Shown here: piece by piece, positions 1 through 64,000 of the stretch
Layout: every line of letters starts with the position of its first letter
Position numbering within the stretch: the stretch's first letter is position 1
Assembly: GCA_964606165.1 (NCBI GenBank)
Contig: CAZSFQ010000006.1
Coordinates: forward strand, 3,035-67,034
From: an uncultured Mageeibacillus sp.
Lineage (GTDB): Bacteria > Bacillota > Clostridia > Saccharofermentanales > DTU023
DNA length: 64,000 bases
Reading direction: 5' to 3'
Position numbers and translations under genes: made by a program
The notes under the pieces: generated by a model
Told to the model about the DNA's origin: nothing
Database searches by the model: none
Seen by the model: the letters and a program-made list of their open reading frames with translations, nothing else

Positions 1-1
1 A

Positions 2-889
2 TTCAAAAGCAAACCGCGCTCCTACCGCGACCTGCCCATCCGTATGGGCGAACTCGGCCTGGTCCATCGCCATGAAAAATCCGGTACCCTGCTGGGCATG
101 ATGCGGGTCCGCGCCTTCACCCAGGATGATGCTCACCTTTTCATGACACCCGGCCAGATGGCGGATGAAATCAGCGGGATTGTCCGCCTGATCGACGACC
201 TTTACCGGGGCTTCGGTTTCCAGTTCCGGGTCGAGCTGTCGACCAGGCCGGAAAATGCCATGGGCGCCATCGAAGACTGGAACCGGGCTGAAGAGGTATT
301 GAAGAATGTGCTCGATGATCTGGGCGCCGCCTATACCATCAATGAGGGCGACGGCGCCTTTTACGGACCCAAGATCGATTTCCACATCCGTGACGCAATC
401 GGCCGCAGCTGGCAGTGCGGAACCGTTCAGCTGGACTTTCAGATGCCCCAGCGCTTTGAGCTTGAATACACGGGACCTGACGGTGAAAAGCACCGTCCCA
501 TCGTCGTCCACCGGGTTGCCTACGGGGCCCTGGAACGCTTCATGGCCATCCTGATTGAGCACTTCGCCGGCAAGTTCCCCTTCTGGCTCTCACCGGATCA
601 GGTCCGTGTCCTGACCATTTCACAGCACAACACCGGCTATGCCCAAGCCGTCGTATCGCGATTGAAGGACCAGGGCCTGCGGGTTGAGCTCGACGCGCGC
701 GATGAGAAGATTGGCTACAAGATCCGGGAAGCCCAACTGGCCAAGGTACCCTATATGCTGGTAGTCGGCGACAAGGAAGCGGAAGAGGGCGCGGTTTCAG
801 TACGGAGCCGCGATGAAGGCAATCTCGGATCCCTTTCACTGGATGCCTTCGTTGACAAGGCCCGGGAGGAGAACCAGTCGGGCCTGTAG
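2..889 (+). CDS. thrS: threonine--tRNA ligase, C-terminal part (5' end lies upstream of the window)
   Basis: The frame is open from nt 2 (FKSKPRSYRDLPIRMGELG...). It carries class-II ThrRS core and anticodon-domain sequence (RVRAFTQDDAHLF, VQLDFQMPQRF, KIGYKIREAQLAKVPYMLVVGDKE). Confidence 0.95.
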   Translation, partial: FKSKPRSYRDLPIRMGELGLVHRHEKSGTLLGMMRVRAFTQDDAHLFMTPGQMADEISGIVRLIDDLYRGFGFQFRVELSTRPENAMGAIEDWNRAEEVLKNVLDDLGAAYTINEGDGAFYGPKIDFHIRDAIGRSWQCGTVQLDFQMPQRFELEYTGPDGEKHRPIVVHRVAYGALERFMAILIEHFAGKFPFWLSPDQVRVLTISQHNTGYAQAVVSRLKDQGLRVELDARDEKIGYKIREAQLAKVPYMLVVGDKEAEEGAVSVRSRDEGNLGSLSLDAFVDKAREENQSGL

Positions 890-907
890 AAAATATTAGA
901 TTCATGG

Positions 908-940
908 AAAAGTGCCGGCTGCCTTTGCAACCGGCATTTT
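908..940 (+). terminator. hairpin plus T-run between convergent thrS and deoD
   Basis: AAAGTGCCGG (12-nt loop) CCGGCATTTT followed by CTTT. The stem has about 10 bp including one G-U pair. Confidence 0.6.
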
Positions 941-942
941 CT

Positions 943-1662
943 TTATGCCGGCGCGATCTCGAGCGCCAGCTCCATCATCTGGCGGTAGCCCTCCTGGCGG
1001 GCCTCCGGTGAGTCGGACTCACCGGTCAGGATATGGTCGCTGACCGTAAACATGCCGAGGGCGCGCTTTCCGAACTGGCGTGCCTTCATGTAAAGGCCGG
1101 CTGATTCCATCTCGGCGCACAGCGCCCCGTACTGCATCAGGTTCTGGAAGACCTGATCCGGCAAGGCGGTGTAAAACTGGTCGGAGCTCAGGACGGTTCC
1201 CGCATGCACGCGGATGCCCATCTCTTTCGCTTTCCCGTAGGCCTGGATCAGCAGATCAAAGTCGGGTGTCGGGCAAAACTCGTAAGGTCCGAACAAACCA
1301 TGGTTGATCTTGGAGTCCGTGTTGGCGGCAGTCGCAAGGACCAGGTCATGCAGCTTGATATCCGGCTGCATGGCTCCGGTACTGCCGATACGGATGATGG
1401 TATCCACTTCATAAAAGGCAAAAAGCTCGTGGATATAGATCATGGAAGAGGGTATCCCCATCCCCGACCCCATTACGGATACACGCTTCCCCTTGTAGAA
1501 ACCCGTATAACCCAGCATACCCCGGACCTGGTTGAAACACAGGGCATCCTCCAGGTAGTTTTGCGCGACAAACTGGGCCCGGAGCGGGTCACCCGGCATC
1601 AGGACGGTATTGGCGATTTCATCAGGACTTTTTGCTTCAATGTGGGGGGTTGGAATGCTCAT
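943..1662 (-). CDS. deoD: purine nucleoside phosphorylase, DeoD type
   Basis: MSIPTPHIEA...VLMPGDPLRA...GMGIPS...EMESAGLY is a typical hexameric PNP. I chose the ATG at 1662 because a GGAAAGGAA RBS sits upstream. The 90-codon upstream extension in the ORF track has no PNP similarity. Confidence 0.9.
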   Translation of the reverse strand: MSIPTPHIEAKSPDEIANTVLMPGDPLRAQFVAQNYLEDALCFNQVRGMLGYTGFYKGKRVSVMGSGMGIPSSMIYIHELFAFYEVDTIIRIGSTGAMQPDIKLHDLVLATAANTDSKINHGLFGPYEFCPTPDFDLLIQAYGKAKEMGIRVHAGTVLSSDQFYTALPDQVFQNLMQYGALCAEMESAGLYMKARQFGKRALGMFTVSDHILTGESDSPEARQEGYRQMMELALEIAPA

Positions 1663-1801
1663 GTCGGTTCCTTTCCGCTGAAGAGAATCAATGGGCGTCT
1701 TGAAAGACGCCATCCCAATCATAGCAGAAAGCCAGTTCACCATGCCCTCTTGCCGCCAGGATGTGAGAGAATGAGAAGACCCGTGACCGAGGTGACAAGT
1801 A

Positions 1802-2970
1802 ATGAAAGACAGGACGCAGCAAAAAAAGACAGCCGGATCACGTCCGGCACTTTTTGGCGCCTCCATCTTCCTGATCCTTGCTGCCCTGGTCACCCTTATC
1901 CTGGTCATCTTCCGTGAAATCGCCTTCCGCAAGCCGGCTGTGGCGGACTACTACACAAGCCGGATCTTCTCTCCGCTTGCCTCCGTCTGGGCCTGGCCTT
2001 TCAGTCAATTCTCCTTCTCGCTGACCGAGCTCCTGGTGGTCATTGGAACGCCCGCCCTTTTCCTGATTTTTATCCTGGGAGTTATCCGCCTCTTCACAAG
2101 ACCTGCTTACCGCCTTCGCCGTTTGCTGCGATCCGCGCTGTTGATTCTGGGCGTTCTTTGCATCCTGCTCTCCCTCTTTTTGGTCTTCCACGGCTTGAAT
2201 TACGCCCGTCCGTCCCTGGGCATCAGGCTCGGCCTCCCCTTGCAGGAGCATTCGGTTGATGAGCTGGAAGAAGCGGTGCGCCAACTGGCAAGGGCTGCCG
2301 TCCAGGCCCGCCAGGGCTTGCCTGAATCAGACGACGGCACCCTGGACATCGGCCCGCTGAACACTGTCTGGAAAACCGCCTTTGAAGGCTGGGACCAGGC
2401 GGCTGACCGCTGGCCCGCGCTTGAAAGCCCCGTCCGGGCCCGGCCCAAGGGCGTTCTGCTCTCCCATTATTGGTCCTACACCAACATCGTGGGGGGCTTT
2501 ATATGCCCTTTTTTATCGAGCCCAATGTCAATATCGACCAGCCCGCCTTCATGATCCCTTCCACAGCCGCCCACGAAATCTCACACAGCCGCGGTTTCGC
2601 CAGTGAGGGTGACAGCGATTTCGCGGCCTTTTTAAGCTGTGTCTGCCATCCCGACCCTGTCTGGCGCTATTCAGGCTTGATCAGCGCCTGGAAGAGCGCT
2701 TCCCACAGGCTGTGGGAGGAGGACCGCGACCGTTGGGGCGCGGCCTACAGGGAGGAACTGTCACCCGCTGTCATCCGCGACCTGCAAGCCGAATCACTTT
2801 ACTGGCAAGCCTTTGAAACACCGGTCGCCGATTTTTCTGAGCAGGTCAACGATGCCTATCTCAAGGCAAACAAGGAGGAGGATGGCGTTAAAAGCTACGG
2901 CGCCGTTGTCGATTTACTTTTGGCCTGGCTTGATACGCCTGACGCGGAACTCATCATTCCGCAGCCATAA
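1802..2970 (+). pseudogene. DUF3810-type membrane protein with HExxH motif, interrupted by a 1-nt frameshift near 2491-2500
   Basis: ORF 1802..2554 (TM helices, ...HYWSYTNIVGGF) and ORF 2470..2970 in the -1 frame (YMPFFIEPNVNIDQPAFMIPSTAAHEISHSRGF...) read as one protein if one base is added in the G6 or T3 run. Confidence 0.7.
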
Positions 2971-2988
2971 CAAGATCTTCCAGCCGTC

Positions 2989-3016
2989 TTGACATCCCGT
3001 CAGGGGGGAATAAAAT
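2989..3016 (+). promoter_or_regulatory. sigma-A type promoter candidate for the MBOAT operon
   Basis: TTGACA (2989-2994), a 16-nt spacer, then TAAAAT (3011-3016), 19 nt upstream of the ATG at 3035. Confidence 0.5.
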
Positions 3017-3034
3017 GAGGCAAAGAGATAAGCC

Positions 3035-4450
3035 ATGGTATTTTCGTCTTTGATCTTCCTGTATGTCTTCCTGCCTATCTGCCTGGTCGCTGCCTGGCTG
3101 ACCAGCCGGGTTCGCACGCAAAATGCCTTTCTGCTCATCGCCTCCTTGTTTTTTTACGCCTGGGGGGAACCTGTCTATGTCATCCTGCTTCTTTTCACGA
3201 CTTTCATCATCTGGCTGTGCGGAATTTTCATGGGACGCTCACGATCGCCAGGTATACGAAGGGGCTGGCTGATCGCGGCCATTGTCCTGGCCCTTGCCAG
3301 TCTCGTCTATTTCAAATACACAGGATTCCTGCTTGAAATCCTCAACGTCCTCCCTTTCTTTCACTTTGATCCCCCCTTGATCTCGCTTCCCATCGGCATC
3401 TCCTTTTATACCTTCCAGGCATTGACCTACATCATCGACCTATACCGGGGTGAAATTAAAATCCAGCGTTCCTACGCCCGCTTTTTGCTCTATGTCTCCT
3501 TGTTCCCCCAACTGATTGCCGGTCCCATTGTCCGTTACGCCGATATTGAGAAGCAGCTTTACCATCGCCGGATTTCACTCGACGGGATGGCAGCGGGAAT
3601 CTGCCGATTTCTCGGAGGACTGGCCAAGAAGGTCCTGATCGCCAACTACGCCAGTGAAATCGTCGAACTCTGCCTTGAATCGGAACACTTCGCCCAGGTC
3701 AGTTCCGCAACGGCCATCCTCGGAATCATTGCCTTTGGTATCCAAATCTATTTTGACTTTTCAGGATACTCCGACATGGCCATTGGCCTGGGTCTCCTGT
3801 TCGGTTTCCGCTTTATGGAGAACTTCAGGTATCCCTACATTGCCTCCACCATCACGGATTTCTGGCGCCGCTGGCACATCTCGCTCAGCACCTTCTTTCG
3901 CGATTACCTCTATATCCCGCTCGGAGGCAATAGAAGTCACCGCTTACGCAATACATTTGTGGTCTGGTTTTTAACAGGACTCTGGCACGGGGCCAATGTC
4001 AACTTCGTTCTATGGGGCCTTTACTACTTTCTGCTTCTGACCCTGGAACGGCATCTCATCCTTCCCCGCCTGGAGAAAATCCCCCGTCTGCTCGGCCACC
4101 TGTGGACCATGCTGGCGGTCCTGGCAGGCTGGAGCCTGTTCTATTTCACGAAAACAGCTGATTTTCTGACTTTCTGGGGCAGAATCGTCTCGCCGGGCCT
4201 TGCCGGCTTTGCCGATCTTGAGGCGAAAATTCTCTGGAAACAACACCTCTTTTTTATCCTGGTGGCGGCAGTCTTCTCGACGCCCCTCCTGCCTTGGATC
4301 CGGCGAAAATTCAAGGAGCCTATCCGGCAGCTGGAAAATTCCCCTGCCGGCGGCGTTCTGCGCACTGCCGGCGTGCTTATACTTCTTTTTGTCTCCACAG
4401 CTTCCCTGGTCGCGTCCAGCTATAATCCTTTTTTGTATTTCCGCTTTTAG
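3035..4450 (+). CDS. MBOAT family membrane-bound O-acyltransferase (AlgI/DltB-like)
   Basis: Polytopic membrane protein with the MBOAT signature FWRRWHISLSTFFRDYLYIPLGGNR. Confidence 0.9.
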   Translation: MVFSSLIFLYVFLPICLVAAWLTSRVRTQNAFLLIASLFFYAWGEPVYVILLLFTTFIIWLCGIFMGRSRSPGIRRGWLIAAIVLALASLVYFKYTGFLLEILNVLPFFHFDPPLISLPIGISFYTFQALTYIIDLYRGEIKIQRSYARFLLYVSLFPQLIAGPIVRYADIEKQLYHRRISLDGMAAGICRFLGGLAKKVLIANYASEIVELCLESEHFAQVSSATAILGIIAFGIQIYFDFSGYSDMAIGLGLLFGFRFMENFRYPYIASTITDFWRRWHISLSTFFRDYLYIPLGGNRSHRLRNTFVVWFLTGLWHGANVNFVLWGLYYFLLLTLERHLILPRLEKIPRLLGHLWTMLAVLAGWSLFYFTKTADFLTFWGRIVSPGLAGFADLEAKILWKQHLFFILVAAVFSTPLLPWIRRKFKEPIRQLENSPAGGVLRTAGVLILLFVSTASLVASSYNPFLYFRF

Positions 4451-4467
4451 AACTGTCAGGTGAATGC

Positions 4468-5805
4468 ATGAAAACACGTCAATCCAACCAATCCGCCCTC
4501 GTTGTCACCTTTCTGGTCGCTCTTCTTGTCATAGGTGTCATGCATCTGCTTTTGCCTGAACAGGACCTTTCCGAGGACGAGGCGCGCGCCCTGGCCCGCT
4601 TCCCTGCCCTCTCCTACAGCGACGCGCGGTCGGGAAAGCAGGCGGCCAATATCGAAAAATGGTACAACGACCAGTTCCCCTTTCGCCAGGCTTTCATCCG
4701 CGCCGGCAAAAACTGGCGCAGCATCGCTTATCCTAACCTCAACACGGACGGAATGGCCATTTACCTTATGCCCGACGAGGAAGGCAGCCTGGTTCCCCAG
4801 GAGACCCTGCCGGCTGAGGTCACCGACCCTGTTACGACACCGGCAGGGGAGGAATCGGAAGGAACCGGCCCTTCACCCACGCAAGCTCTTGAGCCGCCCC
4901 CCCTGGAGCCGCTGGACGAGGTTGTGAACATGAAAACGCTCCTGATTGTCAATAAACGGGCCATGGAACGCTATTACGGAAACGAGACCAAGCTTAAGGC
5001 CTATGGGGAGCGCCTTAACAAGCTGAAGGAGAATCTGGGCAGCGGCAGGCAGCTCTACAGCATGATCGTGCCCACAGCCATCGAACTCTATGCGCCAGAA
5101 GAGTACCACTCAGGCTATTCATCCCAGAAACGATGCATTGGTATCGTCAACGAAGAGCTCGATCCTTCCATCCACGCCGTCAACGCCTACGATCAGCTCC
5201 TCTTTCACCGCGATCAATACATTTACTACCGGACCGACCATCACTGGACGGGACTGGGCGCCTATTACGCCTATGTCGCCTTCTGTGAATCGGCCGGCCT
5301 CCAGGCCGCGCGCCTGGAGGACATGGAGCACTACCAGATTGAGGGCGACTACCTGGGTTCGCTCTACCGCATTTCAAAAAGCGCGGTTTTGGAGGATAAT
5401 CCTGACACAACGGAAGGCTGGAAACCTGTTGCGGATTATAAGGCCACGGCCTGGGATAACAGTGAGATGACGGTCACTTACCAAACCCGTTTGAATGACG
5501 AAAGAATCAAGGGCAGCAACGCCTACCTCAACTTCTCCGGCGGCGACCGGGCCCTTTTGAAAATTGAAACGGATCATGGATCCGGACGAAAAATCCTGGT
5601 CGTCAAAGATTCTTTCGGCAATGCCTTTATCCCCTATCTGGCTAATAATTTTGACGAAATCCATGTGATTGACCCCCGCTATTACACGCGCCCCATGATT
5701 GCCCTGGTGGAAGAAAATGGCATCACCGATGTGCTGGTGATGAACTATATGTTCGGCACCTCCAACTCCACCTGGCTTGGGGGATTTGACCGGATCGCAA
5801 AATAG
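4468..5805 (+). CDS. DHHW family protein (AlgJ/DltD-like extracytoplasmic partner of the MBOAT)
   Basis: N-terminal TM anchor, the eponymous motif YYRTDHHWT, and an AGGTGA RBS. It lies immediately downstream of the MBOAT gene. Confidence 0.85.
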   Translation: MKTRQSNQSALVVTFLVALLVIGVMHLLLPEQDLSEDEARALARFPALSYSDARSGKQAANIEKWYNDQFPFRQAFIRAGKNWRSIAYPNLNTDGMAIYLMPDEEGSLVPQETLPAEVTDPVTTPAGEESEGTGPSPTQALEPPPLEPLDEVVNMKTLLIVNKRAMERYYGNETKLKAYGERLNKLKENLGSGRQLYSMIVPTAIELYAPEEYHSGYSSQKRCIGIVNEELDPSIHAVNAYDQLLFHRDQYIYYRTDHHWTGLGAYYAYVAFCESAGLQAARLEDMEHYQIEGDYLGSLYRISKSAVLEDNPDTTEGWKPVADYKATAWDNSEMTVTYQTRLNDERIKGSNAYLNFSGGDRALLKIETDHGSGRKILVVKDSFGNAFIPYLANNFDEIHVIDPRYYTRPMIALVEENGITDVLVMNYMFGTSNSTWLGGFDRIAK

Positions 5806-5850
5806 GAGGGCCGCGTGATAGACTGTTTGAAATAGCAAAGGAGTATCACC

Positions 5851-6342
5851 ATGACCATTACTTTTCCGGTGCTGCCAACCAACTACGAGGAGTTCGTGAC
5901 CCTGGCCGGGGACATGATGAAAAAACCTGAGGGCACAGCCGCCCTCCTTCTTGTCGCGCTCAAGCTCTACGTCAATGACCGGGATCTTGGCCTGGAAGTC
6001 CTGAACTTTCTTCACGGGCCGCGGCCCCTGTCAGTCCGCGACCAGCAGTTCATCCGCGACCGCATGATGGACAAGCCATACCTGCCTGATTCCTACTTCG
6101 CGGGCGCCCGGCCGGACAATAACTATACGCCAGATCAGCCCCTGATCATTGAGCTGATGCCCGATCCGGTCCCGGCCGAAAGCGAGGAGTTCAAAAAGGT
6201 TCGCCTGAATTCGTCAGGTGCCGACAGCCCGCGCCTTGTCACTTTGCGGCGCAAGGCATCCGGTGACGTCTGGTTTTTGTGGGATTACCCGGCCATCGTA
6301 ACGGGTATCCGGATTCCTGCCAAGGAGGATCCCTGGGCTTAA
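5851..6342 (+). CDS. conserved hypothetical protein (163 aa), last gene of the MBOAT/DHHW operon
   Basis: AAGGAG RBS, no TM helix or signal peptide, and no motif I can name. A terminator follows. Confidence 0.6.
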   Translation: MTITFPVLPTNYEEFVTLAGDMMKKPEGTAALLLVALKLYVNDRDLGLEVLNFLHGPRPLSVRDQQFIRDRMMDKPYLPDSYFAGARPDNNYTPDQPLIIELMPDPVPAESEEFKKVRLNSSGADSPRLVTLRRKASGDVWFLWDYPAIVTGIRIPAKEDPWA

Positions 6343-6364
6343 GCCCGCTCAAATAAACATGCCA

Positions 6365-7570
6365 TCAACCGCCTGCGGGCGGTTGTTTTTTGATCCGCGC
6401 CACACCGGACGCGGCGGCCGCGTCAAAAACGGCCCGCGCGACAATCTCCTTCAAACGCGGATCCACAGGCTCAGGTAAAATTCTTTCTGATGAAAGACTC
6501 CCGTCATCCGCCATGCCGGCTAAAGCCATGGCCGCCGCGTGCTTCATGGCGTCGTTGATATCGGATGCCCTGGCATCAAAGGCTCCCCTGAAAATGCCGG
6601 GAAAGGCAAGTACATTGTTGATCTGATTGGGGTAGTCAGACCGTCCCGTGGCGACAATGGCGGCACCGGCCGCCTTTGCCCTGGCCGGATCAATCTCAGG
6701 GTCGGGATTGGCGCATGCAAAAATGACGGGATCCCAGGCCATGGTCCGGATCATGGATTCGGTGATGACATCCGGGGCCGACAGGCCGATAAAGACGTCA
6801 GCCCCTCTCAGGGCGTCAGAAATGGTCGTCCGCGTCCCTCTTTTATTGGTCACAGCGGCCATCTTCTCCTTCTCCCGGTTCATGCCCGGCCGTCCCGGAT
6901 AAAGGGGCCCCTGACGGTCACAGATGACAAGGTCCTCTGCCCCCGCCTCCATAAGCAAACGGGCGACCGCGATGGACGCGGCGCCCGCCCCGCTGAATAC
7001 AATCCGCGACTGCCCCATGGTCCTGGCCGTCAATTTCAGGGCATTGACCAGGGCGGCAAGCACTACAACCGCTGTACCGTGCTGGTCGTCGTGAAAGACC
7101 GGGATGTCGCAGATCTCCTTCAGCCTTCTTTCAATTTCAAAACAGCGAGGCGCAGCGATATCCTCCAGGTTGATTCCGCCAAAACTTCCCGCCAGCAAGG
7201 CGATGGTCCGGACGATCTCGTCCGTATCCCTGGACCGGATGCAAAGGGGAAAGGCATCCACATCGCCAAAGGCCTTGAACAAGACGCATTTTCCCTCCAT
7301 GACCGGCATGGCGGCTTCGGGCCCGATGTCGCCCAGGCCCAGGACTGCCGACCCGTCCGTTACGACCAGGCACAGGTTCCAGCGGCGGGTCAGGTCATAG
7401 GACTTCATGGGGTCTGCCGCGATGGCAAGACAGGGCGCGGCAACCCCCGGCGTGTAGGCAATCGACAGATCTTCCTTTGATCTGACACTGACCCTGGAAA
7501 CCACTTCAATTTTCCCCCGCCAGCCGGCGTGCGCTTCCATGGCTTGTGTATCGTAACTGTGTTTTGTCAT
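6365..7570 (-). CDS. NAD(P)-dependent malic enzyme (short, roughly 400-aa type)
   Basis: YTPGVAAPC, VVTDGSAVLGLGDIGPEAAMPVMEGK and GINLEDIAAPRCFEIE are typical. I chose the ATG at 7570, which has a GAGGGG RBS. Confidence 0.9.
   Translation of the reverse strand: MTKHSYDTQAMEAHAGWRGKIEVVSRVSVRSKEDLSIAYTPGVAAPCLAIAADPMKSYDLTRRWNLCLVVTDGSAVLGLGDIGPEAAMPVMEGKCVLFKAFGDVDAFPLCIRSRDTDEIVRTIALLAGSFGGINLEDIAAPRCFEIERRLKEICDIPVFHDDQHGTAVVVLAALVNALKLTARTMGQSRIVFSGAGAASIAVARLLMEAGAEDLVICDRQGPLYPGRPGMNREKEKMAAVTNKRGTRTTISDALRGADVFIGLSAPDVITESMIRTMAWDPVIFACANPDPEIDPARAKAAGAAIVATGRSDYPNQINNVLAFPGIFRGAFDARASDINDAMKHAAAMALAGMADDGSLSSERILPEPVDPRLKEIVARAVFDAAAASGVARIKKQPPAGG
6367..6391 (+). terminator. rho-independent terminator of the MBOAT operon, embedded in the 3' end of the convergent malic enzyme gene
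   Basis: CAACCGCC tgcg GGCGGTTG followed by TTTTTT. Confidence 0.75.
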
Positions 7571-7651
7571 CGTCCTGGCCCCTCTTTTTTGTTCATTTTC
7601 CCGTCCGTTCTGATTGCGCGGCAAGACACGCTCATGGTAGCATAGGCACAG

Positions 7652-7691
7652 TTATAATAATTATGACTTTGTAATGATTACAAAGTCATAA
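7652..7691. promoter_or_regulatory. Fur-family (PerR-like) operator region with two 7-1-7 boxes, the second inside a 31-bp perfect palindrome
   Basis: Box 1 is TTATAATAATTATGA (7652-7666) and contains TATAAT. Box 2 is TTGTAATGATTACAA (7669-7683). It is the core of the palindrome TTATGACTTTGTAAT-G-ATTACAAAGTCATAA (7661-7691). The region lies about 60-100 nt upstream of prx. Confidence 0.65.
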
Positions 7692-7752
7692 AGGAAAGCT
7701 GCCCTCCCGTCAGGAGACCGGGCAGAAGAGGAAGAAGAAAGGAATATTAAAA

Positions 7753-8361
7753 ATGCCAATGGTCGGAAAACAAGCTCCCTTGTTTGAAGCAGCCGCTTAC
7801 CACAAGGGAAAGTTCACCAAGGTGAAACTGGAGGACTACAAAGGTCAATGGGTGATGCTGTGCTTCTACCCCGGCGACTTTACCTTTGTCTGAGCGACTG
7901 AGGTGTCTGCAGTTGCAGCCAGGTATGAAGAATTTGAGAAACTGGGCGTTCAGGTCCTGTCGATTTCTGTTGACAGCGAATTCGTCCACAAGATCTGGAA
8001 TGACGTTGAGCTGTCAAAAATCGCCGGCAAAGACGTCCCCTTCCCCATGCTGTCCGACTCCTCGGGCGCCGTCGGCGATCTCTACGGCGTCTACGACCGC
8101 GAAGCGGGCGTTAATGTCCGCGGCCGTTTCATCATCGATCCTGACGGCAAGATCCAGGCCATGGAAGTTCTGACCCCGCCGGTAGGCAGAAACGTCTCCG
8201 AGGCCATCCGTCAGATCAAGGCCTATCAGCTGGTCCGCGAAACAGGCGGCAAGGAAGTTACACCCTCAGGCTGGCAGGAAGGCGGCAAAACGCTCAAGCC
8301 CGGCATCGACCTTGTCGGAAAGATTGCGGATCACTGGACCATTGCCGACTCCTACAAGTGA
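7753..8361 (+). CDS. prxU: peroxiredoxin (AhpC/Prx1 type) with selenocysteine (TGA, codon 47) in place of the peroxidatic Cys
   Basis: From the ATG at 7753 the frame reads [63 protein letters not shown]... The TGA is at 7891-7893, where the family has FTFVCPTE. The same frame continues as ORF 7903..8361, which is Prx-like throughout. Confidence 0.8.
7898..7922 (+). promoter_or_regulatory. candidate bacterial SECIS hairpin
   Basis: Starting 5 nt after the UGA: lower stem CUG/CAG, then G-C, a bulged U, an upper stem CUGC/GCAG and an apical loop AGUU. The bulged U and the GU in the loop resemble the E. coli fdhF minimal SECIS. Confidence 0.5.
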
Positions 8362-8389
8362 GTTAAGGCGAAAAGAAGGAAGCCGGCAC

Positions 8390-8803
8390 GTGAGCTACCG
8401 GACGGTCGAATTGCTGAGAGGGCACGGGATTAATCCTTCAAGCCAAAGGGTGCATATATACCATTACCTGACGGCCTCCAAGGAACACCCGACCGTTGAT
8501 GACATCTACGCAAAACTGCAAAAAGACGGTCATCTCTTCTCACGGGCAACCGTGTATAACACGGTTAACCTTTTTCTCGAAAAAGGCCTGATCCGCACCG
8601 TCCAGACGGAAGCGCATGAGATGCGATATGACGCTTCACCGGGTTTCCACGCGCACTTCAAATGTGAGTCATGTGGCCTTATTTTGGATATGCCAATGCA
8701 GGAGCCGCGGCCGGATGAGGTTGGCAGCCTGAAGATTTGCCGGACAAACGTCGTCTTCAGCGGCCTGTGCGGCCAATGCCAAAAGAAGGAACACAAGGAA
8801 TGA
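8390..8803 (+). CDS. perR: Fur family transcriptional regulator, PerR-like
   Basis: HPTVDDIY, SRATVYNTVNLF, FHAHFKCESCG and a C-terminal CGQC. GTG start at 8390 with an AAGGAAG RBS. Co-directional with prx, 28 nt downstream. Confidence 0.8.
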   Translation: MSYRTVELLRGHGINPSSQRVHIYHYLTASKEHPTVDDIYAKLQKDGHLFSRATVYNTVNLFLEKGLIRTVQTEAHEMRYDASPGFHAHFKCESCGLILDMPMQEPRPDEVGSLKICRTNVVFSGLCGQCQKKEHKE

Positions 8804-8826
8804 CGGAAGCTTATTGCTTTGTTTAT

Positions 8827-8859
8827 CCCCGGCCGCTTCCCGCGGCCGGGGATTTTTTT
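8827..8859 (+). terminator. rho-independent terminator of the prx-perR operon
   Basis: CCCCGGCCGC ttccc GCGGCCGGGG followed by ATTTTTTT. It overlaps the stop codon of the convergent gene. Confidence 0.8.
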
Positions 8860-10333
8860 AGCGTTGCCCCAGCGGTTCCCCCAGGCTGATCCTGCCGTCC
8901 CGCCTGGTCGGGGGAATCTTATTCTTGCGAAAATACTCGATGATATTGTCCTGGGCGGAGGTACTGACCACGCGTACACGGCCCTTGTCAGCCAATTCCT
9001 CATGGGTTATTCCCAATGTTTCAGCGACGATGCCATAGTGGTAATCCTGCATGGCGATCCGGTATTGGGTATCCTTGCCCGGCGGTTTTCCGTCAATGAG
9101 GATCCTGGTGACATCACCGTCCCCGCCGACCTCCAGGCGCAGTTCAGCGTTCCACTGATAAAACTCACGCGAACCTTCTTTGTAAAGGGTCCTCATCAGA
9201 TGTCTCAGCATACGCTCCAGAACCTGGCCGGTGACAGAAAAACTGATCATGGCCTCATCGTATGGGTAAAGCTCCATCAAATCAGACCGGGTTACCAGGC
9301 GTGACAGTATGGGCTTGCGGATGGAGCCTGAGGCGATCAAAACGATATCGACCCCCAGCTGGAATCGGAGAATATCCGAAAACAGATTGCCGAGTTCCGT
9401 TTCGCGGAAGCGGTCCGCGTGTTCCATCTCGTGCGGCAGCCGGCAGATCACCGTATTATATTTGCCATCGACTTCCTCCTGATACTTGGACAGGAGCTCG
9501 TCCATGACCGGATCGGCCGGGCAATGCGTGTCGTCGATAGGAACCGCCTGCCAGGAAAATTCGTGGACGGAGTTGGTGTCCATGTTGATGATCAAGTCGT
9601 AACGCCCGATGAAGTCGGTTCCCGACCCTACCTGGGCGATCAGGATATCATTGACGCGCTCGGGCTCTTCCAGCATGGTGTGGCTGTGTCCGCCGATGAT
9701 GAGATCCACGCCGATTTCCGGCGGCAGGAGGGCGGCCAGTTTCTTGTCCTGCTCGAAGCCGATATGGGTTAAAAGAACGGTCAGGTCAATGTCGACGTCC
9801 TTGTAGCTGTTGCAGATGTACTCGACCTCTTCCGCGGCGTCCTCAATACTGATGAAGGTGCCGACCAGTGGTTCGCTCTTGCTTTTGGCGATCACTTCCT
9901 CGGTGACAATCCCGATAAAAAGTATTCTGATGCCGTCTGTTTCAATGATGTGATAGGGCTTGAAAAGATTGGCGCCCGTTGGTTTGATGTAGAGATTGGC
10001 GTTGACGATGGGGAAGTTGGCACAGCGCTCAAGAAACATGAGATGGGGAAAGCCGTAATCCGTCTCGTGGTTGCCCAGGGTCACCACATCAGGTTCCAGC
10101 ATATTCATAACCAGTATGGTGGAAATCCCCCTGTACTCCTGATCGATGATGGATCCCTGGAGCATGTCACCCGAGATGACGTAGAGCACCGGGTCGGTCT
10201 CCTCCTCCCTGACCTTGTGAACATAACCTGAAAGCCTGCTCATGCCGCCGACCATCTTGTCACGTGTTTCCCTGGCGAAGAAGTCGCCATGCATGTCATT
10301 CGAGTGCAGCAGCACCATGCGTCGAAGATCCAT
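8858..10333 (-). CDS. bifunctional metallophosphatase/5'-nucleotidase family protein (no signal peptide seen)
   Basis: LLHSNDMHGDF, GNHETDYG and GGHSHT calcineurin-like motifs plus a 5'-nucleotidase C-terminal domain. ATG at 10333 with a GGGAGG RBS. Confidence 0.85.
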   Translation of the reverse strand: MDLRRMVLLHSNDMHGDFFARETRDKMVGGMSRLSGYVHKVREEETDPVLYVISGDMLQGSIIDQEYRGISTILVMNMLEPDVVTLGNHETDYGFPHLMFLERCANFPIVNANLYIKPTGANLFKPYHIIETDGIRILFIGIVTEEVIAKSKSEPLVGTFISIEDAAEEVEYICNSYKDVDIDLTVLLTHIGFEQDKKLAALLPPEIGVDLIIGGHSHTMLEEPERVNDILIAQVGSGTDFIGRYDLIINMDTNSVHEFSWQAVPIDDTHCPADPVMDELLSKYQEEVDGKYNTVICRLPHEMEHADRFRETELGNLFSDILRFQLGVDIVLIASGSIRKPILSRLVTRSDLMELYPYDEAMISFSVTGQVLERMLRHLMRTLYKEGSREFYQWNAELRLEVGGDGDVTRILIDGKPPGKDTQYRIAMQDYHYGIVAETLGITHEELADKGRVRVVSTSAQDNIIEYFRKNKIPPTRRDGRISLGEPLGQR

Positions 10334-10479
10334 CCATACCTCCCGGAAAGGCCAGCCACTCACACACCGGCCTGCCCTTCAATCCTACAAAATATAGCAT
10401 AAAAAGTGAGTTCATGTGGCCTCAGATGGGCAGTTTGACGACTGGATAAAAATCAATCGATAAATTTTGACTGAATGGA

Positions 10480-10507
10480 TTGACAATCCAAAATCGTTAT
10501 TTATAAT
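10480..10507 (+). promoter_or_regulatory. strong sigma-A promoter candidate for the lipoprotein/apbE operon
   Basis: TTGACA (10480-10485), a 16-nt spacer, then TATAAT (10502-10507). Confidence 0.65.
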
Positions 10508-10552
10508 GGATACGTGGCAAAATCATGTCATAATTTTGGAGGAGGAAATCCT

Positions 10553-11548
10553 ATGAAAAAAATAATCGTTTTGGCCCTTGTCGCAGTCCTGGCTTTTGGG
10601 CTGGTCGCATGCAGCAAGAAGCCCGAGGCAGTTAAAACAGGCTTTGGGGTCAGCTTCAGCAACTACAATTCAAAAGACGTTGACGAGGGCGCGAATGGCA
10701 AGGTCGATACACAGGCCTACGCCGCCGGTGTCATGGTCGACAAGGACGGCAAGGTAGTCAAGTGCACCATCGATGCCATGATGTCCGTCTTTGACTTCAA
10801 TGAGGAAGAAATCCTGACCGGACCCGAAACCGTTTTCAAAACCAAGAATGAGCTCGGTGACGATTACGGCATGAGAAAAGCCTCGCCGATTGGAAAAGAG
10901 TGGAATGAACAGGCCGCCGCCTTCGCGGAATATTGTGTTGGCAAGACAGCGGCCGAGATCGAAAAAATCGCCGTTTCAGATGACGGCAAGGCCACCGACG
11001 CAGACCTGGCTTCTTCTGTCACCGTTCCGGTGAAGGGCTACCAGACTCCTGTCCTCCTGGCCATCGCCAACGCCGTTGACCTGGGCGCCAAGGCCACCGA
11101 TAAGCTGGGTCTCGGCATCGTCGGGACCGGCGAGCAAACCGTGGTCAAGGGAGAAGAAGACAAACCCGCGACCGCTGTCGCTTACAACTTCTATTGTGTC
11201 CTGACACTGAACGCCGATGGCAAGATCAGCTCCTGCTACTACGATGCTTCCCAGGGCAAGTTCAAGGTGGAAGACGGCAAGATCACAACTGATCTGATGG
11301 CTGAAATCAAAACCAAGAACGCGCTGGGTGACGACTATGGCATGAGGAAAGCATCCCCGATCGAGAAGGAATGGGACGAGCAGGCCGATGCCTTCGCCAA
11401 GTACGTGACCGGCAAGACTGTCAGCGACGTCACCGGAATGGCCCTCAAGCAAGGTGCTCCTGACGTTGCGGATCTGGCTTCCAGCTGCACCATGCATGTG
11501 ACCGATATGATCACTGCCCTCGAAAAGGCAGCCGCAACAGCCAAGTAG
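10553..11548 (+). CDS. lipoprotein with two tandem FMN-binding-like domains (PplA-like; putative ApbE substrate)
   Basis: Lipobox LVAC after MKKIIVLALVAVLAFG, with a GGAGGAGG RBS. There is an internal duplication: FKTKNELGDDYGMRKASPIGKEWNEQAAAFAEY versus IKTKNALGDDYGMRKASPIEKEWDEQADAFAKY. Each repeat ends in D-L-A-S-S-(V/C)-T. Confidence 0.55.
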   Translation: MKKIIVLALVAVLAFGLVACSKKPEAVKTGFGVSFSNYNSKDVDEGANGKVDTQAYAAGVMVDKDGKVVKCTIDAMMSVFDFNEEEILTGPETVFKTKNELGDDYGMRKASPIGKEWNEQAAAFAEYCVGKTAAEIEKIAVSDDGKATDADLASSVTVPVKGYQTPVLLAIANAVDLGAKATDKLGLGIVGTGEQTVVKGEEDKPATAVAYNFYCVLTLNADGKISSCYYDASQGKFKVEDGKITTDLMAEIKTKNALGDDYGMRKASPIEKEWDEQADAFAKYVTGKTVSDVTGMALKQGAPDVADLASSCTMHVTDMITALEKAAATAK

Positions 11549-11572
11549 TCAAGCAGGTCGAAAGGACCGATT

Positions 11573-11607
11573 CAAACAGGCTGTTTCTCTCTTGAAACAG
11601 CCTGTTT
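11573..11607 (+). terminator. hairpin between the lipoprotein gene and apbE (attenuator or partial terminator candidate)
   Basis: CAAACAGGCTGTTTC tctct tGAAACAGCCTGTTT(CC). The U tail is short, so termination is probably incomplete. Confidence 0.4.
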
Positions 11608-11635
11608 CCGTGTCTGTAACGGATCGGAGTCAAGC

Positions 11636-12697
11636 ATGAAACGAAACATCCTTTTGGCGGCAGCCCTGCTCCTTTCCCTGATCCTTGTGACCGCCTGCCT
11701 CCCCGGGGGAAAACAGAATCAGGGCCCCCACAAATTCGAAGCCGAATTCATCGGTCTATTTGACACCCTGACCAGGGTCATGGGCTACGCCGAAAATGAA
11801 GAGGATTTTAAAGCGGTGGTTCAGGGACTCAAGGACGACCTGGAAGTCTACCACCGCCTCTACGATATCTATGATTCCTATCCTGATCTGGTCAACATCA
11901 AGACTGTTAACAGCATGGCCGGCCAGGGCCCGGTCGCCGTGGACCGGAAGATTATCGACCTTCTCCTCTACTCAAAGGACGCTTACCAGCTGACAGAGGG
12001 CCGGGTCAACATTGCCCTGGGAGCTGTGACGAAAATCTGGCACCGCTATCGCAGTGAGGGGGTGGATGACCCGGCGTCGGCACGCCTGCCCAAAATGGAG
12101 CTCCTCGAGGAAGCGGCCCTTCACACCCGTATGGACAATCTGCTTATTGATCCTGTTAAGGGGACCGTTGAGCTGAAAGATCCGAAGATGAGCCTGGACG
12201 TTGGCGCCATCGCCAAAGGATACGCGGTGGAACAGGCCGCGCGGGCGGCCGAGGAGAGGGGTGTCAAGCATCTTCTAATTTCTGTCGGCGGCAATGTCCG
12301 CGCCATCGGCGCCCGCAATGACCAGGGCGAACCCTGGCGTGTCGGCATCGAAAATCCTGACTACGCCGCAGATGACTACCTGGCCATCGTCAAGGCCGAC
12401 GCCGTATCGGTGGTGACCAGCGGCGTCTATGAACGCTTCTATATGGTCGGGGGTAAATCCTACCACCACATCATCGACCCCGATACCCTTTTCCCCGAAA
12501 ACAGGTACCTGTCCGTCTCCATCGTCACGCCCGACTCGGGACTTGCCGATGTCCTGTCAACAGCGCTTTTCAATCTGGATCTGGAAGAAGGGAAAAAACT
12601 CATCGGGAGTATCGAGGGGACTGAGGCGCTCTGGTGCATGCCGGACGGCAGCCTGGTCGAAAGCGATGGATTTGCTGACTTAACAATATTGGACTAG
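11636..12697 (+). CDS. apbE: FAD:protein FMN transferase (ApbE/FmnB family), lipoprotein
   Basis: Lipobox LVTAC, plus the ApbE motifs FDPTIG-like region, DVGAIAKGYA and HHIIDP. Confidence 0.9.
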   Translation: MKRNILLAAALLLSLILVTACLPGGKQNQGPHKFEAEFIGLFDTLTRVMGYAENEEDFKAVVQGLKDDLEVYHRLYDIYDSYPDLVNIKTVNSMAGQGPVAVDRKIIDLLLYSKDAYQLTEGRVNIALGAVTKIWHRYRSEGVDDPASARLPKMELLEEAALHTRMDNLLIDPVKGTVELKDPKMSLDVGAIAKGYAVEQAARAAEERGVKHLLISVGGNVRAIGARNDQGEPWRVGIENPDYAADDYLAIVKADAVSVVTSGVYERFYMVGGKSYHHIIDPDTLFPENRYLSVSIVTPDSGLADVLSTALFNLDLEEGKKLIGSIEGTEALWCMPDGSLVESDGFADLTILD

Positions 12698-13248
12698 CCG
12701 GCCCCCTCCTCCCGGTAGAGGGCTGGGAGGCGGGCCAGGTTGCGGATAACCGGACCGGCGGCCGCCCCGGTCAGGATGCCGGTCAAAAGCCCTGTGATGA
12801 GCAGGGGGGGCAAATAGGTCACCAACAACAGGGGTTCTCTCATAACCAGGCTGGCCACCGACACCTGCCCCAGATTGTGTGCCGCCGCGCCGGCCATGCT
12901 GATGCCGATCACGGAAAGCGACCTGCCCTCCAGAAAAGTTAAAAGCCACATGACCAGGAGGGCCAGCAGCCCGCCGCCCAATGAGAAAAGCATGGTGGTG
13001 ATGCCGGTAATGGCGCTCATGATCATGATGCGCACGAGCAGTATGGTAACCGCGTCGGTGACCTGCAAGCGCATCAGGGCCACCAGGGTCACGATGTTGG
13101 CAAGTCCCAGCTTCAAACCGGGCACAGGGACGATCAGTTCCAGGGGAATCCAGCGTTCCACGATAGCCAGCACCAGGGCCAGGGAGACCAGCATGGCGTC
13201 CAGGGTCAAACGGCGAAGACGTCTTCTTTGCGCTTCTCTCTTACTCAC
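12694..13248 (-). CDS. Gx transmembrane family protein (Hpre_diP_synt_I / ECF S-component-like)
   Basis: Multi-TM protein with LDAMLVSLALVLAIVERWIP...PGLKLGLANIVTL, typical of this family. It overlaps the NusG-II gene by 4 nt. Confidence 0.75.
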   Translation of the reverse strand: MSKREAQRRRLRRLTLDAMLVSLALVLAIVERWIPLELIVPVPGLKLGLANIVTLVALMRLQVTDAVTILLVRIMIMSAITGITTMLFSLGGGLLALLVMWLLTFLEGRSLSVIGISMAGAAAHNLGQVSVASLVMREPLLLVTYLPPLLITGLLTGILTGAAAGPVIRNLARLPALYREEGAG

Positions 13249-13658
13249 CGGATCACCACATCGACATCGCCGCCCGCTTGCAGGTCACCAGTGGCCTTGA
13301 GGATGACACCACCCGGAACGCAGGCGGCGATCGATCCCCGTTTTCCCACCCAGCCGGACTGGACGCATACCTTGTCGGGGCAGTCCGCGTCGGCAAAGCG
13401 TATCCTCCCTCCACCCCATTCAAGATGGTAGTGAAAGCCGCCGAGCTCAATTTCTTGTTCCCCGTCCCTTTGCAAATCGTCGGCATTCCAAACTTGGACC
13501 AGCTGGCCTTCATGGGTGAGGACGACCGAGCCTGCATCCGACCGGCTGGCAAAAGCGGTCAGGCCAAAGAGGCCGGCGGCCAATACCAGAATGGCTGCCG
13601 CCACGACCAGGTCTCCCCAACGAAAGGTGTGATACCACCGCGGATGATGCCGGCTCAT
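13245..13658 (-). CDS. NusG domain II-containing membrane-anchored protein
   Basis: N-terminal TM anchor, then FADADCPDKVCVQSGWVGKRGSIAACVPGGVIL, characteristic of solo NusG_II proteins. AAGGAG RBS. Confidence 0.75.
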   Translation of the reverse strand: MSRHHPRWYHTFRWGDLVVAAAILVLAAGLFGLTAFASRSDAGSVVLTHEGQLVQVWNADDLQRDGEQEIELGGFHYHLEWGGGRIRFADADCPDKVCVQSGWVGKRGSIAACVPGGVILKATGDLQAGGDVDVVIR

Positions 13659-13741
13659 GAAACTCCTTTAATCCATCATTACTCCAGCCATTATAACCAA
13701 AATTCAAGCCCTTATCGGTTATAATCGTCAGGGAGGTTTTC

Positions 13742-14644
13742 GTGTACCATCTTATTTCTCTATTGACGGGCGTTCTCCTGTCCATCATGATCCTGATCAA
13801 CGGCCGGCTGACAGAACACATCGGCCTTTTTCAAGCGACCGCCATCATTCACCTGGTAGGTGTTGTTTTCTCCCTGGCCGCCTCTTTGATACGAAAAGAA
13901 AAGCCGCTCCCCCGCACACATTCGCCCTGGTGGTTCTACCTGGGAGGCGTAATCGGTGTCTACACGGCTGTTGCCAACAACTTCGCCTTCGGCAGGATCA
14001 CCATGACCAGCATCGTCGCCCTGGGCCTGCTCGGCCAGACCTTAACCTCCCTTATTGTCGACGCGACCGGCTGGATGGGCATGACCCGCCGTCCTTTTCG
14101 CAAATCGACCCTGGCCGGCCTTATTTTCTGTTTCGCCGGAATCGCCGTCATGCTCGACCATTCCATCCTGGAAGCCGTCCTCGCCGTCTGGCTGTCTTTA
14201 GGGACGGGGATCTCCATCGTTGTGTCCCGCTCCATCAATGCCCGCCTGGCCGAGCGGATCGGTCCTCTTCCCGGATCCTTCGTCAACCACTTGACCGGAT
14301 TGCCCGTCACAGTGGTCCTGGTTCTTCTGACAGTGAATAAACTGCCGGCCGTCACTTATCCGGCCGGCAAAGAGTCATGGGTTTATCTGGGCGGAGTGCT
14401 CGGTGTTTGTGGCGTCATGCTCTTTAATATCCTGGTCCCCAAGATCTCGCAGTTCCACCTGACGGTCCTGTCCTTTGTCGGCCAGGTCCTGGCCGGCGTC
14501 CTGATCGATCTTCTGACCGGGGATTTTGCGGCGGACGCTTCTTTCTGGGGCGGCCTGCTGATCACGGCCGGAATTGCGCTCAACCTGGCCATCGAATACC
14601 AGGCCCACCGCAAGGCCAGGTCAGAAGGCGAACCAGTCAGTTGA
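13742..14644 (+). CDS. DMT superfamily transporter (duplicated DUF606/YdcZ-like)
   Basis: About ten predicted TM segments in two similar halves. GTG start with a GGGAGG RBS. Confidence 0.7.
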   Translation: MYHLISLLTGVLLSIMILINGRLTEHIGLFQATAIIHLVGVVFSLAASLIRKEKPLPRTHSPWWFYLGGVIGVYTAVANNFAFGRITMTSIVALGLLGQTLTSLIVDATGWMGMTRRPFRKSTLAGLIFCFAGIAVMLDHSILEAVLAVWLSLGTGISIVVSRSINARLAERIGPLPGSFVNHLTGLPVTVVLVLLTVNKLPAVTYPAGKESWVYLGGVLGVCGVMLFNILVPKISQFHLTVLSFVGQVLAGVLIDLLTGDFAADASFWGGLLITAGIALNLAIEYQAHRKARSEGEPVS

Positions 14645-15968
14645 GGGTAACCAGCAGTTCCCTGTAAAAGGCCAGCATGTCGGCCAGCTTGTCAATTACC
14701 AGGTGTTCATCAGTCCCGTGCATCAGGGCCAGTTCTTCTTCTTTCAGCCGCAGCGGCTGGAAACGGTAGACATTATCCGCCAGCTCTTCGTAATAACGGC
14801 TGTCCGTTCCCCCCGCCATCAGGTAGGGGATGATGACCGCGTCAGGGAAAATACGCCCGATGACCCCGGTCAGATGCCCGTAGGCGGCGGACTCCCGCGA
14901 TGCCGCCCTGGAAGGCTCCTCGACCGCGATGGGCCGCACCTCATAGTCCATGCCCGTAACCTTTTGCAGGTGGGCTAAAACATCCGCCGTCGTTTCACCT
15001 TGCAAAACACGGAGATTGGCCGTGCAGACTGCCTCCTTGGGCAGGACATTGGGCGCTGAACCGCTCCGGCTGACAGTGAAGGCGACTGTTGAGCGCAGGA
15101 GGGCGGCTGTCTGTTTGTTTTTCATCAGGGTCGGCCGGATGAGCGGGAAAAAGAGTCTGGGCCTGGCCAGGATCCTGCTTTGGATGCCCGGCATGTAAGG
15201 GGCGATACTTTGGAGCATCTGTTCAACTGTTTCCGTCAGGCGCGCCGGCATGGGGTTGCGCTCAACCTTGTAAATAAATTCAGCCATGTAGCCCAGGCTT
15301 GTATGGGCCGGGGGCGTGGAGGAATGGCCCTCTTCCCCCGTGAATACGAATTCAAAGCTGGCTGAGGCTTTCTCCGCCAAACCGATGACGGCAACAGGCT
15401 CCCTGATGCCGATCATGGACCCGTCCGAAACGGCGCCCCCCTCGTCGAGGACAAATTCGAAATGGATGCCTTTTTCCACAAACCATGGGACGATCTTCTG
15501 GGCGCCGTGGCGGCCGTTGACCTCCTCGTCAAAGCCGAGTGCCAGCCACAGGTCGCGCGGCGGCTCATATCCTTCCGCGAGCAGGGATTCAAAGGTTTCC
15601 ATCCAGCCGATGACCGAGCTTTTATCGTCGATGGATCCGCGGCCCCAGACCTTGCCGTCCGCGATTACCCCCGAAAAAGGTCCTTCATGAGTCCATCCGT
15701 CCTCGAGCGCCGGGACCACATCGTAGTGGGCGAGAAAGAGGACGGGCTGCCGGCTGCTGTCCTTGCCCGGCCAGCGATAGACAGGGCTGTATCCGTTGAT
15801 CAGGGTGCGCTCCAGCTTCTGGTGCAGCAGCGGATAGCTTGTCTCCAGAAAACTTAAAAAAGAAGAAAAGACGTCCAGGTCCATCTCCTCCATGCTGAAA
15901 TGCGAAACGGTCGGAAAACGGACGGCTTCCGCCAGGCGTTTCGCCGCCTGTTCAATTTTTTCTTTCAT
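14637..15968 (-). CDS. M20/M25/M40 family metallopeptidase
   Basis: LAHYDVVPA, WGRGSIDDKS and GFDEEVNG metal-binding motifs. Confidence 0.85.
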   Translation of the reverse strand: MKEKIEQAAKRLAEAVRFPTVSHFSMEEMDLDVFSSFLSFLETSYPLLHQKLERTLINGYSPVYRWPGKDSSRQPVLFLAHYDVVPALEDGWTHEGPFSGVIADGKVWGRGSIDDKSSVIGWMETFESLLAEGYEPPRDLWLALGFDEEVNGRHGAQKIVPWFVEKGIHFEFVLDEGGAVSDGSMIGIREPVAVIGLAEKASASFEFVFTGEEGHSSTPPAHTSLGYMAEFIYKVERNPMPARLTETVEQMLQSIAPYMPGIQSRILARPRLFFPLIRPTLMKNKQTAALLRSTVAFTVSRSGSAPNVLPKEAVCTANLRVLQGETTADVLAHLQKVTGMDYEVRPIAVEEPSRAASRESAAYGHLTGVIGRIFPDAVIIPYLMAGGTDSRYYEELADNVYRFQPLRLKEEELALMHGTDEHLVIDKLADMLAFYRELLVTLN

Positions 15969-15995
15969 GGACGGTCTCCTTATCCATTTTTTCGG

Positions 15996-17417
15996 TCAAA
16001 GCCCGATAAAGTAACCAATGTAAAGCCAGGCAAGACTGAGCAGGGCCAGGCCGATCTGCAGGAGGATCTCCCACCGGAACCATTTGGTGTAGCCAACCGG
16101 CGAGAAACCCAGACCTATCATCAAAGCGGCGTTGGTGGGATAGAGCAAATTGGAAAAGCCGTCACCGAAGATAAAGGCCTGGACGGCCAGCTGGCGTGAC
16201 AGGCCGGTCGCATCGACGATGGGCAGCAGGATGGGCAGGACAAGGAAAGCCTTGGCTGATCCCGATCCGATGAAAAAATTGAGGGCCAGGATGAGGAGCC
16301 AGACCCAGACAATGGACAAGACAGGGCTCATTCCCCCCATCCTGCTGACCGCGGCAAAGAGGATGGTGTCCATGACCCCGCCCCTCACAACGATCTGCTT
16401 GATGCTCATGGCCATCAAGATCAGGGCGATGGCAGGCGCGACACCCAATAGCCCAGCCACAAGCGCTCTTCCCGTTTCCCGGACCGGCATGATCCGGGCA
16501 GCCAGGACACTGACAAGCGAACCGGCAAGAAAAAGGACCGCGATCAGGGGAAAACTGATGTCGGACAAGAAAGGAACAAAAAAGGAGGCGACCAATACGG
16601 CCGCGATGGCCAAGAGGAAGATGGAAAAGATTTTCAGGGCGCGGTCGACACCCTCGGGATAGGTCAGGGCTCCGTCTTCTTCCAGTTCGCCGTCTTCGCG
16701 GTGAACCAGGGAGCGGGAGGGATCCTTCTCGATCCTTTTGGCGTACCAGCGAAGGAAAAGCTGGACAGCCAGAAAGGAGGTGGCAAAGATGGCGATCCGG
16801 TAGGGCGTGGCTGAGTAGAGAGGCAAACCGGCAAGCTTCTGGGCAACGCCCAGGGTAAAGGGATTGAAGATGGCAGCCCCGAAACCTATTCCGGCAGACA
16901 GCAGACTCATGCCCAGGCCGACGAGGGAATCCCAGCCCATTTTCCTGGCCAGGATCAGACAGAATGGAACCAGGACGATCAGCTCCTCAAAAACTCCGAA
17001 ACAGGCCCCGAACAACATGAAAAACAAGCTGACCGCCGACAGCAGCAAATATTTCTTTGAAGCGTAGCGGGCCATCAGGCGTTCCATCAGCCGTTCCACC
17101 AGACCACCCCGTAAAAGCAGGGTAAAACTGGCGCCCAAAAACAAAAGGAAAACCAAAATAACCCAGACCACCTCGGCTCCGGGTGAAAAGAGCACCTCAA
17201 AGGGGGCGAGAAACCAGAGCCAGGGCGGATAGGATACCTTATCCGTGTAGCGGAAGGACCCCTCCACAATCATTTCACGCCCGTCGATGATAGTCCGCTC
17301 ATAGGCTCCCGCCGGAAGGAGCAGGGTCAGTATACCCGCAACTATCATGAGAACCAGGAGGGTGCCAAGTGAAATCAGGTAAGAACGTTTTCCGATGCGG
17401 AGTGATTGACGATTCAT
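15996..17417 (-). CDS. YfcC family / DcuC-type anion permease
   Basis: 473-aa polytopic membrane protein with a YfcC-like N-terminus, immediately upstream of the M20 peptidase in the usual pairing. Confidence 0.75.
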   Translation of the reverse strand: MNRQSLRIGKRSYLISLGTLLVLMIVAGILTLLLPAGAYERTIIDGREMIVEGSFRYTDKVSYPPWLWFLAPFEVLFSPGAEVVWVILVFLLFLGASFTLLLRGGLVERLMERLMARYASKKYLLLSAVSLFFMLFGACFGVFEELIVLVPFCLILARKMGWDSLVGLGMSLLSAGIGFGAAIFNPFTLGVAQKLAGLPLYSATPYRIAIFATSFLAVQLFLRWYAKRIEKDPSRSLVHREDGELEEDGALTYPEGVDRALKIFSIFLLAIAAVLVASFFVPFLSDISFPLIAVLFLAGSLVSVLAARIMPVRETGRALVAGLLGVAPAIALILMAMSIKQIVVRGGVMDTILFAAVSRMGGMSPVLSIVWVWLLILALNFFIGSGSAKAFLVLPILLPIVDATGLSRQLAVQAFIFGDGFSNLLYPTNAALMIGLGFSPVGYTKWFRWEILLQIGLALLSLAWLYIGYFIGL

Positions 17418-17449
17418 GGATAAGCTCCCGGATCCGGCTGACCGGACAT

Positions 17450-17716
17450 CTATTCGCGGCCTGTCGCGCGTTTGTAAAGCAGTAAAACCCAGAAGGCGAT
17501 GATGGAGACCAGCAGGGCGATCCCTGTCAAAAGAAAGAAGAGGTTGGTGTTGGTACCCGCGATCAAAGCCGCCAGCGCGACAACGAGGACCACTGACAAA
17601 ACACCGATGAGCAGTTTTCCAAATACGGACGACAGGAAGCGTTTACGGAATTTGAGTTCCTCAGGCGTAAAACCCGACTTCTTTCCTTTACCCGCTGATT
17701 TCTTTTTCACGGCCAT
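17450..17716 (-). CDS. small membrane protein (88 aa, basic N-terminus, two TM helices)
   Basis: Clean ORF between flanking genes with hydrophobic helices. No recognisable family. Confidence 0.5.
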   Translation of the reverse strand: MAVKKKSAGKGKKSGFTPEELKFRKRFLSSVFGKLLIGVLSVVLVVALAALIAGTNTNLFFLLTGIALLVSIIAFWVLLLYKRATGRE

Positions 17717-17784
17717 CCCAGGTCCCCCCTATGCATCTCATGATACTATGACTTTGGCTTTCATAAAAGAAAGAGGGGGACACG

Positions 17785-19608
17785 ATGGACGGGATTACCG
17801 CGCATGCCATGGCACCTGAACTTGACGGGCTTCTGTCAGGATCCCTGGTCGAGCGTATTTCCATGAGCGACAAAAATACCCTTCATCTGGCCCTGTTTAC
17901 GGCCGGTCGGACCAAGTACAACCTGACACTGGATGCCATCGCCAGCCGGCCTTCCCTCATCCTTTCCACCGACCCCCCGCCGCAAGGCTTGAACCCGCCT
18001 CCCTCTTTTGTCATGCTTTTGCGCAAGCACCTGAGGCGGGCCAGGATTACGGCTATCACCACACCGCCCTGGGAGCGCGTTTTTATTCTGGCTTTCAGAT
18101 CCGTCGACGAGCTGGGTGACGGGGTAGAAGGAAGGCTCCTTTTCGAATGCATGCCCCGGACCGCCAATCTGGTGCTGGTCAACCGGGAGGATGTGATCCT
18201 GGGCGCCCTGCGCCATATCGACCACCGGGTCAACCGCGTCAGGGAAACCCTGCCCGCCCACCCCTATCTCCCCCCGCCCGGCCAGAACCGGCCCGGCCCT
18301 GACCAATACGCCAGGCAAGGCGTTGACAGGATCCTGGAGGAACTGGAGGCCCTGCCCTTGACCGGCCGGGCCTTGTCACAGCAGGTCGCCGGCTTTTCGC
18401 CGCTTCTCGGCGAAGAGGCGCTTGCCCGGGCCGGAACCCGGCCCTCTCCGCAACAAGCAGCGGACAGCTTACGCTCCCTTTGCCTGGAAATCGCCGGAGG
18501 GCATTTTTCGCCTGCTGTCTATTTTGACGGCCCCCAAGGCAATCCCATGGCCGTCCACGCGGTGAAGCTGACCCAGCTTCCCTGGTTTGCCCCCTACGAC
18601 TGTATCTACGAGGCAGTTGCCGCCTACAGCCAGGCGGCCGCCGCCATGGACCGCTTCAAGCGGAGACAGCATGCCATTGCAAGAAAAATTGAGGAGCAGA
18701 TCAAGCGCACGCAAAGAAAGAGAGAGCTCCACGAGGCTGATGTGACCACAGGCAAAGAGGCAGCTGACGACCGCCTTATGGGCGAGTTGGTCCTGGCCTG
18801 GATCCATACCATCCCCCCGGGATCCAAGGGAGTCCTCCTGGATAACTACCATGAGCAAGGCAGCCAACTCTATTGCCCCCTGAATCCCCGGCTGACAGCC
18901 GCTGAAAATGCCAAGTGCTATTTTGGAAGCGCGAGGCGCAAGGAGCGAAAACTCGAATCGGCGACAAAACTTCTGCGAAATGACCTCGATGAGCTTGCCT
19001 GGCTTGAATCCTTGCGGGCGGCGGCCGGTTACGCGGAAACGGAAGAGGACCTCTCGGCGCTTGAACATGAATACCTGACCCGCGAAGACCCCGGGAAACA
19101 ACCGGCCCGGCAGCCGCCGCAGGCGGACCGGATGCCCGGCAAGCCGGCATCAAAGAAAAGGCGAAAAGAGCCAGCCAGGCGCCCGCCAGGCAAAAAAGAA
19201 AAACAGGCCGGAGCCAAAGAGGAGCCATTGTTGGCGCCGCCGCGGCTTTTTCGTTCATCCGACGGCTTTTTGATCACCAGCGGCCGCAATAATTTGCAAA
19301 ACGACCGCCTTCTTCGAAAAGCCGGACGCGGCGACCTTTGGTTTCATGCCAAAAATTCTGCAGGATCACATGTCATTCTGTCAGCGGGCGGCCGCGAATT
19401 CACTCCTTCGGCCATCGAGGAGGCAGCCATCATCGCGGCCTGGTATTCGGGCTCGGGAAGAGCGGGCAGCGCCGTCGAAGTCGATTACTGCCCCGTCCGC
19501 CATGTCAAAAAAATTCCGGGCACCAGGCCCGGCAATGTCAGCTACCAGGAATACAAAACACTTTATGTCAGGCCGGCCGATCCCTCGCAATTGCGGGTCA
19601 GCTCCTGA
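17785..19608 (+). CDS. rqcH: ribosome quality control factor RqcH (NFACT/FbpA family)
   Basis: NFACT-N start (MDGITAHAMAPELDGLL...), a coiled-coil middle and an NFACT-R end (WFHAKNSAGSHVIL). It has a K/R/P-rich linker. GAGGGGG RBS. Confidence 0.9.
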   Translation: MDGITAHAMAPELDGLLSGSLVERISMSDKNTLHLALFTAGRTKYNLTLDAIASRPSLILSTDPPPQGLNPPPSFVMLLRKHLRRARITAITTPPWERVFILAFRSVDELGDGVEGRLLFECMPRTANLVLVNREDVILGALRHIDHRVNRVRETLPAHPYLPPPGQNRPGPDQYARQGVDRILEELEALPLTGRALSQQVAGFSPLLGEEALARAGTRPSPQQAADSLRSLCLEIAGGHFSPAVYFDGPQGNPMAVHAVKLTQLPWFAPYDCIYEAVAAYSQAAAAMDRFKRRQHAIARKIEEQIKRTQRKRELHEADVTTGKEAADDRLMGELVLAWIHTIPPGSKGVLLDNYHEQGSQLYCPLNPRLTAAENAKCYFGSARRKERKLESATKLLRNDLDELAWLESLRAAAGYAETEEDLSALEHEYLTREDPGKQPARQPPQADRMPGKPASKKRRKEPARRPPGKKEKQAGAKEEPLLAPPRLFRSSDGFLITSGRNNLQNDRLLRKAGRGDLWFHAKNSAGSHVILSAGGREFTPSAIEEAAIIAAWYSGSGRAGSAVEVDYCPVRHVKKIPGTRPGNVSYQEYKTLYVRPADPSQLRVSS

Positions 19609-20171
19609 TGATCTTTTTCGATCGATTCACGAAAAGACGATTCTTCAAGAGAGATGACGCAACCACAGTATTTTTGCCTGTAGAGGCCCAGGTCACGCGC
19701 CATGGCCTGTCCCCTCCGGTAGCCGTCCCGCCAGTCGTAAGGTAAGAAGGCGATCCCCCTGTCAGCGGCTGCCCGCCGGCCTTCCAGAAGCATCCGGCCG
19801 CGCTTCTGCCAAGGGCTGACCAGGAGGGTCGTGCTGATAGCGTCAAAGCCCTGCGACCCCGCCAGCTCCGCAACATGGGAGAATCTCACCCGGTAGCAGT
19901 AACTGCAACGGTCATCACCGTCATTGGCCCGGCTCCGCCATTCCTGCTCCAAAGATGACCCCTGGACCATCAGGGGGACCCGGTAATGATCCGCCACCCG
20001 GATCGCGTTGTCCAGACGGCGTTCCCACTCCGCCTGCGGATGGATGTTGGGGTTGTAAAACAGAAGCGACAGGTCTACGCCTTGCTCCAGGAGCCGTTCA
20101 AGCGGCCAAAGGGCACAGGGGCCGCAACAGATGTGAAGCAGGAGCTTTTTGAATTCAAGACATTCACTCAT
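19563..20171 (-). CDS. queH: epoxyqueuosine reductase QueH
   Basis: LLLHICCGPCALWP, YNPNIHP and RCSYCY motifs. The ATG at 20171 is preferred; a TTG at 20180 is also possible. Confidence 0.85.
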   Translation of the reverse strand: MSECLEFKKLLLHICCGPCALWPLERLLEQGVDLSLLFYNPNIHPQAEWERRLDNAIRVADHYRVPLMVQGSSLEQEWRSRANDGDDRCSYCYRVRFSHVAELAGSQGFDAISTTLLVSPWQKRGRMLLEGRRAAADRGIAFLPYDWRDGYRRGQAMARDLGLYRQKYCGCVISLEESSFRESIEKDHQELTRNCEGSAGLT

Positions 20172-20180
20172 GAATAACAA

Positions 20181-21296
20181 CTAATCCGTTTGGCCGGACT
20201 CCAGGATTTCCTGAAGCGAAACCTGACCGGCGTCACCAATATTCCTGGCATTGCGCTCGATGAAGGGCAGGCCCAGATGGTCGAAGCCGCCCCGGGTCAA
20301 AATCCTGCCGCGCGGTGTTTTCGCGATGAAACCGATTTGCATCAGGTAGGGCTCGTAAATATCCTCGATGGTCACCGCGTCTTCGCCGGTCGACGCGGCC
20401 AGCGTATCCAGGCCGACCGGACCGCCGTCATACATCTCAGCCATGACCCGCATGATGAGCCGGTCATTTCCATCCAGTCCGACGGGGTCAATCTCCAGCG
20501 CCGACAAGCCCATCTCGCAGATGGCGCGGTTGACCATATTGTCGCCCTTGACCTGGGCGTAATCACGCATGCGGCGCAGCAGCCTGATGGCGACACGCGG
20601 CGTTCCCCGGCATCGGGTCGACAGTTCGCGCAGGCCATCCTCATCGATTCCCACCCCCAGGAGGGCGGCGTAGCGGCTCAGTATCTGCGTAATCTCGGAA
20701 GGCGCGTAGAGGTCGAGGCGCTGGATCATGCCGAAGCGGTCGCGAAGCGGTGAAGTGAGAAGGCCCGCCCGGGTCGTCGCCCCGATCAGGGTAAAGCGGG
20801 GCAAATCCAGCCTGATCGACCGGGCAGACGGGCCCTTGCCGATCAGAATGTCGAGGGCGTAGTCCTCCATGGCCGGATAAAGGACTTCCTCCACCGTCCG
20901 GTTCAGGCGGTGTATTTCATCAATAAAAAGGACATCGTGTTCCTGCAGGTTGGTCAGGATGGCCGCGAGGTCACCCTGCCGCTCGATGGCAGGTCCCGAG
21001 GTGATGCGCATCTCGACGCCAAGCTCATGGGCGATGATGCCCGCCAGGGTCGTTTTCCCCAGCCCGGGGGGGCCGTAAAGAAGGATATGATCCAGGGACT
21101 CCCGGCGCGCTTTTGTGGCCTCAATGGCGATGCCCAGGTTAGCCTTGACCTTTTCCTGGCCGAAGTACTCGCCCCAGCGCCGTGGCCGCAACTGCGGTTC
21201 ATCGGTCTCATCGCTGAGCGCTTTTCGGGACAGGACGCGCTCTTCGTCGAACCGGTCCTCATATTCCTCTGACATGGTGCTTTGAAATTCAAACAT
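20181..21296 (-). CDS. ruvB: Holliday junction branch migration helicase RuvB
   Basis: Walker [12 protein letters not shown], plus DEIHRL and [16 protein letters not shown]. Confidence 0.95.
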
Positions 21297-21341
21297 GGCC
21301 TTTACCCGCCTTCCCTTTCAGGATACCAAAGAAGAGAGGCG

Positions 21342-21956
21342 CTAAACCATGGCCATCTGTGACAGGGCGCGGCGCAGGAGGCTTTCGACCGTGTCGGCTT
21401 CCTCAAGTGTGGCCCGCCGCACGGCGTCCAGGGCCTCCGCGTTGCTGTAACCCAGGACCATCAGGGCGGCAACCGTTTCGCCGGCAATACCCGCGGCCGG
21501 TGAAGCGGGAGCTGAACCGTGAAGCGGTACGGTTTGCGGCACCTCAATCCCCGATTTTTTCAGCTTGTCGGTCAGTTCCAAAATCATGCGGGCCGCGCCT
21601 TTTTTGCCGATGCCCTTGACCCGGGTCAGGCGGTCGACATCGCTTTGCAGGATGGCCAGGGCGAAGGCTTCCGGTGTCAGGGTGCCCACCACCTGCAAGG
21701 CCAGTTTGGGGCCGACGCCGCTCACGGTCTGGACCAGGATGAACAGGTTTTTCTCTTCCTCATTGGAAAAACCAAACAAGCCCATCTCATTTTCGCGAAC
21801 GTGGAGGTGGGTGTGGATGGTCACGGTCTGTCCCGCCGGTGGAAGCGATGCGATCAGGCCAGGGGCCATCTCGATTTGAAAACCGATCCCGCCCTGTTCC
21901 AGTATGATGAATTCTTCCGCTTTTCTTGTAATCTGCCCTGTAATGCTGGCAATCAT
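21342..21956 (-). CDS. ruvA: Holliday junction DNA helicase RuvA
   Basis: MIASITGQI... OB-fold start, HhH motifs (VSGVGPKLA, VKGIGKKGA) and a C-terminal domain III. Confidence 0.95.
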   Translation of the reverse strand: MIASITGQITRKAEEFIILEQGGIGFQIEMAPGLIASLPPAGQTVTIHTHLHVRENEMGLFGFSNEEEKNLFILVQTVSGVGPKLALQVVGTLTPEAFALAILQSDVDRLTRVKGIGKKGAARMILELTDKLKKSGIEVPQTVPLHGSAPASPAAGIAGETVAALMVLGYSNAEALDAVRRATLEEADTVESLLRRALSQMAMV

Positions 21957-21970
21957 GGAGTACTCCTTTG

Positions 21971-22474
21971 TTACTGGTAGCCGCCGACCGCCAGGTTGCC
22001 GTCCCGGTTACCCGAATGCGCGTGGCAGATGGCCACCGCAAGGGCGTCGGCCGCGTCATCCGGCTGCGGCATCTTCTTTAAATTGAGAAGAACCCGGACC
22101 ATTTCCTGGATCTGTTTCTTCTCTGCCCTGCCGTAACCGGTCACCGCGACCTTGACCTGGATGGGCGTGTATTCGTATACGGGCAGGCCGGCACGGGCGG
22201 CCGCGACAACTGCCACACCGCGTGCCTGCGCCGTGCCGATGGCCGTCGTTGTATTGCGGCTGAAAAATAATTCCTCGATGGCGAAACAATGGGGCTGGTG
22301 GAGGCTGTTCAATTCGTTCAGGGCTTGATCGATGGCCAGCAGCCTCTCGGGAAAGGGCGTTGCGGCGTCAGTCTTAATGACACCGTAGTCGAGTGCCTTA
22401 AGCTGCTTATTCTGATAGAGAATGACTCCGAATCCCGTGATGGCGTAACCCGGGTCAAGGCCCAGAATGATCAC
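21971..22474 (-). CDS. ruvC: crossover junction endodeoxyribonuclease RuvC
   Basis: MIILGLDPGYAITGFGV..., EELFF and DAADALAVAICH. Confidence 0.95.
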   Translation of the reverse strand: MIILGLDPGYAITGFGVILYQNKQLKALDYGVIKTDAATPFPERLLAIDQALNELNSLHQPHCFAIEELFFSRNTTTAIGTAQARGVAVVAAARAGLPVYEYTPIQVKVAVTGYGRAEKKQIQEMVRVLLNLKKMPQPDDAADALAVAICHAHSGNRDGNLAVGGYQ

Positions 22475-22530
22475 CTCAACACCTCCGATGTCTTTTCCCG
22501 CAGGGTCCGGCCGGTCATGGCCGGCTTATA

Positions 22531-23532
22531 CTAGCTCTCCATAAAGGCGTGCAGGGCCTTGATATTCGCGACCCAGTCGATGTCGTACATTTCCATGCCC
22601 CGTATATACTTTTTGGCGTCGTAGGTTTCGATCGGCAGCATGAGCTGGTCAAAGGAATAGCTGCTGTATGTACCGACCCCCAGAATATAGTTCATCATCT
22701 CTCCGTCCGTCAGGTTGGTTTTGATCTCCGGCATCAAAGCCTCGACTGTTTCCGTCAATTTGGCCGGATTGCTGCCCTTCATTTTGGTGAAGAGAGCCAT
22801 GATCACTTTGCGCTGCCGCTCCATCCGCTTGAAGTCGGAGTCGAGTTTTCTGATCCTGGAATAATGAAGGGCGGCATTGCCGTTCAGAAGCTGTGGGCCT
22901 GCCTGGAATGAGCCCGCTCCGAGGCTGTTCAAATATTTCGCCTCCGCCGATGTCAGCTCAATGGTCACGCCGCCGACCTTGTCGATGGCCTTGGTGAATC
23001 CTGAAAAATCCGTGGCGATATAACGCGAAACATCAACCCGGAAGTTGCGCTGTACCGTTTTCATCAAGAGCCTGGGACCTCCCCAGGTATGAGCCGCGTT
23101 CAGCATGTAGTTGGAAGAATAATTCTTCTTATAGGCCGGGTCCGGATCATCCGGTATGCTGACGTAGATGGCGCGCATCAGCGAGGTCAGGTGGAAGGAC
23201 CTGGTCTTCTTGTTGATGGTCAGAAGCATCATGGCATCCGAACGGCCATGGGTATTGGGATTCCTGGTATCGGAACCGATGATCAGGATGTTTTCAATCT
23301 GCTTATCCTGCAATACGGGAATCTTCATCCCTTCCTTCATATTGGAGGGGGCGTCGACACCCGACAGATCAGTTTCAATCGCGATGGGATCTTTGATCCG
23401 GTCAAAATCGCGCAGACCGACGATAAAATAGAGATATCCGAAGGCGAAGGCAGCCGTCGCCAGGATCAAGCCTGTGAGCATGCCGGCGACGGATACCAGT
23501 AATTTTTTTCTTTTATGCTCTTCTTTTTCCAT
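22531..23532 (-). CDS. LCP (LytR-CpsA-Psr) family cell-wall glycopolymer transferase
   Basis: N-terminal TM anchor, then NILIIGSDTR...GRSDAMMLLTIN... Confidence 0.85.
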   Translation of the reverse strand: MEKEEHKRKKLLVSVAGMLTGLILATAAFAFGYLYFIVGLRDFDRIKDPIAIETDLSGVDAPSNMKEGMKIPVLQDKQIENILIIGSDTRNPNTHGRSDAMMLLTINKKTRSFHLTSLMRAIYVSIPDDPDPAYKKNYSSNYMLNAAHTWGGPRLLMKTVQRNFRVDVSRYIATDFSGFTKAIDKVGGVTIELTSAEAKYLNSLGAGSFQAGPQLLNGNAALHYSRIRKLDSDFKRMERQRKVIMALFTKMKGSNPAKLTETVEALMPEIKTNLTDGEMMNYILGVGTYSSYSFDQLMLPIETYDAKKYIRGMEMYDIDWVANIKALHAFMES

Positions 23533-23557
23533 AAATTGATTATATCGTACTAACCTG

Positions 23558-23583
23558 AAAAAACGGCAGGATCACTGCCGTTT
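23558..23583 (-). terminator. rho-independent terminator downstream of rpsT
   Basis: On the minus strand: AAACGGCAG tgatc CTGCCGTTT followed by a T-run. Confidence 0.75.
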
Positions 23584-23607
23584 CAAGGATGCTCCCTGTG
23601 ACGAGGC

Positions 23608-23868
23608 TTAAGCGTCGAGCGGCTGAACGCGCGCGATACGGGACTTTCTCCTGGCAGCTGTGTTCTTGGCAATCAGGCCGTCCGCGGCAGCGCGGTCAAT
23701 CTTGGCCTGGGCTGTACGGGCCAGCTCGTCGGCCTCCGGAAGGCCTTGCTCTTTCGCAGCGATCGCCTTCTTGACCAGGGTCCGCAGTTCACTTCTACGG
23801 CTCTTGTTAGCGGCGGCTTTCGCCTGGGACGACCGCACTCGTTTCATGGATGATTTAATATTGGGCAC
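23608..23868 (-). CDS. rpsT: 30S ribosomal protein S20
   Basis: (V)PNIKSSMKRVRSSQAKAAANKSRRSELRT... GTG start at 23868 preceded by AGGAGG. Confidence 0.9.
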   Translation of the reverse strand: MPNIKSSMKRVRSSQAKAAANKSRRSELRTLVKKAIAAKEQGLPEADELARTAQAKIDRAAADGLIAKNTAARRKSRIARVQPLDA

Positions 23869-23912
23869 GCTTGTTTCCTCCTGCGTCACTATCGGTTCAA
23901 TGAACAAGGCGT

Positions 23913-23942
23913 ATTCTAACACGGGCGGCGGCGCCGGCGCAA
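23913..23942 (-). promoter_or_regulatory. rpsT promoter candidate (extended -10)
   Basis: On the minus strand: TTGCGC, 18 nt, then TGTTAGAAT. It starts immediately after the stop codon of the upstream Panacea-domain gene. Confidence 0.45.
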
Positions 23943-23943
23943 G

Positions 23944-24972
23944 TTATGGCGCCGGGACAGCCAGCGAAAGGTCTTTTGCCCAGCAAAAGTCGATTGGTGT
24001 GTTCCCTTTGGCACGCTTGTAAGCCTTTTCCTGGTGAGCCCTGCTGACAAGATCCTTTGTTTTAATTGTTCCCACTTGGCTAAAGACCTGATCCAGGACT
24101 TCAACTTCCGATCGCGCCAGTTCTTTGACCTGGAAATCCGATTGAGTTTTGAACCGGAATCCCAGATTTTCACCGACTGGGGCTATTTCATAATGCACAC
24201 CTTCCAGCTTGACAATGCAATCGTATTTTTCCGGAGCCGGCCCCATGGGCAGCGCACTGTAAACCAGACCGCTGATCGCTCTTCCTTTGTACTTGTAATG
24301 AAGCATATCTGAGTACCAAAGCATTTTCATAAGCCTGACTGTGTACAGGTATTTCGTTTTCTTCGCAAGGTAGTTGATCATTTCAACCACTTTGCTCAAA
24401 TCCAGATCCACCCCGCCCCTGATGGCTTCATCTTGAAATCCCGCATAATGAGCTTCGATCGAGGTGGTCAAATACCAGTTCTCCTTTTTCGAGAAGGCCT
24501 TCATCGCGTTCTCAAGGTACTTCCCGTATGCCCTTTCCGTGATCTTGTGCCTGGATTTTTCCAGTACCTCCATAAACCACTTGGGATCCTCAGCAATTTT
24601 TCTCAAGATGGCGTCATGCGCGACATCTTGTACCTGGTGGTTTTCATAGCGGGTAATGGTTGCTTTCCCCCAGTCAAGCAGGTCGGAAAAATCTTTCTGG
24701 CTGATTCCATATTGCTTTCGAATCCTGATGATGTCGCCCGAGGTCAGCAAAGCTCTCTTCTCCCTGTAGGCATCTTTCATGGCCAGATCGTTGGCCTTGA
24801 TCAGGTCTTCTGTTTCAAGCAGATTGTCGGTATGGGGGCAATACTCGTAAGTTGGCGCAAACTCCACCTCTTCACCTTTAAAAGTTACAGTTTCGGGCAA
24901 ACGGACCCTTTGAACATCATGCTCTTCCATACAGTCGAAGCAAAACTTTCTTACTGTTTCCAGAATCTCCAT
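23944..24972 (-). CDS. fusion of an MqsA/YgiT-like zinc ribbon, an XRE-type HTH and a Panacea (DUF4065/SocA) domain; antitoxin-like
   Basis: N-terminus: CFDC...(28 aa)...YCPH, then LTSGDIIRIRKQYGISQKDFSDLLDWGKATITRYENHQ (HTH). C-terminus: LMKMLWYSDMLHYKYKGRAISGLVYSALPMGPAPEKYD...LVSRAHQEKAYKRA (Panacea-like). G+C is clearly lower than in the flanks. Confidence 0.75.
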   Translation of the reverse strand: MEILETVRKFCFDCMEEHDVQRVRLPETVTFKGEEVEFAPTYEYCPHTDNLLETEDLIKANDLAMKDAYREKRALLTSGDIIRIRKQYGISQKDFSDLLDWGKATITRYENHQVQDVAHDAILRKIAEDPKWFMEVLEKSRHKITERAYGKYLENAMKAFSKKENWYLTTSIEAHYAGFQDEAIRGGVDLDLSKVVEMINYLAKKTKYLYTVRLMKMLWYSDMLHYKYKGRAISGLVYSALPMGPAPEKYDCIVKLEGVHYEIAPVGENLGFRFKTQSDFQVKELARSEVEVLDQVFSQVGTIKTKDLVSRAHQEKAYKRAKGNTPIDFCWAKDLSLAVPAP

Positions 24973-25035
24973 TTTCCCGCCTTTCTCTCACGATCCGTAA
25001 GGAAAAGTACTTTTGCCAAAAGGATACTCAGCAAA

Positions 25036-25096
25036 ATCCTAGCACTTGTGATTGAAATAAGTCAAGATTTTCGGTATCAATTGATACCGAAAATCT
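25036..25096 (-). promoter_or_regulatory. promoter candidate plus 32-bp perfect palindrome (putative operator) upstream of the Panacea-domain gene
   Basis: The palindrome AGATTTTCGGTATCAATTGATACCGAAAATCT spans 25065-25096. On the minus strand it abuts TTGACT (25060-25065), followed by 18 nt and TAGGAT (25036-25041). Confidence 0.5.
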
Positions 25097-25171
25097 GTTG
25101 CGCGCCAGAACCTATCGCGTATTGGTGTAGGTGAATCAAGTTGAGGACAGCCGGGAACAGGCCATCGATTC

Positions 25172-25729
25172 CTACCGATTCCGGTAGTCCTCCGCCAAAA
25201 TCGCGTAGTAACAGGCGTCCGCAAACACATCCGGCTTGTAGATGGCCTGGCGGTGCAGTCCTTCATATTCCATACCGCACTTTTTCATGACATCTCCTGA
25301 GTGGACGTTGGCCGGCTCATGGCAGGACTCAATCCGGTTGGCGCCGACCTCATCAAAGAAGAAACGGATCAGTCCGGCCAGGGCTTCCGACACGTAGCCC
25401 TGATGCCACCAGGGTTTGCCGATACAGTAACCGATGTTAACCATGCGGATGTTCTCACGGCCTTCAACCGAGCCGATGCTGCCGATCAGGGTATTGCCCT
25501 CTTTGAGCTCAATCGCCCAGTTGTAGTAGTTTTTGAAATCGTAGCTGTTCACCCAGGTCCGAAGAATCTCCCTGGTCACTCCAAGATCCGCGTGCGGCTC
25601 CCAGGACAGGTATTTTGTCACTTCGGGATCATTGGCCCAGTTACTGAACATGGCCGGGGCGTCATCGAGAGTGAAACGGCGAAGAACCAGCCTGTCGGTT
25701 TCAAGCCTTACGGTGCCTTTATGTACCAT
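25172..25729 (-). CDS. GNAT family N-acetyltransferase (RimJ/RimL-like)
   Basis: LETDRLVLRRFTLDDAPAMFSNWANDPEVTKYL, and WWHQGYVSEALAGLIRFFFDEVGANRIE. Confidence 0.85.
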   Translation of the reverse strand: MVHKGTVRLETDRLVLRRFTLDDAPAMFSNWANDPEVTKYLSWEPHADLGVTREILRTWVNSYDFKNYYNWAIELKEGNTLIGSIGSVEGRENIRMVNIGYCIGKPWWHQGYVSEALAGLIRFFFDEVGANRIESCHEPANVHSGDVMKKCGMEYEGLHRQAIYKPDVFADACYYAILAEDYRNR

Positions 25730-25832
25730 ATTCCCTTCTCCCTCACCTTTTAATATCTCATGTTATCATTGATTGTTAGCGCATTCGCGGTGACTGACAG
25801 CTTTCAGTCACCCTTTATTATAGGAGCAGAAA

Positions 25833-27548
25833 ATGAGTCGAAAGAAAAAAGAAGAAATAGAAAGCACAAGCAAGAAAAATACTGGACAAAAATTACGTGT
25901 CATTCCGCTCGGCGGCATGCGCGAAATAGGGAAAAACATGACCGTCTTTGAATACGGTGATGACCTGATCGTCATCGACTGCGGCATGGCCTTTCCTGAT
26001 ACCAGGATGCCTGGCATCGATATCATCATCCCGGACTTTCACTACCTTCGGGAGAACCGCGACAAGATTCGCGGGATTCTGATCACGCACGGCCACGAAG
26101 ACCATATCGGGGCCCTGCCCTGGCTTTTAAAGGAATTCGATGTCCCCGTCTACGCGACGCCCATGACCATGAAGCTGATCGAGATCAAACTCGAGAATAC
26201 GCGTCCCAAAGTGGAAAGCAAAAAGCTCCAGGTCGTACGGGCCGGCGATTCACTTTCAATCGGGGCTTTTGGGATTGAGTTTATCCATGTCAACCATTCG
26301 ATCGCGGACGCGGTCTCCATCGCCCTGACGACACCCGTGGGAACCGTCTTTTTTACAGGGGACTTCAAGATCGACTACACACCGACCACGGTGGATCCCA
26401 TCGATCTGGGGAAAATCGCGGAGATCGGCAACCGCGGCGTCCTGGCCCTCATCTCCGAGAGCACCAACGCCGAGCGGCCGGGACACTCCCTGTCGGAAAG
26501 GGAGGTCGGCAAGGCCTTCAAGGATATCTTCTCCGAAGCCGCGGGCCGAATCATAGTAGCCACCTTCTCGTCCAATGTCTTCCGCTTGCAGCAGGTCATC
26601 TCAACAGCCGAGTCATTCGGCCGCAAGGTACTGATCCTGGGGCGGAGCATGCTCAATGTCTTTGAAGCGGCAAACAGCCTGGGCTATCTTTCCTACCAGC
26701 CGTCCACCATCATGGATATCCAAAGCATCGACAGCTTTCCCGCGGAAGAAATCGTCATCCTGGCGACCGGAAGCCAGGGTGAACCCATGTCAGCCCTTTC
26801 GAGGCTGGCCTATTCGGAACACCGCAGCACGGAAATCATGGAAGGCGACACGGTAATCCTGTCGTCCAGCATGATCCCCGGCAACGAAGAGGCCATCTAC
26901 CGGGTCGTCAACGAGCTCTTCATGAAAGGGGCCCAGGTAATCTACGAATCGCTATCGGAAGTCCACGCCTCAGGCCACGCCTGCCAGGATGAGTTGAAGC
27001 AGATCCTGACCCTGACAAAGCCCCGCTATTTTATCCCCTCGCACGGCGAATTCCGCATGCTCTACCGGCACGCGGAGCTGGCCAGCAAGATGGGGATTCC
27101 CAATGAGCGGATTGTGCTTTCGAAAAACGGCGAGATCCTCGAATTTTCGGAAGACGGCAGCCTGAACTTCACCGGCTATACCGAGGGAGCCGGTATCCTG
27201 ATCGACGGGTCGGGCATGGGCGACGTTGACGAGTACGTACTGAACGACCGTCTCCGTCTGGCGGATGAAGGCGTCGTTTCGGTCACCATCGTCATCGATG
27301 CCCAGGCCAACCGCCTCTACGGCGACCCTGTCGTTCAGGCCAAGGGCTTCATCTACGAAAGTGAGATGAAGCACGTCATTGAACTTTGTCAGGAGCGGGT
27401 CAAGGAAATCGCCGGCGAATTGTGGAGCAAGAAAAAACCGCTGGGCGCTCACATGACATCGGATGACATGAAAGACAAGATCCAAAAGACCCTCTTCGAA
27501 CTGACAAGAAGAAGGCCGGTCGTCATGGTGGCTGTCGTCGCCATTTGA
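25833..27548 (+). CDS. rnj: ribonuclease J
   Basis: Beta-CASP metallo-beta-lactamase: ITHGHEDHIGALPW, and SGHACQDELK. Confidence 0.95.
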   Translation: MSRKKKEEIESTSKKNTGQKLRVIPLGGMREIGKNMTVFEYGDDLIVIDCGMAFPDTRMPGIDIIIPDFHYLRENRDKIRGILITHGHEDHIGALPWLLKEFDVPVYATPMTMKLIEIKLENTRPKVESKKLQVVRAGDSLSIGAFGIEFIHVNHSIADAVSIALTTPVGTVFFTGDFKIDYTPTTVDPIDLGKIAEIGNRGVLALISESTNAERPGHSLSEREVGKAFKDIFSEAAGRIIVATFSSNVFRLQQVISTAESFGRKVLILGRSMLNVFEAANSLGYLSYQPSTIMDIQSIDSFPAEEIVILATGSQGEPMSALSRLAYSEHRSTEIMEGDTVILSSSMIPGNEEAIYRVVNELFMKGAQVIYESLSEVHASGHACQDELKQILTLTKPRYFIPSHGEFRMLYRHAELASKMGIPNERIVLSKNGEILEFSEDGSLNFTGYTEGAGILIDGSGMGDVDEYVLNDRLRLADEGVVSVTIVIDAQANRLYGDPVVQAKGFIYESEMKHVIELCQERVKEIAGELWSKKKPLGAHMTSDDMKDKIQKTLFELTRRRPVVMVAVVAI

Positions 27549-27549
27549 A

Positions 27550-29898
27550 TCAGTTGTGACCGCGTGAGACGCTGACAACGCTGTCGATGGCCTTGATCCG
27601 GCCTACCAGCTTGTCATACTGTTCCTGGTTTTCAATTTCAACGGTGAGAAGAAGATTGGCGCTGATATCGCGGGCCGACGAGATGCGGGCCGCCTGGACG
27701 GGAATTTGCTCATCGGCGATGGCCGCTGATATTTCTGCCAGAAGATTGGTTCTGTCGCGCGCGATAATCCGGATATCGACCGGGTACTTGTGGTGCGATT
27801 CCGGCGCCTGTGTCGTCCACTCGACATCAATCAGGCGCGAGGCACGCTCGGCGTCCTCCGGCGACCGGTCGAAAGAGTTGAGGATATTGCGGATATTGGG
27901 ACAGTCAATCCGGTGGATGGCCACCCCCATCCCGCGCGTTACGTAGCCAATAATCTGGTCCCCCGGCACAGGGTTGCAGCACCGCGACATTTTAAGCAGG
28001 GCATTGTCAAGCCCCCGCACCTTGACCGGAATATCGGGCAGCTTCCGCTGTCTTTTTTTAGCTATTTTCGGCGCGGCCTTGTCCAGAATCAGCGCCTCGC
28101 TCACCAGCAGATTGGACGGATTGAAGATGACCTGGCCCGATTTGGAAACGCGGTAACCAAGCTTGACCCTTTCTTCCTCCGGCAGTGACATGACATAAGC
28201 ATCCCGAAGTTTGGGAACGACCCGTCCCGCGGGAAGGCCGCCATAGCCTACTCCGGCCAGCAGGTCGTCAAGCGAATGAATGGAGTAGCGCTTCAGTATG
28301 GGCGTATAAAACTCTTTTTTCAGGAAGTCCGACGAATGAAAGCCAAGTTTTTGGATTTCGCGGTCCAGGAGCTCACGCCCCCGGACAATATTCTCATCAC
28401 GGCGTTCGCGCTTGAACCAGGATGAGATCTTGTTGCGGGCCGTGCCGCTCTTGACGATATTGAGCCAGTCCCGCGACGGACCGCGCACCTTGTCGGAGGT
28501 CAGGATCTCGACGATATCCCCGTTTTTCAGTTCGTAAGTCAGTGAGACCATGCGGCCGTTGACCTTGGCCCCGTACATGGAATTGCCGATATCACTGTGG
28601 ATGTGATAAGCGAAATCGACCGGTACAGCGCCCGACGGAAGCGAGATCACCTTGCCCATGGGCGTGAAGACGAAGACTTCCTCGGGGATCAGGCCTTCCT
28701 TCAGGGCATCCATGTAGTCGTGGGCGTCGCTCATATCGCTTTGCCATTCAAGAAGCTGACGGAGCCAGGACAGGCGAATCTCAAAGATATCCTGCCTTTT
28801 CTCCGTCGAGCCCTCTTTATAGCGCCAGTGGGCCGCGATGCCGTATTCTGCCGTCCGGTGCATCTCCTCGGTCCGGATCTGAACTTCAAAGGGAATCCCC
28901 CTGTGACCGATGACGGTAGTGTGAAGAGACTGATAGCCGTTTGTCTTGGGCATGGCGATGTAGTCACGGAATCTTCCGGGAATGGGCTTGTAAAGCTCGT
29001 GCACAAGACCGAGAACAGCGTAGCATTCACTGACGGTTGGAACGATGATCCGGGTGGCGAATAAATCGTAGATTTCGTCAAGCTGCTTGGCCTGGGTCTT
29101 CATCTTGCGGTAGATGCTGTAAAAATGCTTGGGCCTGCCCTCGATTTCGGCCGCGATCCCCATGGCAGCGATCTTTATGGTCAGTTCCTCCGTGATTTCA
29201 TTCAAATATTCCTCACGGTCTGAACGGCGCTGGGACAACATGCCGACCAGCTCATAGTAGGCATCGGGATCCAGGTAGCGCAAACTCAGGTCCTCAAGTT
29301 CCCACTTGATCCGGTGAATGCCGAGGCGGGCAGCAAGGGGCGCGTAGATGTCCAAAGTTTCACGTGCGGTCGCCACCTGCTTGTCCGGTTCCTTGTATTT
29401 CATGGTGCGCATGTTGTGAAGCCTGTCTGCCAGCTTGATCAGGACGACACGGATGTCCTTGGCCATGGCAAGAAACATTTTTCGAAAATTCTGCGCCTGC
29501 ATCTCTTCTTTCGAAGAGTAGGAGATCCGGGATAACTTGGTGACACCATCGACAAGCTCGGCAACATCCTTTCCCAGGACTTCCCTGATCTCATCAAGGG
29601 TCACGTCGGTGTCTTCAACCGTATCGTGAACCAGCGAGGCCGCCAGCGTGTGGTCATCGACCAATCCCAGGTCAAAGAGGATTTTCATGGCGGCGACGGG
29701 GTGAATGATGTAGGGTTCGCCGGTCGCTCGAAACTGATCTTTGTGGGCCTCCTTGGACAAGTTGTAAGCGGCAGCGAGAAGCGAGGCATCGTCTTGGTGC
29801 GCCGCTCTTTTCCAGCTCTCAATAAACCGGTCCATCTCGGCGTCTGTTTTTGCCAGTATTTCGACTTGTACCGCTGTGTAAACAACCGGCTCCATCAT
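27550..29898 (-). CDS. relA: bifunctional (p)ppGpp synthetase/hydrolase (Rel/RSH long form)
   Basis: HD domain (HDTVEDT), synthetase domain (YQSLHTTV), and TGS and ACT regions. The start ATG at 29898 forms an ATGA overlap with the recJ stop codon. Confidence 0.9.
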   Translation of the reverse strand: MMEPVVYTAVQVEILAKTDAEMDRFIESWKRAAHQDDASLLAAAYNLSKEAHKDQFRATGEPYIIHPVAAMKILFDLGLVDDHTLAASLVHDTVEDTDVTLDEIREVLGKDVAELVDGVTKLSRISYSSKEEMQAQNFRKMFLAMAKDIRVVLIKLADRLHNMRTMKYKEPDKQVATARETLDIYAPLAARLGIHRIKWELEDLSLRYLDPDAYYELVGMLSQRRSDREEYLNEITEELTIKIAAMGIAAEIEGRPKHFYSIYRKMKTQAKQLDEIYDLFATRIIVPTVSECYAVLGLVHELYKPIPGRFRDYIAMPKTNGYQSLHTTVIGHRGIPFEVQIRTEEMHRTAEYGIAAHWRYKEGSTEKRQDIFEIRLSWLRQLLEWQSDMSDAHDYMDALKEGLIPEEVFVFTPMGKVISLPSGAVPVDFAYHIHSDIGNSMYGAKVNGRMVSLTYELKNGDIVEILTSDKVRGPSRDWLNIVKSGTARNKISSWFKRERRDENIVRGRELLDREIQKLGFHSSDFLKKEFYTPILKRYSIHSLDDLLAGVGYGGLPAGRVVPKLRDAYVMSLPEEERVKLGYRVSKSGQVIFNPSNLLVSEALILDKAAPKIAKKRQRKLPDIPVKVRGLDNALLKMSRCCNPVPGDQIIGYVTRGMGVAIHRIDCPNIRNILNSFDRSPEDAERASRLIDVEWTTQAPESHHKYPVDIRIIARDRTNLLAEISAAIADEQIPVQAARISSARDISANLLLTVEIENQEQYDKLVGRIKAIDSVVSVSRGHN

Positions 29899-32081
29899 TC
29901 GACGGCCACCCCCAGCGCCTTCATTTTCTCCCACAAGGGGGAATCTGACAGTGCGGGTCTTTTCCCTTCCTGTTCAATTTTGGTGCAGCTAAAGCTCCCG
30001 TCCCCCTTATCGCTCAGGCGAACAAGGCCGGCTTGGTCGAAGATGGCGAGCGCCAGCAGAACTTCAAGAGCCTTTGCTTCCTCATTATAACGGTGTGACA
30101 GGAGCCATGCCAGACGAAGGGGCAGAAAGGTCAGGGACCTGTCTTTCAAATCGCAAAGCGATTCCAGGATTTTCCAAAGCGACCGGAAGAGGGAGGCGGG
30201 AAGCGACAGGCCTTGGTCTTCCAATTCCTTTTCATCCGTCTCAGCCTTTTCCAACCATCTGCCGTAGTCCTTGACAGCCCGGTCATTCACCCCGTCGTGG
30301 CGGGCCGGCCGGAGCTCGATCAACCTCATTTGTACTGTTTCCTGGTCGCGCCAGCGGTTGATCTCGGGAACGGCCAGGATTTCGACAGTATCCCCAAGTC
30401 TATAAAAAGCTTCCTCACCGCTGCGGTTGAAAAGAAGCGCGTCGAACAAGAGCATGGAGGGATCAGGTGTTCGAAGCGCGAACTTGAGGTGCCGTCCGTC
30501 ACCAACCCGGGTCATGCCTTCGACGGTCAAATCCTCCATCCAGACAAGGGGGCGCTCGAAACCGTTCCCTGTCGGCTCGAAGGTATCAAATTGCCTGATC
30601 AGGTCTGCCTGGAGCTCACCGCCTGTCAGGGCGATGTCGGCAAGGTGGGCCTGTTGACGCTCCTTTCGGGGAATCGCCTCGACTGCCTGTGTAATCTTGT
30701 CGCGGAAAGCATCCAGATTTTCTGCCTTGAGGGTCAAACCCGCGGCGCCCGCGTGACCGCCGTACCTCTCCATCAGGGGTGCGGCCGTGTGGAGGATCTT
30801 AATCAAATCGAGATTGCCATAGCTGCGCGCCGAGCCTGTCAGCAGGCCGTCTTCCTCATTCAGGGTAATGGCAGGCACACGCAATTTCTCAACCAGACGG
30901 GAGCTGACGATACCCATGACACCGGCGTGCCAACCTTTGCCGACAGCGATGGCAAGGGCGGACGCTCCGTGGCAGCATGGGCTGGTCACCGCATCCAATG
31001 CCTGTGAAAAAATGTCCTGTTCCACCAGCCTGCGCTCTTGATTCAGCTGATCAAGTTCCCGCGCCAGATGCCCGGCCCTGGCAGGGTCCTCTTCCAGCAA
31101 GAGATCAAGCGCCAGCCTGACATCACCCATCCTGCCGGCCGCGTTCAGCCGGGGAGCCAGGGAAAAGGCAATATCACGGGCCGTCAAGCCCTTGTCGCTT
31201 CGCCCCAGCCGGTCAATCGACCGTAAGCCGTGCGGCGCAGATCTTTCAAAAGCGGCCAGCCCTTCCCGGACGATGATCCGGTTGACGCCGACAAGCGGCA
31301 TGACATCGGCAACCGTGCCGACCGCGGCAAGGACGAGCAGGCGGGGCCGGCAATCCGCGATCCTGCCCCGCATCTGGTCAAGCGCCAGAGTCAGCATCAA
31401 GGCCACCCCCGCGCCCGAAAGCTGGGCGAATGGATAGGTTTCCCCGGCAAGCATGGGGTTGATCAGAGGCGCTCCCGCCTCTTCAAAAGCCTGTGTCGCC
31501 AGGTGGTGATCAGTCACGATGACATCCATGCCCCGGTCCATCAAATCCCTGACCAGGTCAGGTGATGAAGTTCCTGTGTCGACGGTGATCACGAGGTCGG
31601 GCCGGTGGAGTTCGATCTCGTCAACCAGGGCGGGCGAAAGGCCGTAGCCGTCATCAAAACGGTCGGGAATCAGGATATGGGCTTCATGTCCCCGCTCTGT
31701 CAAATAGCAGGAAAGCAGGGCAGCCGCTGTCAGCCCGTCCGCGTCGTAGTCGCCGAAGATGAGAATGCGGGGATGCCCCCTGTCCAGGTGGCTTTCAAGC
31801 AAATGACAGGCCTCCCCCATGGAGCGAAAGAGAAAGGGATCCGGAAGCTGGTCAAAGGAAGCGTCGAACAGCTCCCTTCGTTTTTCTTCCGTGTCAATGC
31901 CCCGCGCCTCCAGGACCCGGTCCAAAACAGGCCTGCCGCTCTCACGCCAAGCGGGGTCCTCGACCAGTTCCCAAGGAACCGGCATCAGCCAGTTCAATAA
32001 TTCCTGTCTGGAAATCTCTTGATGCACGGGGACTTTTCCTGCCTTCTCTTCCATAGAAAAGAGGTCCGCTGTCAGACGCAA
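29895..32081 (-). CDS. recJ: single-stranded-DNA-specific exonuclease RecJ
   Basis: DHH motifs (IFGDYDADGLTAAA, VTDHH) and DHHA1 (GGHAGAAG). The putative TTG start at 32081 has a GAGAGG RBS, but the start is uncertain. Confidence 0.9.
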   Translation of the reverse strand: MRLTADLFSMEEKAGKVPVHQEISRQELLNWLMPVPWELVEDPAWRESGRPVLDRVLEARGIDTEEKRRELFDASFDQLPDPFLFRSMGEACHLLESHLDRGHPRILIFGDYDADGLTAAALLSCYLTERGHEAHILIPDRFDDGYGLSPALVDEIELHRPDLVITVDTGTSSPDLVRDLMDRGMDVIVTDHHLATQAFEEAGAPLINPMLAGETYPFAQLSGAGVALMLTLALDQMRGRIADCRPRLLVLAAVGTVADVMPLVGVNRIIVREGLAAFERSAPHGLRSIDRLGRSDKGLTARDIAFSLAPRLNAAGRMGDVRLALDLLLEEDPARAGHLARELDQLNQERRLVEQDIFSQALDAVTSPCCHGASALAIAVGKGWHAGVMGIVSSRLVEKLRVPAITLNEEDGLLTGSARSYGNLDLIKILHTAAPLMERYGGHAGAAGLTLKAENLDAFRDKITQAVEAIPRKERQQAHLADIALTGGELQADLIRQFDTFEPTGNGFERPLVWMEDLTVEGMTRVGDGRHLKFALRTPDPSMLLFDALLFNRSGEEAFYRLGDTVEILAVPEINRWRDQETVQMRLIELRPARHDGVNDRAVKDYGRWLEKAETDEKELEDQGLSLPASLFRSLWKILESLCDLKDRSLTFLPLRLAWLLSHRYNEEAKALEVLLALAIFDQAGLVRLSDKGDGSFSCTKIEQEGKRPALSDSPLWEKMKALGVAVE

Positions 32082-32110
32082 CGAACCTCTCTTTTGTCGT
32101 CCTTGAAAAA

Positions 32111-32284
32111 TCAGCGCTTGCGCTTTCTGGCGGCTTCGGCTTTTTTCTTGCGTTTAACACTGGGTTTTTCATAGTGTTCGCGTTTGCGTACTTCAGCCAG
32201 CACGCCGGAACGAGCGCAGGAACGCTTGAAACGTCTCAGCGCACTGTCCAGGGATTCATTTTCCTTTACACGAATCTCCGTCAA
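32111..32284 (-). CDS. rpsU: 30S ribosomal protein S21
   Basis: (L/M)[41 protein letters not shown]... TTG start at 32284 with a GGGGAGGG RBS. Confidence 0.9.
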
Positions 32285-32344
32285 CCTTATCCCTCCCCTC
32301 ACAGTGGACTCTGAGCAACCCTAGAGGATTCACAGTTCCCGAGT

Positions 32345-32374
32345 AGTATACAATGAATATCACTTGAACGTCAA
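32345..32374 (-). promoter_or_regulatory. rpsU promoter candidate
   Basis: On the minus strand: TTGACG, 18 nt, then TATACT preceded by TG. Confidence 0.5.
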
Positions 32375-32420
32375 ATAAAGAAGCCGGGGAAGGGGCAAAG
32401 AGGAGGCTTTGCAAACGACC

Positions 32421-34259
32421 ATGCAGCCAGTGCTATCCAGGAAAAACAAAAACTCGGGCAGGGCCCTGATCCGGCGATCCGCCTCTTTGGCCGCGGCGGC
32501 CGCCTGCCTCTTGTGCCTGCTGCTTCTTCCGGCTCCAAAGGTTTACGCCGCAGAGGGCGGGACCGGCACCCTGGTTGAAAAGGCCGAGGCCGACATCCGG
32601 ATCAATCTGGACGGAACCGTCGATGTCGTGGAGACTATTACTTACCATTTCAGCGGGAAAAAAACGACGATTCCCTTTGATCTGATCTTCCCCCTGGAAG
32701 GCGAACCTCACCTTGAAATGATTGAGCTGGCCAAGGTGGAAGGGGAAGACAGGGGCAAGTACATTCAAATACCCCCGGGCGACAAACTGAAAACACTGCC
32801 CCTCTCCTACACGACCTCCCGCAAGAAGGACAGAATCCGGGTAAATGTCGCCACAACCGGCCTTTCAGGCGGCTACATCTTCCGTATCACCTACCAGTGG
32901 AACCGGGGTCTGGTCATGAAAGAGGGCAAGGCGCTGGTATCGGGCTCCTTGCTTGCCGTCCGTCCTGACACGCGTGTCGAAACAATGAAATGGACCATCC
33001 AATTCCCCGAAGGAGTCCGTATGGACCTGACCCGGGTCGAGCCAATCTCCATCCGGGCCATGACCATGAGCAAAGGCGAGGGGCATAGTATTTCCTACAT
33101 CGATAACCAGGCTTTTTACAAGATCGACGGAATCGGCCTGATCATCAGCATGCCCGGCAGCAGCTTCCCCTTGATTCTCACCGCCTCCGATGACACGCCC
33201 CTTGCCTCCCTTTTCGAGCGGGCGGACTGGCAATCCAGCTACCTGAGCCGGTTTGGCATGCTTCGCCTTTCCATCACAAGTGTTGTTGTCCCCCTGGTCA
33301 TGGCCGGCCTCCTGATCTACGCTGCCCTTTACCTGCTTCAGATCATGAAAGTAAAGCGGCTGCAAAAAGACTTCGCGCTCTGGCCCCTTGCCGAAACACC
33401 CGCCATGGTTGCCAAGCTCGCCCGAATCCGCCCCACGGATTCGCTCCTGCTCCTGGGCACCCTCCTTCACCTGGTCAACCGCAAGGAGGTGGTTTGGCGC
33501 GATGAAATCTTTGAGTGGCGCAACCCCGGCCGCAACGACTTCTCTGCTTTCTCGGCCGGTGAGATTCTTCTTTTGCAGTGGCTGTTTTCAGCTGATGAGC
33601 TTTACGACCACGTACTGGCCCCTGAGCGCTTGCGGACCGCTGCGCGCAATCCCGATTTTAGAGAGCTTGCCCAACGTTTCCGGACACAGGTCGACCGGGA
33701 GTTCAATCACAAGGGCCTGAACAATATGAAACTGACCGCTTCTTTCAAGTTGATCTTTTTGGCCTTTGCCGCCCTGTTTTTCATCATGATGGTTCTTTTT
33801 CTTCTGACCACACACGCGTCAACGGCTCTCCTGCTGCTTATTCCCGCCGGTTTTTTCAGCTTCGGCGGCATGACCTTCCGCTTTTTGACAGAGGCAGGAG
33901 TCGACCGCTTCCTCCGGACGCGTCGCTTCATGCGAATCCTGGCGGCACCACAGGCCATCATCCAGTCATGCCAAGGCCAGCTCAACCAAGCTGAAACCAT
34001 GATCAGCGCCCTGCCGGCGGCTGTGGCCCTGAAAAAGGGGAAAGCCTTCTTTCAGGGGATAAGGGCGCTCCCGCGGCCCTTATTCATGCGGGCTTCCTAC
34101 GCCCTGCTTCATGTCTACCGGCGCCAGCCTGTGCCGGATGGCAACGATCTGGACGCGGAGTGGATGGATGCTGAATACGAGCGGCTGAGCCGTGGAATTG
34201 AAGAAATGGAGCGGATCTTGTCAGCCTGGAAAGAGTTCTTTGACTCCTGCTTTATTTAG
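32421..34259 (+). CDS. DUF2207 domain-containing membrane protein
   Basis: Signal peptide or anchor (LLCLLLLPAPKVYA), an N-terminal extracytoplasmic beta-rich domain (ADIRINLDGTVDVVETITYHFSG) and several TM helices. I prefer the ATG at 32421 over the TTG at 32409, which is too close to AGGAGG. Confidence 0.7.
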   Translation: MQPVLSRKNKNSGRALIRRSASLAAAAACLLCLLLLPAPKVYAAEGGTGTLVEKAEADIRINLDGTVDVVETITYHFSGKKTTIPFDLIFPLEGEPHLEMIELAKVEGEDRGKYIQIPPGDKLKTLPLSYTTSRKKDRIRVNVATTGLSGGYIFRITYQWNRGLVMKEGKALVSGSLLAVRPDTRVETMKWTIQFPEGVRMDLTRVEPISIRAMTMSKGEGHSISYIDNQAFYKIDGIGLIISMPGSSFPLILTASDDTPLASLFERADWQSSYLSRFGMLRLSITSVVVPLVMAGLLIYAALYLLQIMKVKRLQKDFALWPLAETPAMVAKLARIRPTDSLLLLGTLLHLVNRKEVVWRDEIFEWRNPGRNDFSAFSAGEILLLQWLFSADELYDHVLAPERLRTAARNPDFRELAQRFRTQVDREFNHKGLNNMKLTASFKLIFLAFAALFFIMMVLFLLTTHASTALLLLIPAGFFSFGGMTFRFLTEAGVDRFLRTRRFMRILAAPQAIIQSCQGQLNQAETMISALPAAVALKKGKAFFQGIRALPRPLFMRASYALLHVYRRQPVPDGNDLDAEWMDAEYERLSRGIEEMERILSAWKEFFDSCFI

Positions 34260-34764
34260 GGGACGGATCCTGCGCGGGCAGCACAGCGGAAGCGACACAC
34301 AGGCAGGCAATCCCTTCACCGCGCCCACATGAGGTCAGCCCTTCCCCCGTCGTTGCCGTAAGGGCGACGCGGGACACGGGAAGCTTGACCAGGCCGGCAA
34401 TCTCCCCCCGCATCCGGTCGATCAGGCCGGCAAGACGCGGTCTTTTAGCCTCGATTGAAAAGGACAGGTGGGTCAGGCGGATGTCCCCCAGCGACGAAAG
34501 GGCCCGGCTGACGTATGCGCGGCTGTCGACAGTCCCGCCCTGGCACATGGCGTCCGCGACTTCACCCAGGACGCGTTCCCCGCAAAGTCCTGAGATGGCG
34601 TTGGTCAAAGCGTGCAGGACCACGTCAGCGTCGCTGTTACCTTCCAATGGGGGGCCCTGGTCGATCACCACGCCTCCCAGCACCAGCGGCCTGTTTTTTG
34701 CCGCCGGGTCGTCTTCCGGCAAAAACCGATGGCTGTCCTGCCCGATCGCGCTGATGGAAATCAC
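34252..34764 (-). CDS. IspF (2-C-methyl-D-erythritol 2,4-cyclodiphosphate synthase)-like protein, divergent
   Basis: IGQDSHRF, LGGVVI, GNSDADVVLHAL and TATTGEGLTSCGRGEGIA align along the whole of IspF. The GHSDADV His is Asn here, and the DIGKxFPDTD segment is not conserved. Confidence 0.65.
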   Translation of the reverse strand: MISISAIGQDSHRFLPEDDPAAKNRPLVLGGVVIDQGPPLEGNSDADVVLHALTNAISGLCGERVLGEVADAMCQGGTVDSRAYVSRALSSLGDIRLTHLSFSIEAKRPRLAGLIDRMRGEIAGLVKLPVSRVALTATTGEGLTSCGRGEGIACLCVASAVLPAQDPSPK

Positions 34765-35393
34765 TCTTCCGCCCTCTTTCTTGCCTGCGAGGCCTTGAGC
34801 ACATGATACCCTTTTGCCCGGGCAAGGGTCACCACCTGGCCAAAATAAGATCCGAGCTCGCGCCTGGCCGACGCCGCCCCCTGCTTGACCCGGATAACAA
34901 GATAGAGGCTTCCCTCTGGTGTCAGGCTCTCTGCCGCCTCCTGAAAGATGCGGTAAACAGTTTCCTTTCCCGCGCGGATCGGCGGGTTGGTCAAAATAAG
35001 GTCGAAGATTCCCTCAGGCACACCGTCCCATTCGACAAAACGGACACGGCCGCTTACAGAGGCCCGCTTCGCGTTGTCAGCCGCCAGCTCAAGCGCGCGC
35101 CTGTTGATATCGCTGCCTGTAACCTCCAGCCGGGGACGGAGTTTTGCCAGCGCAACAGCCATGACACCAACCCCTGTGCCCAGGTCAAGAAGGCTGGCCT
35201 GCCGGTCTCTCAACTCCCCCAGAACTGTCTTCACCAGCAGATCGGTGCCCGGATCCAGACGATGCCGTGAAAACACACCGCTGTCCGTGCGAAATTGAAA
35301 GACAAGACCTTCCCATTCGGCTTCAACCAGGAAGGGTTGATGGGCTGTGCCCGGGTCGGGGTCGAAATAATGTGAATGTCCGCCAGCCGTCAT
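34761..35393 (-). CDS. class I SAM-dependent methyltransferase (RsmC/RlmG-like 'small domain' type)
   Basis: LLDLGTGVGVM (motif I) and LILTNPPIRAG (NPP motif). It overlaps both neighbouring genes by 4 nt. Confidence 0.8.
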   Translation of the reverse strand: MTAGGHSHYFDPDPGTAHQPFLVEAEWEGLVFQFRTDSGVFSRHRLDPGTDLLVKTVLGELRDRQASLLDLGTGVGVMAVALAKLRPRLEVTGSDINRRALELAADNAKRASVSGRVRFVEWDGVPEGIFDLILTNPPIRAGKETVYRIFQEAAESLTPEGSLYLVIRVKQGAASARRELGSYFGQVVTLARAKGYHVLKASQARKRAEE

Positions 35394-36040
35394 TTTCTTC
35401 TTTGGCCTTTCAGGGATTCACTTTCAGTCAGATAGACGCGCCGTGCCCAAGGCGTCTTTTTCAAGGCCGACAAGAGGGGCAAGCCGATCCCATACACAAC
35501 CAGGGACTGGGAAAGGAAGAGGGCTCCAACACTGCCGGCAAGCAGGGCCGGACTGACCTGGCCGGGCCGGATCAAAAAAGGCAGGTAACTGCCGACAACC
35601 AGGGCGTTAAGCAGGACGGGAGGCAGCAGAGGCACCAGCCGCGCCGTTAAATCCCGGCTGCAAAACCCTTTGGGCTCCGGCCTTTCTCCCCTCGCCTCCC
35701 CGGCCAGCCAGCGGCGCCAGGGTTTTGCCAGGCGCCAGGTCAAAAGAGCCGCCAGCAGAGTGACGGCACTGCCGCCCAGGATGTCAACCAGTCCGAGCGG
35801 GGCCGGGTTGAGAAGATTTGCCAGAAGGCAGCCGGCGAACACACCCACGATGGCAGAAGGAAAAAGGGCAGGAAGCGCGGTCAGTGCTTCCGCCAGTCTC
35901 AGTTGAATGAAAGAGAAACTCATGAAAGGGGTGACCAGGGTCAGCGCCATGTAAAGGGCGGCAATGAGGGCGCTCTGGGTCAGCGCGGCAAGCGCGGCAG
36001 CTCCCGGCCGCTTTTTCTGCCCTGGTCCGGGAGTGTCCAT
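35390..36040 (-). CDS. queT: queuosine precursor transporter QueT family protein
   Basis: AALTQSALIAALYMALTLV...IQLRLAEALTALPALFP...GCLLANL are typical QueT helices. It carries an Arg-rich insertion of about 30 aa. Confidence 0.75.
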   Translation of the reverse strand: MDTPGPGQKKRPGAAALAALTQSALIAALYMALTLVTPFMSFSFIQLRLAEALTALPALFPSAIVGVFAGCLLANLLNPAPLGLVDILGGSAVTLLAALLTWRLAKPWRRWLAGEARGERPEPKGFCSRDLTARLVPLLPPVLLNALVVGSYLPFLIRPGQVSPALLAGSVGALFLSQSLVVYGIGLPLLSALKKTPWARRVYLTESESLKGQRRK

Positions 36041-36047
36041 GGCCCGG

Positions 36048-39000
36048 TCAGCTCAAATCTGACGCAAGGACAACAGCAAAGGTCATGGGGTGCCCGTTGA
36101 TATCCCATTGCTGCGGCTTGATGCCGTCAGGAACCGCGTCATCCCCGTCGAAGTAGATCAACTGCTCCGCCAGGACATCTGCCATGATGGCTTCGGCGTG
36201 GCCGTCGATCACGGCGTCCTGTTGGCCGCGGGCGACGTAAAGCCGGATGCGGTCAGTGACCTCAAATCCGCTGGAGCGCCGCATGGTCTGGATCTTGCTG
36301 ACGATCTCGCGGACGAAGCCTTCCTCGATCAAGTCCCGGGTCAAGCCGGTTGCCAGCGCCACCTTGACACTACCGGCGCTTTCAACCGCATAGCCTTTTG
36401 CCGGGATCTCCTCAACCAGCAGGTCATCAGCTGTCAAGCCGTAGACTGTATCGCCGACAGCAAGCTTGATCTGTCCATTTTGCTCCAGCTCATCCATGGT
36501 CGCCCGGCCAGGCAAGGCTTCGATCAGGGAGCGCGCCTGAGGGAGATCACTGCCCATCAGCCGCCCAAGCGTTCTCAATTGCGGTTTGAATCTGTAATCG
36601 ATCAGGCTTCCGTCGTCTTCTTCAAACTTGACCTTTTTGATGTTAAGTTCGTCGCGGACCAGGGCGGACAGCTCTTCAGACAGTGGTTCCATGCCAACGA
36701 CCACCAGCTCTGATAGAGGTTGGCGGATTTTGAGCTGGGCATTGTTTCTGGCTGCCCGGCCAAGCGAAGCGAGCTCAAGCACACCTTGCATATGGTCCTC
36801 AAGCGCCTTGTCAATTTTCTCCTCATCCGCCAGGGGGTAGTCACACAGGTGAACGCTTTCAGGCCGATTGGGGATGCGTCCGGCGACCAGATTCCGGTAA
36901 ACCGCCTCCGCCATGAAAGGGGTGAAAGGGGCGATGACCAAGGTCATGGTCACCAGGATATCGTGGAGAACGACATAGGCGGTGATCTTGTCTGTGTCCA
37001 TATCCGGCCCCCAATAACGCTCCCGAGATCTTCTCACATACCAGTTGGAAAGGTCTTCGACAAAAGCCTCCAGGGCCCGGGCCGCCGTTGTGATATCGCA
37101 GATCTCCAATCTGTGATCCACTTCTTTGATCAGCGAATGCAGCCTGCTTTCAATCCAGCGGTCCATAACCGTCTTGAATTCACCGACGGGGAAGTCCTGG
37201 TACTCGACCCGGTCGAAGCGGTCAATATTGGCGTAAAGGACAAAAAAGGCGTAGGTGTTCCAGAAGGTTCCCATGAACCGCCGCTTGGCCTCATTGACCG
37301 AGTCTTCAGAAAAACGCGCGGACAGCCAGGGCTGGCTGCCGGAGTAAAACATCCAGCGCATGGCGTCAGCCCCCTCCACATCCAGGATGTGGCCGGGTTC
37401 AACGATATTGCCCAGATGTTTGGACATCTTGATGCCGTCCTTGTCCAGGACGTGTCCGAGGACCAGGCAGGTCTTGTAGGCCTCTTCATCAAAGAGGGCT
37501 GTGCTGATCGCGTGCAGGCTGTAGAACCAGCCGCGCGTCTGGTCGATGGCTTCGGAGATGAAATCGGCCGGCATCCGCTCCCGGGTCAGCTCCTGGTTCT
37601 CAAAGGGGTAGTGGTATTGCGCGTAGGGCATGGCGCCGGAGTCATACCAGCCGTCGATGACTTCCGGAACCCGGGTCATGACCCCGGAACATGAGGGACA
37701 GGTCAGATGGACCTGGTCGATCATGGGCTTGTGCAGCTCAATATCCCCGGGGCAGTCGGGAGACATGGCCTTCATCTCGGCGATGGAGCCAACCATATGA
37801 AGCTTACCGCATGAATCACACTGCCAAACAGGCAAGGGTGTGCCCCAGTAGCGTTCACGCGAGATACACCAGTCGATGACGCTCTCCAGGAAATGCCCGA
37901 AGCGGCCGGGGCCGATATGGGCCGGAATCCAGTTGATCCTGGCATTGTTTTCAAGAAGCTGGTCACGCAGCTTGGTCATCTCGATGAACCAGGCCGTCCG
38001 GGCGTAATAGATGAGCGGCGTGTCGCAGCGCCAGCAGAAGGGATAGGTGTGCTCGGTCATATCCTCGGACAGCAGGAGATTCCATTCGCGAAGCAGCTCT
38101 ACCAGGCCGTCATCGGCATCCTTGACAAAGACACCGGCGAAGCCTTCCACTTCATCCGTCATGGTTCCGTCCTCAGCGACAAATTGAATAAGCGGCAGAT
38201 CGTTGGCGCGGCCAATCCGCGCGTCATCCTCACCGAAGGCCGGCGCGATGTGCACGATCCCCGTGCCGTCCGTCAGGGTGACATAGGGGTCGGCGACCAC
38301 ATAGTAAGCCCGCTTGCCCGATTGTTTGACCGTTTCAATCCCGAAAGGGTAAAGGGGTTCGTACTCACGTCCCAGCAGGTCGCTGCCCAGACAAGTCTCC
38401 AAAATCCGCGCGTCCGACCCGAATACCTGATGACAAAGAGCCTGGGCAACGATGTAGCGGGGCTTGCCTGCCGACCCGTCCGGCTCACCGTCAACCTCAC
38501 AGAGCACATAATGCTCTTTGGCGTTGACACAAAGCGCCAGGTTGGACGGCAGGGTCCAGGGCGTGGTGGTCCACACGGCGAAGTAGGTGTCCGGTTGGTC
38601 TTTGGCCCGGAAACGCACGTATACCGACCGCTCCTTGATGTCGCGGTAACCCTGCGCCACCTCGTGGCTCGAAAGCGAGGTTCCGCAGCGGGGACAGTAA
38701 GGGACTACCTTGTGGCCCTGGTAGATCAGTCCCTTGTCCCAGATCTGCTTCAGCGACCACCAGACTGATTCGATGTAGTCGTTCTCGTAGGTGATGTAGG
38801 GATGCTCCATGTCGGCCCAAAAGCCGATGCGCTCCGACATCTCCTCCCACTCCCCCTTGTATTTCCAGACCGATTCCTTGCATTCCTTAATAAAGGCCTC
38901 AACCCCGTAGGCCTCGATCTGATCCTTGCCGTCCAGGCCCAGTCTTTTTTCGACCTCGAGCTCAACAGGCAGTCCGTGCGTATCCCAGCCGGCCTTTCTC

Positions 39001-39239
39001 GGTACGTAATAACCTTTCATGGTCCGGTAGCGCGGAATCAAGTCCTTAATGACACGGGTCAGCACATGGCCGGCGTGCGGCATGCCATTGGCAGTCGGCG
39101 GGCCGTCGAAAAAGGAGTAAATCGGTCCGCCTTCCCTGTTTTTCATTGACTTGTTAAAGATGTCCTGATCTTTCCAAAAGGCCAGGACTCTTTCTTCACG
39201 CGGGACAAAATCGAGACCGCTGTCTACTTTTTCGTACAT
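36048..39239 (-). CDS. ileS: isoleucine--tRNA ligase (long, type-2 form)
   Basis: HIGH-type motif PTANGMPHAGH, KMSKS-type motif KMSKHLGN, a CP1 editing domain and a zinc-binding C-terminal region. 1063 aa. Confidence 0.95.
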   Translation of the reverse strand: MYEKVDSGLDFVPREERVLAFWKDQDIFNKSMKNREGGPIYSFFDGPPTANGMPHAGHVLTRVIKDLIPRYRTMKGYYVPRKAGWDTHGLPVELEVEKRLGLDGKDQIEAYGVEAFIKECKESVWKYKGEWEEMSERIGFWADMEHPYITYENDYIESVWWSLKQIWDKGLIYQGHKVVPYCPRCGTSLSSHEVAQGYRDIKERSVYVRFRAKDQPDTYFAVWTTTPWTLPSNLALCVNAKEHYVLCEVDGEPDGSAGKPRYIVAQALCHQVFGSDARILETCLGSDLLGREYEPLYPFGIETVKQSGKRAYYVVADPYVTLTDGTGIVHIAPAFGEDDARIGRANDLPLIQFVAEDGTMTDEVEGFAGVFVKDADDGLVELLREWNLLLSEDMTEHTYPFCWRCDTPLIYYARTAWFIEMTKLRDQLLENNARINWIPAHIGPGRFGHFLESVIDWCISRERYWGTPLPVWQCDSCGKLHMVGSIAEMKAMSPDCPGDIELHKPMIDQVHLTCPSCSGVMTRVPEVIDGWYDSGAMPYAQYHYPFENQELTRERMPADFISEAIDQTRGWFYSLHAISTALFDEEAYKTCLVLGHVLDKDGIKMSKHLGNIVEPGHILDVEGADAMRWMFYSGSQPWLSARFSEDSVNEAKRRFMGTFWNTYAFFVLYANIDRFDRVEYQDFPVGEFKTVMDRWIESRLHSLIKEVDHRLEICDITTAARALEAFVEDLSNWYVRRSRERYWGPDMDTDKITAYVVLHDILVTMTLVIAPFTPFMAEAVYRNLVAGRIPNRPESVHLCDYPLADEEKIDKALEDHMQGVLELASLGRAARNNAQLKIRQPLSELVVVGMEPLSEELSALVRDELNIKKVKFEEDDGSLIDYRFKPQLRTLGRLMGSDLPQARSLIEALPGRATMDELEQNGQIKLAVGDTVYGLTADDLLVEEIPAKGYAVESAGSVKVALATGLTRDLIEEGFVREIVSKIQTMRRSSGFEVTDRIRLYVARGQQDAVIDGHAEAIMADVLAEQLIYFDGDDAVPDGIKPQQWDINGHPMTFAVVLASDLS

Positions 39240-39322
39240 GAATGGACTTCTCCTTATTGATCACCTTCTTGCCCGGTTCACACAGGTGGCCGGGTCCAGG
39301 CAGTCATACCAATATCCAAATG

Positions 39323-39352
39323 ATTATAGTGTCAGGCAGCTCTTTGTGTCAA
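39323..39352 (-). promoter_or_regulatory. ileS promoter candidate
   Basis: On the minus strand: TTGACA (39347-39352), 18 nt, then TATAAT (39323-39328). The roughly 75-nt leader contains a hairpin at 39272-39294. Confidence 0.6.
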
Positions 39353-39508
39353 ACAAAAAGGGAAGCCCACAGGCGTCAAAAGACGGCCTTGTCTATTCAT
39401 CCGGCTGTTTCGGGCCGCTCAATTGTGTCAGTGTTAATGATATGTTCATAAATCAATGCTAACTTGAAAAAGGAGATTTCTCCACAGAGGATTCTTGAGG
39501 AGGTATTT

Positions 39509-40870
39509 ATGTTAGAAAAATCGTTTAAGCTCAAAGAACACGGCGTGTCCGTGAAGGGTGAGCTTGCGGCCGGCTTGACCACGTTTATGACGATGGCTTA
39601 TATCCTGGCCGTCAATCCCGATATCTTGAGTGTGACGGGCATGAATCCGGGCGGTGTTCTGATTGCGACGGCGCTGTCATCAGCCATCGCCTGCATCTGC
39701 ATGGCTTTTATGGCCAACCTGCCCTTTGCGCTGGCACCCGGCATGGGGCTCAACGCCTACTTTGCCTTTACCGTCGTGCTTGGCATGGGGTATTCGTGGC
39801 AGTTCGCGCTCTTCGCCGTCTTCGTCGAGGGCCTGATCTTCATTGTGCTCTCATTGACCAATGTCCGCGAAGCCATCTTCGACGCCATTCCGCTCACGCT
39901 TAAGCACGCAGTCGGTGCCGGTATCGGACTCTTCATCGCCTTCATCGGCCTGCAGAATTCCGGTCTGGTCCAGCCGGGCGCTACACTCGTCGAACTGGTT
40001 GCCTTCAAGGATACCATGGGCGGTGTCGGCCTGCTGGCCCTCCTGACCCTGGTCGGCGTACTCATCATCGGCGTCCTGGCTTACAAGAACGTCAAAGGCG
40101 CCTTGCTGATCGGCATGTTCGCCGTCTGGATCATCGGCATTATCTTGCAGGCGGTCGGACTCTACGTGCCCAACCCCGAAGCGGGTCTCTTCTCGCTTTA
40201 TCCCTATTGGGGCCTGCCTGACTTTGCCGGATTCGGCCAGATTGCCGGCCAGGCGTTCTCACCCGCTGCCTTTGCCAACTTCAATATCCCTGACTTCCTG
40301 ATCATCATGTTCTCCTTCCTCTTCGTCGATATCTTCGACACCCTGGGGACCCTGATCGGCGTCGCCGACAAGGCGGACATGCTTGACAAGGACGGCAAAC
40401 TGCCCAGAATCAAGGGCGCCCTCATGGCCGACGCCGTCGGCACGGTTGTCGGCGCGGTTGCCGGCACCTCGACGGTCACAACTTACGTTGAAAGCGCCGC
40501 GGGCGTCGCTGAAGGCGGCCGCACGGGGCTGACAGCACTGACAACAGGAATTCTCTTCCTGCTTGCCATCATCCTGTCACCCATCTTCATCTCCATCCCG
40601 TCCTTCGCGACCTCGGCGGCCCTGATCTATGTTGGCTTCCTCATGCTGTCGTCCATCCTCAAGGTTGACTTCAACGACATCTCCGAAGCCCTCCCCGCCT
40701 ATGTTGCCCTCTTTGCCATGCCCTTCTTCTACAGTATTTCGCACGGCATCATGTTCGGGATCATCTTCTACGTTCTGATCAACATGATCAGCGGGAAATT
40801 CAAAAAGATCAGCCCGCTCATGTACATCCTGGCTCTCGCGTTTATCCTGAAATTTGCCTTTTTGGGATAG
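39509..40870 (+). CDS. NCS2 family purine permease (AzgA/PbuG-like)
   Basis: MLEKSFKLKEHGVSVKGELAAGLTTFMTMAYILAVNP is a typical N-terminus. ATG at 39509 with a GAGGAGG RBS. Confidence 0.85.
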   Translation: MLEKSFKLKEHGVSVKGELAAGLTTFMTMAYILAVNPDILSVTGMNPGGVLIATALSSAIACICMAFMANLPFALAPGMGLNAYFAFTVVLGMGYSWQFALFAVFVEGLIFIVLSLTNVREAIFDAIPLTLKHAVGAGIGLFIAFIGLQNSGLVQPGATLVELVAFKDTMGGVGLLALLTLVGVLIIGVLAYKNVKGALLIGMFAVWIIGIILQAVGLYVPNPEAGLFSLYPYWGLPDFAGFGQIAGQAFSPAAFANFNIPDFLIIMFSFLFVDIFDTLGTLIGVADKADMLDKDGKLPRIKGALMADAVGTVVGAVAGTSTVTTYVESAAGVAEGGRTGLTALTTGILFLLAIILSPIFISIPSFATSAALIYVGFLMLSSILKVDFNDISEALPAYVALFAMPFFYSISHGIMFGIIFYVLINMISGKFKKISPLMYILALAFILKFAFLG

Positions 40871-40912
40871 GACGCCGCTGCACCCAGCACATCAACAAAT
40901 CCTCTGTTTCGA

Positions 40913-40972
40913 AAAGCCCGGGCCGGCGGCCCGGGCTTTCCATGTCCGGGCCCGGCCTCTTGCGGGCCGGGC
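40913..40972 (+). terminator. two tandem GC-rich hairpins downstream of the permease gene
   Basis: The first is AAAGCCCGGGCC-GGC-GGCCCGGGCTTT (40913-40939). The second is GCCCGGCC-tcttgcg-GGCCGGGC (40950-40972), followed by TCCTCTTC. Confidence 0.6.
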
Positions 40973-40996
40973 TCCTCTTCGTGTAGGCTTATTGCC

Positions 40997-41836
40997 ATGA
41001 ATCCCTGTCTGATCCTCCTGCTCGTCTTTCTGTCCGCCGGAGCCGTCTTTTTGCTCTACGGTTTTTTTCTTGAACCCCGCTGGATCAGGACCAGGGTATT
41101 TCCCCTTCCGGCAACCGGTCCGGAAAGTGAAGGCAAAAGGATCCTGTATTTCTCCGACCTTCATACCGGCGCCTCAACGACCCGGCGTAAGCTGGACAGG
41201 CAGATGAGGGCCATCATGAAGATGAAAGCGGATGCCATCTTTTTCGGCGGCGACCTGGTTGAGGAAAAAACTCCCCTCCGGGATCCCGCTTTCCGGGCCA
41301 TGGTCATCGACGCCCTGTCCTCCCTTCAGGCCCCCCTGGGCAAGTGGGCCGTCTTTGGCAATCACGATGTGGAGGCACCGCGATTTCGCGCATGGGTGAG
41401 CGGGGTCCTGGATCAGGCGGGCTTTACCCTGCTTGAAAACCGGGGAATTGAATTAGCCGGCATACCCGTGTGGGGCTTCGCCAACACCCATCACGGAGTA
41501 CCTTGTCTGGACCATGAGGCGGTCGGACAATTGGCGGATCAAGCCCAGGGAGATCCTTTTCTGCTCTTCCTTGTGCACGAATCCGACTGGTTCCCCCGTG
41601 TTATGCCGTGGCAAGGCAAGGGTCTGATCCTCACGGGACATTCCCACTACGGCCAGGTCACATTCTTCGGCCTTCCGCTTATCCGGCCGGCCGGCGCCAA
41701 AAAGTACTGGCGGGGGCGGTATGACCTGGGCGATCATTTATCCATGCTTGTGAGCGCGGGACTTGGAACCGTCCATATCCACGCCCGTTTTTTCGCCAGG
41801 CCTGATCTTTTGTTATTGCGGTTCGGAAAGAAATAA
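40997..41836 (+). CDS. membrane-anchored metallophosphoesterase (YkuE-like)
   Basis: N-terminal TM helix, then ILYFSDLHTG, GGDLV, GNHD and GHSH. Confidence 0.8.
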   Translation: MNPCLILLLVFLSAGAVFLLYGFFLEPRWIRTRVFPLPATGPESEGKRILYFSDLHTGASTTRRKLDRQMRAIMKMKADAIFFGGDLVEEKTPLRDPAFRAMVIDALSSLQAPLGKWAVFGNHDVEAPRFRAWVSGVLDQAGFTLLENRGIELAGIPVWGFANTHHGVPCLDHEAVGQLADQAQGDPFLLFLVHESDWFPRVMPWQGKGLILTGHSHYGQVTFFGLPLIRPAGAKKYWRGRYDLGDHLSMLVSAGLGTVHIHARFFARPDLLLLRFGKK

Positions 41837-43303
41837 GGCGCGCTTTTTGCCGATCTGTTCCTGTACCCGGTCCATGTAAACAAGAAGGTCCTTGGGGTTG
41901 TGAACGCGTTTGGCTGTGCGCTCCAGGATGACCTTGGAGGTTGAGCCGCTCCCCAGCCCCACGACAGGCACCTGATCACTCATCATGGCCACATTGTAGA
42001 GCGAGCCTTCCGCCCGCGTGAATCCGGTATTCTCCAGGCCGGACCGGCAATTTTTCTGCTTGTAAAGGTAATAGGGACGGTAGCCGTTTCGGCCAAGGAG
42101 GTCGTGGGCCCTTTCAACCGCCTCCATCAGGGCAGGATCAGGCAGCAGGGCCTGGCGGTCGGCGAAGAGGCGGTCAAGATAGGATCCCCTCTTGACGGCC
42201 AGGGTGTGAAGGGTAATGCTTTCCGGCTCAAGACCCATGACCTGGCAAAGCGAGTCAAGCAGGTCGTCGGCGTCCTCGCCTGGCAGTCCGGCGATTAAAT
42301 CCATATTGATGTCGGCAAAGCCCATGGAGCGGGCCAGGCGGAAGGCGGCCACGGTATCGCCGACGGTATGGTGGCGGCCGATCGACCGCAGGGTCTCCTC
42401 CCGCATGGTCTGCGGATTGATACAGAGCTTGTGAAAGCCCGACGACCGGATCAGCTCAAGCTTGTCCCGGTCAATGGTGTCGGGACGCCCCGCCTCCATG
42501 GTCAGCTCCGCATTCTCTTTCAGGGGCGCGGTAGCCAGGACATCTTCCAGATAGGGCCGGAAAAGAGACAGCGGCAGGCTGGTGGGCGTGCCGCCGCCGT
42601 AGTAGACAGCGGCGATTTTGAAAGGAAAGTCATGGTCAAAGACACCTTCGGCTTCCCTGACCACGGCATCCACATAGCGGCCAAGGCTTGCTTGCTGTTT
42701 ATGCGCGTCCCGGGTGATGAAACTGCAGTAATGGCATCTGCCCGGGCAAAAGGGCAGGCCCACATAGAGGATGGCCTCATTTGCTCCCAGACTTCCCAAT
42801 TGTCTTTCTTCCGCGATTGCCGTCTCAACCGCCAGACCCGCCTTTGATTCTGTCAGCTGCCAGTAATCGATGAGGTCCCTTCTCGCCTTGGCGGCGCCCG
42901 ATCGCCTGACCAGATCGAGGGCGACCTGGGTCGGCCTCACCCCCGTCAGGGATCCCCAGGGAAAGGTCATGCCGGTCGCGCGCGAAAGAATGATGTAGAG
43001 CTGGCGCTTCAAAACCCGCCTGATCTCGTGAAGCGGTATGGTCTCAGCTACTGACCCGGATCCTTCACCTTCCTCTCCTGTTGTCACGGTGACAGACCGG
43101 TCCGAGCTGCCGGACCTGGACGCGGCGCGCGCTTCCGCCGGTTCAACCGGCGGATCGGCCCTGGAGACGACATGAAGAGGGTGAGGATAGGGGGCCGCAA
43201 ACGAGGCCTTCCCCGTCTCTTGTAGCTGGCCGAAGAAGAGACGGGTGACATCGGCCAGGGCGGCCATTTCACCATGTCCGACAGCTTGGAGCAGAAAGGC
43301 CAT
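41813..43303 (-). CDS. hemZ: coproporphyrinogen dehydrogenase HemZ-like radical SAM protein
   Basis: Radical SAM cluster motif CPGRCHYCSF and a HemN-like core. Length and N-terminal region match the HemZ type. Confidence 0.75.
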   Translation of the reverse strand: MAFLLQAVGHGEMAALADVTRLFFGQLQETGKASFAAPYPHPLHVVSRADPPVEPAEARAASRSGSSDRSVTVTTGEEGEGSGSVAETIPLHEIRRVLKRQLYIILSRATGMTFPWGSLTGVRPTQVALDLVRRSGAAKARRDLIDYWQLTESKAGLAVETAIAEERQLGSLGANEAILYVGLPFCPGRCHYCSFITRDAHKQQASLGRYVDAVVREAEGVFDHDFPFKIAAVYYGGGTPTSLPLSLFRPYLEDVLATAPLKENAELTMEAGRPDTIDRDKLELIRSSGFHKLCINPQTMREETLRSIGRHHTVGDTVAAFRLARSMGFADINMDLIAGLPGEDADDLLDSLCQVMGLEPESITLHTLAVKRGSYLDRLFADRQALLPDPALMEAVERAHDLLGRNGYRPYYLYKQKNCRSGLENTGFTRAEGSLYNVAMMSDQVPVVGLGSGSTSKVILERTAKRVHNPKDLLVYMDRVQEQIGKKRALFLSEPQ

Positions 43304-43309
43304 GCTGTC

Positions 43310-44143
43310 TTATCCGAAGATTCCCGTTTTGTTCAGCAGGAAGAGGATGAAGAGGATAATGGGCTGATGGACGAAATAAACCCAAAGCGAATGGCGTCCC
43401 AAAAAACGGATGGGACGGCTGATTTTGTAGAAGCGGCCGTCGTATTTGGTAAAAGCCTCCCCCGTCGCGTAAAGGGTGTGGCCCACAGCAGCACCCGAAA
43501 GGAAGAATCCAATCCAGGGAAAGAGCGGCATGTGATCGAGTAAATGAACACCTTTGGCGGGAGCTCCCAGCATGATAAGAAAGGGATTCGAGGAATAGGC
43601 GGGAAGGATGGGTGTGATGAGGGTGGAAACGAAAATGGACACCATACCGATTATGATCAGGAGGCCGGGAAAGAGATGGCGTCTGTATTCTACCGCGTCC
43701 CCGCCTTCCTCCTCTTTTTCCGCATTGGGATCGGGAATCCACTTGAGCCGGACGGCCAGCCTCTCGAGCAGGGCGTAGGCAACGGTTGAAAAGGCGACAA
43801 CATGGATGACATTGAATAAAAGAAGACCGATGCCGGTAAATCCATCCACAAAAATACTGAGCGCTGTCGCGGTAATGGCAAAGATCACCATACGGAAACC
43901 GCGCTTCAGGCTGTTGCGCGAAAACCGTGAACTGGCGCCCGAGACCGACAGAAAAATGATGAGAACCAAGGGGCGGCCGATTTCGTAAAACCAGTAGGAG
44001 TGCTGGAAGGCGACAAAGTCCTGGTGGTAGATATCGTACAGGTCACCGATGGTGTGGTGGAACATCATGAGGGTGAGCGCGCAGCCCCTCAAAAAATCGA
44101 GTTCGGGAATGCGCCGCCTGGATTCTGTCTGTTGAATCTCCAT
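43310..44143 (-). CDS. DUF1624 / heparan-alpha-glucosaminide N-acetyltransferase-like membrane protein
   Basis: RIPELDFLRGCALTLMMFHH at the N-terminus of a polytopic protein. Confidence 0.7.
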   Translation of the reverse strand: MEIQQTESRRRIPELDFLRGCALTLMMFHHTIGDLYDIYHQDFVAFQHSYWFYEIGRPLVLIIFLSVSGASSRFSRNSLKRGFRMVIFAITATALSIFVDGFTGIGLLLFNVIHVVAFSTVAYALLERLAVRLKWIPDPNAEKEEEGGDAVEYRRHLFPGLLIIIGMVSIFVSTLITPILPAYSSNPFLIMLGAPAKGVHLLDHMPLFPWIGFFLSGAAVGHTLYATGEAFTKYDGRFYKISRPIRFLGRHSLWVYFVHQPIILFILFLLNKTGIFG

Positions 44144-44169
44144 AAACCTCTACCTCCGGATCCTCATAA

Positions 44170-44209
44170 AAGGGCACTGGAGGTTTTATTGTAGACCTCC
44201 AGTGCCCTT
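44170..44209 (-). terminator. rho-independent terminator of ppdK
   Basis: A 15-bp stem AAGGGCACTGGAGGT / ACCTCCAGTGCCCTT, followed on the minus strand by TTTTAT. Confidence 0.8.
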
Positions 44210-44234
44210 GCAATCAAGCCTTGTGCTTCTCCCC

Positions 44235-46862
44235 TTATTTCTTGCGCGGGTACCTCAAGGCCGACTGGGCGGCTGAGAGCCGGGCGATCGGCACACGGTA
44301 GGGTGAGCATGAAACGTAGTCCAGGCCCACAATCTGGCAGAATTCAACCGAATAGGGGTCGCCGCCATGTTCACCACAGATGCCCAGTTCCAGGCCCGGC
44401 TTCGCTTTGCGCCCCAGCTCGACGGCTGTATGCATCAGCTGGCCGACACCTTCGCGGTCCAGATGGGCAGTCGGATCGGTTTCGAAAATACCGGCCTGGT
44501 AATAAGCTTCCAGGATCTTTCCGGCGTCGTCGCGCGACAGACCATAAGCCATCTGTGTCAGGTCGTTGGTCCCAAAGCTGAAGAAATCAGCCTCTTCCGC
44601 CACCTGGTCTGCTGTCAGGCAGGCGCGTGGGATCTCTATCATGGTACCGACCCAGTATTTCAGTTCCCGGCCGGATTCCTTGATCAGGCGGTCGGCGGTT
44701 GACTTGATGAAGCCGTTCAGGTAGGCCAGCTCCTTGACCTCACTGATCAGGGGAACCATGATCTCCGGCTTGACTGAAAAGCCTTCTTCCGCTGCCTGCA
44801 AGGCGGCGCCGATGATTGCCTCCGTTTGCATTTCAGCTATTTCGGGGTAGCTGACCGCCAGCCGGCAGCCCCGGTGGCCCAGCATGGGATTCAACTCATG
44901 GAGCTCGTCAATGATTTCGCACAAACGCTCATAGGCAATGCCCAGCTCTTGCGCCAACTCCTTGATCTCTTCTTCAGCCGTCGGCAGGAACTCATGCAAA
45001 GGCGGGTCCAGCAGGCGGATGATGACGGGGTAGCCGTCCATGACACGGAAGAGGCCGAGGAAGTCTTCCTGCTGCATGGGCTTGATCTTGGCAAGCGCCT
45101 TGCGCCTTTCTTCCTCTGTCCTGGCCACGATCATCTGGCGGAAGAGGAAAACGCGGTCAGCCTCAAAGAACATGTGCTCCGTCCGGGTCAGTCCGATCCC
45201 CTTGGCGCCCAGGTCGAGCGCAACCTGTGAGTCGTGCGGGGTGTCTGCGTTGGTGCGTACTTCCATATCCGCGATCTCATCGGCCCACTCCATAATGGTC
45301 TGGAAATTGCCCGACATCTCGGCTTCGCGTGTCGCGATGCTGCCTTCGTAAACCATACCGGTTGATCCGTCAAGCGAGATGAAGTCATCACAGCCATAAA
45401 CGTGGCCGTTGATAGTCATGGTCTGGGCTTTCTCATTGATCAGGGCCTCAGAACAGCCGGAAACACAACATTTCCCCATGCCGCGGGCCACAACAGCCGC
45501 ATGGGAGGTCATACCGCCCCGGGTTGTCAGGATACCTTCTGCTGCCGCCATCCCCTGGATATCTTCGGGCGACGTCTCTTCTCTCACAAGAATGACGGGC
45601 CGGCCGGCCTCCTTGGCTTCGGTCGCCTGGGCGGCTGTAAAGGCAATCTGCCCCGTCGCCGCGCCGGGTGACGCGGGCAGGCCCTTGGCGATGCGTTTGC
45701 CCGCCTCCAGCGCTTTGGGATCAAAGGCCGGGTGAAGCAGAGCGTCCAGCTGTTTGGGGTCAATGCTGAGAAGCGCCTCCTCGCGGGAGATCAAACCCTC
45801 CGCGACCAGGTCAACCGCGATCTGAAGAGCCGCGGTCGCTGTGCGCTTGCCGTTTCTTGTCTGAAGAATGAAGAGCTTGCCGTTCTCAATAGTGAACTCA
45901 AGATCCTGCATATCACCGTAGTGACGCTCCAACTGGTGGGCGATGTCAGCGAACTGCTGGTAGGCCTCCGGCATCTGCTCTGCCAGATGGTCGATGGTAA
46001 AGGGGGTGCGTACGCCGGCCACCACGTCTTCACCCTGGGCATTCATCAGGTATTCGCCGTAGAGCTTGTTCTCCCCGGTCGCGGGGTTTCGTGAAAAGGC
46101 AACACCTGTTCCCGATGTTTCGCCCATGTTGCCATAGACCATCTCCTGGACGTTTACGGCTGTTCCCCAATGGGAGGGAATGTTATGCATCTTGCGGTAA
46201 TAAACGGCGCGATCAGTATTCCAGGAGCGAAAAACTGCCTCGATGGAAAGGATCAGCTGCTCTTTGACATCCTGCGGGAAGGGTTCACCCTTTTCTCTCG
46301 CGTAGATGGCCTTGAATTCGTTTTCGATCCGCTCCAGGTCGTCGGCGTCCAGATCGAGATCGGCCTCGATGCCGCGTTCTTTTTTGACGGCCTCAAATGC
46401 CTCCTCGTAATGGCTGCGGGAGATGCCCATGACCACGTCAGAAAACATCATGATGAAGCGGCGGTAGCTGTCAAAGACAAAACGGCGGTTGCCCGAAAGC
46501 TTGGCCAATCCGGCGGCCACCTCATCGTTGAGGCCCAGATTCAGTACGGTGTCCATCATCCCGGGCATTGAGGCGCGGGCACCTGAGCGGACCGATAAAA
46601 GAAGCGGACGGCTGGGGTCGCCGAAGACCTTGCCCGTTTGCTTCTCCGTTTCCGCGAGTCTCTCAAAGATCTCATCGCGGATTTCAGGCGCGATGATCCG
46701 GTCATCCGCATAGTAACGGTTGCAGGCCTCGGTTGTTACGATGAAGCCATTGGGCACGGGCAGTCCGAGTCCGGACATCTCTGCCAGATTGGCCCCCTTG
46801 CCGCCAAGAAGGTCGCGCATGGATGCGTCGCCCTCCGAAAACATATAGACGTATTTCGTCAT
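44235..46862 (-). CDS. ppdK: pyruvate, phosphate dikinase
   Basis: MTKYVYMFSEG..., the phospho-His motif GGMTSHAAVVARGMGK and a C-terminal PEP-utilising TIM barrel. An adjacent ATG at 46865 is also possible; GGGAGG RBS. Confidence 0.95.
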   Translation of the reverse strand: MTKYVYMFSEGDASMRDLLGGKGANLAEMSGLGLPVPNGFIVTTEACNRYYADDRIIAPEIRDEIFERLAETEKQTGKVFGDPSRPLLLSVRSGARASMPGMMDTVLNLGLNDEVAAGLAKLSGNRRFVFDSYRRFIMMFSDVVMGISRSHYEEAFEAVKKERGIEADLDLDADDLERIENEFKAIYAREKGEPFPQDVKEQLILSIEAVFRSWNTDRAVYYRKMHNIPSHWGTAVNVQEMVYGNMGETSGTGVAFSRNPATGENKLYGEYLMNAQGEDVVAGVRTPFTIDHLAEQMPEAYQQFADIAHQLERHYGDMQDLEFTIENGKLFILQTRNGKRTATAALQIAVDLVAEGLISREEALLSIDPKQLDALLHPAFDPKALEAGKRIAKGLPASPGAATGQIAFTAAQATEAKEAGRPVILVREETSPEDIQGMAAAEGILTTRGGMTSHAAVVARGMGKCCVSGCSEALINEKAQTMTINGHVYGCDDFISLDGSTGMVYEGSIATREAEMSGNFQTIMEWADEIADMEVRTNADTPHDSQVALDLGAKGIGLTRTEHMFFEADRVFLFRQMIVARTEEERRKALAKIKPMQQEDFLGLFRVMDGYPVIIRLLDPPLHEFLPTAEEEIKELAQELGIAYERLCEIIDELHELNPMLGHRGCRLAVSYPEIAEMQTEAIIGAALQAAEEGFSVKPEIMVPLISEVKELAYLNGFIKSTADRLIKESGRELKYWVGTMIEIPRACLTADQVAEEADFFSFGTNDLTQMAYGLSRDDAGKILEAYYQAGIFETDPTAHLDREGVGQLMHTAVELGRKAKPGLELGICGEHGGDPYSVEFCQIVGLDYVSCSPYRVPIARLSAAQSALRYPRKK

Positions 46863-46933
46863 CATAAATCCTCCCAAATTTTTTATCCGTCAAGCGCCGG
46901 GCTTCGTACCGGCGTCATCAAGAGCAAAAGCCA

Positions 46934-48328
46934 TTACGGCAGATCAAATCTCCCCCGAAAGTAGTCCACAAGCTGGACGATGGGAAGCCGGATCTGTTCC
47001 ATTGAGTCCCGTTCCCTGATCGTCACCGACTGATCCTCCAGCGATTCAAAATCAAAAGTCACGCAGTAGGGAGTGCCGATCTCATCCTGGCGGCGGTAAC
47101 GGCGTCCGATTGACTGGCGGTCGTCGTATTCGCACCGATAATGCATGATCAGCTGGTGGTAGACCGCTTCCGCCCCCTCTTTCAATTTCCCGGACAAGGG
47201 CAAAATAGCGATCTGAACGGGAGCGAGCGAAGGCAGAAAACGCAGAAGGGTTCGAACCTCTCCATTGTCCAATTCTTCTTCGTCGTAAGCTTCCGAAAGA
47301 ATCGCCAACAAGAGGCGGTCTGTGCCAAGTGACGGTTCCACCACGTAGGGGATGTATTTTTCATTTTTTTCAGGGTCGAAATACCGCAGATCTTCTTTCG
47401 AATACTCCATGTGTTGTTTCAGGTCATAATCAGTCCTGTCGGCAATCCCCCAAAGTTCACCCCATCCGAAAGGATAGAGGTATTCAATGTCGGTTGTGGC
47501 CAGTGAGTAAAAAGAGAGCTCTTCTTTTGAGTGATCGCGCATTCTCAAATGGTCTTTCGAGATCCCCAGATCCAAAAGCCACTGGTAACAAAAATTCCGC
47601 CAATAATCAAACCACTCAAGGTCGGTTCCAGGCTCACAGAAAAACTCAAGCTCCATCTGCTCGAACTCGCGGGTCCTGAATATAAAATTGCCCGGGGTGA
47701 TTTCATTTCGAAAAGACTTACCCATCTGCGCGATGCCAAAGGGAATCTTGCGCCGGGAAGTCCGCTGGACATTGCGGAAGTTGATGAAAATTCCCTGCGC
47801 GGTTTCGGGGCGAAGGTAAAGCTGGGACAGGTTGTCTTCCGTCACGCCAAGAAATGTCTTGAACATGAGATTGAACTGGCGGACATCGGTAAAGTCGTGT
47901 TTGCCGCAAGCGGGGCAGACTATGCCGTGTTCACGGATGTAGGCCACGTATTCCTCGTTGGTCCATCCATCGGCAGAAAGGGAAAATCCCTGTTTCCTGT
48001 TCCAGTCGTCGATCAGCTGATCCGCACGCCAGCGCGTCCTGCAGTTGCGGCAGTCGATCATGGGATCGGAGAAGCCTCCGACATGACCCGAAGCGACCCA
48101 AACGTCCGGATTCATCAAAATGCTGGAATCAAGACCGACATTCAGGGGGCAGCTGTCGACAAAGCGTTTCCACCAGGCCTCTTTGATGCGCTGTTTCAGA
48201 CTGGTACCGTAAGGACCGTAATCCCAGGAGTTGGCCAGCCCCCCGTATATTTCAGAGCCCTGGTAGACGAAACCTCTGTTTCCTGCCAAGGCGACAATTT
48301 TTGCCAGGGCATGCTGCTTACTTGCCAT
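46934..48328 (-). CDS. glyQS: glycine--tRNA ligase (dimeric alpha2 type)
   Basis: Class-II motifs ([35 protein letters not shown]). 464 aa. Confidence 0.95.
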
Positions 48329-48369
48329 TCCTACTCCCGTTTATCCTGCTTTTGGAACCAATCGAAATT

Positions 48370-48855
48370 TTATTCCTCAGCCTCCGCGCTTTCAACCGCC
48401 TCAGCCGGCTCCTCTTCGGCCTTGCGTTCTTCTTCCTCCAGCTGGGCCACATGGCTGATCAGTTGTTCGGCAATACGTGAGGCGTCGGCCGCGGAAATAC
48501 CCACCTGCTCGAACACATCCTCGCCCGGCAAGCGGTCGATCTGGCGCATCATGCGGCTTTGTTCTTCCAGGCGCTCTTCTTCTTCCTTGGCGCGCGCCTC
48601 TCTCAGCGCGGCTTCCCGGGCAGCGATAATCAGGGGGTGTTCGGGGATAATGACATCCCATTTCCCGTAGCGGTATACAACGGACCCGGCGCCGATCTCT
48701 TCACTGGCCAGTGTGACCGGGTTAGGTGTTTCCGTCTCAAAGGTGGGACAGGCACCAGAGGTCAGTTGGCGTGCCCGGCGCGCTGCCAGCATGGCCAGGA
48801 CATATCTGTTCTCGGCCAGCGGCAATAATGACTCAGTCGATGGTTGTGTCAGCAT
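48370..48855 (-). CDS. rpoZ: DNA-directed RNA polymerase subunit omega with a long acidic C-terminal extension
   Basis: The N-terminal 70 aa are RpoZ-like (ESLLPLAENRYVLAMLAARRARQL). The remaining roughly 90 aa are E/A/R-rich. Confidence 0.8.
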   Translation of the reverse strand: MLTQPSTESLLPLAENRYVLAMLAARRARQLTSGACPTFETETPNPVTLASEEIGAGSVVYRYGKWDVIIPEHPLIIAAREAALREARAKEEEERLEEQSRMMRQIDRLPGEDVFEQVGISAADASRIAEQLISHVAQLEEEERKAEEEPAEAVESAEAEE

Positions 48856-48936
48856 GAATAGCTCCTATTCGAAGAAGACCGCGGTCTTCTGTCAATTTCA
48901 TCTCGAAAAAATCGATAACCTCATGGATTATACCTT

Positions 48937-49557
48937 TCAAAGGTCGCACTCGTCAACAAAAAATCTCAAGGTACGGCGTTTCTCCGCTTTCATGATGGCG
49001 CTGACATGGGCAGCGGCTTCCTCGATGACGTCATTGACCACCCAGTAATCGAAAAGATTTATCCGGGCCAGCTCCTCCCTTGCCGTCTCGAGCCGCTTGT
49101 CAATTTCCCCCGCCGATTCCGTCCCCCTTTTCAGCAACCGTTGACGCAAGGCCTCCTCGGTTGACGCGGTAATGAATATGATGACAGCTTCCGGACAGTT
49201 TCCTTTTAGCTCAAGCGCCCCTTTCACAGTCAAGTCAAGCAGGATATCAAGATTTTGCCCGGCCATCCGCTCAATCGGCGCCCGCGGCGTCCCGTAGTAT
49301 TCGCCGCAATAGCTGTCGTACTCAAGGATCTCACCACTGCGGATCAATTCCTCAAATTGTTCTTTCGTCGTGAAGAAATAGGATAGGCCGTCCTCTTCGT
49401 CTTTACGGGGAAGGCGGGTCGTCATGGAAACGGAGTGATAGCGCCGGGGGTCTTCCCTTCTCAATTCGTCGATGATCGAGTTCTTGCCAACACCCGACGG
49501 TCCCGACAAAACAACAAGCAGGCCACGCTCTTCCAGACTGTGTTCATAGCTGATCAT
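48937..49557 (-). CDS. gmk: guanylate kinase
   Basis: P-loop GPSGVGKNS, plus TTRLPR and YYGTP. Confidence 0.95.
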   Translation of the reverse strand: MISYEHSLEERGLLVVLSGPSGVGKNSIIDELRREDPRRYHSVSMTTRLPRKDEEDGLSYFFTTKEQFEELIRSGEILEYDSYCGEYYGTPRAPIERMAGQNLDILLDLTVKGALELKGNCPEAVIIFITASTEEALRQRLLKRGTESAGEIDKRLETAREELARINLFDYWVVNDVIEEAAAHVSAIMKAEKRRTLRFFVDECDL

Positions 49558-49810
49558 GGCAGTCCTCTCCTGTCTTTATGACATCCAGCTGGAGGTCATC
49601 CGTTTCCACGGCAGACAGGACCACGTGGTCGCTGTCCATGACCAGGACCGAGCGTGTACGCTTACCACCGGTCGCGTCTATGAGGGCGAAGCGTTCGCGC
49701 GCATCCTGAACCAGGCGCCTGGCCGGCGCGGAGTCAGATGTCACCACAGCGATCAGGCGCGCCTTGGCGATGTAGTTACCGTATCCGATTGGAATCATTT
49801 CGTAGGCCAT
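49544..49810 (-). CDS. remA: RemA/DUF370 family regulator
   Basis: IGYGNYIAKARLIAVVTSDSAPARRL...DATGGKRTRSVLVMDSDHVVLSA. Confidence 0.9.
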   Translation of the reverse strand: MAYEMIPIGYGNYIAKARLIAVVTSDSAPARRLVQDARERFALIDATGGKRTRSVLVMDSDHVVLSAVETDDLQLDVIKTGEDCHDQL

Positions 49811-49819
49811 CAGTCACCT

Positions 49820-50707
49820 CTATTCAATATTTTGAACCTGTTCACGGATTTTTTCGAGCAGGGTTTTTGAGGCGACAACCGCCTGGGTCAAGTCAAGGTC
49901 GTTTGCCTTTGATCCGATCGTATTGATTTCCCGAAAAATCTCCTGGATCAAAAAATCAAGCTGCCGGCCGACAGGAAGATCGGAACCCAATGCCCCACTC
50001 AAAGCGTCCAGATGGGCGCGGAGCCGGATGATCTCCTCGTCGATGGAGGAGCGGTCGGCAAAGAGGGCTGTCTCTGCAAAAAGACGCTGATCACTGTACC
50101 ACTCCGGCCGGTTCTCCTCCAACAATTCTTCAGCCCTTTGAAACAACTTTTCACGGTAAATCTCCGGTATGGCAGGCGCTCTCCGGGCGATGGATGCGAT
50201 ATGCGACCGCAATTCCTCCGTTTTTTCCAGCAGATCATGGGCAAGACGCCGGCCTTCTGTGGCCCGTGCCTTGTTCAATTCCTTGAGCGCCTCACTGAGC
50301 GCTTCTTTGATTTGCTCAGCCAGAAGCGCGTCATCTTCATGGTCATCACTGATTGTCAGGACGCCGGTCTGGCTCGCGATGTAGCTGACCTTATCCTTGC
50401 AGGATTCGCCCGTCACAGCCTCAAGCCGGTTCAGGGCGTCCAAAAAAGCCCCCGCCAGCGATTCGTCAAGAGAAACCTTATGCGCGGGCGCCTGTCCCGG
50501 CTCCTCTGTCATCCGGATGTCAACCCGGCCACGTCCAAGCTGCTCCTGTGAAAGAGAACGGATCAGGGCCTCAAAGGCAGCATAGCGGGCTGGAATGCGG
50601 ACGGAAATATCAAGATAACGGTGGTTGACCGAACGGCACTCGATCCGGATGGAGCGCCCGGCCCTGCTGGAAACACCCTCACCATAGCCGGTCATACTCT
50701 TGGGCAT
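49820..50707 (-). CDS. yicC: YicC/YloC family endoribonuclease
   Basis: MTGYGEG...RSVNHRYLD... at the N-terminus and EIFREINTIGSKAND at the C-terminus. Confidence 0.9.
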   Translation of the reverse strand: MPKSMTGYGEGVSSRAGRSIRIECRSVNHRYLDISVRIPARYAAFEALIRSLSQEQLGRGRVDIRMTEEPGQAPAHKVSLDESLAGAFLDALNRLEAVTGESCKDKVSYIASQTGVLTISDDHEDDALLAEQIKEALSEALKELNKARATEGRRLAHDLLEKTEELRSHIASIARRAPAIPEIYREKLFQRAEELLEENRPEWYSDQRLFAETALFADRSSIDEEIIRLRAHLDALSGALGSDLPVGRQLDFLIQEIFREINTIGSKANDLDLTQAVVASKTLLEKIREQVQNIE

Positions 50708-50708
50708 C

Positions 50709-51464
50709 TTATCCCTCTCTTTCAGCGGTCACGGCAAAGAGCCCGTCCTCCCCGATCAGGAGGGGGCAAAAGCCGATCTGATCGGATGCCACCATTATAT
50801 AACGGATGCCCTCAATAGTTGGGCGACTGTCGTAAAAGGGAACATCGTGATGAATGTGTCCAAAGAGGCAGAGATCGATCTCTCCTTCCTTCAGCAGATC
50901 GCTCAGGCCGGAACCTGCTCCCTTTTCCGAAATAGGGGGATAGTGCATCAGGGCGACGGTTCCAGGCTCCAGTCCTTGGTCTTTTCGCAGCCGCTTGAGG
51001 GCCCGGATGGAAAGCTCAAGACGGACGATTTCCCGCTTGTAGATCTTCTGATCCTTGGCCGAAAATTCCTCATCGGACGGAAGCAGCCAGCCCCGCGTCC
51101 CACATAGATAGAAGCCAGCCACCATGCAGGCGTCATTGCGAAGGAAGCGAAGTGTCGTCAAAGCATGGCGCTCACAGAAGGCTTCCAGCTTGCGGATCGT
51201 TGTCCACCAGTAATCGTGATTGCCCCTGAGCAGTATTTTTTCCCCCGGCAGTGAATTGATCAGGGCCAGGTCAGTCAGGGCTTCTTCCAAAGAACTGGCC
51301 CAGGATATGTCACCGCCCACAAGCACCGTATCCTGCGGGCTGACCATGTCTGTCCAGTTTTTTACAATCCGGTCCACATGGCGGTCCCAGCGCGGGCCGA
51401 AAATGTCCATGGGTTTGTCGACTGAGCCAGCCAGATGGAGATCCGCCAGGGCGAACAGCTTCAT
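50709..51464 (-). CDS. metallophosphoesterase family protein
   Basis: LADLHL, GGDISW, GNHDYWW and FGHIHH. It overlaps uvrC by 4 nt. Confidence 0.8.
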   Translation of the reverse strand: MKLFALADLHLAGSVDKPMDIFGPRWDRHVDRIVKNWTDMVSPQDTVLVGGDISWASSLEEALTDLALINSLPGEKILLRGNHDYWWTTIRKLEAFCERHALTTLRFLRNDACMVAGFYLCGTRGWLLPSDEEFSAKDQKIYKREIVRLELSIRALKRLRKDQGLEPGTVALMHYPPISEKGAGSGLSDLLKEGEIDLCLFGHIHHDVPFYDSRPTIEGIRYIMVASDQIGFCPLLIGEDGLFAVTAEREG

Positions 51465-53383
51465 TTATCGTCTCCTTTCGGCTCCTCTTCTTCGTGAAAA
51501 TGCCGGTAGACCGCCTCCGCGACAGGGAGGGGAAGTCCCGGTACAGCCGCTAATTCAACCAAAGAAACTTCGGATATTTTTTTTGTAGACCCAAATGCGT
51601 TAAGCAAGGCCTTGCGGCGCGCTGGTCCAACACCCTCGATTGTTTCCAGCTTATACCGCTTGGCCCGCTTATGCCTCCGCTGTTCATTATGCCGGAAGGC
51701 GAACCGGTGCGCCTCATCCTGAATGGAAGTAAGAAGGTGGAGCAAACCGAGCCTTCGGGCCCGCTCCTGCTCTGTTTCCTTGGCCAGTTCTTTCCCGGGA
51801 ATGGCGGTGGAGGCCAGCCCGATGATCTCCCCGGTTCTCAGAACCAGCCCACGCGTCCGGTGCCGGTCGTCCTTGACCACACCGGCAAGCGGCAGGCCGA
51901 AATCGTCGGCCAGCGGGGCGCAGCTTGAGACATGACCGCGGCCGCCGTCAAGAAGAATCAAATCGGGACGGCTCCCGAACTGCTGGTCAGCAAGTCTGGT
52001 CAAGCGCCTCTCCAATACTTCTTTCATGGATTGGTAGTCATCAATCCCCTCAAAGCCCTTGATTGTGAAATGCCTGTAAGAAGAGCGTTCGGGGCGGCCA
52101 TGCCGAAAGACTACCATGGAACCCGACCGGTCGCCTCCCCCGAAATGGGAGATATCGTAGGCCTCGATTCTTATGGGGGCGCCAACCGTACCGGTCAGGT
52201 CACCCAGATACTGCAGCGTCGCTTCAATGGCTTGCGGGTCCGAACCCCGTGCCAGCGCCCTTCTTTCCAGCGCCTGATCGGCATTGTGCCGCGCCATGTC
52301 AATCAGGGACTTCTTTGAGCCGCGTTGCGGCCGGACAAGGCTGACCGCCCCGCCCCGCCGCTGCCGGAGCAGCTCGCCAATCAAGGCCTGGTCGGGAAGT
52401 GGGGACGGGACCAGAATCTCACGGGGCACCTGGCCCCGGACCCGGTATTGTTCACGGATGAAGGAGGCCAGGTAATCGCCGTCATCACCACCCCCATCCT
52501 GGGCAAAAACGTGGACACATCCTGTTACACGGCCGTCACGGATCTCCATTTTTGAGATGGCCACTTCGTTGCCATTGCGGGCAAGCGCGAGCGCGTCACG
52601 GTCCCCACCGCGCTGGTCGACAACACGCTGCTCTTCACGAAGCCGCGCCAAGGCCTGCCATCTGCCGCGGAGCCGCGCCGCCTTCTCGTAATCCAGAACT
52701 TCCGCCGCCTCAGCCATCTCCACCTGGAAGCTCTTGATCAGCTCATCCGTCCGGCCGTCCAGGAATTGGATCACCTCGTCAACCAGGGCGCGATAGTCCT
52801 CCTTGGAGATAAAGCCCGCACAGGGCGCAAGGCAGCGCCCGATATGGTAATTCAAGCAAGGCCGCTCCTTACCGATGTCACGCGGCAGATCGCGCGAACA
52901 GGTCCGGAGCGGAAATACAGCTTCGAGCACCTTCAGGGCACGGTTGATGTCTCCAGCCAGCCAGGGTCCATAATAACGCGCCCCTTCCTCCGCGTCATCA
53001 CCGACACGAAAAGCCTTCATGACACGGGGGAAATCTTCCTGCAAGGTGACGCGGATATAGGGATACTCCTTGTCATCGCGCATCAGGATATTGTAAGGGG
53101 GCTGGTACTGTTTGATCAGGTTCGCCTCAAGGATGAGGGCCTCCAGCTCGTTGGCGCACAGAATCGTATCATAGGAAGCGATTTTGGCAATCATGGAGGC
53201 GATCCGGCGATCGACTGCCGGTGTGGGAGTAAAATAATTTCTCAGGCGCTGGCGCAGGGAATTTGCCTTGCCCACATATAAAACAGAACCCGAAGCATCA
53301 CGCATCAGGTAGACGCCGGGTTCTTCGGGCACCAGATCAAGTTGTGCCTTGAATTCGTTTTTTTGCCTGGTCTGTCCTGTCAT
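51461..53383 (-). CDS. uvrC: excinuclease ABC subunit C
   Basis: GIY-YIG domain (GVYLMRDASGSVLYVGKA), a UVR domain, an endonuclease V-like domain and C-terminal HhH motifs. Confidence 0.95.
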   Translation of the reverse strand: MTGQTRQKNEFKAQLDLVPEEPGVYLMRDASGSVLYVGKANSLRQRLRNYFTPTPAVDRRIASMIAKIASYDTILCANELEALILEANLIKQYQPPYNILMRDDKEYPYIRVTLQEDFPRVMKAFRVGDDAEEGARYYGPWLAGDINRALKVLEAVFPLRTCSRDLPRDIGKERPCLNYHIGRCLAPCAGFISKEDYRALVDEVIQFLDGRTDELIKSFQVEMAEAAEVLDYEKAARLRGRWQALARLREEQRVVDQRGGDRDALALARNGNEVAISKMEIRDGRVTGCVHVFAQDGGGDDGDYLASFIREQYRVRGQVPREILVPSPLPDQALIGELLRQRRGGAVSLVRPQRGSKKSLIDMARHNADQALERRALARGSDPQAIEATLQYLGDLTGTVGAPIRIEAYDISHFGGGDRSGSMVVFRHGRPERSSYRHFTIKGFEGIDDYQSMKEVLERRLTRLADQQFGSRPDLILLDGGRGHVSSCAPLADDFGLPLAGVVKDDRHRTRGLVLRTGEIIGLASTAIPGKELAKETEQERARRLGLLHLLTSIQDEAHRFAFRHNEQRRHKRAKRYKLETIEGVGPARRKALLNAFGSTKKISEVSLVELAAVPGLPLPVAEAVYRHFHEEEEPKGDDK

Positions 53384-53437
53384 TCGGGAGACAAACTCCT
53401 TTTGTCACCCGCCGCTGACTCCAAAGACTGGCGCCCA

Positions 53438-53698
53438 TCAGGGCGTGGCAGGTTCCATGTAACCTCTCAATTCGCAGATGGCGTTTTCGCCGTCGGTGCC
53501 GTCAACTGAAATTTCCAGATGATCACCATCCGAGATCCCCAGCGACAATACTCCCAGCAAACTTTTCGCGTTGGCACGCCGTCCGCCCTTACCGATGTAA
53601 ATGCTGGCACTGTAGCCGGAAGAAATCTGAATCAGCATGGCTATTGCTTTCATCAAAGATTCTTCTTTACATCGAAAGATGACATCTTCTTTCATCAT
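53438..53698 (-). CDS. HPr-family protein lacking the His15 phosphorylation site (Ser46 region retained)
   Basis: RRANAKSLLGVLSLGISDGDHLEISVDGTDGENA aligns with the HPr Ser46 region. Where HPr has GIHARPA this protein has SLMKAIA. ATG at 53698 with a GGAGGA RBS. Confidence 0.7.
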   Translation of the reverse strand: MMKEDVIFRCKEESLMKAIAMLIQISSGYSASIYIGKGGRRANAKSLLGVLSLGISDGDHLEISVDGTDGENAICELRGYMEPATP

Positions 53699-53751
53699 GG
53701 CGATCCTCCGCAAGACGTGTCGGTCACGGTCCCTCTAGTCGGGTACTTAGA

Positions 53752-53781
53752 ATTGTATGAACTAAGTATGACAAATGTCAA
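53752..53781 (-). promoter_or_regulatory. promoter candidate for the HPr-like gene
   Basis: On the minus strand: TTGACA (53776-53781), 18 nt, then TACAAT (53752-53757). Confidence 0.55.
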
Positions 53782-53826
53782 CCATAGTTTGACCAGCATG
53801 CAACCAATCCAAGCCGCATTTTTTGT

Positions 53827-54294
53827 TCATTCCTCTAAATCCCCCGAAAGCCGGCCAGCCATGAGAATCGCCGCCTCACCTGTGTCTGCGTAGTAGCCGC
53901 GGCGTTTCCCGACCTCGACAAAGCCGCATGATTCATAAAGATGGCGGGCAGCCAGGTTGCCCTCCCTCACCTCAAGAATCCAGGTGTGGCAGCCCCGCCT
54001 GACTGCCTCTTCCCTCAATCCATCCATTAAAAGATGGCCCAGTCCCCTGTTTCTGCGTTTGGGCGTAACCGCGATGTTGAGAATTTCGAACTCACCGGAT
54101 AAAAACCTGCCTGCCGCAAAACCGGCCGGCGCCCCTGGCATGTCCTGGCGGCACACAAGAATCAGGATCGCCTCCCTGCCCGTGATGCAATCCCCCAAGG
54201 CCTCTTGAGGCCATGGGATGGCGTGGGACGCCCGATCGATCCTCACAATCGATTCGAGGTCGGACAAGGCCGCCTTACGTACCTTCCACTTCAT
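53827..54294 (-). CDS. rimI: ribosomal-protein-alanine N-acetyltransferase RimI
   Basis: GNAT fold (RRNRGLGHLLM) in the conserved tsaE-tsaB-rimI context. I chose the ATG at 54294 (MKWKVRKA...). Confidence 0.8.
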   Translation of the reverse strand: MKWKVRKAALSDLESIVRIDRASHAIPWPQEALGDCITGREAILILVCRQDMPGAPAGFAAGRFLSGEFEILNIAVTPKRRNRGLGHLLMDGLREEAVRRGCHTWILEVREGNLAARHLYESCGFVEVGKRRGYYADTGEAAILMAGRLSGDLEE

Positions 54295-55018
54295 TTTCCC
54301 CGCTCCCTTGCTGCCCCTGGACCCGTTCAGCGGAAGACGCGATTCCATAGCGGGCTTCCAATCGGAAGGGATCGGTCACTGCGACACCGCCAGCCAGATC
54401 TTCCAGGGCCAGTTCGATGACCGCCGATGCCCGGATGTAACAAAAAGGTAACGAAGCGTAGACCGTTTCGAAGGGCAGGCGGCCGGTCCTTCCCGGATCC
54501 CTGGCCAGAGCTTCTTCCCACACGGCAATCCCGTCACCTGTCACCAGGATTTTTTCATTTTGCCCCGCCACCGCCGCGATCTCCATCAGCAGGTCGTCGA
54601 TCTTTCGCGGGCTCTCTTCGATCAGCTGCCGGGAGCCGCGGTAGAGTGTTGAAAAGACGCGCCCGCCGCGCGCGTCCAGCAGGGGCGCCGTCAAACCCTT
54701 GCCAGCTCCCGATGACCGCGCCAGCGCCCGCAAGGAGGACACACCCACAGCTTGGGCCCCCGCCGCGTAAGCCATGGCCTGGACGGCGGCAAGGCCAATC
54801 CTGATGCCGGTAAAGGAACCGGGTCCGGCCGCGACTGCGAACAGGCCGACGTCACGGGCAGTCAAATCACAACGGCCAAGCAGTTCATCAACGGCGGGCT
54901 GGAAGGTCACTGAATGGCGATAACCCAAAGCCAGTGAATATTCCCCCAGCAGCTGACCGCCACGGGCAACCGCGACCGAGAGCGTGCGGCCTGAGGTATC
55001 AACACCCAGCGCAATCAT
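54275..55018 (-). CDS. tsaB: tRNA t6A37 biosynthesis protein TsaB
   Basis: MIALGVDTSG...GPGSFTGIRIG. Confidence 0.9.
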   Translation of the reverse strand: MIALGVDTSGRTLSVAVARGGQLLGEYSLALGYRHSVTFQPAVDELLGRCDLTARDVGLFAVAAGPGSFTGIRIGLAAVQAMAYAAGAQAVGVSSLRALARSSGAGKGLTAPLLDARGGRVFSTLYRGSRQLIEESPRKIDDLLMEIAAVAGQNEKILVTGDGIAVWEEALARDPGRTGRLPFETVYASLPFCYIRASAVIELALEDLAGGVAVTDPFRLEARYGIASSAERVQGQQGSGENEVEGT

Positions 55019-55494
55019 GGGCTGCTCCTTCCTGTGCCCTCAATCCTTCTTCCATCAGGGAAATGGATGGTGAACAGTCTCTCCTGAGGATTCTGGCCGT
55101 AACGGATATCAATTTCAATCACCTCTTCGGGCAGGGCCTTGCGTGCGCGGTCGCCCCACTCCAACACCGACACCCAATCCCCGCCGACGTATTCATCTAA
55201 TCCGTTTGCAATGAAATCATCCGCGCCCTCCAGGCGGTAGAGGTCGAAGTGATGAAGGGCAATCCCACCCGCCCTTATCGGCTGGTGGAGGTGGAACAGG
55301 GTAAAGGTCGGACTCGACACATGCCCTTTTATCTCCATGACGCTGGCAATCCCATGCACCAGCGCCGTCTTGCCGGTGCCCAGGCTGCCCGTCAGGATCA
55401 CCACATCTCCCGGTAAAAACGACGAAGCCAGGCTGGCACCAAGATCGAAGGTTTCCCGGGGCGACCGTGTCTTGTACGTCATCTTTTGCGGCAT
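55015..55494 (-). CDS. tsaE: tRNA t6A37 biosynthesis ATPase TsaE
   Basis: LTGSLGTGKTALVHG, SPTFTL and HFDLYRL. The start is uncertain: ATG at 55494 or TTG at 55527. Confidence 0.85.
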   Translation of the reverse strand: MPQKMTYKTRSPRETFDLGASLASSFLPGDVVILTGSLGTGKTALVHGIASVMEIKGHVSSPTFTLFHLHQPIRAGGIALHHFDLYRLEGADDFIANGLDEYVGGDWVSVLEWGDRARKALPEEVIEIDIRYGQNPQERLFTIHFPDGRRIEGTGRSSP

Positions 55495-55535
55495 GGCTCT
55501 TTCATTCTGTTCCGCCTCACGGGACAAGGGACAAA

Positions 55536-55557
55536 AGCCCCGTGCGATGACGGGGCT
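55536..55557 (-). terminator. rho-independent terminator of the rplM-rpsI operon
   Basis: On the minus strand: AGCCCCGT catcgc ACGGGGCT followed by TTTTG. Confidence 0.75.
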
Positions 55558-55583
55558 TCTGTGTAATCTCTGGAGAATCCGCT

Positions 55584-55988
55584 CTACCTCTTGGAGAACT
55601 GGGAAGCTTTTCTCGCCTTTTTGAGGCCTGGTTTCTTGCGCTCCTTGATGCGCGCGTCACGTGTCAGGAAGCCGGCCTTCTTCAATGCCGCCTTGTACTG
55701 TTCCGCATCTGCGTCCACAAGGGCGCGGGATATACCGTGACGGATGGCACCGGCCTGGCCGGCGATTCCGCCTCCGCGTACATTCACGATGACATCATAG
55801 CGTTCCAGGGAACCCGTCGCCGCCAAGGGCTGGCGCACGATAACGCGCAGGGTTTCCACGGGGAAATAGTCCTCAAATGTTTTTTTGTTAACCGTGATGG
55901 TTCCGGAACCGGGATATAACCTGACGCGGGCGACCGCTTCCTTGCGCCTGCCCGTACCGTAAAAATACTGTTTCGTTTGATTCGCCAT
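55584..55988 (-). CDS. rpsI: 30S ribosomal protein S9
   Basis: [14 protein letters not shown]...[19 protein letters not shown]...[18 protein letters not shown]. Confidence 0.95.
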
Positions 55989-56005
55989 GCGATTCTACCC
56001 CCGCC

Positions 56006-56434
56006 CTACAATTCAATTTTAACCGGCTGCTGCGCCTGGTGCTTGTGTTCCGGTCCGGCATATACTTTCAACTTGCGGAACATGGCCCGCCCAAGTGTAT
56101 TCTTGGGCAGCATGCCGCGGACAGCCTTTTCAAGTACGCGTTCCGGATGCTTTTCCATCATCCGTTCGTAGGGAACCTCCCGCAGTCCGCCCGGATAGCC
56201 GGTGTGGCGGCGGTAGAGTTTTTGCTGTTCCTTCTTGCCGGTCAGGACGATTTTATCGGCATTCACCACCACGACAAAATCGCCCATGTCCATGTGGGGT
56301 GTGTATTCCGCTTTGTTCTTGCCGCGCAGGATGGTCGCGATCTCTGTCGCCAGCCGGCCCAGTATCTGGCCTTCCGCGTCGAAGAGATACCATTTGCGAT
56401 CAACATCGCCCGCTTTTGGCATATAGGTCTTCAT
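56006..56434 (-). CDS. rplM: 50S ribosomal protein L13
   Basis: [29 protein letters not shown]... The ORF-track N-terminal extension is not L13-like. Confidence 0.95.
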
Positions 56435-56489
56435 GCTAAACGATTGTCCTCCCTGTCTTTGCGCGCCGCACGCCGGCGGCACGAGCCAC

Positions 56490-56518
56490 ATCTTAGCAGG
56501 AGGGGCCCTGTCTGTCAA
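56490..56518 (-). promoter_or_regulatory. rplM-rpsI promoter candidate
   Basis: On the minus strand: TTGACA (56513-56518), 17 nt, then TAAGAT (56490-56495). Confidence 0.55.
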
Positions 56519-56605
56519 CAGGGAATCCAAATATGTCACGAATGCTCACGTAATTGGTCGATTCGAGCCTTTTTCCGGCTTTTTCGTGACTGTCGTGCAC
56601 GATTG

Positions 56606-57871
56606 TCAGCCTTTCCTTTTCGCGTTCAGCCTGGTAATCCAAAGAAGCAGGGCCGTGATGGCAACAACGATGGCCCCGATCACTGCCAGGGCACCCAGGG
56701 CGGCGAGAATGAGAATGACGGGTTTCACTTGCCCGCCGCCGGCGGTGAAAAAGGGATCTTCCTCTACACCTCCCATGTTTCCGGCTTCCGTCTCTTGCGT
56801 CATGGTTGTCGTTTCTTCGGGTTCCTGTCCTTCGGAAGGCAAGGGCGCAAGAAGATCGACATCTTCCCTGAGCGGAACATTCTCCAACCGCGCGGCTTCC
56901 TCCAGGATGGCCCGGACCGGCAGCGCCCTTGCCAGCAAAGGTGTTTCAGGCAAGTCCAGGGAAGTGATTCCCATGGCCGCGCAGATTAGATGACGGTCGT
57001 CAACTGTCAGGCCCGATCCCACCAGACACTTGCCTGCCTGTGGAGTAGTGCCCGTTTTGACCCCCGTGTACTGTTTGAAGTACTGGGATTGCAGAAAGTC
57101 CGCGCCGTAGATAATGAGCGCGTTGGTGTTGCTCAAGGTGCCCCACCAGGCTTCAGGATGCTCAAAGTTAGCGGGAAGCCTGTAATAATGCAGTGAACAG
57201 ACCTGGGCGATCAAAGGGTGCTTCATGGCTTCGGCCGCGATCAGCGCCAGGTCGCGGGCGGTCGTGAAATGGCTTCCGTCCCCCTCGTCAAAGCCGGCAG
57301 GATTGGTAAAATTCGTCGAGTTAGCCCCGATCTCAGCTGCCCGGCGGTTCATGCGTTCGACAAAGAGAGCCTGTGACCGGACAGGATCGCTCTCCCGTTC
57401 GGGGTCAACCGCTCCGTACGCGCCGCCGTAGTTTTGCGCGATTATCCGCGCGATATCGTTGGCTGAGGCGACCAGCAAGGCGGCCAGGCAGTCGGCGGTA
57501 CGCAGCTGATCCCCTGCCTTCAGCCCCTTCAGCCTGACAGAGCTCGGATCAGAGAATACAAGTGCCCCTTCTGAAACGGTCAAGAGCTTGTCCGGATCGA
57601 AATTCTCATCCTCTACCAGGACCAGGGCCGTCATGATCTTGGTTGTGCTGGCGTTGGCTCGCTTCCTGTCGGGATTCTTGGACAGAATTTCCTGGCCTGT
57701 TTCCGCGTCTATCACGCAATAAGCTTCAACAGATACCTCGTCAAAGGCCGGCCAGCCCAAGTGATCGACGGCATGAATAGCCACAGGGGCCATGCCCTGT
57801 GTCAGCACCAACAAGGCGAGCAAGACCACAGACCACAAGTACCGGGCCCTGTTCTTTTTTCCGTTCATCAT
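56606..57871 (-). CDS. D-alanyl-D-alanine carboxypeptidase (S11, PBP5/DacB-like) with a C-terminal TM anchor
   Basis: Signal peptide, SxxK (ASTTKIM), SxN (SAND) and KTG (VKTGTT). The C-terminus has an acidic linker and a hydrophobic helix. Confidence 0.85.
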   Translation of the reverse strand: MMNGKKNRARYLWSVVLLALLVLTQGMAPVAIHAVDHLGWPAFDEVSVEAYCVIDAETGQEILSKNPDRKRANASTTKIMTALVLVEDENFDPDKLLTVSEGALVFSDPSSVRLKGLKAGDQLRTADCLAALLVASANDIARIIAQNYGGAYGAVDPERESDPVRSQALFVERMNRRAAEIGANSTNFTNPAGFDEGDGSHFTTARDLALIAAEAMKHPLIAQVCSLHYYRLPANFEHPEAWWGTLSNTNALIIYGADFLQSQYFKQYTGVKTGTTPQAGKCLVGSGLTVDDRHLICAAMGITSLDLPETPLLARALPVRAILEEAARLENVPLREDVDLLAPLPSEGQEPEETTTMTQETEAGNMGGVEEDPFFTAGGGQVKPVILILAALGALAVIGAIVVAITALLLWITRLNAKRKG

Positions 57872-57899
57872 CTCATTCCCCTTTTCAAAGGATCGTCCC

Positions 57900-59363
57900 T
57901 CAGCGGCCCGCGTCCTGCGAGTTCAGCAGTTGGTATACCGCTTCTTCAATTGAACCGGTCAAGACAGGCCAATCGGCCCCCTGACTGTCTTCAGATATTT
58001 TCGCCAGTGATGGCCAAAGAGGAACGTCCGTCTCCTCTGAAACCATACGGATCGCTTCCATCCTGCCCGCTTCTTTCCCGAAAATGGCACGGGCGCACAC
58101 GGCAGCGTCTAAAAGCGGTGAGCGTTCCTGGACATAACAGACAGCGGAATCCGCTTTCTGATCCGCGTGTTTTGCCCAGCAGGCGATGGCGTCAGCCGTG
58201 TCACGGCCAACCAGGTAGTCGGTCTGATCATAAACTGTCCTGATCAGTCTAAGGCAATATTTGTAATCGCAGGATCCCACGACAATCGATTGGTTCAGAA
58301 GCTGGATCTCGTCTTCAGAAAGCAGCTGTTCTCCGGGATTGGCCGCCTGTTGACAAAGATGGCCGGTCTTCTCGCCGTCACGACCCGTCACCTCATAAAA
58401 GAGCCGTTCCAGATTGACCGGGAAATCCATGCCGGTAATACCGGGCCGCTTCCTTTTTACCGGCTGGGCCGATTTGCCTGTTCGGAAGAGCGGCATCAGG
58501 GACGCCGGTTCGCTCTCTCCAACATAGACGGTTCCCAGGGGAATCTGCAAAATGCTGGCGTAGACCAGGCCGGCCACGAAACTGAGATGGTCCTTTGCTA
58601 CCGCGAAATCCAGTACTTTCTCTTCACCCGAGAATTCTGCAATGGAGGCCGCGACAGCTGTTGCCAGCGCGCCGGCGGTCAGTACCTCCAGCAGGTGGCC
58701 AGGGCCCATGAAGAGCGGGGCAAAGCCACGGCGGCTCAACTTTTCCTCAAACGACGGCTCAGCGGCCAGCCGGGCAAATTCACGGTAGCGCGCGTCGAAA
58801 CCCTCTTCGAACAGCCGGACCTGCTCCCGGCCCGAGACGCGGCCGGCAAGCTCCCCGCCCCGCGCACCGCCGGTGGACAGGAAGAGTATCTTGAGCAGAT
58901 CCGTTTCGCCTCCCGCCAAGGAGACAAGGCTGTCTTCAGGCAAAAGCGCCATGACAAGCCTGGTGTGTTCCGTCTTTGGCAAAAGCGGCCACAACTTTGA
59001 AAACACTGCATGGGTCAGATCGGCAAGACTTCCGGTTGGCATTTGATCGGCGTTGATCAGGAAATAGCGGTCAAGATAATCGTTCAGCCTCGTCAAGGGC
59101 AGCCTCGGCACCTGGTCCATGCCCTCCAATGAACGGAAGGCATCACGAACCACAGCCTCCCAGCTTACAAGCGGCAGGTCGGGCAAAAAGCGATGATAGA
59201 AAGCGGCCATGACTTCCTGAAAGGGCATCCCCTTCAGGGATGAGAGAGAGAGAGGCTCCGGGGGGCTTTCAGGCACGTAGAGTCCGCCCGCCCTGGAAAT
59301 GCCCCTGCAGACCGCCTCAATGCCGCTGACCGGTGGCCCTCCCCTTGTGCTCACATATTGCAT
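57900..59363 (-). CDS. threonine synthase-like protein lacking the PLP-lysine and phosphate-loop motifs (probable pseudoenzyme)
   Basis: The N-terminus MQYVSTRGG...GLYVPES is the Thr_synth_N signature, and homology continues to the C-terminus (MDFPVNLERLFYEVTG). However, PTLAFKD is PTGSLAD, SGDTG is TGGARG, and P(S/T)GNFG is AKDHLS. Confidence 0.65.
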   Translation of the reverse strand: MQYVSTRGGPPVSGIEAVCRGISRAGGLYVPESPPEPLSLSSLKGMPFQEVMAAFYHRFLPDLPLVSWEAVVRDAFRSLEGMDQVPRLPLTRLNDYLDRYFLINADQMPTGSLADLTHAVFSKLWPLLPKTEHTRLVMALLPEDSLVSLAGGETDLLKILFLSTGGARGGELAGRVSGREQVRLFEEGFDARYREFARLAAEPSFEEKLSRRGFAPLFMGPGHLLEVLTAGALATAVAASIAEFSGEEKVLDFAVAKDHLSFVAGLVYASILQIPLGTVYVGESEPASLMPLFRTGKSAQPVKRKRPGITGMDFPVNLERLFYEVTGRDGEKTGHLCQQAANPGEQLLSEDEIQLLNQSIVVGSCDYKYCLRLIRTVYDQTDYLVGRDTADAIACWAKHADQKADSAVCYVQERSPLLDAAVCARAIFGKEAGRMEAIRMVSEETDVPLWPSLAKISEDSQGADWPVLTGSIEEAVYQLLNSQDAGR

Positions 59364-59381
59364 GGCCCGCGACTCCTCATC

Positions 59382-60272
59382 CTATTTGCCACTATCTTGT
59401 GGGAAAGTCCTGCGATACAGATCCAGTATCTCAGCAACCGGGGCATCTTCACTTCGCTCGTCAAGGATGCGCTCCAACCATTCGAGTTGTTCGCGGCGAG
59501 CTTCGTTTCGGACAATCATGGGCCGGATCACAAAATAAAAGACAAGAAAAAGGACAGAAGAGACGATGACCGCTATCAGCAGGCCCTGGACCAGCCGGGA
59601 CACTTTCCCGTGCACCCGCCTTGCGCCCGGGGACAGCCCCTCTTCCATGCGCAGAACTTCATCCTGCTCACGCCTGCCGGCCATCTGCACACGCCCTGTC
59701 CCCTGCTCATCAGCTGCCCTCTGGAGAATGCCGCTTCTTGCCATATGCGCCCGGACGGGAGCGAGCTTCTGTTCCTTGCGCCTTTTCGAACTGTCGCGCG
59801 CCTGCTCCCGGATACGTTCCTCGCGAGCGGCCAGCCGGCAGCGATCAACGGTCCGGGCCAGAGAAGTGTCGGGCGCGGCCAGGAGAACTTTTTCGAACTG
59901 TTCCTCCGCTGCCCGGTAACGCCGCTCTCTTGCTAAAAGAACACCGTAGAGTGAAGATGCTTCCGCGAACTGCGGCCAGTTGGCAGTCACTTTTTCCAGC
60001 GCGATCATGGCAACATCGGCATTTCCTGTTGTCGCCTGACGCAAGGCCCGGTTGTAGACAGACAGGAGGCGCTCCACCTCACTTTCGGAAGCCACCAGAT
60101 CCCCCGGAAGCGAATCGAGTTCCCGGTAAGAAGAAAGCACCCGATCCCAGTCGAGCGTTTCCGTTTTGCTTTTTGCCGGCTGCAAGGGCCGGTCAGTCTG
60201 GTTTGGCCGCAAGGAAACCCCACCTTTCCATCCAATGGGTCTACCGGTCTGGCCGGTTATCCAGCGTATCAA
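59382..60272 (-). CDS. hypothetical TPR-like protein with a single TM helix near the C-terminus
   Basis: A TPR-like segment (LEKVTANWPQFAEASSLYGVLLARERRYRAAEEQFEKVL), a charged region and a TM helix LLIAVIVSSVLFLVFYFVI. The start (TTG at 60272) is uncertain. Confidence 0.5.
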   Translation of the reverse strand: MIRWITGQTGRPIGWKGGVSLRPNQTDRPLQPAKSKTETLDWDRVLSSYRELDSLPGDLVASESEVERLLSVYNRALRQATTGNADVAMIALEKVTANWPQFAEASSLYGVLLARERRYRAAEEQFEKVLLAAPDTSLARTVDRCRLAAREERIREQARDSSKRRKEQKLAPVRAHMARSGILQRAADEQGTGRVQMAGRREQDEVLRMEEGLSPGARRVHGKVSRLVQGLLIAVIVSSVLFLVFYFVIRPMIVRNEARREQLEWLERILDERSEDAPVAEILDLYRRTFPQDSGK

Positions 60273-60314
60273 GGACTATTAAACCACAAGAGCCGCGGAT
60301 GAAAAACAGAAGGA

Positions 60315-62162
60315 CTACTTTTTAACGCCCTCCCGTACCAGGGGGCGGACTACTCCTGCCAGATAAAGTGAACCGCAAATACAGATCATGGCGCCCTTTT
60401 TCCGCGCCCGGCTGACCGCTTCCGCCATGGCCTGCCCAATGTCCGGCAGGTCAATCAACTGCATGCGCATTGGATCAGGCACAATGGATGCCAGTTCCTC
60501 AATCAGTTTTTTTGCTTCAATGCGCCTCACGTCAGGTGGTTCGGTCGTAATGACATCAGTAACTGTATAGGGCGGATCCAGGAAGAGGGCCTGAAGCATT
60601 TCCTTGTGTTCTTTGTCTTTCAGAAGACCGATGACAAAGACAACCGGTCTGTCACCGGCAAGTTTCCCCAGCGCTTCCCGCAGTCCGAGCCCCGCCTGCA
60701 CATTGTGCGCGCCATCGAGCAGGATGAGGGGATCCTGTGCCACAACCTCCATACGGGCAGGCCAGACACAGTCCGCGATCCCGTGCTGGACCGCGGCCTG
60801 ATCCGCCATGCCGGCAGAAAGCGCCGCCTCTCCCGCCATCAAGGCGTAGATGGGCTGGTAGGGGCCGAGGAGCCGGGTCCTGTACAGACGGCCATCTTTT
60901 TTTGCCTGAAACTCCTGCCCGGACCAGCCATAGGACAAAAGACCGAAGTCATGGTAGCCAAGGTAGGTAAGCGGCGCCGAAAGAGCCTGACAACGCTGGT
61001 CAAGCACCCGCCGGGCCTCAGCCGCGTCGGACGCAGAGAGCAGGGCATCCTCAGGCGCGTAGGCAAAGACGGGGCATCCCTCTTTAATAATACCCGCCTT
61101 TTCTCCCGCGATCTCGCGCATGGTATTTCCCAGCCGCTCCATGTGGTCGAAGCCTAGGGCTCCTATCAGGGAGGCCAGCGGCTTTTCAATCACATTGGTC
61201 GAATCAAGGCGGCCGCCCATGCCCGTTTCCAAAACAAGGACGTCACAGGCCTGCTCCTGAAACCATAGAAAGGCCAGCGCCGTCATCATGTCAAACTGGG
61301 TCGAGGCCACCCCGTCCCTTGCGGCAATGACCCGCGCCGCTTCCCCAATTTTGTCCATCAGGCGGCCGATTTCGGCATCCGGTATTTCTCCGTATGTCTG
61401 ATCCCCGTCATAACGGGCCAGATCCTTCACACCATCCAGGACACGGACCCTTTCATTGAAGCGTTCCAGGTAAGGTGAAGTGTACCAGCCGACCTTATGG
61501 CCAGCCTGGCACAGGATATGGGTCAGGTAGCTGCTGATTGAACCCTTGCCGTTTGTCCCCGCGATATGAAAGGCGGGACAGGATCGCCACGGGTCACCCA
61601 ACTCCCGGTAAAGCACCGACCCGCGGTCGCGTTTGTCGCTGTCAGGAAATTTGTTGGCACTTTGTATCATGGCAATGGCGCGGTCAAGCAGATCCTGTGG
61701 ATCCGGCCCGGGATCATCAGCCTCCCCGGCTGAACGAAAGACATAAAATTTCCCCGAGATACGGTTGGCCAGGACAACGAAGGCCAGCGCCACCAGTTTT
61801 GCCAGATCCAGCATGCCCGGGATCAGGACTATCTGCCAGTTCAGCAAATGATTCATCAGGTAGATGCCTGCATATTCAAAAACAAATGAAATCGTCAGCC
61901 TGGACCCGACAAAACGGATAAATTCCTGCCACACGCTGGATGTCGACCGGAAAACCCAGATACGGTTCAAAATGTAAGCCGACAATACAGACAGGACGAT
62001 GGCGGGGACATCGGAGTAATACCACTTGTCAAGACCCAGCCACCGGTTCATGAGCATATAGACCAGCACATTGACAATGGTGGCAATGACGCCGGTTACA
62101 AAATATTTCAAAAATTCAATCGAAAAAAACAGCTCGGTTAAGTAGTATCTTGCTTTTTTCAT
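60315..62162 (-). CDS. folC: fusion of a GtrA-like four-TM domain with folylpolyglutamate synthase/dihydrofolate synthase
   Basis: Residues 1-145 are GtrA-like (FLKYFVTGVIATIVNVLVY...LNRIWVFRS...NRISGKFYVFRS). The rest is FolC (HIAGTNGKGS, LETGMGGRLDSTN, LDGAHN). It is one uninterrupted ORF, and its ATG overlaps the upstream stop codon (ATGA). Confidence 0.8.
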   Translation of the reverse strand: MKKARYYLTELFFSIEFLKYFVTGVIATIVNVLVYMLMNRWLGLDKWYYSDVPAIVLSVLSAYILNRIWVFRSTSSVWQEFIRFVGSRLTISFVFEYAGIYLMNHLLNWQIVLIPGMLDLAKLVALAFVVLANRISGKFYVFRSAGEADDPGPDPQDLLDRAIAMIQSANKFPDSDKRDRGSVLYRELGDPWRSCPAFHIAGTNGKGSISSYLTHILCQAGHKVGWYTSPYLERFNERVRVLDGVKDLARYDGDQTYGEIPDAEIGRLMDKIGEAARVIAARDGVASTQFDMMTALAFLWFQEQACDVLVLETGMGGRLDSTNVIEKPLASLIGALGFDHMERLGNTMREIAGEKAGIIKEGCPVFAYAPEDALLSASDAAEARRVLDQRCQALSAPLTYLGYHDFGLLSYGWSGQEFQAKKDGRLYRTRLLGPYQPIYALMAGEAALSAGMADQAAVQHGIADCVWPARMEVVAQDPLILLDGAHNVQAGLGLREALGKLAGDRPVVFVIGLLKDKEHKEMLQALFLDPPYTVTDVITTEPPDVRRIEAKKLIEELASIVPDPMRMQLIDLPDIGQAMAEAVSRARKKGAMICICGSLYLAGVVRPLVREGVKK

Positions 62163-63850
62163 AATTCATCGACATCTTCCGGATCGTCACGTTCCGCACG
62201 CCTGTGGATTGACGGCCGTATACCCGGCGGCCGCTTGTCCGGCCGGCGGTCTTCTTTTTCTTCACGCCCGAACAGGGTTTCTTTCAGTTCCTGCCAACCA
62301 TCCTCAGGGTCAGCTTGCGGACCAGTTTCAGTTCCCAGGTCTTCGGACAGCTCCTCTTCCTCTTGCGCCACCAGCGGCATGACTTCCTCATCAAATTCCG
62401 GCAGGGGACTGTCGTCTCCATCGAGATCGGCAACCGTCAGCCCGGGCTCAAAGTCAGCGGCCCGCTTGGCCCGGATAAAGAACCAGACAGCGAGAGCCAG
62501 CATCAACAAAACCACAAGCCCTGTCCCCACCACCAGGTACAAGGGCAGCTCCACGCCAAACAAATTGACTGTCAAGCCTCCGGCTGAATCCTCCGTCCCC
62601 CAGGGGTCTGTCTCAACCGGCTCTGTGTCTGAAGGGAGGTCCGGCTCTGTATCGGTGGGATCCGTGGCGGGCGATTGATAGGCGGGATCCAAAAAACTTC
62701 CCGAAACAGGCACAAGCCACAGATCGGAACGGATGAGCGAGTCGAGTACGGCATCGTACAGGCAAAGGACTTTTTCTTCCGCGTCATTGACCCGCACCGC
62801 GATCAAATAGAGATCTCCGGGCAGAAGTTTTGCTTCATCAGACAGCTCTTCGGGCTCCAATCCCGGTTCCGAAAGATGAAACAGCTGATCGTAAACAGTC
62901 TTGGAAACGAAGCTACCCTCGACCGGTTTATAGGCCGGGACATCTTTCTCCCAGACACTGACTGTCGTCAGTTCGAAACCTTGCGGGATCATTTCCCCGG
63001 GAATCACCGAAAAGGTATAAAAACGCGACGACCATCCCGTCCGCAGATAGGGAACGAAAACCGAAATATCCGTATCGTAAAGGTAAAAACGATTTTCCCC
63101 TTGCCTGTCAGTCAGCCAATAGAGCGTATAGGGCAGGGTTTCCGATCTGTACCCTTCCAGGTACTTGCCTTGCCACTCTATTTCCGCCGGCACATACGAA
63201 TTCGGGATGATTTCATCCTCCGGCAGGGATACGGGAACAGAAAGCTCAACTCCATCGTACCGTTTGCCGATGACGGTTTCCCCCGGATGTCGCGGCTGCG
63301 TTTCTTTGGGAGTCGTAGTCGTGGTAGTCCGGGGGGCAGTCGTGGTGGTCGGGGGAGGGTCGGACAGGGTGATGGTCCGGGAAGCGCCTGTGGAAATACT
63401 ATTTTCCACTGGGTCATACACACCATCGCTGGCCTTGGTGATCTTGATGGTCACCGATCCCTTTGCAATTACTTTGAACTTGATGCTGATGATCTTGTCA
63501 GCTGCCTTGGCGCTACCCATGTAAGCAAATACTGCTGTCATAGGAGAAGTACTCCCGATGCTCACTTCATTTGTCAGACCCGACACGTTACTGGCGCTGA
63601 CGTACTGGATCAAGTTGTTATCATACTCGATTGTGAAGCTGCAGCTGAGGGTATCAGCCTTGGGGCTGAAGCCGAGCGTGACCGTGAAGGTCTGCCCCAG
63701 ATAGGCTGTTTCCGGTGCCGAGATGGTGGCCTGTCGGTTGATGGCGTAAGCATCCGCCCCTGGCAAAGCCAAAAATATCAGCAAACCCGCGATCAACAAG
63801 GCAGACAGTTTCTTTATTTTCATAGACTCAACGCACGTTCTTTCTTTCAT
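62159..63850 (-). CDS. surface/membrane protein with an N-terminal cohesin-like domain, a Pro/Thr linker, a TM helix and an acidic cytoplasmic tail
   Basis: Signal peptide (KKLSALLIAGLLIFLALPGADA), a cohesin-like beta domain (FTVTLGFSPKADTLSCSFTIEYDNNLIQYV), PPPTTTTAPRTTTTTTP and a TM helix LYLVVGTGLVVLLMLALAVWFFI. An alternative start is the ATG at 63823. Confidence 0.65.
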   Translation of the reverse strand: MKERTCVESMKIKKLSALLIAGLLIFLALPGADAYAINRQATISAPETAYLGQTFTVTLGFSPKADTLSCSFTIEYDNNLIQYVSASNVSGLTNEVSIGSTSPMTAVFAYMGSAKAADKIISIKFKVIAKGSVTIKITKASDGVYDPVENSISTGASRTITLSDPPPTTTTAPRTTTTTTPKETQPRHPGETVIGKRYDGVELSVPVSLPEDEIIPNSYVPAEIEWQGKYLEGYRSETLPYTLYWLTDRQGENRFYLYDTDISVFVPYLRTGWSSRFYTFSVIPGEMIPQGFELTTVSVWEKDVPAYKPVEGSFVSKTVYDQLFHLSEPGLEPEELSDEAKLLPGDLYLIAVRVNDAEEKVLCLYDAVLDSLIRSDLWLVPVSGSFLDPAYQSPATDPTDTEPDLPSDTEPVETDPWGTEDSAGGLTVNLFGVELPLYLVVGTGLVVLLMLALAVWFFIRAKRAADFEPGLTVADLDGDDSPLPEFDEEVMPLVAQEEEELSEDLGTETGPQADPEDGWQELKETLFGREEKEDRRPDKRPPGIRPSIHRRAERDDPEDVDEL

Positions 63851-63860
63851 TTCAATTAAA

Positions 63861-63879
63861 AACCCGGGAACCCCCGGTT
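63861..63879 (-). terminator. short GC hairpin plus T-run downstream of the partial upstream gene
   Basis: On the minus strand: CCGGG ggtt CCCGG followed by GTTTTT. Confidence 0.4.
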
Positions 63880-63925
63880 CAATCGCAAAAAAATTATAGA
63901 CCTTGCAAGCCGGCCCTGACCATGG

Positions 63926-64000
63926 TCAGTCCTGCTTGATCAGCTTGCCCCTGACCATGGAGTCAATGACATAGGACAGGTCGATGGCGTTTATCGTGCC
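63926..64000 (-). CDS. 3' end of an unidentified gene (continues beyond the window)
   Basis: Open frame ...GTINAIDLSYVIDSMVRGKLIKQD-stop. It is too short to assign. Confidence 0.3.
   Translation of the reverse strand, partial: GTINAIDLSYVIDSMVRGKLIKQD

Follow-up and report, generated by a model that had tools for sequence, protein, structure and literature searches.

Does the TGA codon at positions 7891-7893 end a peroxiredoxin gene early, or does it encode an amino acid within it? The question arises from the mechanical list of open reading frames for this part of the window (the whole 64,000-nucleotide, or 64-kb, stretch of DNA that was analysed), which gives just two pieces, 7753-7893 (46 aa) and 7903-8361 (152 aa). 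Read from the ATG at 7753 to the stop codon at 8359-8361, these form a single gene of 202 codons on the + strand, whose frame is interrupted once, by the TGA at codon 47. The apparent stop almost certainly encodes selenocysteine (Sec, U), and we regard it as highly probable that 7753-8361 is one Sec-peroxiredoxin gene, orthologous to PrxU of Peptoclostridium (Eubacterium) acidaminophilum. The earlier note on this DNA had claimed a PrxU-type Sec peroxiredoxin, whose peroxidatic codon is UGA and whose SECIS follows shortly downstream. That claim is borne out by the identity to the type prxU and the match to NF040737, and by the conservation of the TGA, the selective constraint on the codons before and after it and the covariation of the hairpin, which, with the reading frame and the family membership, are directly established. 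The features of the gene are as follows.

7737..7744, + strand: ribosome-binding site GAAAGGAA, 8 nt ahead of the start codon, invariant in 8/8 aligned relatives while its flanks diverge.
7753..8361, + strand: prxU, 202-residue selenocysteine peroxiredoxin of the AhpC/Prx1 fold (NF040737, alignment to PDB 1we0, dN/dS, identity to the type PrxU).
7891..7893, + strand: UGA codon 47, the peroxidatic codon, taken to specify selenocysteine (TGA at the homologous codon in 84/89 loci).
7904..7921, + strand: predicted bacterial SECIS hairpin (covariation, conservation of G22-U23, conservation of synonymous sites).

With U written as C, the product matches Pfam AhpC-TSA with E = 5e-39, and residues 3-191 align to the AhpC of PDB 1we0 with E = 2e-47. 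Against the NCBIfam equivalog NF040737 ("peroxi_PrxU") it scores 355.7 bits (E = 1.2e-106), above the curated cutoff of 270 bits, and covers model positions 37-231 of 233; against the AhpC equivalog TIGR03137 it scores 204.9 bits, which is under the cutoff of 272. The peroxidatic motif reads PGDFTFV-U-ATE (P40-G-D-F-T44-F-V-U47, then ATE). The catalytic set is P40, T44, U47 and R123, the last of these being invariant in the family alignment (A1). An alignment to PrxU, which the earlier note had suggested as a check, gave 66% identity to the P. acidaminophilum prxU, whose TGA occupies the corresponding codon. As an ordinary representative of a selenoprotein family that has been described and curated before, the gene is already known. 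Peroxiredoxin (motif TxxU) is counted among the experimentally verified bacterial selenoproteins, with Sohling et al. 2001 as the source (PMC13188914; PMC9312934).

Of 89 related loci, drawn from Bacillota, Synergistota, Chloroflexota, Acidobacteriota, Thauera, Desulfovermiculus and others, 84 have the TGA at the homologous codon; adding a metagenome scan brings the count to 113 of 120. The scan was seeded with a Cys form, and despite this it yielded almost exclusively TGA forms. The Sec form is the rule in the PrxU subfamily, at about 94% of sampled loci. In a comparison with 10 syntenic relatives (dS 0.2-2), dN/dS (omega) is 0.04-0.16 for the 46 codons upstream of the TGA and 0.04-0.10 for the downstream part, and there are no frameshifts in the upstream codons at dS up to about 2. 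These values indicate that both halves of prxU are under strong purifying selection.

The predicted SECIS has its core at 7907-7918, 13 nt downstream of the TGA, with the pairs C7907-G7918, U7908-A7917, G7909-C7916 and C7910-G7915, an apical loop of A7911 G7912 U7913 U7914 (AGUU), and a bulged or mismatched U7906. Below this, G7905 can pair with C7919 or C7920, and U7904 with A7921. The stem begins 10-13 nt after the UGA, in keeping with the geometry of the bacterial SelB-type SECIS (stem about 11 nt past the UGA, apical G/U at about 22-24). The apical G22-U23, counted from the U of the UGA, is present in 86/86 unique Sec-form sequences. Over 67 homologues, pairing in the upper hairpin amounts to 93%. 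In these, the wobble-wobble pair takes all four Watson-Crick types (AU 36, GC 14, UA 14, CG 3) and the loop-closing pair is AU in 44 and GC in 23, neither pair being unpaired in any sequence. The covariation score is 0.367, compared to 0.127 in shuffles, and 0/500 shuffles reach 0.367. Of the 86 unique Sec forms, 77 can make all five pairs, as against 0 of the 6 unique Cys forms, a control that is small because the metagenome scan yielded so few of them; the complementarity is thus missing from the Cys-encoding homologues, a comparison that the earlier note had also proposed. In the window's own clade the four-fold wobble sites of SECIS codons 53-55 are invariant at all 3 positions, compared to 3/61 elsewhere (6 in total). 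The SECIS is therefore under selection in that lineage, and such conservation implies a working SelB.

It is this comparison between sequences, and not thermodynamics, that makes the case for the SECIS being more than chance. Single-sequence folding of the hairpin region gave a z-score of about 0, with an energy that does not improve on shuffled sequences. The minimum-energy fold is an alternative hairpin at 7894-7916 (-10.6 kcal/mol), which was rejected: it is unpaired in 41/67 and its covariation score is equal to that of shuffles. RNAalifold predicted no consensus pairs on a 48-column alignment, and explicit pair counting was used instead. A search of Rfam, at the gathering threshold and at a permissive E-value, matched no SECIS family, and the meaning of this is simply that there is no curated model for the PrxU SECIS. 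The hairpin had previously been drawn at 7898-7922. The upper part of that drawing is the one described here, whereas its lower 3 bp (7898-7900 with 7920-7922) are unsupported because they are paired in just 31% of homologues.

The Sec reading has to be weighed against two others. If the TGA were a true stop, the locus would be a pseudogene or contain a sequencing error, or else only the C-terminal 152-aa ORF (from the GTG at 7903) would be expressed. Automated gene calling shows precisely such a split, both here and in the relatives, but the identical TGA recurs in the 84/89 independent assemblies noted above, the 46 upstream codons are constrained and frameshift-free, and the 152-aa fragment would be missing two strands of the fold as well as the peroxidatic residue. 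Further, the invariance of the ribosome-binding site favours ATG 7753 as the real start codon, and the site stands before this ATG and not before 7903. The recurrent TGA, the selection on the upstream codons and the position of the ribosome-binding site effectively refute the true stop, which we consider extremely improbable. The UGA might instead be read through without selenium, by a near-cognate tRNA that inserts Cys or Trp or by a variant code, to give an ordinary Cys or Trp protein. Some public gene calls do place W at this codon (P0012, P0016, P0022, P0079), but they are the product of code-4 gene calling on TGA-bearing DNA. It is also in favour of selenium-free readthrough that the Sec machinery was not seen within the window: ARAGORN found zero tRNA genes in the 64 kb, so no tRNA-Sec there, and no SelA, SelB or SelD domains were found among the 20 largest ORFs. 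The Sec machinery of the host is something that we infer rather than see, the search having covered the 64-kb window. Against this, TGA ends 11 of the 24 supported genes in the window and is the commonest true stop codon there; it is a normal stop, and therefore the genetic code is not reassigned. (A scan for other TGA-interrupted genes in the window was too noisy for use at 57% GC.) Nor would readthrough of this kind select for a hairpin whose G-U apex never varies and whose wobble pairs covary, a hairpin that the Cys forms do not have, and a peroxidatic Trp would be catalytically dead, yet purifying selection is strong. We consider it very improbable that selenium is not involved. On the preferred reading, UGA-47 would be decoded as Sec during translation, the RNA element being the basis for this proposal: the mRNA hairpin (4-6 bp, with a mismatched or bulged U and an apical N-G-U-N' whose G and U are at distances of 22 and 23 nt from the first base of the UGA) would recruit SelB-GTP-Sec-tRNA(Sec) to the ribosome.

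From the chemistry of the family, the U47 selenolate would be expected to reduce H2O2 or an organic hydroperoxide, and in doing so become a selenenic acid. The next question is how the oxidised Sec might be recycled. At the canonical resolving site the window protein has Thr170 (in EVTPSGW, aligned to EVCPAKW of 1we0), and so does not have the resolving Cys of a typical 2-Cys enzyme. This residue is T in 58, C in 20, A in 5, M in 5 and V in 1 of the 89 loci; Thr is a common state in the PrxU family and is therefore no mark of an unusual gene. The N-terminal extension of about 36 residues that carries a GCxRP motif (NF040737 model positions 1-36) is absent from the window gene. The possibility that it had been missed was rejected, there being an in-frame TAA at 7672 and TGA at 7675 (7672-7677), with no start codon or open frame upstream. 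Such a tail is absent from 29 of the 84 Sec forms on a loose definition that accepts any Cys within an extension of 20 aa or more, and from 32 by a stricter motif search, and PrxU as biochemically described is reportedly 203 aa long. On these grounds we deem the GCxRP tail to be an optional, and not a defining, feature of the family.

Since the window protein has neither the canonical C-terminal Cys nor the GCxRP tail, the most likely route is that the oxidised Sec would be reduced directly by an external dithiol protein, for example thioredoxin, in what may be called a '1-Sec' cycle. This is, however, the least certain step of the mechanism. The earlier note took the Thr to imply such a cycle. 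It was correct on the Thr, but the cycle is plausible rather than implied, given that Cys37 is invariant in 89/89 family members, regardless of whether a member also has a resolving Cys at the canonical site or a Cys-bearing N-terminal tail. Cys37 lies ten residues ahead of Sec47 and is the sole cysteine in the window protein; the alignments to 1we0 and Prx2 show that ordinary AhpC/Prx1 proteins carry a hydrophobic residue there. These observations all favour an internal recycling, in which Cys37, on strand beta-3, attacks the selenenic acid to form an intramolecular selenenylsulfide that is then reduced by thioredoxin, an atypical two-residue mechanism and not a 1-Sec one. On the other hand, the conservation of Cys37 could be structural, or protective against over-oxidation, and we know of no peroxiredoxin subfamily in which a resolving Cys occupies such a buried beta-strand position. 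We regard internal recycling as possible, though on balance unlikely. It is more doubtful still that the PrxU family holds three interchangeable resolving routes, namely a C-terminal Cys (20/89), the GCxRP tail (about 55/84 Sec forms), and neither of these, as in the window protein with only its Cys37. If it is true that the tail Cys or Cys37 forms a selenenylsulfide, it would represent a resolving-residue architecture new to peroxiredoxins, of which the window protein would be the minimal form. A search of the literature other than the 2001 description of PrxU itself found nothing specific on the PrxU mechanism or on an N-terminal resolving Cys. Leaving these alternatives aside, the direct 1-Sec cycle is the one that we prefer.

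The surroundings of the gene suggest how it may be controlled.

7614..7643, + strand: putative sigma-70 promoter, with -35 TTGCGC (7614-7619), an 18-nt spacer and a TG-extended -10 TGgTAGCAT (7635-7643).
7652..7691, no strand assigned: putative operator region with two Per-box-like 7-1-7 palindromes, TTATAATaATTATGA at 7652-7666 and TTGTAATgATTACAA at 7669-7683.
8390..8803, + strand: Fur-family PerR-like regulator of 137 aa with a GTG start, 28 nt after the prxU stop (Pfam FUR, E = 2.9e-21).
8825..8860, + strand: predicted intrinsic terminator closing the prxU-perR unit, a 12-bp stem with 10 GC pairs followed by a T-run.

The promoter is proposed from direct reading, a consensus promoter scanner having made no + strand call at this site; its CATGGTAGCAT block is conserved in syntenic relatives. 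The second palindrome falls within a perfect 15-1-15 inverted repeat (7661-7691, 100% complementary), and the palindrome cores TTATAAT.ATTA and TAAT.ATTA.AA are conserved in 8 syntenic loci. The palindromes match the B. subtilis Per box consensus, TTATAATNATTATAA, at 13/14 and 12/14 positions, and judged against this consensus the prxU promoter does contain a Per-box-like operator. The regulator carries an HxH and two CxxC motifs. Its best NCBIfam match is the PerR model NF052545, at 84.6 bits and under the cutoff of 180, and all PerR-specific cutoffs are missed. The same gene order is seen in three syntenic loci (L001, L002, L003), and no terminator-like site was found on the + strand between the prxU stop at 8361 and the perR start at 8390. 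Co-transcription with a PerR-like regulator had been stated outright before. The Fur-family neighbour is indeed present on the same strand, and the spacing, the gene order and the lack of an intervening terminator suggest that the two genes are probably co-transcribed. We propose that the PerR-like repressor binds the two palindromes, just downstream of the -10, which would make the operon both peroxide-inducible and autoregulated.

In public calls of this gene and its close relatives, the coding region is split into fragments of 37/46 aa and 152 aa, or has W at the Sec site. The earlier remark that pipelines generally miss such genes therefore holds for these relatives, but it is too broad, as NCBI has a dedicated HMM and RefSeq annotates prxU. 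The organisms affected are uncultured anaerobic-digester Clostridia (Saccharofermentanales or 'Mageeibacillus'-like MAGs). Fragmented gene calls, or calls with a spurious Trp, mean that both an antioxidant selenoenzyme and a sign of selenium use go unnoticed in these Clostridia. The practical value of the present analysis is thus the correct annotation of prxU and its close relatives, and the survey also supplies a clean SECIS consensus, supported by covariation, that can be converted into a search model. Existing knowledge of selenoproteins and peroxiredoxins is unchanged by the finding.

Compared to the PerR regulons of Bacillota (B. subtilis ahpCF, katA and perR), the locus has a Fur-family regulator that is closest to PerR models, and 7-1-7 palindromes near TTATAATNATTATAA that overlap the promoter of a peroxidase gene. 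It differs in the low score of the regulator (84.6 bits against the PerR equivalog cutoff of 180).

The predicted SECIS resembles that of E. coli fdhF in having a short stem just past the UGA within the coding sequence, a U bulged or mismatched under a 4-bp stem, and an N-G-U-N' loop. The loop is GGUC in many PrxU homologues, as in fdhF, and AGUU in the window. The window element is one nucleotide nearer to the UGA: the key positions of fdhF are U17, G23 and U24, corresponding to U16, G22 and U23 in the window. Its lower stem, which differs from one lineage to another, is weak, and no Rfam model captures the element.

The protein shares with 2-Cys AhpC/Prx1 enzymes (Amphibacillus xylanus AhpC, 1we0; human Prx2, 1qmv) the fold, the PxDFTFVxxTE motif, the catalytic Arg and the C-terminal ...PxxW...TLKP. 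It differs from them in having Sec for the peroxidatic Cys and Thr for the resolving Cys of EVCP, and there is no adjacent ahpF.

The closest comparison is with PrxU of P. acidaminophilum (RefSeq WP_084481301.1, on plasmid NZ_CP007453.1). The type gene is on a megaplasmid and, like the window gene, has a Fur-family gene in its vicinity, but the regulator does not directly follow it as it does in the window. The RefSeq model is 240 aa long, with a 37-residue GCARP N-terminal extension that the window gene cannot encode, and at the canonical resolving position the type protein has Ala where the window protein has Thr. In other respects the two are very alike: they are 65.8% identical over 100% of the length, the CFYPGD cysteine is common to both and neither has a Cys at the canonical resolving site, the UGA is at the same codon (residue U47 when the 203-aa form is numbered), and the downstream SECIS codons follow the same pattern, TCN GCN GTN GCN.

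The gene for the peroxiredoxin, here called prxU, lies in the frame that the earlier note had laid out, from the ATG at 7753 through a TGA at codon 47 to the stop ending at 8361; this matches the sequence as stated. A mechanical list of open reading frames splits it into products of 46 aa (7753-7893) and 152 aa (7903-8361). When the parts are joined, with the stop written as Cys, the translation matches Pfam AhpC-TSA with E = 5e-39, and the Redoxin domain and 1-cysPrx_C tail are also matched. Among solved structures the best matches, Amphibacillus AhpC (1we0, E = 2e-47) and human Prx2, belong to the typical 2-Cys peroxiredoxins. In alignments to both, the TGA coincides exactly with the peroxidatic Cys, as had been claimed, and the catalytic set is complete (P40, T44, U47 and R123, where U is selenocysteine, Sec).

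Features of the prxU locus
7652-7666: palindrome TTATAATaATTATGA, Per-box-like (7-1-7), just past a conserved TG-extended -10
7669-7683: palindrome TTGTAATgATTACAA, Per-box-like (7-1-7), inside a perfect 15-1-15 inverted repeat at 7661-7691
7753 (ATG) to 8359-8361 (stop), + strand: prxU frame, interrupted by the TGA at 7891-7893 (codon 47)
8390-8803, + strand: Fur-family ORF of 137 aa with a GTG start, beginning 28 nt past the prxU stop
8825-8853, + strand: strong terminator-like site, 3' of the Fur-family ORF

Judged from the sequences, TGA codon 47 is a maintained sense codon, on four independent lines: recurrence, selection, genetic code and start site. Protein searches returned 152-aa 'truncated' entries, 91% identical and located on long contigs, together with full-length entries that have W at the active site. 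The DNA behind both kinds of entry has TGA in every case, and the W is a product of calling genes under genetic code 4 on TGA-bearing DNA. In 89 related loci (80 from a scan limited to a single genome for each species, the loci found earlier, and the window), the codon at the Sec position is TGA in 84 and TGT or TGC in five. Hosts of the TGA form include Bacillota, Synergistota, Chloroflexota, Acidobacteriota, Thauera, Thiobacillus, Desulfovermiculus and Neomarinimicrobiota, among others. Even when a Cys-type protein served as the seed of a metagenome scan, TGA was present in 113 of 120 motif-bearing loci overall.

The window was also compared with ten syntenic relatives (Saccharofermentanales, 'Mageeibacillus' and Clostridiaceae MAGs; 80-94% protein identity). 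dN/dS is 0.04-0.16 for the 46 codons before the TGA and 0.04-0.10 for the part after it, at synonymous divergences of 0.2-2 and with no frameshifts, which implies that both halves are translated in one frame. TGA is the terminal stop of 11 of the 24 domain-supported genes in the window, so the organism uses the standard genetic code. Finally, GAAAGGAA, 8 nt 5' of the ATG at 7753, is conserved and conservation collapses farther upstream, in support of this ATG as the real start.

For the hairpin region following the TGA, single-sequence folding gave a z-score of about 0, an Rfam search found no matching family, and RNAalifold on the alignment predicted no structure. The evidence for a SECIS is comparative and very clear, and comes from 67 distinct TGA-form sequences aligned without gaps, with positions counted from the U of the UGA. 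Codons Ser/Ala52-Ala53-Val54-Ala55 are TCN GCN GTN GCN', giving stem pairs C17-G28, N18-N27, G19-C26 and C20-G25 around a loop N21-G22-U23-N24. The third-codon positions N18 and N27 are paired in 67/67 sequences, with every Watson-Crick type in use (AU 36, GC 14, UA 14, CG 3), while N21 and N24, again both third positions, are A..U in 44 and G..C in 23 of the 67, with no other combination. The covariation score of 0.367 compares with 0.127 ± 0.013 for shuffled data (0/500 reach the observed value), and is far higher in the true register than in any slid register. Once the metagenome loci are included, 77 of the 86 unique Sec-form sequences and none of the six Cys-form ones form all five pairs, and G22-U23 is found in all 86 of the former.

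Parts of the probable SECIS in the window
7907-7910 / 7915-7918, + strand: core stem, from covariation in the alignment of 67 sequences
A7911 G7912 U7913 U7914, + strand: apical loop, from the same alignment

A hairpin had been proposed at 7898-7922. Its upper part, the covarying core at 7907-7918, holds; its lower three base pairs (7898-7900 with 7920-7922) are not conserved, being 31% paired. U7906 is either bulged (with G7905-C7919) or mismatched with C7919 (with G7905-C7920 and U7904-A7921), each register having partial comparative support. The thermodynamically preferred structure in the window is a different hairpin at 7894-7916 (-10.6 versus about -5.4 kcal/mol for the SECIS, which it overlaps). 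It has zero covariation across the family and is probably incidental; it would sequester G7912 and U7913, and could compete with SECIS folding in the window mRNA. In the SECIS of E. coli fdhF, U17 is bulged and the loop contains G23 and U24. The present family has the same architecture one nucleotide nearer the UGA, and the fdhF loop GGUC is also present in many PrxU homologues.

Within the window's clade, the third base is invariant in only 6 of 64 four-fold-degenerate codons, and three of these are hairpin codons 53-55, which argues that the hairpin is under selection in that specific lineage. This is indirect evidence for a functional SelB. The other invariant four-fold wobble bases are in codons 40, 44 and 46 (7870-7890), just 5' of the UGA, and may reflect a codon-context effect on Sec decoding; most of the 67 sequences in the alignment have GTC directly before the TGA. 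There are no tRNA genes within the 64-kb window, and no SelA, SelB or SelD domains in its 20 largest ORFs. Since the SECIS is conserved in the window's own clade, absence of selABCD from the host genome seems unlikely.

The earlier observation that Thr replaces the resolving Cys is borne out by structure-relative alignments, in which EVTPSGW lies opposite EVCPAKW. Across the 89 loci this position (Thr170 in the window, codon 8260-8262) has Thr in 58, Cys in 20, Ala in 5, Met in 5 and Val in 1. A Thr here is thus usual in the family and does not set the window gene apart, and the mixture implies that the family combines '2-residue' and '1-residue' forms. By a loose criterion, 55/84 Sec forms and 4/5 Cys forms (carriers are L004, L019-L025, L030-L088 and L089:3890-4000) have about 35 extra residues at the N-terminus, as does the type PrxU in its RefSeq model (240 aa). 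This extension contains a charged, low-complexity linker and a Cys motif conserved as GCxRP or YCDRP, and its Cys could be an alternative resolving cysteine. The NCBIfam model spans the extension (positions 1-36), where the window protein is unmatched, and the extension is missing from the window's clade and from the sampled Synergistaceae, Syntrophomonadaceae and Dehalococcoidia loci. Window positions 7672-7752 contain none: in-frame TAA and TGA lie at 7672-7677, within the operator, with no start codon before them, so that the window gene cannot encode it; nor can any of its syntenic clade.

By family chemistry, the selenolate of U47 would reduce peroxide and become a selenenic acid. Recycling is the uncertain step, and the oxidised Sec might be resolved by Cys37 (codon 7861-7863, MLCFYPGD), ten residues before it. 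This is the sole Cys of the window protein and is invariant in 89/89 family members, whereas ordinary AhpC/Prx1 proteins have a hydrophobic residue (Phe, Val or Leu) there. We regard resolution by Cys37 as a real but less likely alternative, and favour direct reduction by thioredoxin or a similar dithiol, the '1-Sec' cycle first proposed, as the probable route. Outside the finding itself, the putative variety of resolving thiols in the family (the canonical Cys, an N-terminal tail with GCxRP, or none of these, beside the invariant Cys37) is the one mildly novel thread.

It is a reasonable inference that prxU expression would be peroxide-responsive and autoregulated. The best NCBIfam matches of the Fur-family ORF are PerR models, with scores under their cutoffs, and it has HAH and two CxxC motifs. 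The order prxU, then the fur-like gene, is kept in syntenic loci, and there is no terminator-like site on the + strand between the two genes. Both palindromes (region 7652-7691) lie between the putative -10 and the ribosome-binding site, recur in conserved form at eight syntenic loci from MAGs, and match 13/14 and 12/14 positions of the B. subtilis Per box consensus.

Elsewhere in the window, the ORF at 10484-11545 (+, 354 aa), immediately 5' of an ApbE flavin-transferase gene, has a lipoprotein-like N-terminus and two internal repeat segments (KNELGDDYGMRKASPIGKEWNEQAAAFA occurs twice), with no Pfam match. Two ORFs are unrelated to prxU: 23947-24987 (-) has an HTH and a SocA/Panacea antitoxin domain, and the cohesin domain of 62162-63925 (-, 588 aa) points to a scaffold of the cellulosome type, consistent with a Saccharofermentanales-like host.

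Public protein collections hold the gene in three wrong forms: as fragments of 37/46 aa and 152 aa, as a full-length protein whose active site shows W (genetic code 4 applied to the TGA), and, in the single entry P0081, as one with S there, as seen at the protein level. Examples are entries P0012, P0016, P0022, P0079, P0063, P0073 and P0081, and loci L001-L008. The expectation that pipelines miss the gene is thus right for the fragment and W entries, but not for the type gene, which RefSeq annotates as prxU. Overall the original observation is confirmed and its interpretation supported with minor corrections, and the main value of the finding is a corrected annotation.

In reviews of prokaryotic selenoproteins, Prx (motif TxxU) counts among the families verified by experiment, with reference to Sohling et al. 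2001 (PMC13188914; PMC9312934). The window protein scores 355.7 bits against the NCBIfam equivalog NF040737 'peroxi_PrxU' (cutoff 270), but 204.9 bits against the AhpC equivalog TIGR03137, under its cutoff of 272. A tblastn search of plasmid records placed the type gene on the 809-kb megaplasmid of Peptoclostridium acidaminophilum DSM 3953. Together, the reviews, the NF040737 score and the type-gene match identify the gene correctly as a member of a known selenoprotein family; the window gene is orthologous to PrxU, which has been characterised and is curated. The type gene, labelled 'prxU: thioredoxin-dependent peroxiredoxin' in RefSeq, is 65.8% identical to the window protein over its whole length and has TGA at the same position; at the resolving-Cys site it has EVAPSGW, where the window protein has EVTPSGW.

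Follow-up and report, generated by a model that had tools for sequence, protein, structure and literature searches.

The region between positions 10480 and 13658 of the 64-kb stretch of DNA analysed here (the window) is probably a reduced locus for flavin-based extracellular electron transfer (FLEET), a self-contained module that would make a flavinylated, PplA-like surface lipoprotein. The system itself is already known; what is unusual is that the lipoprotein probably belongs to a large branch of FMN-binding domains, so far unannotated, which carries a non-canonical motif and in which the likely flavin-acceptor sequence is S-S-V-T, not the textbook S-G-A-T. The features of the region are as follows.

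10480..10507, + strand: sigma-70-type promoter, TTGACA-16 nt-TATAAT, 12/12 consensus matches
10541..10545, + strand: ribosome-binding site GGAGG, with the ATG 7 nt further on (read from the sequence)
10553..11548, + strand: PplA-like lipoprotein, 331 aa, from ATG 10553; signal peptide, then two probable FMN-bind2-like domains
10625..11089, + strand: domain 1, ~155 aa; in the single-domain model, three long beta strands followed by helices
11003..11023, + strand: motif 1, D-L-A-S-S-V-T, putative FMN acceptor Thr157 (codon 11021-11023)
11090..11545, + strand: domain 2, ~152 aa, tandem copy of domain 1
11471..11491, + strand: motif 2, D-L-A-S-S-C-T, putative FMN acceptor Thr313 (codon 11489-11491)
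11636..12697, + strand: predicted ApbE/FmnB-type FAD:protein FMN transferase, a lipoprotein (Pfam PF02424)
12694..13248, - strand: EetB homolog (Hpre_diP_synt_I, 'Gx transporter', PF07456), ECF S-component-like FAD-binding exporter subunit
13245..13658, - strand: EetA homolog, membrane-anchored NusG_II protein (PF07009)

The lipoprotein, ApbE and the EetA/EetB pair

An earlier note on this DNA had described a strong promoter before a two-domain lipoprotein gene, a lipoprotein ApbE after it, and a translationally coupled pair of NusG-domain-II and Gx-transmembrane genes convergent with apbE, and each of these points was borne out. The promoter matches the consensus perfectly. The 331-aa lipoprotein has the lipobox LVAC (Cys codon 10610-10612); an alternative GTG start at 10514, given in the list of open reading frames, lies where transcription is predicted to begin and is probably not used. 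The protein is 100% identical to a hypothetical protein of 331 aa from a Clostridiaceae MAG (P0001). ApbE matched PF02424 at 227.9 bits (cut-off 25.6; 2.1e-67) and its N-terminus, MKRNILLAAALLLSLILVTAC, holds the lipobox VTAC (read by eye), which marks it as extracytosolic; from its sequence it is predicted to act, with Mg2+, as an FAD:protein FMN transferase on Thr or Ser. Its solved relatives are 4XDT, 4IFU, 7ESA and 1VRM (E 1e-36 to 1e-30), the closest being Treponema pallidum Ftp (4XDT, 4.6e-36), followed by 7ESA (1.2e-33), the FmnB of Listeria monocytogenes.

The stop codons of apbE and the Gx gene overlap by 4 nt in CTAG (12694-12697), and the NusG_II stop overlaps the Gx start in GTGA (13245-13248). 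The Gx protein matched PF07456 at 130.5 bits (cut-off 30; 6.7e-38), and the NusG_II protein, whose N-terminal transmembrane helix is LVVAAAILVLAAGLFGLTAFA, matched PF07009 at 63.9 bits (cut-off 29.6; 1.7e-17). In the work of Rivera-Lugo et al. (2023; PMC9973259), EetB is defined by PF07456, and Data Set S1 gives PF07009 the label EetA. The earlier note was thus wrong to state that EetA and EetB are missing from the window. It had also suggested that the pair moves flavin across the membrane for ApbE; since the pair is EetA/EetB, this idea is sound and already published, EetB being required for PplA flavinylation and forming the FAD-binding part of the exporter that supplies ApbE (PMC9973259). 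In that survey 3,328 genomes had eetB colocalized with eetA and 2,169 had it colocalized with apbE, and an ECF-T gene adjoined eetB in only 291 of 4,214 (PMC9973259). The large ORFs of the 64-kb window include no ECF-T or ECF-A subunit, and these partners are presumably encoded elsewhere.

The FLEET locus of L. monocytogenes, reportedly described by Light et al. in 2018, comprises pplA, fmnB (apbE), eetA, eetB, ndh2, dmkA, dmkB and fmnA. It is also treated by Rivera-Lugo et al. (2023; PMC9973259). The window shares with it a lipoprotein with two flavin-acceptor domains (putative here) adjoining a lipoprotein ApbE, as well as the EetA (NusG_II) and EetB (PF07456) pair. It differs in having no ndh2, dmkA, dmkB or ECF-T (FmnA) gene, in the inverted orientation of eetA and eetB, convergent with apbE, and in the lipoprotein itself, which has S-S-V/C-T in place of S-G-A-T and domains outside Pfam FMN_bind.

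The tandem domains and their flavin-acceptor motifs

The two domains share 38% identity over 149 aligned residues, and at the DNA level a 91-nt repeat core (10836-10926 and 11307-11397, spacing 471 nt) is 80% identical, in agreement with the duplication and the repeat positions proposed in the earlier note. AlphaFold2 modelled the whole lipoprotein with pLDDT 94.2 and pTM 0.88, and domain 1 alone with pLDDT 95.2. Among the 50 matches listed when the models were compared with the PDB by Foldseek there was no FMN_bind structure, 2KZX included; the best single-domain matches were to IscU and were weak (E ~0.03, TM-score 0.39-0.46). Of the four families that the earlier note had put forward for an hmmscan, ApbE, NusG_II and Hpre_diP_synt_I were matched but FMN_bind (PF04205) was not, either by the whole lipoprotein at E<=1 or by each domain alone even at E<=10, and no other Pfam or NCBIfam model matched the protein.

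One explanation for these searches is that the domain has diverged so far that it no longer has to do with flavin chemistry, leaving a surface lipoprotein with another ligand or a structural role, whose co-transcription with ApbE is unrelated or historical. The lack of Pfam and NCBIfam matches and the IscU-like character of the weak top structural matches would fit this, as would the fact that similarity to FMN_bind appears at the profile level only. However, that similarity places the conserved motif in register with the flavinylation site, the motif grades into SGAT, and in ~70 species the gene is very tightly linked to ApbE and EetAB, a linkage that extends to relatives below 50% identity; we regard such drift as very unlikely.

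Profile comparisons indicate that the ~155-residue domain is a remote relative of FMN_bind, with the motifs in register. When a single-domain profile was searched against the PDB with hmmsearch, only two chains were matched and both are FMN-binding domains: 2KZX (E=9.6e-4, the best in the PDB), in which TDAISGATIKV lies opposite DLASSVTVHV, and 8P2B (E=0.2). The fragment of 2KZX, an uncharacterized protein of 131 residues, that aligned with the profile exceeds the Pfam FMN_bind threshold. It shares with our domain Y-x-M...E-W-x-E-Q-A...Y-x-V-x-K, the motif and the C-terminal helix being in register, but 2KZX has the canonical S-G-A-T whereas the window lipoprotein has S-S-V/C-T and lies under every Pfam threshold. 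An hhalign comparison of a profile of 324 domains, drawn from diverse relatives with at most 50% mutual identity, with an FMN_bind alignment gave 83.8% probability (P=7.9e-6) over 106 collinear columns, against a maximum of 1.6% for 30 column-shuffled control profiles. Two members of the SGAT/AGAT type gave sub-threshold FMN_bind matches across the full Pfam profile.

The lipoprotein is therefore not a member of Pfam FMN_bind, and we consider that it probably belongs to the unannotated 'FMN-bind2' class, an assignment made by description. FMN-bind2 domains (Huang, Meheust, Barquera and Light, 2024, mSystems; PMC11334425) were found by BLAST, with NTW96865.1 from an Erysipelotrichaceae bacterium as exemplar. 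The likeness, set by description only, lies in size (~160 aa in PMC11334425; 155 aa in the window family), in the even copy numbers (two domains in 133 proteins of the family, four in 10 and six in 2, with three in 2), in extra segments in the beta1-beta2 and beta3-alpha1 intervals, which the secondary structure of the model also shows, and in the pseudo-symmetric pairing of domains, the two in the window model being predicted to pack together (pTM 0.88). InterPro listed no entry for NTW96865.1, and the exemplar was absent from the clusters of the ten family members looked up. There is no mention of non-canonical motifs in the FMN-bind2 paper (PMC11334425), whereas the window family carries them.

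The canonical flavinylation motif, D-x-x-[S/T]-G-A-[S/T], is in neither domain of the window lipoprotein. As the earlier note had read them, the motifs retain the Asp, the Ser and the Thr at the codons given above, with G-A changed to S-V or S-C. Among 186 close homologs the acceptor residue of motif 1 is Thr in 183 and Ser in 3, and that of motif 2 is Thr in 182 and Ser in 4. Across the diverse-relative set (324 domains), 315 of 316 domains had Thr or Ser at the acceptor position, with S, G or T at position -2 and V, C or A at position -1, and the motif grades into the canonical form, some family members having SGAT or AGAT. In Klebsiella pneumoniae fumarate reductase a single G-to-A or A-to-V change still allowed ~50% flavinylation (PMC12052999); those are single changes, whereas that of the window lipoprotein is double.

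Another possibility is that the lipoprotein binds flavin non-covalently, as an FAD receiver or chaperone between EetAB and ApbE or as a flavin scavenger, and is neither substrate nor carrier. The replacement of the G-A pair would be in keeping with this, as would the position of the gene between eetB and apbE whether NDH-2 and quinone genes, Rnf (locus L081) or no redox genes are linked. Locus L015 moreover encodes, alongside the lipoprotein studied, an additional canonical lipoprotein with two FMN_bind domains just downstream of ApbE. However, the retention of Thr or Ser at the flavinylated-Thr position in 315 of 316 domains, some of them fully SGAT, is a pattern that fits a modified residue, and in most of the 80 related loci the DNA within 10 kb of ApbE encodes no second soluble candidate for its substrate. 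We think a purely non-covalent role unlikely.

We favour instead an acceptor role. The sequences establish the identities of the genes, their synteny, the homology with in-register motifs and the purifying selection; that FMN is attached covalently to S-S-V-T, which way electrons flow and which proteins are the partners we infer as follows. EetB would bind cytosolic FAD and deliver it to the outer face of the membrane, in concert with EetA and with housekeeping T and A subunits of the ECF type whose genes lie elsewhere. There the lipoprotein ApbE would split FAD and attach the FMN moiety as a phosphoester to Thr157 and Thr313 of the adjacent lipoprotein, which lie within a relaxed form of the motif, [D/E]-L-x-[S/A]-S-[V/C]-T. 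With two divergent FMN-bind2-type domains arranged as a pseudo-symmetric pair, the lipoprotein may then take the role of Listeria PplA and carry electrons outside the cytosol on two flavins. The operon of most relatives also encodes an electron supply, in the form of a membrane-anchored NDH-2 and two quinone-synthesis genes.

The locus in related genomes and its reduction in the window lineage

The comparison set held 80 related loci or genomes, and the lipoprotein neighbourhood could be judged in 74. In 69 of the 74 the gene immediately downstream of that for the lipoprotein was apbE, and in 38 NusG_II-Gx lay directly upstream; the four genes, whose co-occurrence the earlier note had proposed to analyse, occur as a group. 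Gx was present in 51 and NusG_II in 46 of the 80 loci. The family as a whole numbers ~1,900 clusters at 50% identity, and relatives below that identity are still linked to ApbE: L083 keeps X-apbE with a distant four-domain relative, and L081 has eetA-eetB-X-apbE upstream of rnfCDG, X being a four-domain family member. The family member in L082 had no ApbE within 7 kb. A published analysis with an eetA-eetB-X-apbE block left the X gene unnamed; in L081 this block precedes rnfCDG, whereas the window has no Rnf.

The commonest architecture, found in 32 loci, was ndh2-polyprenyl_synt-UbiA-NusG_II-Gx-lipoprotein-ApbE. Of the 80 related loci, 55-56 carried ndh2 (the NDH-2 being membrane-anchored) and the genes for UbiA and polyprenyl synthase, and in 56 the likeness to Listeria FLEET extends to NDH-2, polyprenyl synthase and the UbiA prenyltransferase within the operon. 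In its full, ancestral form the operon is a FLEET locus of the Listeria type in which the lipoprotein gene takes the place of pplA, and the PplA-FmnB-like arrangement suggested in the earlier note has to this extent been upheld.

Neither tblastn nor Pfam scans of the remaining large ORFs, which are housekeeping genes, found an Ndh2, Rnf or Nqr gene in the 64-kb window, as the earlier note had also stated. Polyprenyl synthase and UbiA were likewise absent from the window by tblastn. The same three genes, ndh2, polyprenyl synthase and UbiA, are missing in L001, but all three lie at that same place in L002 and L004; that the window has no electron donor reflects a secondary loss in its lineage and is not a trait of the family. 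As ndh2 and the quinone genes have been deleted in this lineage, the carrier would be reduced by something encoded elsewhere.

This deletion raises the question of whether the four remaining genes are a decaying remnant, left without purpose. The loss shared by the window and L001, set beside the intact L002 and L004, and the lack of a redox partner within 64 kb are what such decay would leave. Yet the four ORFs are intact, the promoter is consensus-perfect and the ribosome-binding site strong, and dN/dS between the window and L001, which shares the three-gene loss, is 0.15 for the lipoprotein and 0.15 for ApbE. The remaining genes of the window lineage are under purifying selection, and decay is the least credible of the explanations that we considered. 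That the export, transfer and carrier genes have been retained under selection after the loss suggests another reductant, or a role beyond the classical FLEET chain.

Implications for ApbE substrates

ApbE substrates are currently found through Pfam FMN_bind, DUF2271, DUF3570 and similar families together with [S/T]GA[S/T], and the lipoprotein family fails both; yet in many Clostridia no gene is linked more tightly to apbE and eetAB, and most of the related loci examined have it in the PplA position of FLEET-type operons. If S-S-V-T is flavinylated, the recognized ApbE motif needs widening, a new profile is required for genome surveys of extracellular electron transfer among the Firmicutes of anaerobic digesters and the gut, and alternative tag sequences would become available for flavin-tagging. 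We lean slightly towards the wider reading that the ApbE proteins of Clostridia routinely flavinylate [D/E]-L-x-[S/A]-[S/G]-[V/C/A]-T on the FMN-bind2 family, substrates that screens with [S/T]GA[S/T] and FMN_bind would be expected to miss. Were this true, the 'orphan ApbE' problem would be partly explained and extracytosolic flavoproteins would prove to be substantially under-counted. The window lineage also provides a natural experiment, having kept the module while losing its dedicated NADH dehydrogenase and quinone genes.

Anatomy of the locus and identity of its membrane pair

All four genes in the region are intact in the ORF listing, and the arrangement described in the earlier note (promoter, duplicated lipoprotein, ApbE, Gx/NusG_II pair and overlaps) was borne out at the sequence level.

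Features of the module
10480-10507, + strand: sigma-70-type promoter, TTGACA-16-TATAAT, 12/12 consensus matches
10553, + strand: ATG preceded by a ribosome-binding site, GGAGG, read from the sequence
10553-11548, + strand: lipoprotein, 331 aa, with an N-terminal lipoprotein signal, MKKIIVLALVAVLAFGLVAC
11021-11023, + strand: Thr codon of motif 1, DLASSVT (sequence, homolog alignment)
11489-11491, + strand: Thr codon of motif 2, DLASSCT (sequence, homolog alignment)
11636-12697, + strand: ApbE, a lipoprotein (Pfam, 2.1e-67)
12694-13248, - strand, convergent with apbE: Hpre_diP_synt_I ('Gx') membrane protein (Pfam, 6.7e-38)
13245-13658, - strand, convergent with apbE: NusG_II protein, membrane-anchored (Pfam, 1.7e-17)

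The lipoprotein consists of two tandem domains of ~155 residues each with 38% mutual identity, and a DNA repeat core (10836-10926 versus 11307-11397) is 80% identical between the copies. Both motifs end exactly at the Thr codons named previously. CTAG is common to the stop codons of apbE and Gx, and GTGA to the NusG_II stop and the Gx start. When the four families invoked for the module were checked by profile, ApbE, Hpre_diP_synt_I and NusG_II were matched and FMN_bind was not.

The earlier note held that no EetA/B genes were present in the window. This was wrong, because PF07456 (Gx) is the family with which eetB homologs were searched by Rivera-Lugo et al. 2023 and NusG_II (PF07009) genes are labelled EetA in Data Set S1 of that study (PMC9973259). 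Judged by family assignment, the Gx/NusG_II pair is EetB/EetA. It has been reported that eetB has eetA nearby in 3,328 genomes and apbE nearby in 2,169 (PMC9973259), and EetB is described as a protein that binds FAD and is proposed to provide substrate binding in an ECF exporter (PMC9864754). Deletion of eetA in L. monocytogenes gave no EET phenotype (PMC9973259). What the earlier note suggested for the pair, flavin movement on behalf of ApbE, is its published function and hence not new (PMC9973259). A DMT/YdcZ-family membrane protein (13742-14644) is encoded divergently from eetA; such a gene also adjoins the module in the related locus L002, the only one of 80 loci in which it was detected.

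An unannotated family with homology to FMN-binding domains

Pfam FMN_bind did not match the whole lipoprotein or its single domains, the latter even at E<=10; an NCBIfam scan of the lipoprotein was also without a match. In both databases, queries with the lipoprotein and with each domain returned noise only (e.g. SPASM and DUF5640, sub-threshold), as did phmmer with the whole lipoprotein against the PDB, where matches were at chance level. A word-indexed search returned >2,100 relatives; none is named, and the sole Pfam domain recorded among them is a stray PF00541 on one homolog (P0016). When a profile was run exhaustively against 1.84 billion cluster representatives, 1,902 clusters matched at E<=0.001, of which 729 reached E<=1e-30. 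Two domain copies were present in 133 of the 147 best representatives, four in 10, six in two and three in two. The six-domain members are near 1,000 residues (P0132, 991 aa; P0139, 983 aa) and are candidates for multi-flavin long chains.

A single-domain profile (alignment A2) searched against all PDB sequences retrieved only two chains, both FMN-binding domains: 2KZX (E=9.6e-4) and 8P2B, 'FMN4 domain 1' (E=0.2). The 2KZX alignment spans Y-x-M...EW-x-EQA...Y-x-V-x-K and then sets TDAISGATIKV against DLASSVTVHV, and the aligned 2KZX fragment exceeds the Pfam FMN_bind threshold. In hhalign, a profile of 324 diverse domains matched an FMN_bind alignment, small because word-indexed homolog searches yielded only one protein from the 2KZX fragment and 10 from an FMN_bind domain of the related locus L015, with 83.8% probability (P=7.9e-6) over 106 collinear columns, and 30 column-shuffled controls reached at most 1.6%. 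The Asp, Ser and acceptor Thr all line up between the family and FMN_bind.

AlphaFold2 models were obtained for the whole lipoprotein (pLDDT 94.2, pTM 0.88) and for one domain (pLDDT 95.2). Foldseek with the two-domain model found nothing at E<=0.001 in the PDB or among viral structures; the best PDB matches of the single-domain model were weak ones to IscU (E ~0.03, TM-score 0.39-0.46), and homology to IscU was not accepted at this E-value and a TM-score <0.5. The modelled domain has three long strands and then helices, with the motif immediately before the last helix; beta1 and beta2 are separated by an additional segment, as are beta3 and the first helix. This fits the published description of FMN-bind2, a domain of ~160 aa found by BLAST that occurs in two or four copies as pseudo-symmetric pairs, with an exemplar (NTW96865.1) given without an InterPro entry (PMC11334425). 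Judged by that description, the lipoprotein family probably belongs to FMN-bind2. In the literature collection searched, no paper reported FMN-bind2 proteins with non-canonical ApbE motifs.

Genomic context and apparent loss of the electron-input genes

Context was compared across 80 loci of different species; most were Clostridia MAGs, and Ruminiclostridium, Acetivibrio, Anaerocolumna, Mobilitalea and others were also represented. Their ORFs were searched with the window's proteins, and all ORFs were clustered. Of the 74 loci whose DNA extended far enough for a judgement, 69 had ApbE as the next downstream gene in the same orientation, and in 38 NusG_II-Gx lay directly upstream of the lipoprotein; the co-occurrence that the earlier note proposed to analyse was recovered. 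Further upstream were an NDH-2 (Pyr_redox_2, 660-790 residues with a C-terminal membrane domain; 56 of 80 loci), a polyprenyl synthase (55) and a UbiA prenyltransferase (56). The commonest architecture, ndh2-polyprenyl_synt-UbiA-NusG_II-Gx-lipoprotein-ApbE (32 loci), has the same gene content as the Listeria/Enterococcus flavin-based extracellular electron transfer (FLEET) locus of pplA, eetAB, ndh2/3 and dmkAB (PMC9864754), with the family lipoprotein in the place of pplA. In L081 (6063-12824), a four-domain protein of the family, P0136 (655 aa), sits after NusG_II and EetB and ahead of ApbE; rnfC, rnfD and an rnfG-like gene with FMN_bind come directly next. Near this block, on the opposite strand, is a gene of the QueT family. 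L083 encodes another four-domain family protein followed by ApbE, and the family member in L082 stands alone.

In the NDH-2-like proteins of these operons, Pyr_redox_2 is joined to a C-terminal membrane domain of weak DoxD/DoxX/MauE-like similarity, and a loop between membrane segments is rich in Ala, Gly, Ser and Thr. One or two canonical D-x-x-[ST]GA[ST] motifs (e.g. DGASGAT, DAVSGAT) occur in this loop in 11 of 51 full-length copies.

NDH-2-like genes with loop motifs
L004, 5946-7994
L006, 4712-6868
L011, 4075-6156
L016, 4875-6977
L026, 5729-7942
L028, 4513-6888
L029, 4552-6762
L036, 5049-7112
L038, 4973-7036
L041, 157-2229
L072, 5539-7737

These motifs may mark a directly flavinylated NADH dehydrogenase or may have arisen by chance in a low-complexity stretch. 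The NDH-2-like neighbour was rejected as the main ApbE substrate; with the motif in so few copies and in such a loop, it leaves the conserved ApbE linkage unexplained.

The closest relatives of the window are L001 (85% identity), L002 (64%) and L004 (53%). In L002 and L004, eetB-eetA is likewise inverted, and ndh2-polyprenyl_synt-UbiA is still present upstream; in L004 this block separates the lipoprotein from the same 5'-nucleotidase gene that abuts it directly in the window and L001 (window 10364-10552 versus L004 5863-9997 and L002 3-3342). It appears that a deletion of ~4 kb, specific to this lineage, took out the dedicated genes for electron input in the window and L001. Across the window, tblastn found no ndh2, UbiA, polyprenyl synthase or Rnf genes, in line with the earlier statement that Ndh2 and Rnf were absent, and the other large ORFs scanned were mostly housekeeping (ruvAB, relA, recJ, RNase J, tRNA synthetases, uvrC). 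The deletion leaves the lipoprotein under the consensus promoter, and dN/dS between the window and L001 was 0.15 for lipoprotein and ApbE alike, showing selection on both. That the module is a decaying remnant is argued against by this ratio, the intact ORFs and the consensus promoter and ribosome-binding site.

Just upstream of the 5'-nucleotidase gene, ORFs for an AhpC/TSA peroxiredoxin (7903-8361) and a Fur-family regulator (8312-8803) overlap at the start of the latter; the two (7903-8803) could be a PerR-type oxidative-stress pair beside the flavin module. Elsewhere, a protein with HTH_3 and SocA/Panacea antitoxin-like domains is encoded at 23944-24972, in the window's only markedly low-GC stretch (24001-26000, GC 0.484 versus 0.53-0.61); this could represent an insertion of small size, either mobile or of toxin-antitoxin type.

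The acceptor motif and a possible flavin carrier

Counting back from the acceptor in diverse domains, the family motif has D or E at -6, L at -5, A, S or T at -3, S (184), G (78) or T (26) at -2 and V (186), C (83) or A (32) at -1, and the acceptor is T (292) or S (23) with one exception. Among close homologs, site 1 is Thr in 183/186 and Ser in 3/186, and site 2 Thr in 182/186 and Ser in 4/186. The variation is continuous: some members have SGAT or AGAT at exactly the motif position, two of these give sub-threshold FMN_bind matches over the whole Pfam profile, and one homolog (P0157) has an extra canonical FMN_bind domain. The flavinylation consensus is D-x-x-[S/T]-G-A-[S/T]; in K. pneumoniae fumarate reductase G-to-A or A-to-V alone each left ~50% flavinylation and the effect of D-to-A was minor (PMC12052999). 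The changes of G or A were single there, whereas the lipoprotein has both.

The most economical reading, and in our judgement a fairly probable one, is that S-S-V-T is covalently flavinylated, since the acceptor is almost always a hydroxyl residue, the motif grades into SGAT and the gene is tightly linked to ApbE. The main alternative is that the lipoprotein binds flavin non-covalently and serves trafficking between EetAB and ApbE; this would suit the additional canonical 2xFMN_bind lipoprotein of L015 and a gene whose place between eetB and apbE does not change with the linked redox system, but not the conserved Thr/Ser at the acceptor position. The L015 gene (4701-5426, directly 3' of ApbE, motif DAVSGAT, two Pfam FMN_bind domains) is cut by the contig end, and as it accompanies a family member, both kinds of candidate substrate occur in one operon.

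The data show who the genes are, their synteny, the homology with aligned motifs and the selection; the covalent modification, the role in electron transfer and the partners are inferred. In the proposed scheme, EetB would export FAD together with EetA and with energising ECF subunits whose genes lie elsewhere, and ApbE on the outer face would pass FMN to Thr157 and Thr313 of the lipid-anchored protein, which could then, like PplA, carry electrons outside the cytosol on two flavins. FLEET, and ApbE flavinylation with EetAB-mediated FAD export, are already known, and the domain class was probably described earlier, in passing, as FMN-bind2. What is new is the family-wide non-canonical motif, the stripped-down locus without electron input, and a family that is invisible to Pfam, NCBIfam and motif-based screens and yet is the most consistent apbE neighbour in these Clostridia.

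What the first reader, a model, noticed from the sequence alone, without database searches (positions are those of the whole stretch)
23913..25171. Low-GC single-gene islet: a solitary zinc-ribbon-HTH-Panacea (DUF4065) antitoxin-type protein with no visible toxin
The 342-aa ORF (23944..24972) fuses three parts. The first is an MqsA/YgiT-like zinc ribbon (CFDC...YCPH). The second is an XRE-type HTH. The third is a C-terminal Panacea/SocA domain, described as the neutralising module of many unrelated type II toxin-antitoxin pairs. Its composition departs from the surroundings. Hand counts of four 60-nt lines inside it gave 22, 30, 31 and 25 G+C, against 37 of 60 in a flanking rpsT line, which suggests horizontal acquisition. 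It is wedged between a GNAT gene and the rpsT promoter, which begins right at its stop codon. No toxin-sized ORF lies in the 199-nt upstream gap or the 75-nt downstream gap. It could be an orphan antitoxin or anti-phage decoy, a regulator that has lost its toxin, a trans-acting partner of a toxin elsewhere, or a partner of the upstream GNAT. I consider the GNAT option less likely (see the rejected list).
Basis: partly seen in the sequence, partly recalled or inferred. Interest (0 to 1): 0.65.

Follow-up and report, generated by a model that had tools for sequence, protein, structure and literature searches.

The report
Antitoxin gene that lost its toxin
This lone gene is the surviving antitoxin half of a known two-gene toxin-antitoxin operon whose toxin gene was cut out by a ~430-bp deletion, an ordinary stage of toxin-antitoxin decay that is unusually well documented here.

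Summary
ORF 23944-24972 (minus strand, 342 aa) is a zinc-binding-domain/HTH/Panacea protein. It has the lowest GC of 57 gene proxies (ORFs of 100 aa or more) in the window, and no toxin gene lies beside it.

It is not an oddity of unknown origin. In 122 of 147 assessable related loci, a ~150-aa MqsR-like gene sits immediately upstream on the same strand, preceded by a conserved palindrome (TATCA-N2-TGATA). The window keeps that palindrome, the promoter, the last 16 codons and stop of the toxin gene, the ribosome-binding site and the antitoxin. About 430 bp of toxin gene are missing.

Relatives form a decay series at this one site. L090 is empty. The window and L087 carry an orphan antitoxin. 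L085 has deleted the antitoxin too and keeps only its last ~42 nt.

The architecture is already published and tested (Bacillus fungorum MqsR:PanA, Ernits 2023), and there the zinc domain, not Panacea, neutralises the toxin. The gene is foreign in origin but an old resident: its codon choice is host-typical and its GC3 lies far above the family mean.

I score it as a new member of a known kind, of low to moderate interest. Whether selection keeps the orphan remains open.

The parts
23944..24972 (-). Orphan antitoxin gene, 342 aa, with zinc-binding domain, HTH and Panacea (MqsA-family / PanA type)
   Evidence: ORF. TIGR03830 100 bits, PF13274 65 bits, PF01381 26 bits. More than 746 full-length homologues. 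dN/dS 0.114 against the 78%-identical copy in L084.
24763..24972 (-). Zinc-binding domain, about aa 1-70. Ligands C11, C14, H18 and C45. By analogy with the published system, this is the toxin-neutralising part.
   Evidence: C11, C14, H18 and C45 are invariant in 55 aligned sequences, and all 9 ZBD family-invariant residues are kept. The neutralising role comes from PMC10440598 and is an inference for this protein.
24640..24729 (-). Helix-turn-helix (Pfam HTH_3, aa 82-111), the presumed operator-binding and dimerising part
   Evidence: It is the slowest-evolving domain (dN/dS 0.033). Its identity ratio is 1.32 in the orphan clade.
24016..24333 (-). Panacea / SocA domain (PF13274, aa 214-319)
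   Evidence: All 6 substitutions at family-invariant positions fall in aa 213-321. It is the relatively fastest-evolving domain in the orphan clade.
24973..24987 (-). Spacer with ribosome-binding site (GAGAAAGGCGGGAAA) between the relic's stop codon and the antitoxin ATG
   Evidence: Sequence. It aligns with the toxin-stop-to-antitoxin-start spacer of intact operons. The last 34 nt before the ATG (24973-25006, which include this spacer) match L084 at 32 of 34 positions.
24988..25038 (-). Relic of the deleted toxin gene: its last 16 codons plus the stop (DFAEYPFGKSTFPYGS*), with no start codon left
   Evidence: Best six-frame hit of the partner profile in the whole 64-kb window. It matches the partner C-terminus FAEIPFKEEDFPY at 8 of 13 residues. 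A score this high arose in 7 of 5000 random gaps. DNA alignment to L004, L010 and L026.
25036..25065 (-). Promoter-like site: -35 TTGACT (25065-25060), 18-nt spacer, TG-extended -10 TAGGAT (25041-25036). The deletion junction lies at or just after the -10.
   Evidence: Promoter scan. It is homologous position by position to the TTGAC-17-TATAAT of intact operons.
25065..25096 (.). Perfect 32-bp palindrome AGATTTTCGGTATCAATTGATACCGAAAATCT, with core TATCAATTGATA at 25075-25086. This is the family's presumed operator.
   Evidence: The core motif occurs 83 times in 1.15 Mb of family loci, 81 of them within 1 kb upstream of the antitoxin, and once in the window. L004 has the identical 26-nt version.
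23869..23943 (-). Right boundary of the insert: the resident rpsT promoter and leader (CTTGCGCC...TGTTAGAAT...GGAGGAAACAAGCGTG). This is not part of the element.
   Evidence: The block is conserved in all five lineages, including the empty sites L085 and L090.

Best explanation
The gene is the antitoxin half of a two-gene type II toxin-antitoxin operon. The operon encodes an MqsR-like toxin first and a ZBD-HTH-Panacea 'PanA' antitoxin second.

The operon inserted between the GNAT gene and the rpsT promoter in an ancestor of this lineage. A later deletion of about 430 bp removed the toxin gene, from just after the promoter's -10 box to its 16th-last codon. What remains is operator, promoter, an untranslatable toxin tail that now serves as 5' leader, the ribosome-binding site, and an intact antitoxin gene.

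Shown here: the origin of the gene, the deletion, and the decay series in relatives.

Inferred: the protein is still made from its own promoter. It binds the TATCA-N2-TGATA palindrome as an HTH-mediated dimer and represses its own transcription. With no toxin in cis it has no neutralising job, so it is dispensable and on the usual path to loss. In a toxin-antitoxin pair the toxin must be lost first, because losing the antitoxin first would be lethal.
For: 1. Conserved partner. In 59 of the first 80 related genome loci, one ~140-170-aa family sits immediately upstream on the same strand, with gaps of about -38 to +29 nt (one outlier at +81). Pooled over 160 loci, 122 of 147 assessable loci have it intact.

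2. Partner identity. MqsR_toxin is the only Pfam family hit consistently: 8 of 22 diverse members, best E = 1.8e-4. hhalign matches the E. coli MqsR C-terminal strands. The partner profile hits the upstream gene of a B. cereus plasmid homologue at E = 3e-10. Kurata 2022 lists MqsR-like as the commonest recognisable partner of Panacea antitoxins. Ernits 2023 validated a ZBD-HTH-Panacea antitoxin paired with MqsR.

3. Deletion scar. The best partner-profile hit in the whole window lies directly upstream of the ATG and matches the toxin's C-terminus. Only 7 of 5000 random gaps reach that score. The DNA alignment shows homology through operator, -35 and -10, then a ~430-nt gap, then the last ~15 codons, stop, RBS and ATG.

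4. Operator. The motif is highly specific to the position upstream of the antitoxin (81 of 83 occurrences). It lies 114 nt from the ATG here, against about 430-520 nt in intact operons.

5. Decay series at one site. L090/L091 are empty. L087 has operator, promoter and antitoxin but no toxin. L085 keeps only the last ~42 nt of the antitoxin gene.

6. Recurrence. In 25 of 147 family loci the toxin is degraded or absent while the antitoxin survives. L026 also keeps only the toxin's last ~22 codons.

7. Not an artefact. Four independent assemblies show the same structure.
Against: - The timing of the toxin loss is unknown. The L084 contig stops 34 nt upstream of its ATG, so the low dN/dS of 0.114 at dS of about 1 may reflect selection while a toxin was still present, or selection on the orphan itself. 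The second case would argue against 'dispensable'.
- All ZBD and HTH invariant residues are kept, and two orphan lineages both keep a perfect operator dyad and a promoter. This is more than simple neutral decay predicts.
- The partner's assignment as MqsR-like stays below Pfam's threshold. The AlphaFold model is poor (pLDDT 63) and gives no significant fold match.
- The relic alone scores only 4-8 bits. Its weight comes from its position and the DNA alignment.
- Only 64 kb of the genome could be searched for a toxin elsewhere.
- Expression, DNA binding and autoregulation are all untested.
Confidence: 0.8

Rival explanations
1. The origin is the same, but the orphan is now kept by selection. 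It would act as an anti-addiction or immunity factor, with its zinc-binding domain neutralising MqsR-like toxins brought in by phages or plasmids that carry complete modules. Alternatively it would act as a repurposed transcription factor.
For: - Purifying selection is of ordinary strength in all domains: dN/dS 0.114 overall, ZBD 0.095, HTH 0.033.
- All ZBD and HTH invariants are retained.
- Operator dyad and promoter are retained in two orphan lineages separated by saturated synonymous divergence.
- Complete operator-toxin-antitoxin modules occur in three uncultured gut-phage records.
- The same digester metagenome (LSQX01) holds several other family members.
- Orphan antitoxins are common, and anti-addiction is a published proposal for them (PMC7192599).
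Against: - A lineage only dS of about 0.4 away (L085) has deleted the gene.
- The Panacea domain carries 6 changes at near-invariant positions, against a mean of 1.1 in toxin-paired members, and evolves relatively fast in the orphan clade.
- The -10 box has drifted from TATAAT to TAGGAT.
- The timing of the toxin loss is unknown, so the selection seen may predate it.
- Cross-neutralisation across 40-60% identity is untested.
- The strict operator motif has no second site in the 64-kb window.
Confidence: 0.2
2. The protein is the working antitoxin of a toxin encoded elsewhere in the genome (a split, trans-acting pair).
For: The antitoxin is intact and conserved. Only 64 kb of the genome could be examined.
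Against: - No partner-family match exists anywhere in the window apart from the relic.
- The family is overwhelmingly organised as an adjacent, toxin-first pair.
- The scar shows that the cognate toxin was here and was deleted.
- A close relative has lost the antitoxin, which would be lethal if an active cognate toxin were present.
Confidence: 0.06
3. The upstream GNAT acetyltransferase is the toxin and this protein is its antitoxin.
For: The two genes are adjacent on the same strand. GNAT toxins exist in other TA families (PMC9177977, listed).
Against: - The GNAT is an Acetyltransf_3 / RimJ-RimL-like protein.
- Its composition is host-like, with GC3 of 0.70.
- It is present at the same place in relatives that lack the antitoxin (L085, L090/L091).
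- The operon's own operator and promoter separate it from the antitoxin.
- No GNAT is a conserved neighbour in the family.
Confidence: 0.02
4. The gene never had a toxin partner. It is a stand-alone regulator, and the apparent relic is a chance match or an assembly artefact.
For: The relic's profile score is low, at 4-8 bits.
Against: - 83% of assessable family loci have the partner.
- The relic is the top hit in the window and sits at exactly the expected place and frame, with a stop 15 nt before the ATG.
- The DNA alignment is continuous on both sides of a single gap.
- Four independent assemblies agree.
Confidence: 0.02

Closest known systems
Bacillus fungorum MqsR(D2):PanA toxin-antitoxin system (WP_099686063.1 / WP_099686064.1; Ernits et al. 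2023, PMC10440598)
   Same: The antitoxin architecture is the same (zinc-binding domain, HTH, C-terminal Panacea) and the size is similar (349 against 342 aa). The gene order in the window's family is also toxin first. The partner profile of the window's family hits the upstream gene of a B. cereus plasmid homologue at E = 3e-10.
   Different: The window copy has no toxin gene. Sequence identity to Bacillus cereus-group homologues is only about 22-23%. I could not obtain the B. fungorum sequences, so whether it belongs to the same subfamily is untested. That system was studied as a complete pair, not as an orphan.
Escherichia coli MqsR/MqsA (YgiU/YgiT)
   Same: The MqsA-family N-terminal half matches above the NCBIfam cutoff (TIGR03830) and weakly matches the MqsA structures 3GN5 and 2KZ8. 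The operon is toxin first and has a palindromic operator upstream of it. From my own knowledge of the MqsA literature, MqsA binds a palindrome in its own promoter.
   Different: MqsA is 131 aa and has no Panacea domain. Its zinc site is CxxC...CxxC, whereas here it is C-x2-C-x3-H...C. The operator sequence differs: TATCA-N2-TGATA here, ACCT-N-AGGT in E. coli from memory. The partner is about 150 aa against 98 aa and is only distantly MqsR-like.
PanA/PanT (Panacea-containing antitoxins; Kurata et al. 2022, PMC8832971)
   Same: It contains the Panacea domain PF13274 above threshold. The paper reports MqsR-like as the commonest recognisable PanT domain (n = 90) and an N-terminal HTH in 343 PanAs.
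   Different: In stand-alone PanAs the Panacea domain neutralises the toxin directly. In the ZBD-containing type it does not. Here there is no PanT at all.
Orphan antitoxins from degraded TA loci (for example Horesh et al. 2020, Klebsiella; PMC7192599)
   Same: It is an antitoxin left without a toxin, in the original TA context, with a remnant of the toxin side.
   Different: Here the deletion breakpoints, the retained operator and promoter, and a multi-lineage decay series at one chromosomal site are all resolved. The antitoxin is also a large three-domain protein rather than a 50-150-aa one.

Membership tests
MqsA-family antitoxin (NCBIfam TIGR03830; Pfam PF15731) | Profile match above the curated cutoff, covering the zinc ribbon plus the HTH | tested here: met
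   TIGR03830 scores 100 bits against a cutoff of 61.8 over aa 11-136. Pfam PF15731 scores only 25.4 against a cutoff of 30.
MqsA-family antitoxin (NCBIfam TIGR03830; Pfam PF15731) | Four conserved zinc ligands in the N-terminal domain | tested here: met
   C11, C14, H18 and C45 are invariant in 55 aligned members, including the window. The spacing is C-x2-C-x3-H...C, not the CxxC...CxxC of E. coli MqsA. Metal binding itself was not tested.
MqsA-family antitoxin (NCBIfam TIGR03830; Pfam PF15731) | A cognate MqsR-type toxin gene immediately upstream | tested here: not met
   Only a 16-codon relic remains in the window. The feature is met in 122 of 147 assessable family loci.
PanA (Panacea-domain antitoxin, PF13274) | Panacea/SocA domain above the Pfam gathering score | tested here: met
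   65.4 bits against a cutoff of 25.7, aa 214-319, covering the full profile 1-113.
PanA (Panacea-domain antitoxin, PF13274) | Neutralises an adjacent PanT toxin | not testable with these tools
   No adjacent toxin is present. In the published ZBD-HTH-Panacea system the ZBD does the neutralising, not Panacea.
Type II toxin-antitoxin system (functional two-gene module) | Two adjacent co-transcribed genes encoding a toxin and an antitoxin | tested here: not met
   The toxin ORF is deleted. The relic has no start codon. The locus is a remnant, not a TA system.
MqsR toxin family (PF15723), for the family's upstream partner | Profile match above the Pfam gathering score | tested here: not met
   It is the most consistent family (8 of 22 members, best E = 1.8e-4), but always below the 26.2-bit cutoff. 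hhalign against E. coli MqsR gives probability 50% and E = 1.7e-4 over 27 C-terminal columns.
MqsR toxin family (PF15723), for the family's upstream partner | RelE/MqsR-like fold | tested here: inconclusive
GNAT-toxin TA systems (TacT/AtaT type with DUF1778 antitoxin), for the upstream GNAT | GNAT toxin genetically linked to its antitoxin across relatives | tested here: not met
   The GNAT is present without the antitoxin in L085 and L090/L091. It is Acetyltransf_3 / RimJ-like. No DUF1778 domain is present.
Known anti-phage defence systems (PADLOC models) | Match to a defence-system protein model | tested here: not met
   Only chance-level hits, at E >= 0.011.

The most novel reading that the evidence does not exclude
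The orphan is not debris. It would be a domesticated three-domain protein kept under selection after its toxin was lost. Its zinc-binding domain would disarm MqsR-like toxins of incoming phages or plasmids that carry the complete module. Its Panacea domain, proposed in the literature to be a sensor, would be free to evolve a new input. Its retained operator and promoter would keep it autoregulated right next to the rpsT promoter. Repeated independent toxin deletions that precisely spare operator, promoter and antitoxin (the window, L087, L040/L042, L026) would then be selected outcomes rather than accidents.
Probability: 0.15. Interest if true: 0.55.

Novelty: new member of a known kind. Interest (0 to 1): 0.27.

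Why it matters
On its own this is an ordinary event, a toxin-antitoxin locus caught midway through decay, and the protein architecture is already published and tested.

Its value is as a clean worked example. One chromosomal site shows four states: the empty state, the orphan-antitoxin state in two or three lineages, and the fully deleted state. The breakpoints are resolved to the base, and the deletion fuses the operon's own promoter directly to the antitoxin.

The analysis also yields three reusable by-products:
- A specific operator motif (TATCA-N2-TGATA) for a family of ZBD-HTH-Panacea antitoxins with hundreds of members (more than 746 protein hits).
- The recognition that about 1000 database proteins labelled 'hypothetical', with no Pfam domain, are this family's MqsR-like partner.
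- A measured rate of toxin loss with antitoxin survival (25 of 147 loci).

If the orphan proved to be under selection, it would be a natural test case for the anti-addiction idea and for the proposed sensory role of Panacea.

Tried and rejected
- Profile search of the partner alignment against PDB sequences: only a chance hit.
- PADLOC scan: nothing. PHROGs scan of the partner: only an unannotated family, in 3 of 22 members.
- Rfam scan of 23400-25900 at a permissive threshold: two chance-level hits inside the ORF and none in the gaps.
- Small ORFs in the 199-nt gap: only 20-27-aa overlapping ORFs, a 75-aa ORF overlapping the GNAT 3' end, and a 233-aa antisense shadow ORF. None matches the partner.
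- Metagenome scan for more close relatives with upstream sequence, to time the deletion: it found only the same species (L092, 99%) and members at 59% identity or less. The 78% lineage (L084) remains cut 34 nt upstream of its ATG.
- Toxin relic in L087: none detected. Whether L087 and the window share one deletion or had two could not be decided.
- Imperfect 17-nt direct repeat flanking the islet (23955-23971 and 25145-25161, 13 of 17 matching). I considered it as a target-site duplication or as the substrate of the L085 deletion. I rejected the second idea because L085 keeps about 10 nt more of the antitoxin gene than that model predicts. The first idea stays unsupported.
- Leaderless toxin mRNA. 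The -10 box lies 2-4 nt from the predicted start codon, or overlaps it, in the nearest clade, but the spacing is inconsistent between loci. Neither the start site nor the start codon could be settled.
- Tying the family to the B. fungorum proteins directly: only the accession numbers were available, not the sequences.
Full report
**1. The observation.** Pfam gives SocA_Panacea at aa 214-319 (65.4 bits, cutoff 25.7) and HTH_3 at aa 82-111, plus a sub-threshold MqsA_antitoxin match at aa 11-117. NCBIfam TIGR03830, the MqsA family, matches aa 11-136 at 100 bits against a cutoff of 61.8. The flanking genes, also on the minus strand, are a GNAT (Acetyltransf_3, RimJ-like) at 25172..25729 and rpsT at 23608..23868, followed by an LCP/LytR-family gene and ruvC, ruvA and ruvB. 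The gaps of 199 nt and 75 nt are as stated. Neither gap holds a toxin-sized ORF or any Rfam RNA. The ORF has the lowest GC of 57 gene proxies (ORFs of 100 aa or more) in the window: 0.476 against a mean of 0.568, z = -2.9.

**2. The family and its missing partner.** The protein belongs to a large family with conserved full length. There are more than 746 database proteins of about 338 aa, spread across Bacillota. Sources already name them 'type II TA system antitoxin MqsA family protein', 'DUF4065 domain-containing protein' or 'zinc finger/HTH YgiT family protein'. I fetched 80 genomic loci and clustered their neighbouring ORFs. One family of about 140-170 aa sits immediately upstream on the same strand in 59 of the 80, with gaps of about -38 to +29 nt (one outlier at +81). 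After adding 80 metagenomic loci, 122 of 147 assessable loci have this partner intact, 16 have it degraded and 9 lack it. That is the layout of a two-gene operon with the toxin first, and the window lacks the first gene.

**3. What the partner is.** The partner family has more than 983 database members. All are labelled 'hypothetical protein' and none has a Pfam domain on record. MqsR_toxin (PF15723) is the only Pfam family hit consistently, by 8 of 22 diverse members with best E = 1.8e-4, but always below Pfam's cutoff. A PDB profile search and a fold search with a mediocre AlphaFold model (pLDDT 63) gave no answer. The literature fills the gap. Kurata et al. 2022 found MqsR-like domains to be the commonest recognisable toxin paired with Panacea antitoxins, and found an N-terminal HTH in 343 PanAs (PMC8832971). 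Ernits et al. 2023 dissected Bacillus fungorum MqsR:PanA, whose antitoxin is ZBD-HTH-Panacea. In that system the ZBD or ZBD-HTH alone neutralises the toxin, Panacea or HTH-Panacea alone does not, the HTH is predicted by AlphaFold2 to mediate homodimerisation, and Panacea is hypothesised to be a sensor (PMC10440598). A B. cereus plasmid homologue of the window protein has the same layout. Its upstream 143-aa 'hypothetical protein' matches my partner profile at E = 3e-10 and has Tyr at residue 97, the position mutated in the B. fungorum toxin. I could not obtain the B. fungorum sequences themselves. I therefore call the partner a distant MqsR-like toxin, with its toxicity inferred from the literature.

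**4. The scar.** I searched the partner profile against all six reading frames of the 64-kb window. The best hit lies at 25038..24991 on the minus strand, directly upstream of the antitoxin ATG. It matches the partner's extreme C-terminus: the window reads FAEYPFGKSTFPY against FAEIPFKEEDFPY, 8 of 13 identical. The frame is open for only 16 codons (DFAEYPFGKSTFPYGS*), has no start codon, and ends 15 nt before the ATG. That spacing is typical of intact pairs. Only 7 of 5000 random 199-nt sequences reach this score anywhere. A DNA alignment with intact operons (L004, L010) is continuous through the palindrome, the -35 (TTGAC) and the spacer to the -10. It then shows a single gap of about 430 nt covering the toxin gene. 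It resumes at the toxin's last ~15 codons, stop, ribosome-binding site and antitoxin start. The window's TAGGAT corresponds position by position to the TATAAT of intact operons, so the deletion begins right after the -10 box.

**5. The operator.** The gap contains a perfect 32-bp palindrome at 25065-25096 that abuts the -35. Its core, TATCA-N2-TGATA (usually GGTATCAATTGATACC), is a family feature. It occurs 83 times in 1.15 Mb of family loci, and 81 of those are within 1 kb upstream of the antitoxin. It typically sits 430-520 nt before the antitoxin start, which is just upstream of the toxin gene. L004 carries the identical 26-nt version. In the window the motif occurs once, 114 nt before the ATG. 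That it is the binding site of the HTH domain is an inference. It rests on the motif's position, its dyad symmetry and its specificity, and on analogy with MqsA, which from my own knowledge binds a palindrome in its own promoter.

**6. History at this locus.** I used homologues of the LCP/LytR neighbour as a graded series of relatives. The gene order RelA, RNase J, GNAT, [X], rpsT, LytR, RuvC, RuvA is conserved, but X varies.
- L090/L091 (LytR 76% identical): GNAT and rpsT are 86 nt apart with no trace of the element. This is a true empty site.
- L087 (85%): X is a 342-aa antitoxin 57% identical to the window's. It has the operator 80 nt upstream and a TTGTCT-17-TAAAAT promoter, but no toxin and no detectable relic.
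- L084: a copy 78% identical also sits directly upstream of rpsT. Its 34 nt before the ATG match the window's relic tail at 32 of 34 positions.
- L085 (90%): X is gone, but the GNAT-rpsT gap still aligns with the last ~42 nt of the antitoxin gene.

Substitutions shared at otherwise invariant positions (A245P, I308L, M312A/S) mark the window, L084 and L087 copies as one clade. The simplest history is one insertion between the GNAT 3' end and the rpsT -35 (CTTGCGCC), followed by toxin loss, and in one lineage by loss of the antitoxin as well. Toxin loss with antitoxin survival recurs elsewhere in the family. L040/L042 have the operator about 70-80 nt from the ATG. L026, a complete genome, keeps only the last ~22 toxin codons. 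Several other loci have internal deletions or frameshifts. Four independent assemblies of the window's species show the same structure, so it is not an assembly artefact.

**7. Composition and age.** The low GC is real, but it does not mean a recent arrival. The family's genes average GC 0.359 and GC3 0.326. The window's copy has GC3 0.566, near the top of the family range and most of the way to the host's ~0.70. Its GC2 (0.335) stays family-like. Its synonymous codon choice is host-typical, at rank 28 of 57. The insert is shared by lineages whose neighbouring genes differ by dS of about 0.6-1.4. The gene is foreign in origin, long resident, and largely ameliorated.

**8. Is the orphan still doing something?** Between the window and L084 the antitoxin has dN/dS of 0.114 at dS of about 1.0 (ZBD 0.095, HTH 0.033, linker 0.137, Panacea 0.181). 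This is comparable to its neighbours at 0.04-0.11, although its amino-acid sequence changes 3-4 times faster. The window keeps 58 of 64 positions that are at least 95% conserved among toxin-paired members. All six changes lie in the Panacea region, against a mean of 1.1 changes in paired members. Compared with toxin-paired pairs at equal overall divergence, the orphan clade's HTH is unusually conserved (ratio 1.32). Its Panacea falls below the 5th percentile (0.84 against 0.89), and its ZBD is within range. Both orphan lineages keep a perfect operator dyad and a promoter. Against this, L085 shows that the gene can be lost, and the time of the toxin deletion is unknown because L084's upstream sequence is missing. 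I therefore commit to a remnant that probably still autoregulates and is dispensable. I give about 0.2 to continued selection, for example as an anti-addiction factor. Complete modules do occur in three uncultured gut-phage records, and anti-addiction is a published proposal for orphan antitoxins (PMC7192599).

**9. Rejected alternatives.** The GNAT is not the partner. It is RimJ-like, has host-like composition, is present in relatives without the antitoxin, and is separated from the antitoxin by the operon's own operator and promoter. A toxin elsewhere cannot be excluded beyond the 64 kb searched, but the scar shows that the cognate toxin was here. PADLOC recognises no defence system.

**10. 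Verdict.** This is a toxin-deleted remnant of a known, experimentally characterised kind of toxin-antitoxin system (MqsR-like toxin with a ZBD-HTH-Panacea antitoxin). It is a new member of a known kind, and interest is low to moderate. The useful extras are the base-resolved decay series at one locus, a specific operator motif for the family, and the recognition of about 1000 unannotated proteins as the family's MqsR-like partner.

Noticed in passing
window 25065-25096; L087 about 3481-3520; family loci generally: The operator's perfect dyad often extends well beyond the 8-nt conserved half-site. Among 33 distinct operators the mean extension is 4.4 symmetric pairs beyond the 5-nt core. The outer positions vary (A or T) yet stay symmetric. 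Two of the three longest arms belong to orphan copies (L087 with 19, the window with 15-16). The promoter/terminator scan also flags the window's palindrome as terminator-like for the upstream GNAT gene. In strain L092 the outer left arm is altered while the core is kept. The palindrome may double as an operator and a hairpin insulator.
   Followed up: partly
L004, L010, L011, L033, L103 and other loci of the 48-58% clade, 44-56 nt after the operator core: In intact operons of the clade nearest the window, a near-consensus TTGAC-17-TATAAT promoter has its -10 only 2-4 nt upstream of the partner's predicted start codon, or overlapping it. In the Lachnospiraceae clade the operator instead lies about 15 nt before a GGAGGTG ribosome-binding site, with no obvious ATG. 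Either the toxin mRNA is leaderless or the true start codon or promoter differs from the prediction.
   Followed up: partly
window 23608-23868 compared with L081 1565-1825: Between the window and the same-species contig L081, rpsT carries 9 differences in 261 nt (8 synonymous). The flanking antitoxin, LytR and RuvC genes carry 2-6 differences in 500-1000 nt each. This may be a small recombination patch over rpsT.
   Followed up: no
window 23955-23971 and 25145-25161: An imperfect 17-nt direct repeat (13 of 17 identical) brackets the inserted element. One copy lies just after the GNAT stop and the other just inside the antitoxin's 3' end. The clade's antitoxin is 4-5 residues longer at the C-terminus than most family members. 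This may be a degraded target-site duplication or may be chance.
   Followed up: partly
proteins P0121-P0240 and about 860 more: The upstream partner family has more than 983 members in the protein database. Every one is labelled 'hypothetical protein' and none has a Pfam domain on record, although it is the conserved, probably MqsR-like, partner of an annotated antitoxin family.
   Followed up: partly
L172 (MT835488.1), L173 (MT837647.1), L174 (MT835652.1): Three unannotated 'Bacteriophage sp.' records from human faecal samples carry the complete module, with operator, intact partner and antitoxin (33-43% identity to the window protein). The records are marked UNVERIFIED, so their phage origin is itself uncertain.
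   Followed up: partly
window 53519-53893 (+) and 17499-17819 (+): Two other short ORFs have the lowest GC3 (0.50 and 0.56) and the poorest host-like codon choice in the window. They may be other foreign genes, or not genes at all.
   Followed up: no
L176 (Clostridium estertheticum plasmid pCF008-B) 1489-2499: A plasmid-borne MqsA-family/Panacea homologue (26% identity) has no gene annotated in the 586 nt upstream. This may be another orphan, or an unannotated partner, since the plasmid gene table is incomplete.
   Followed up: no
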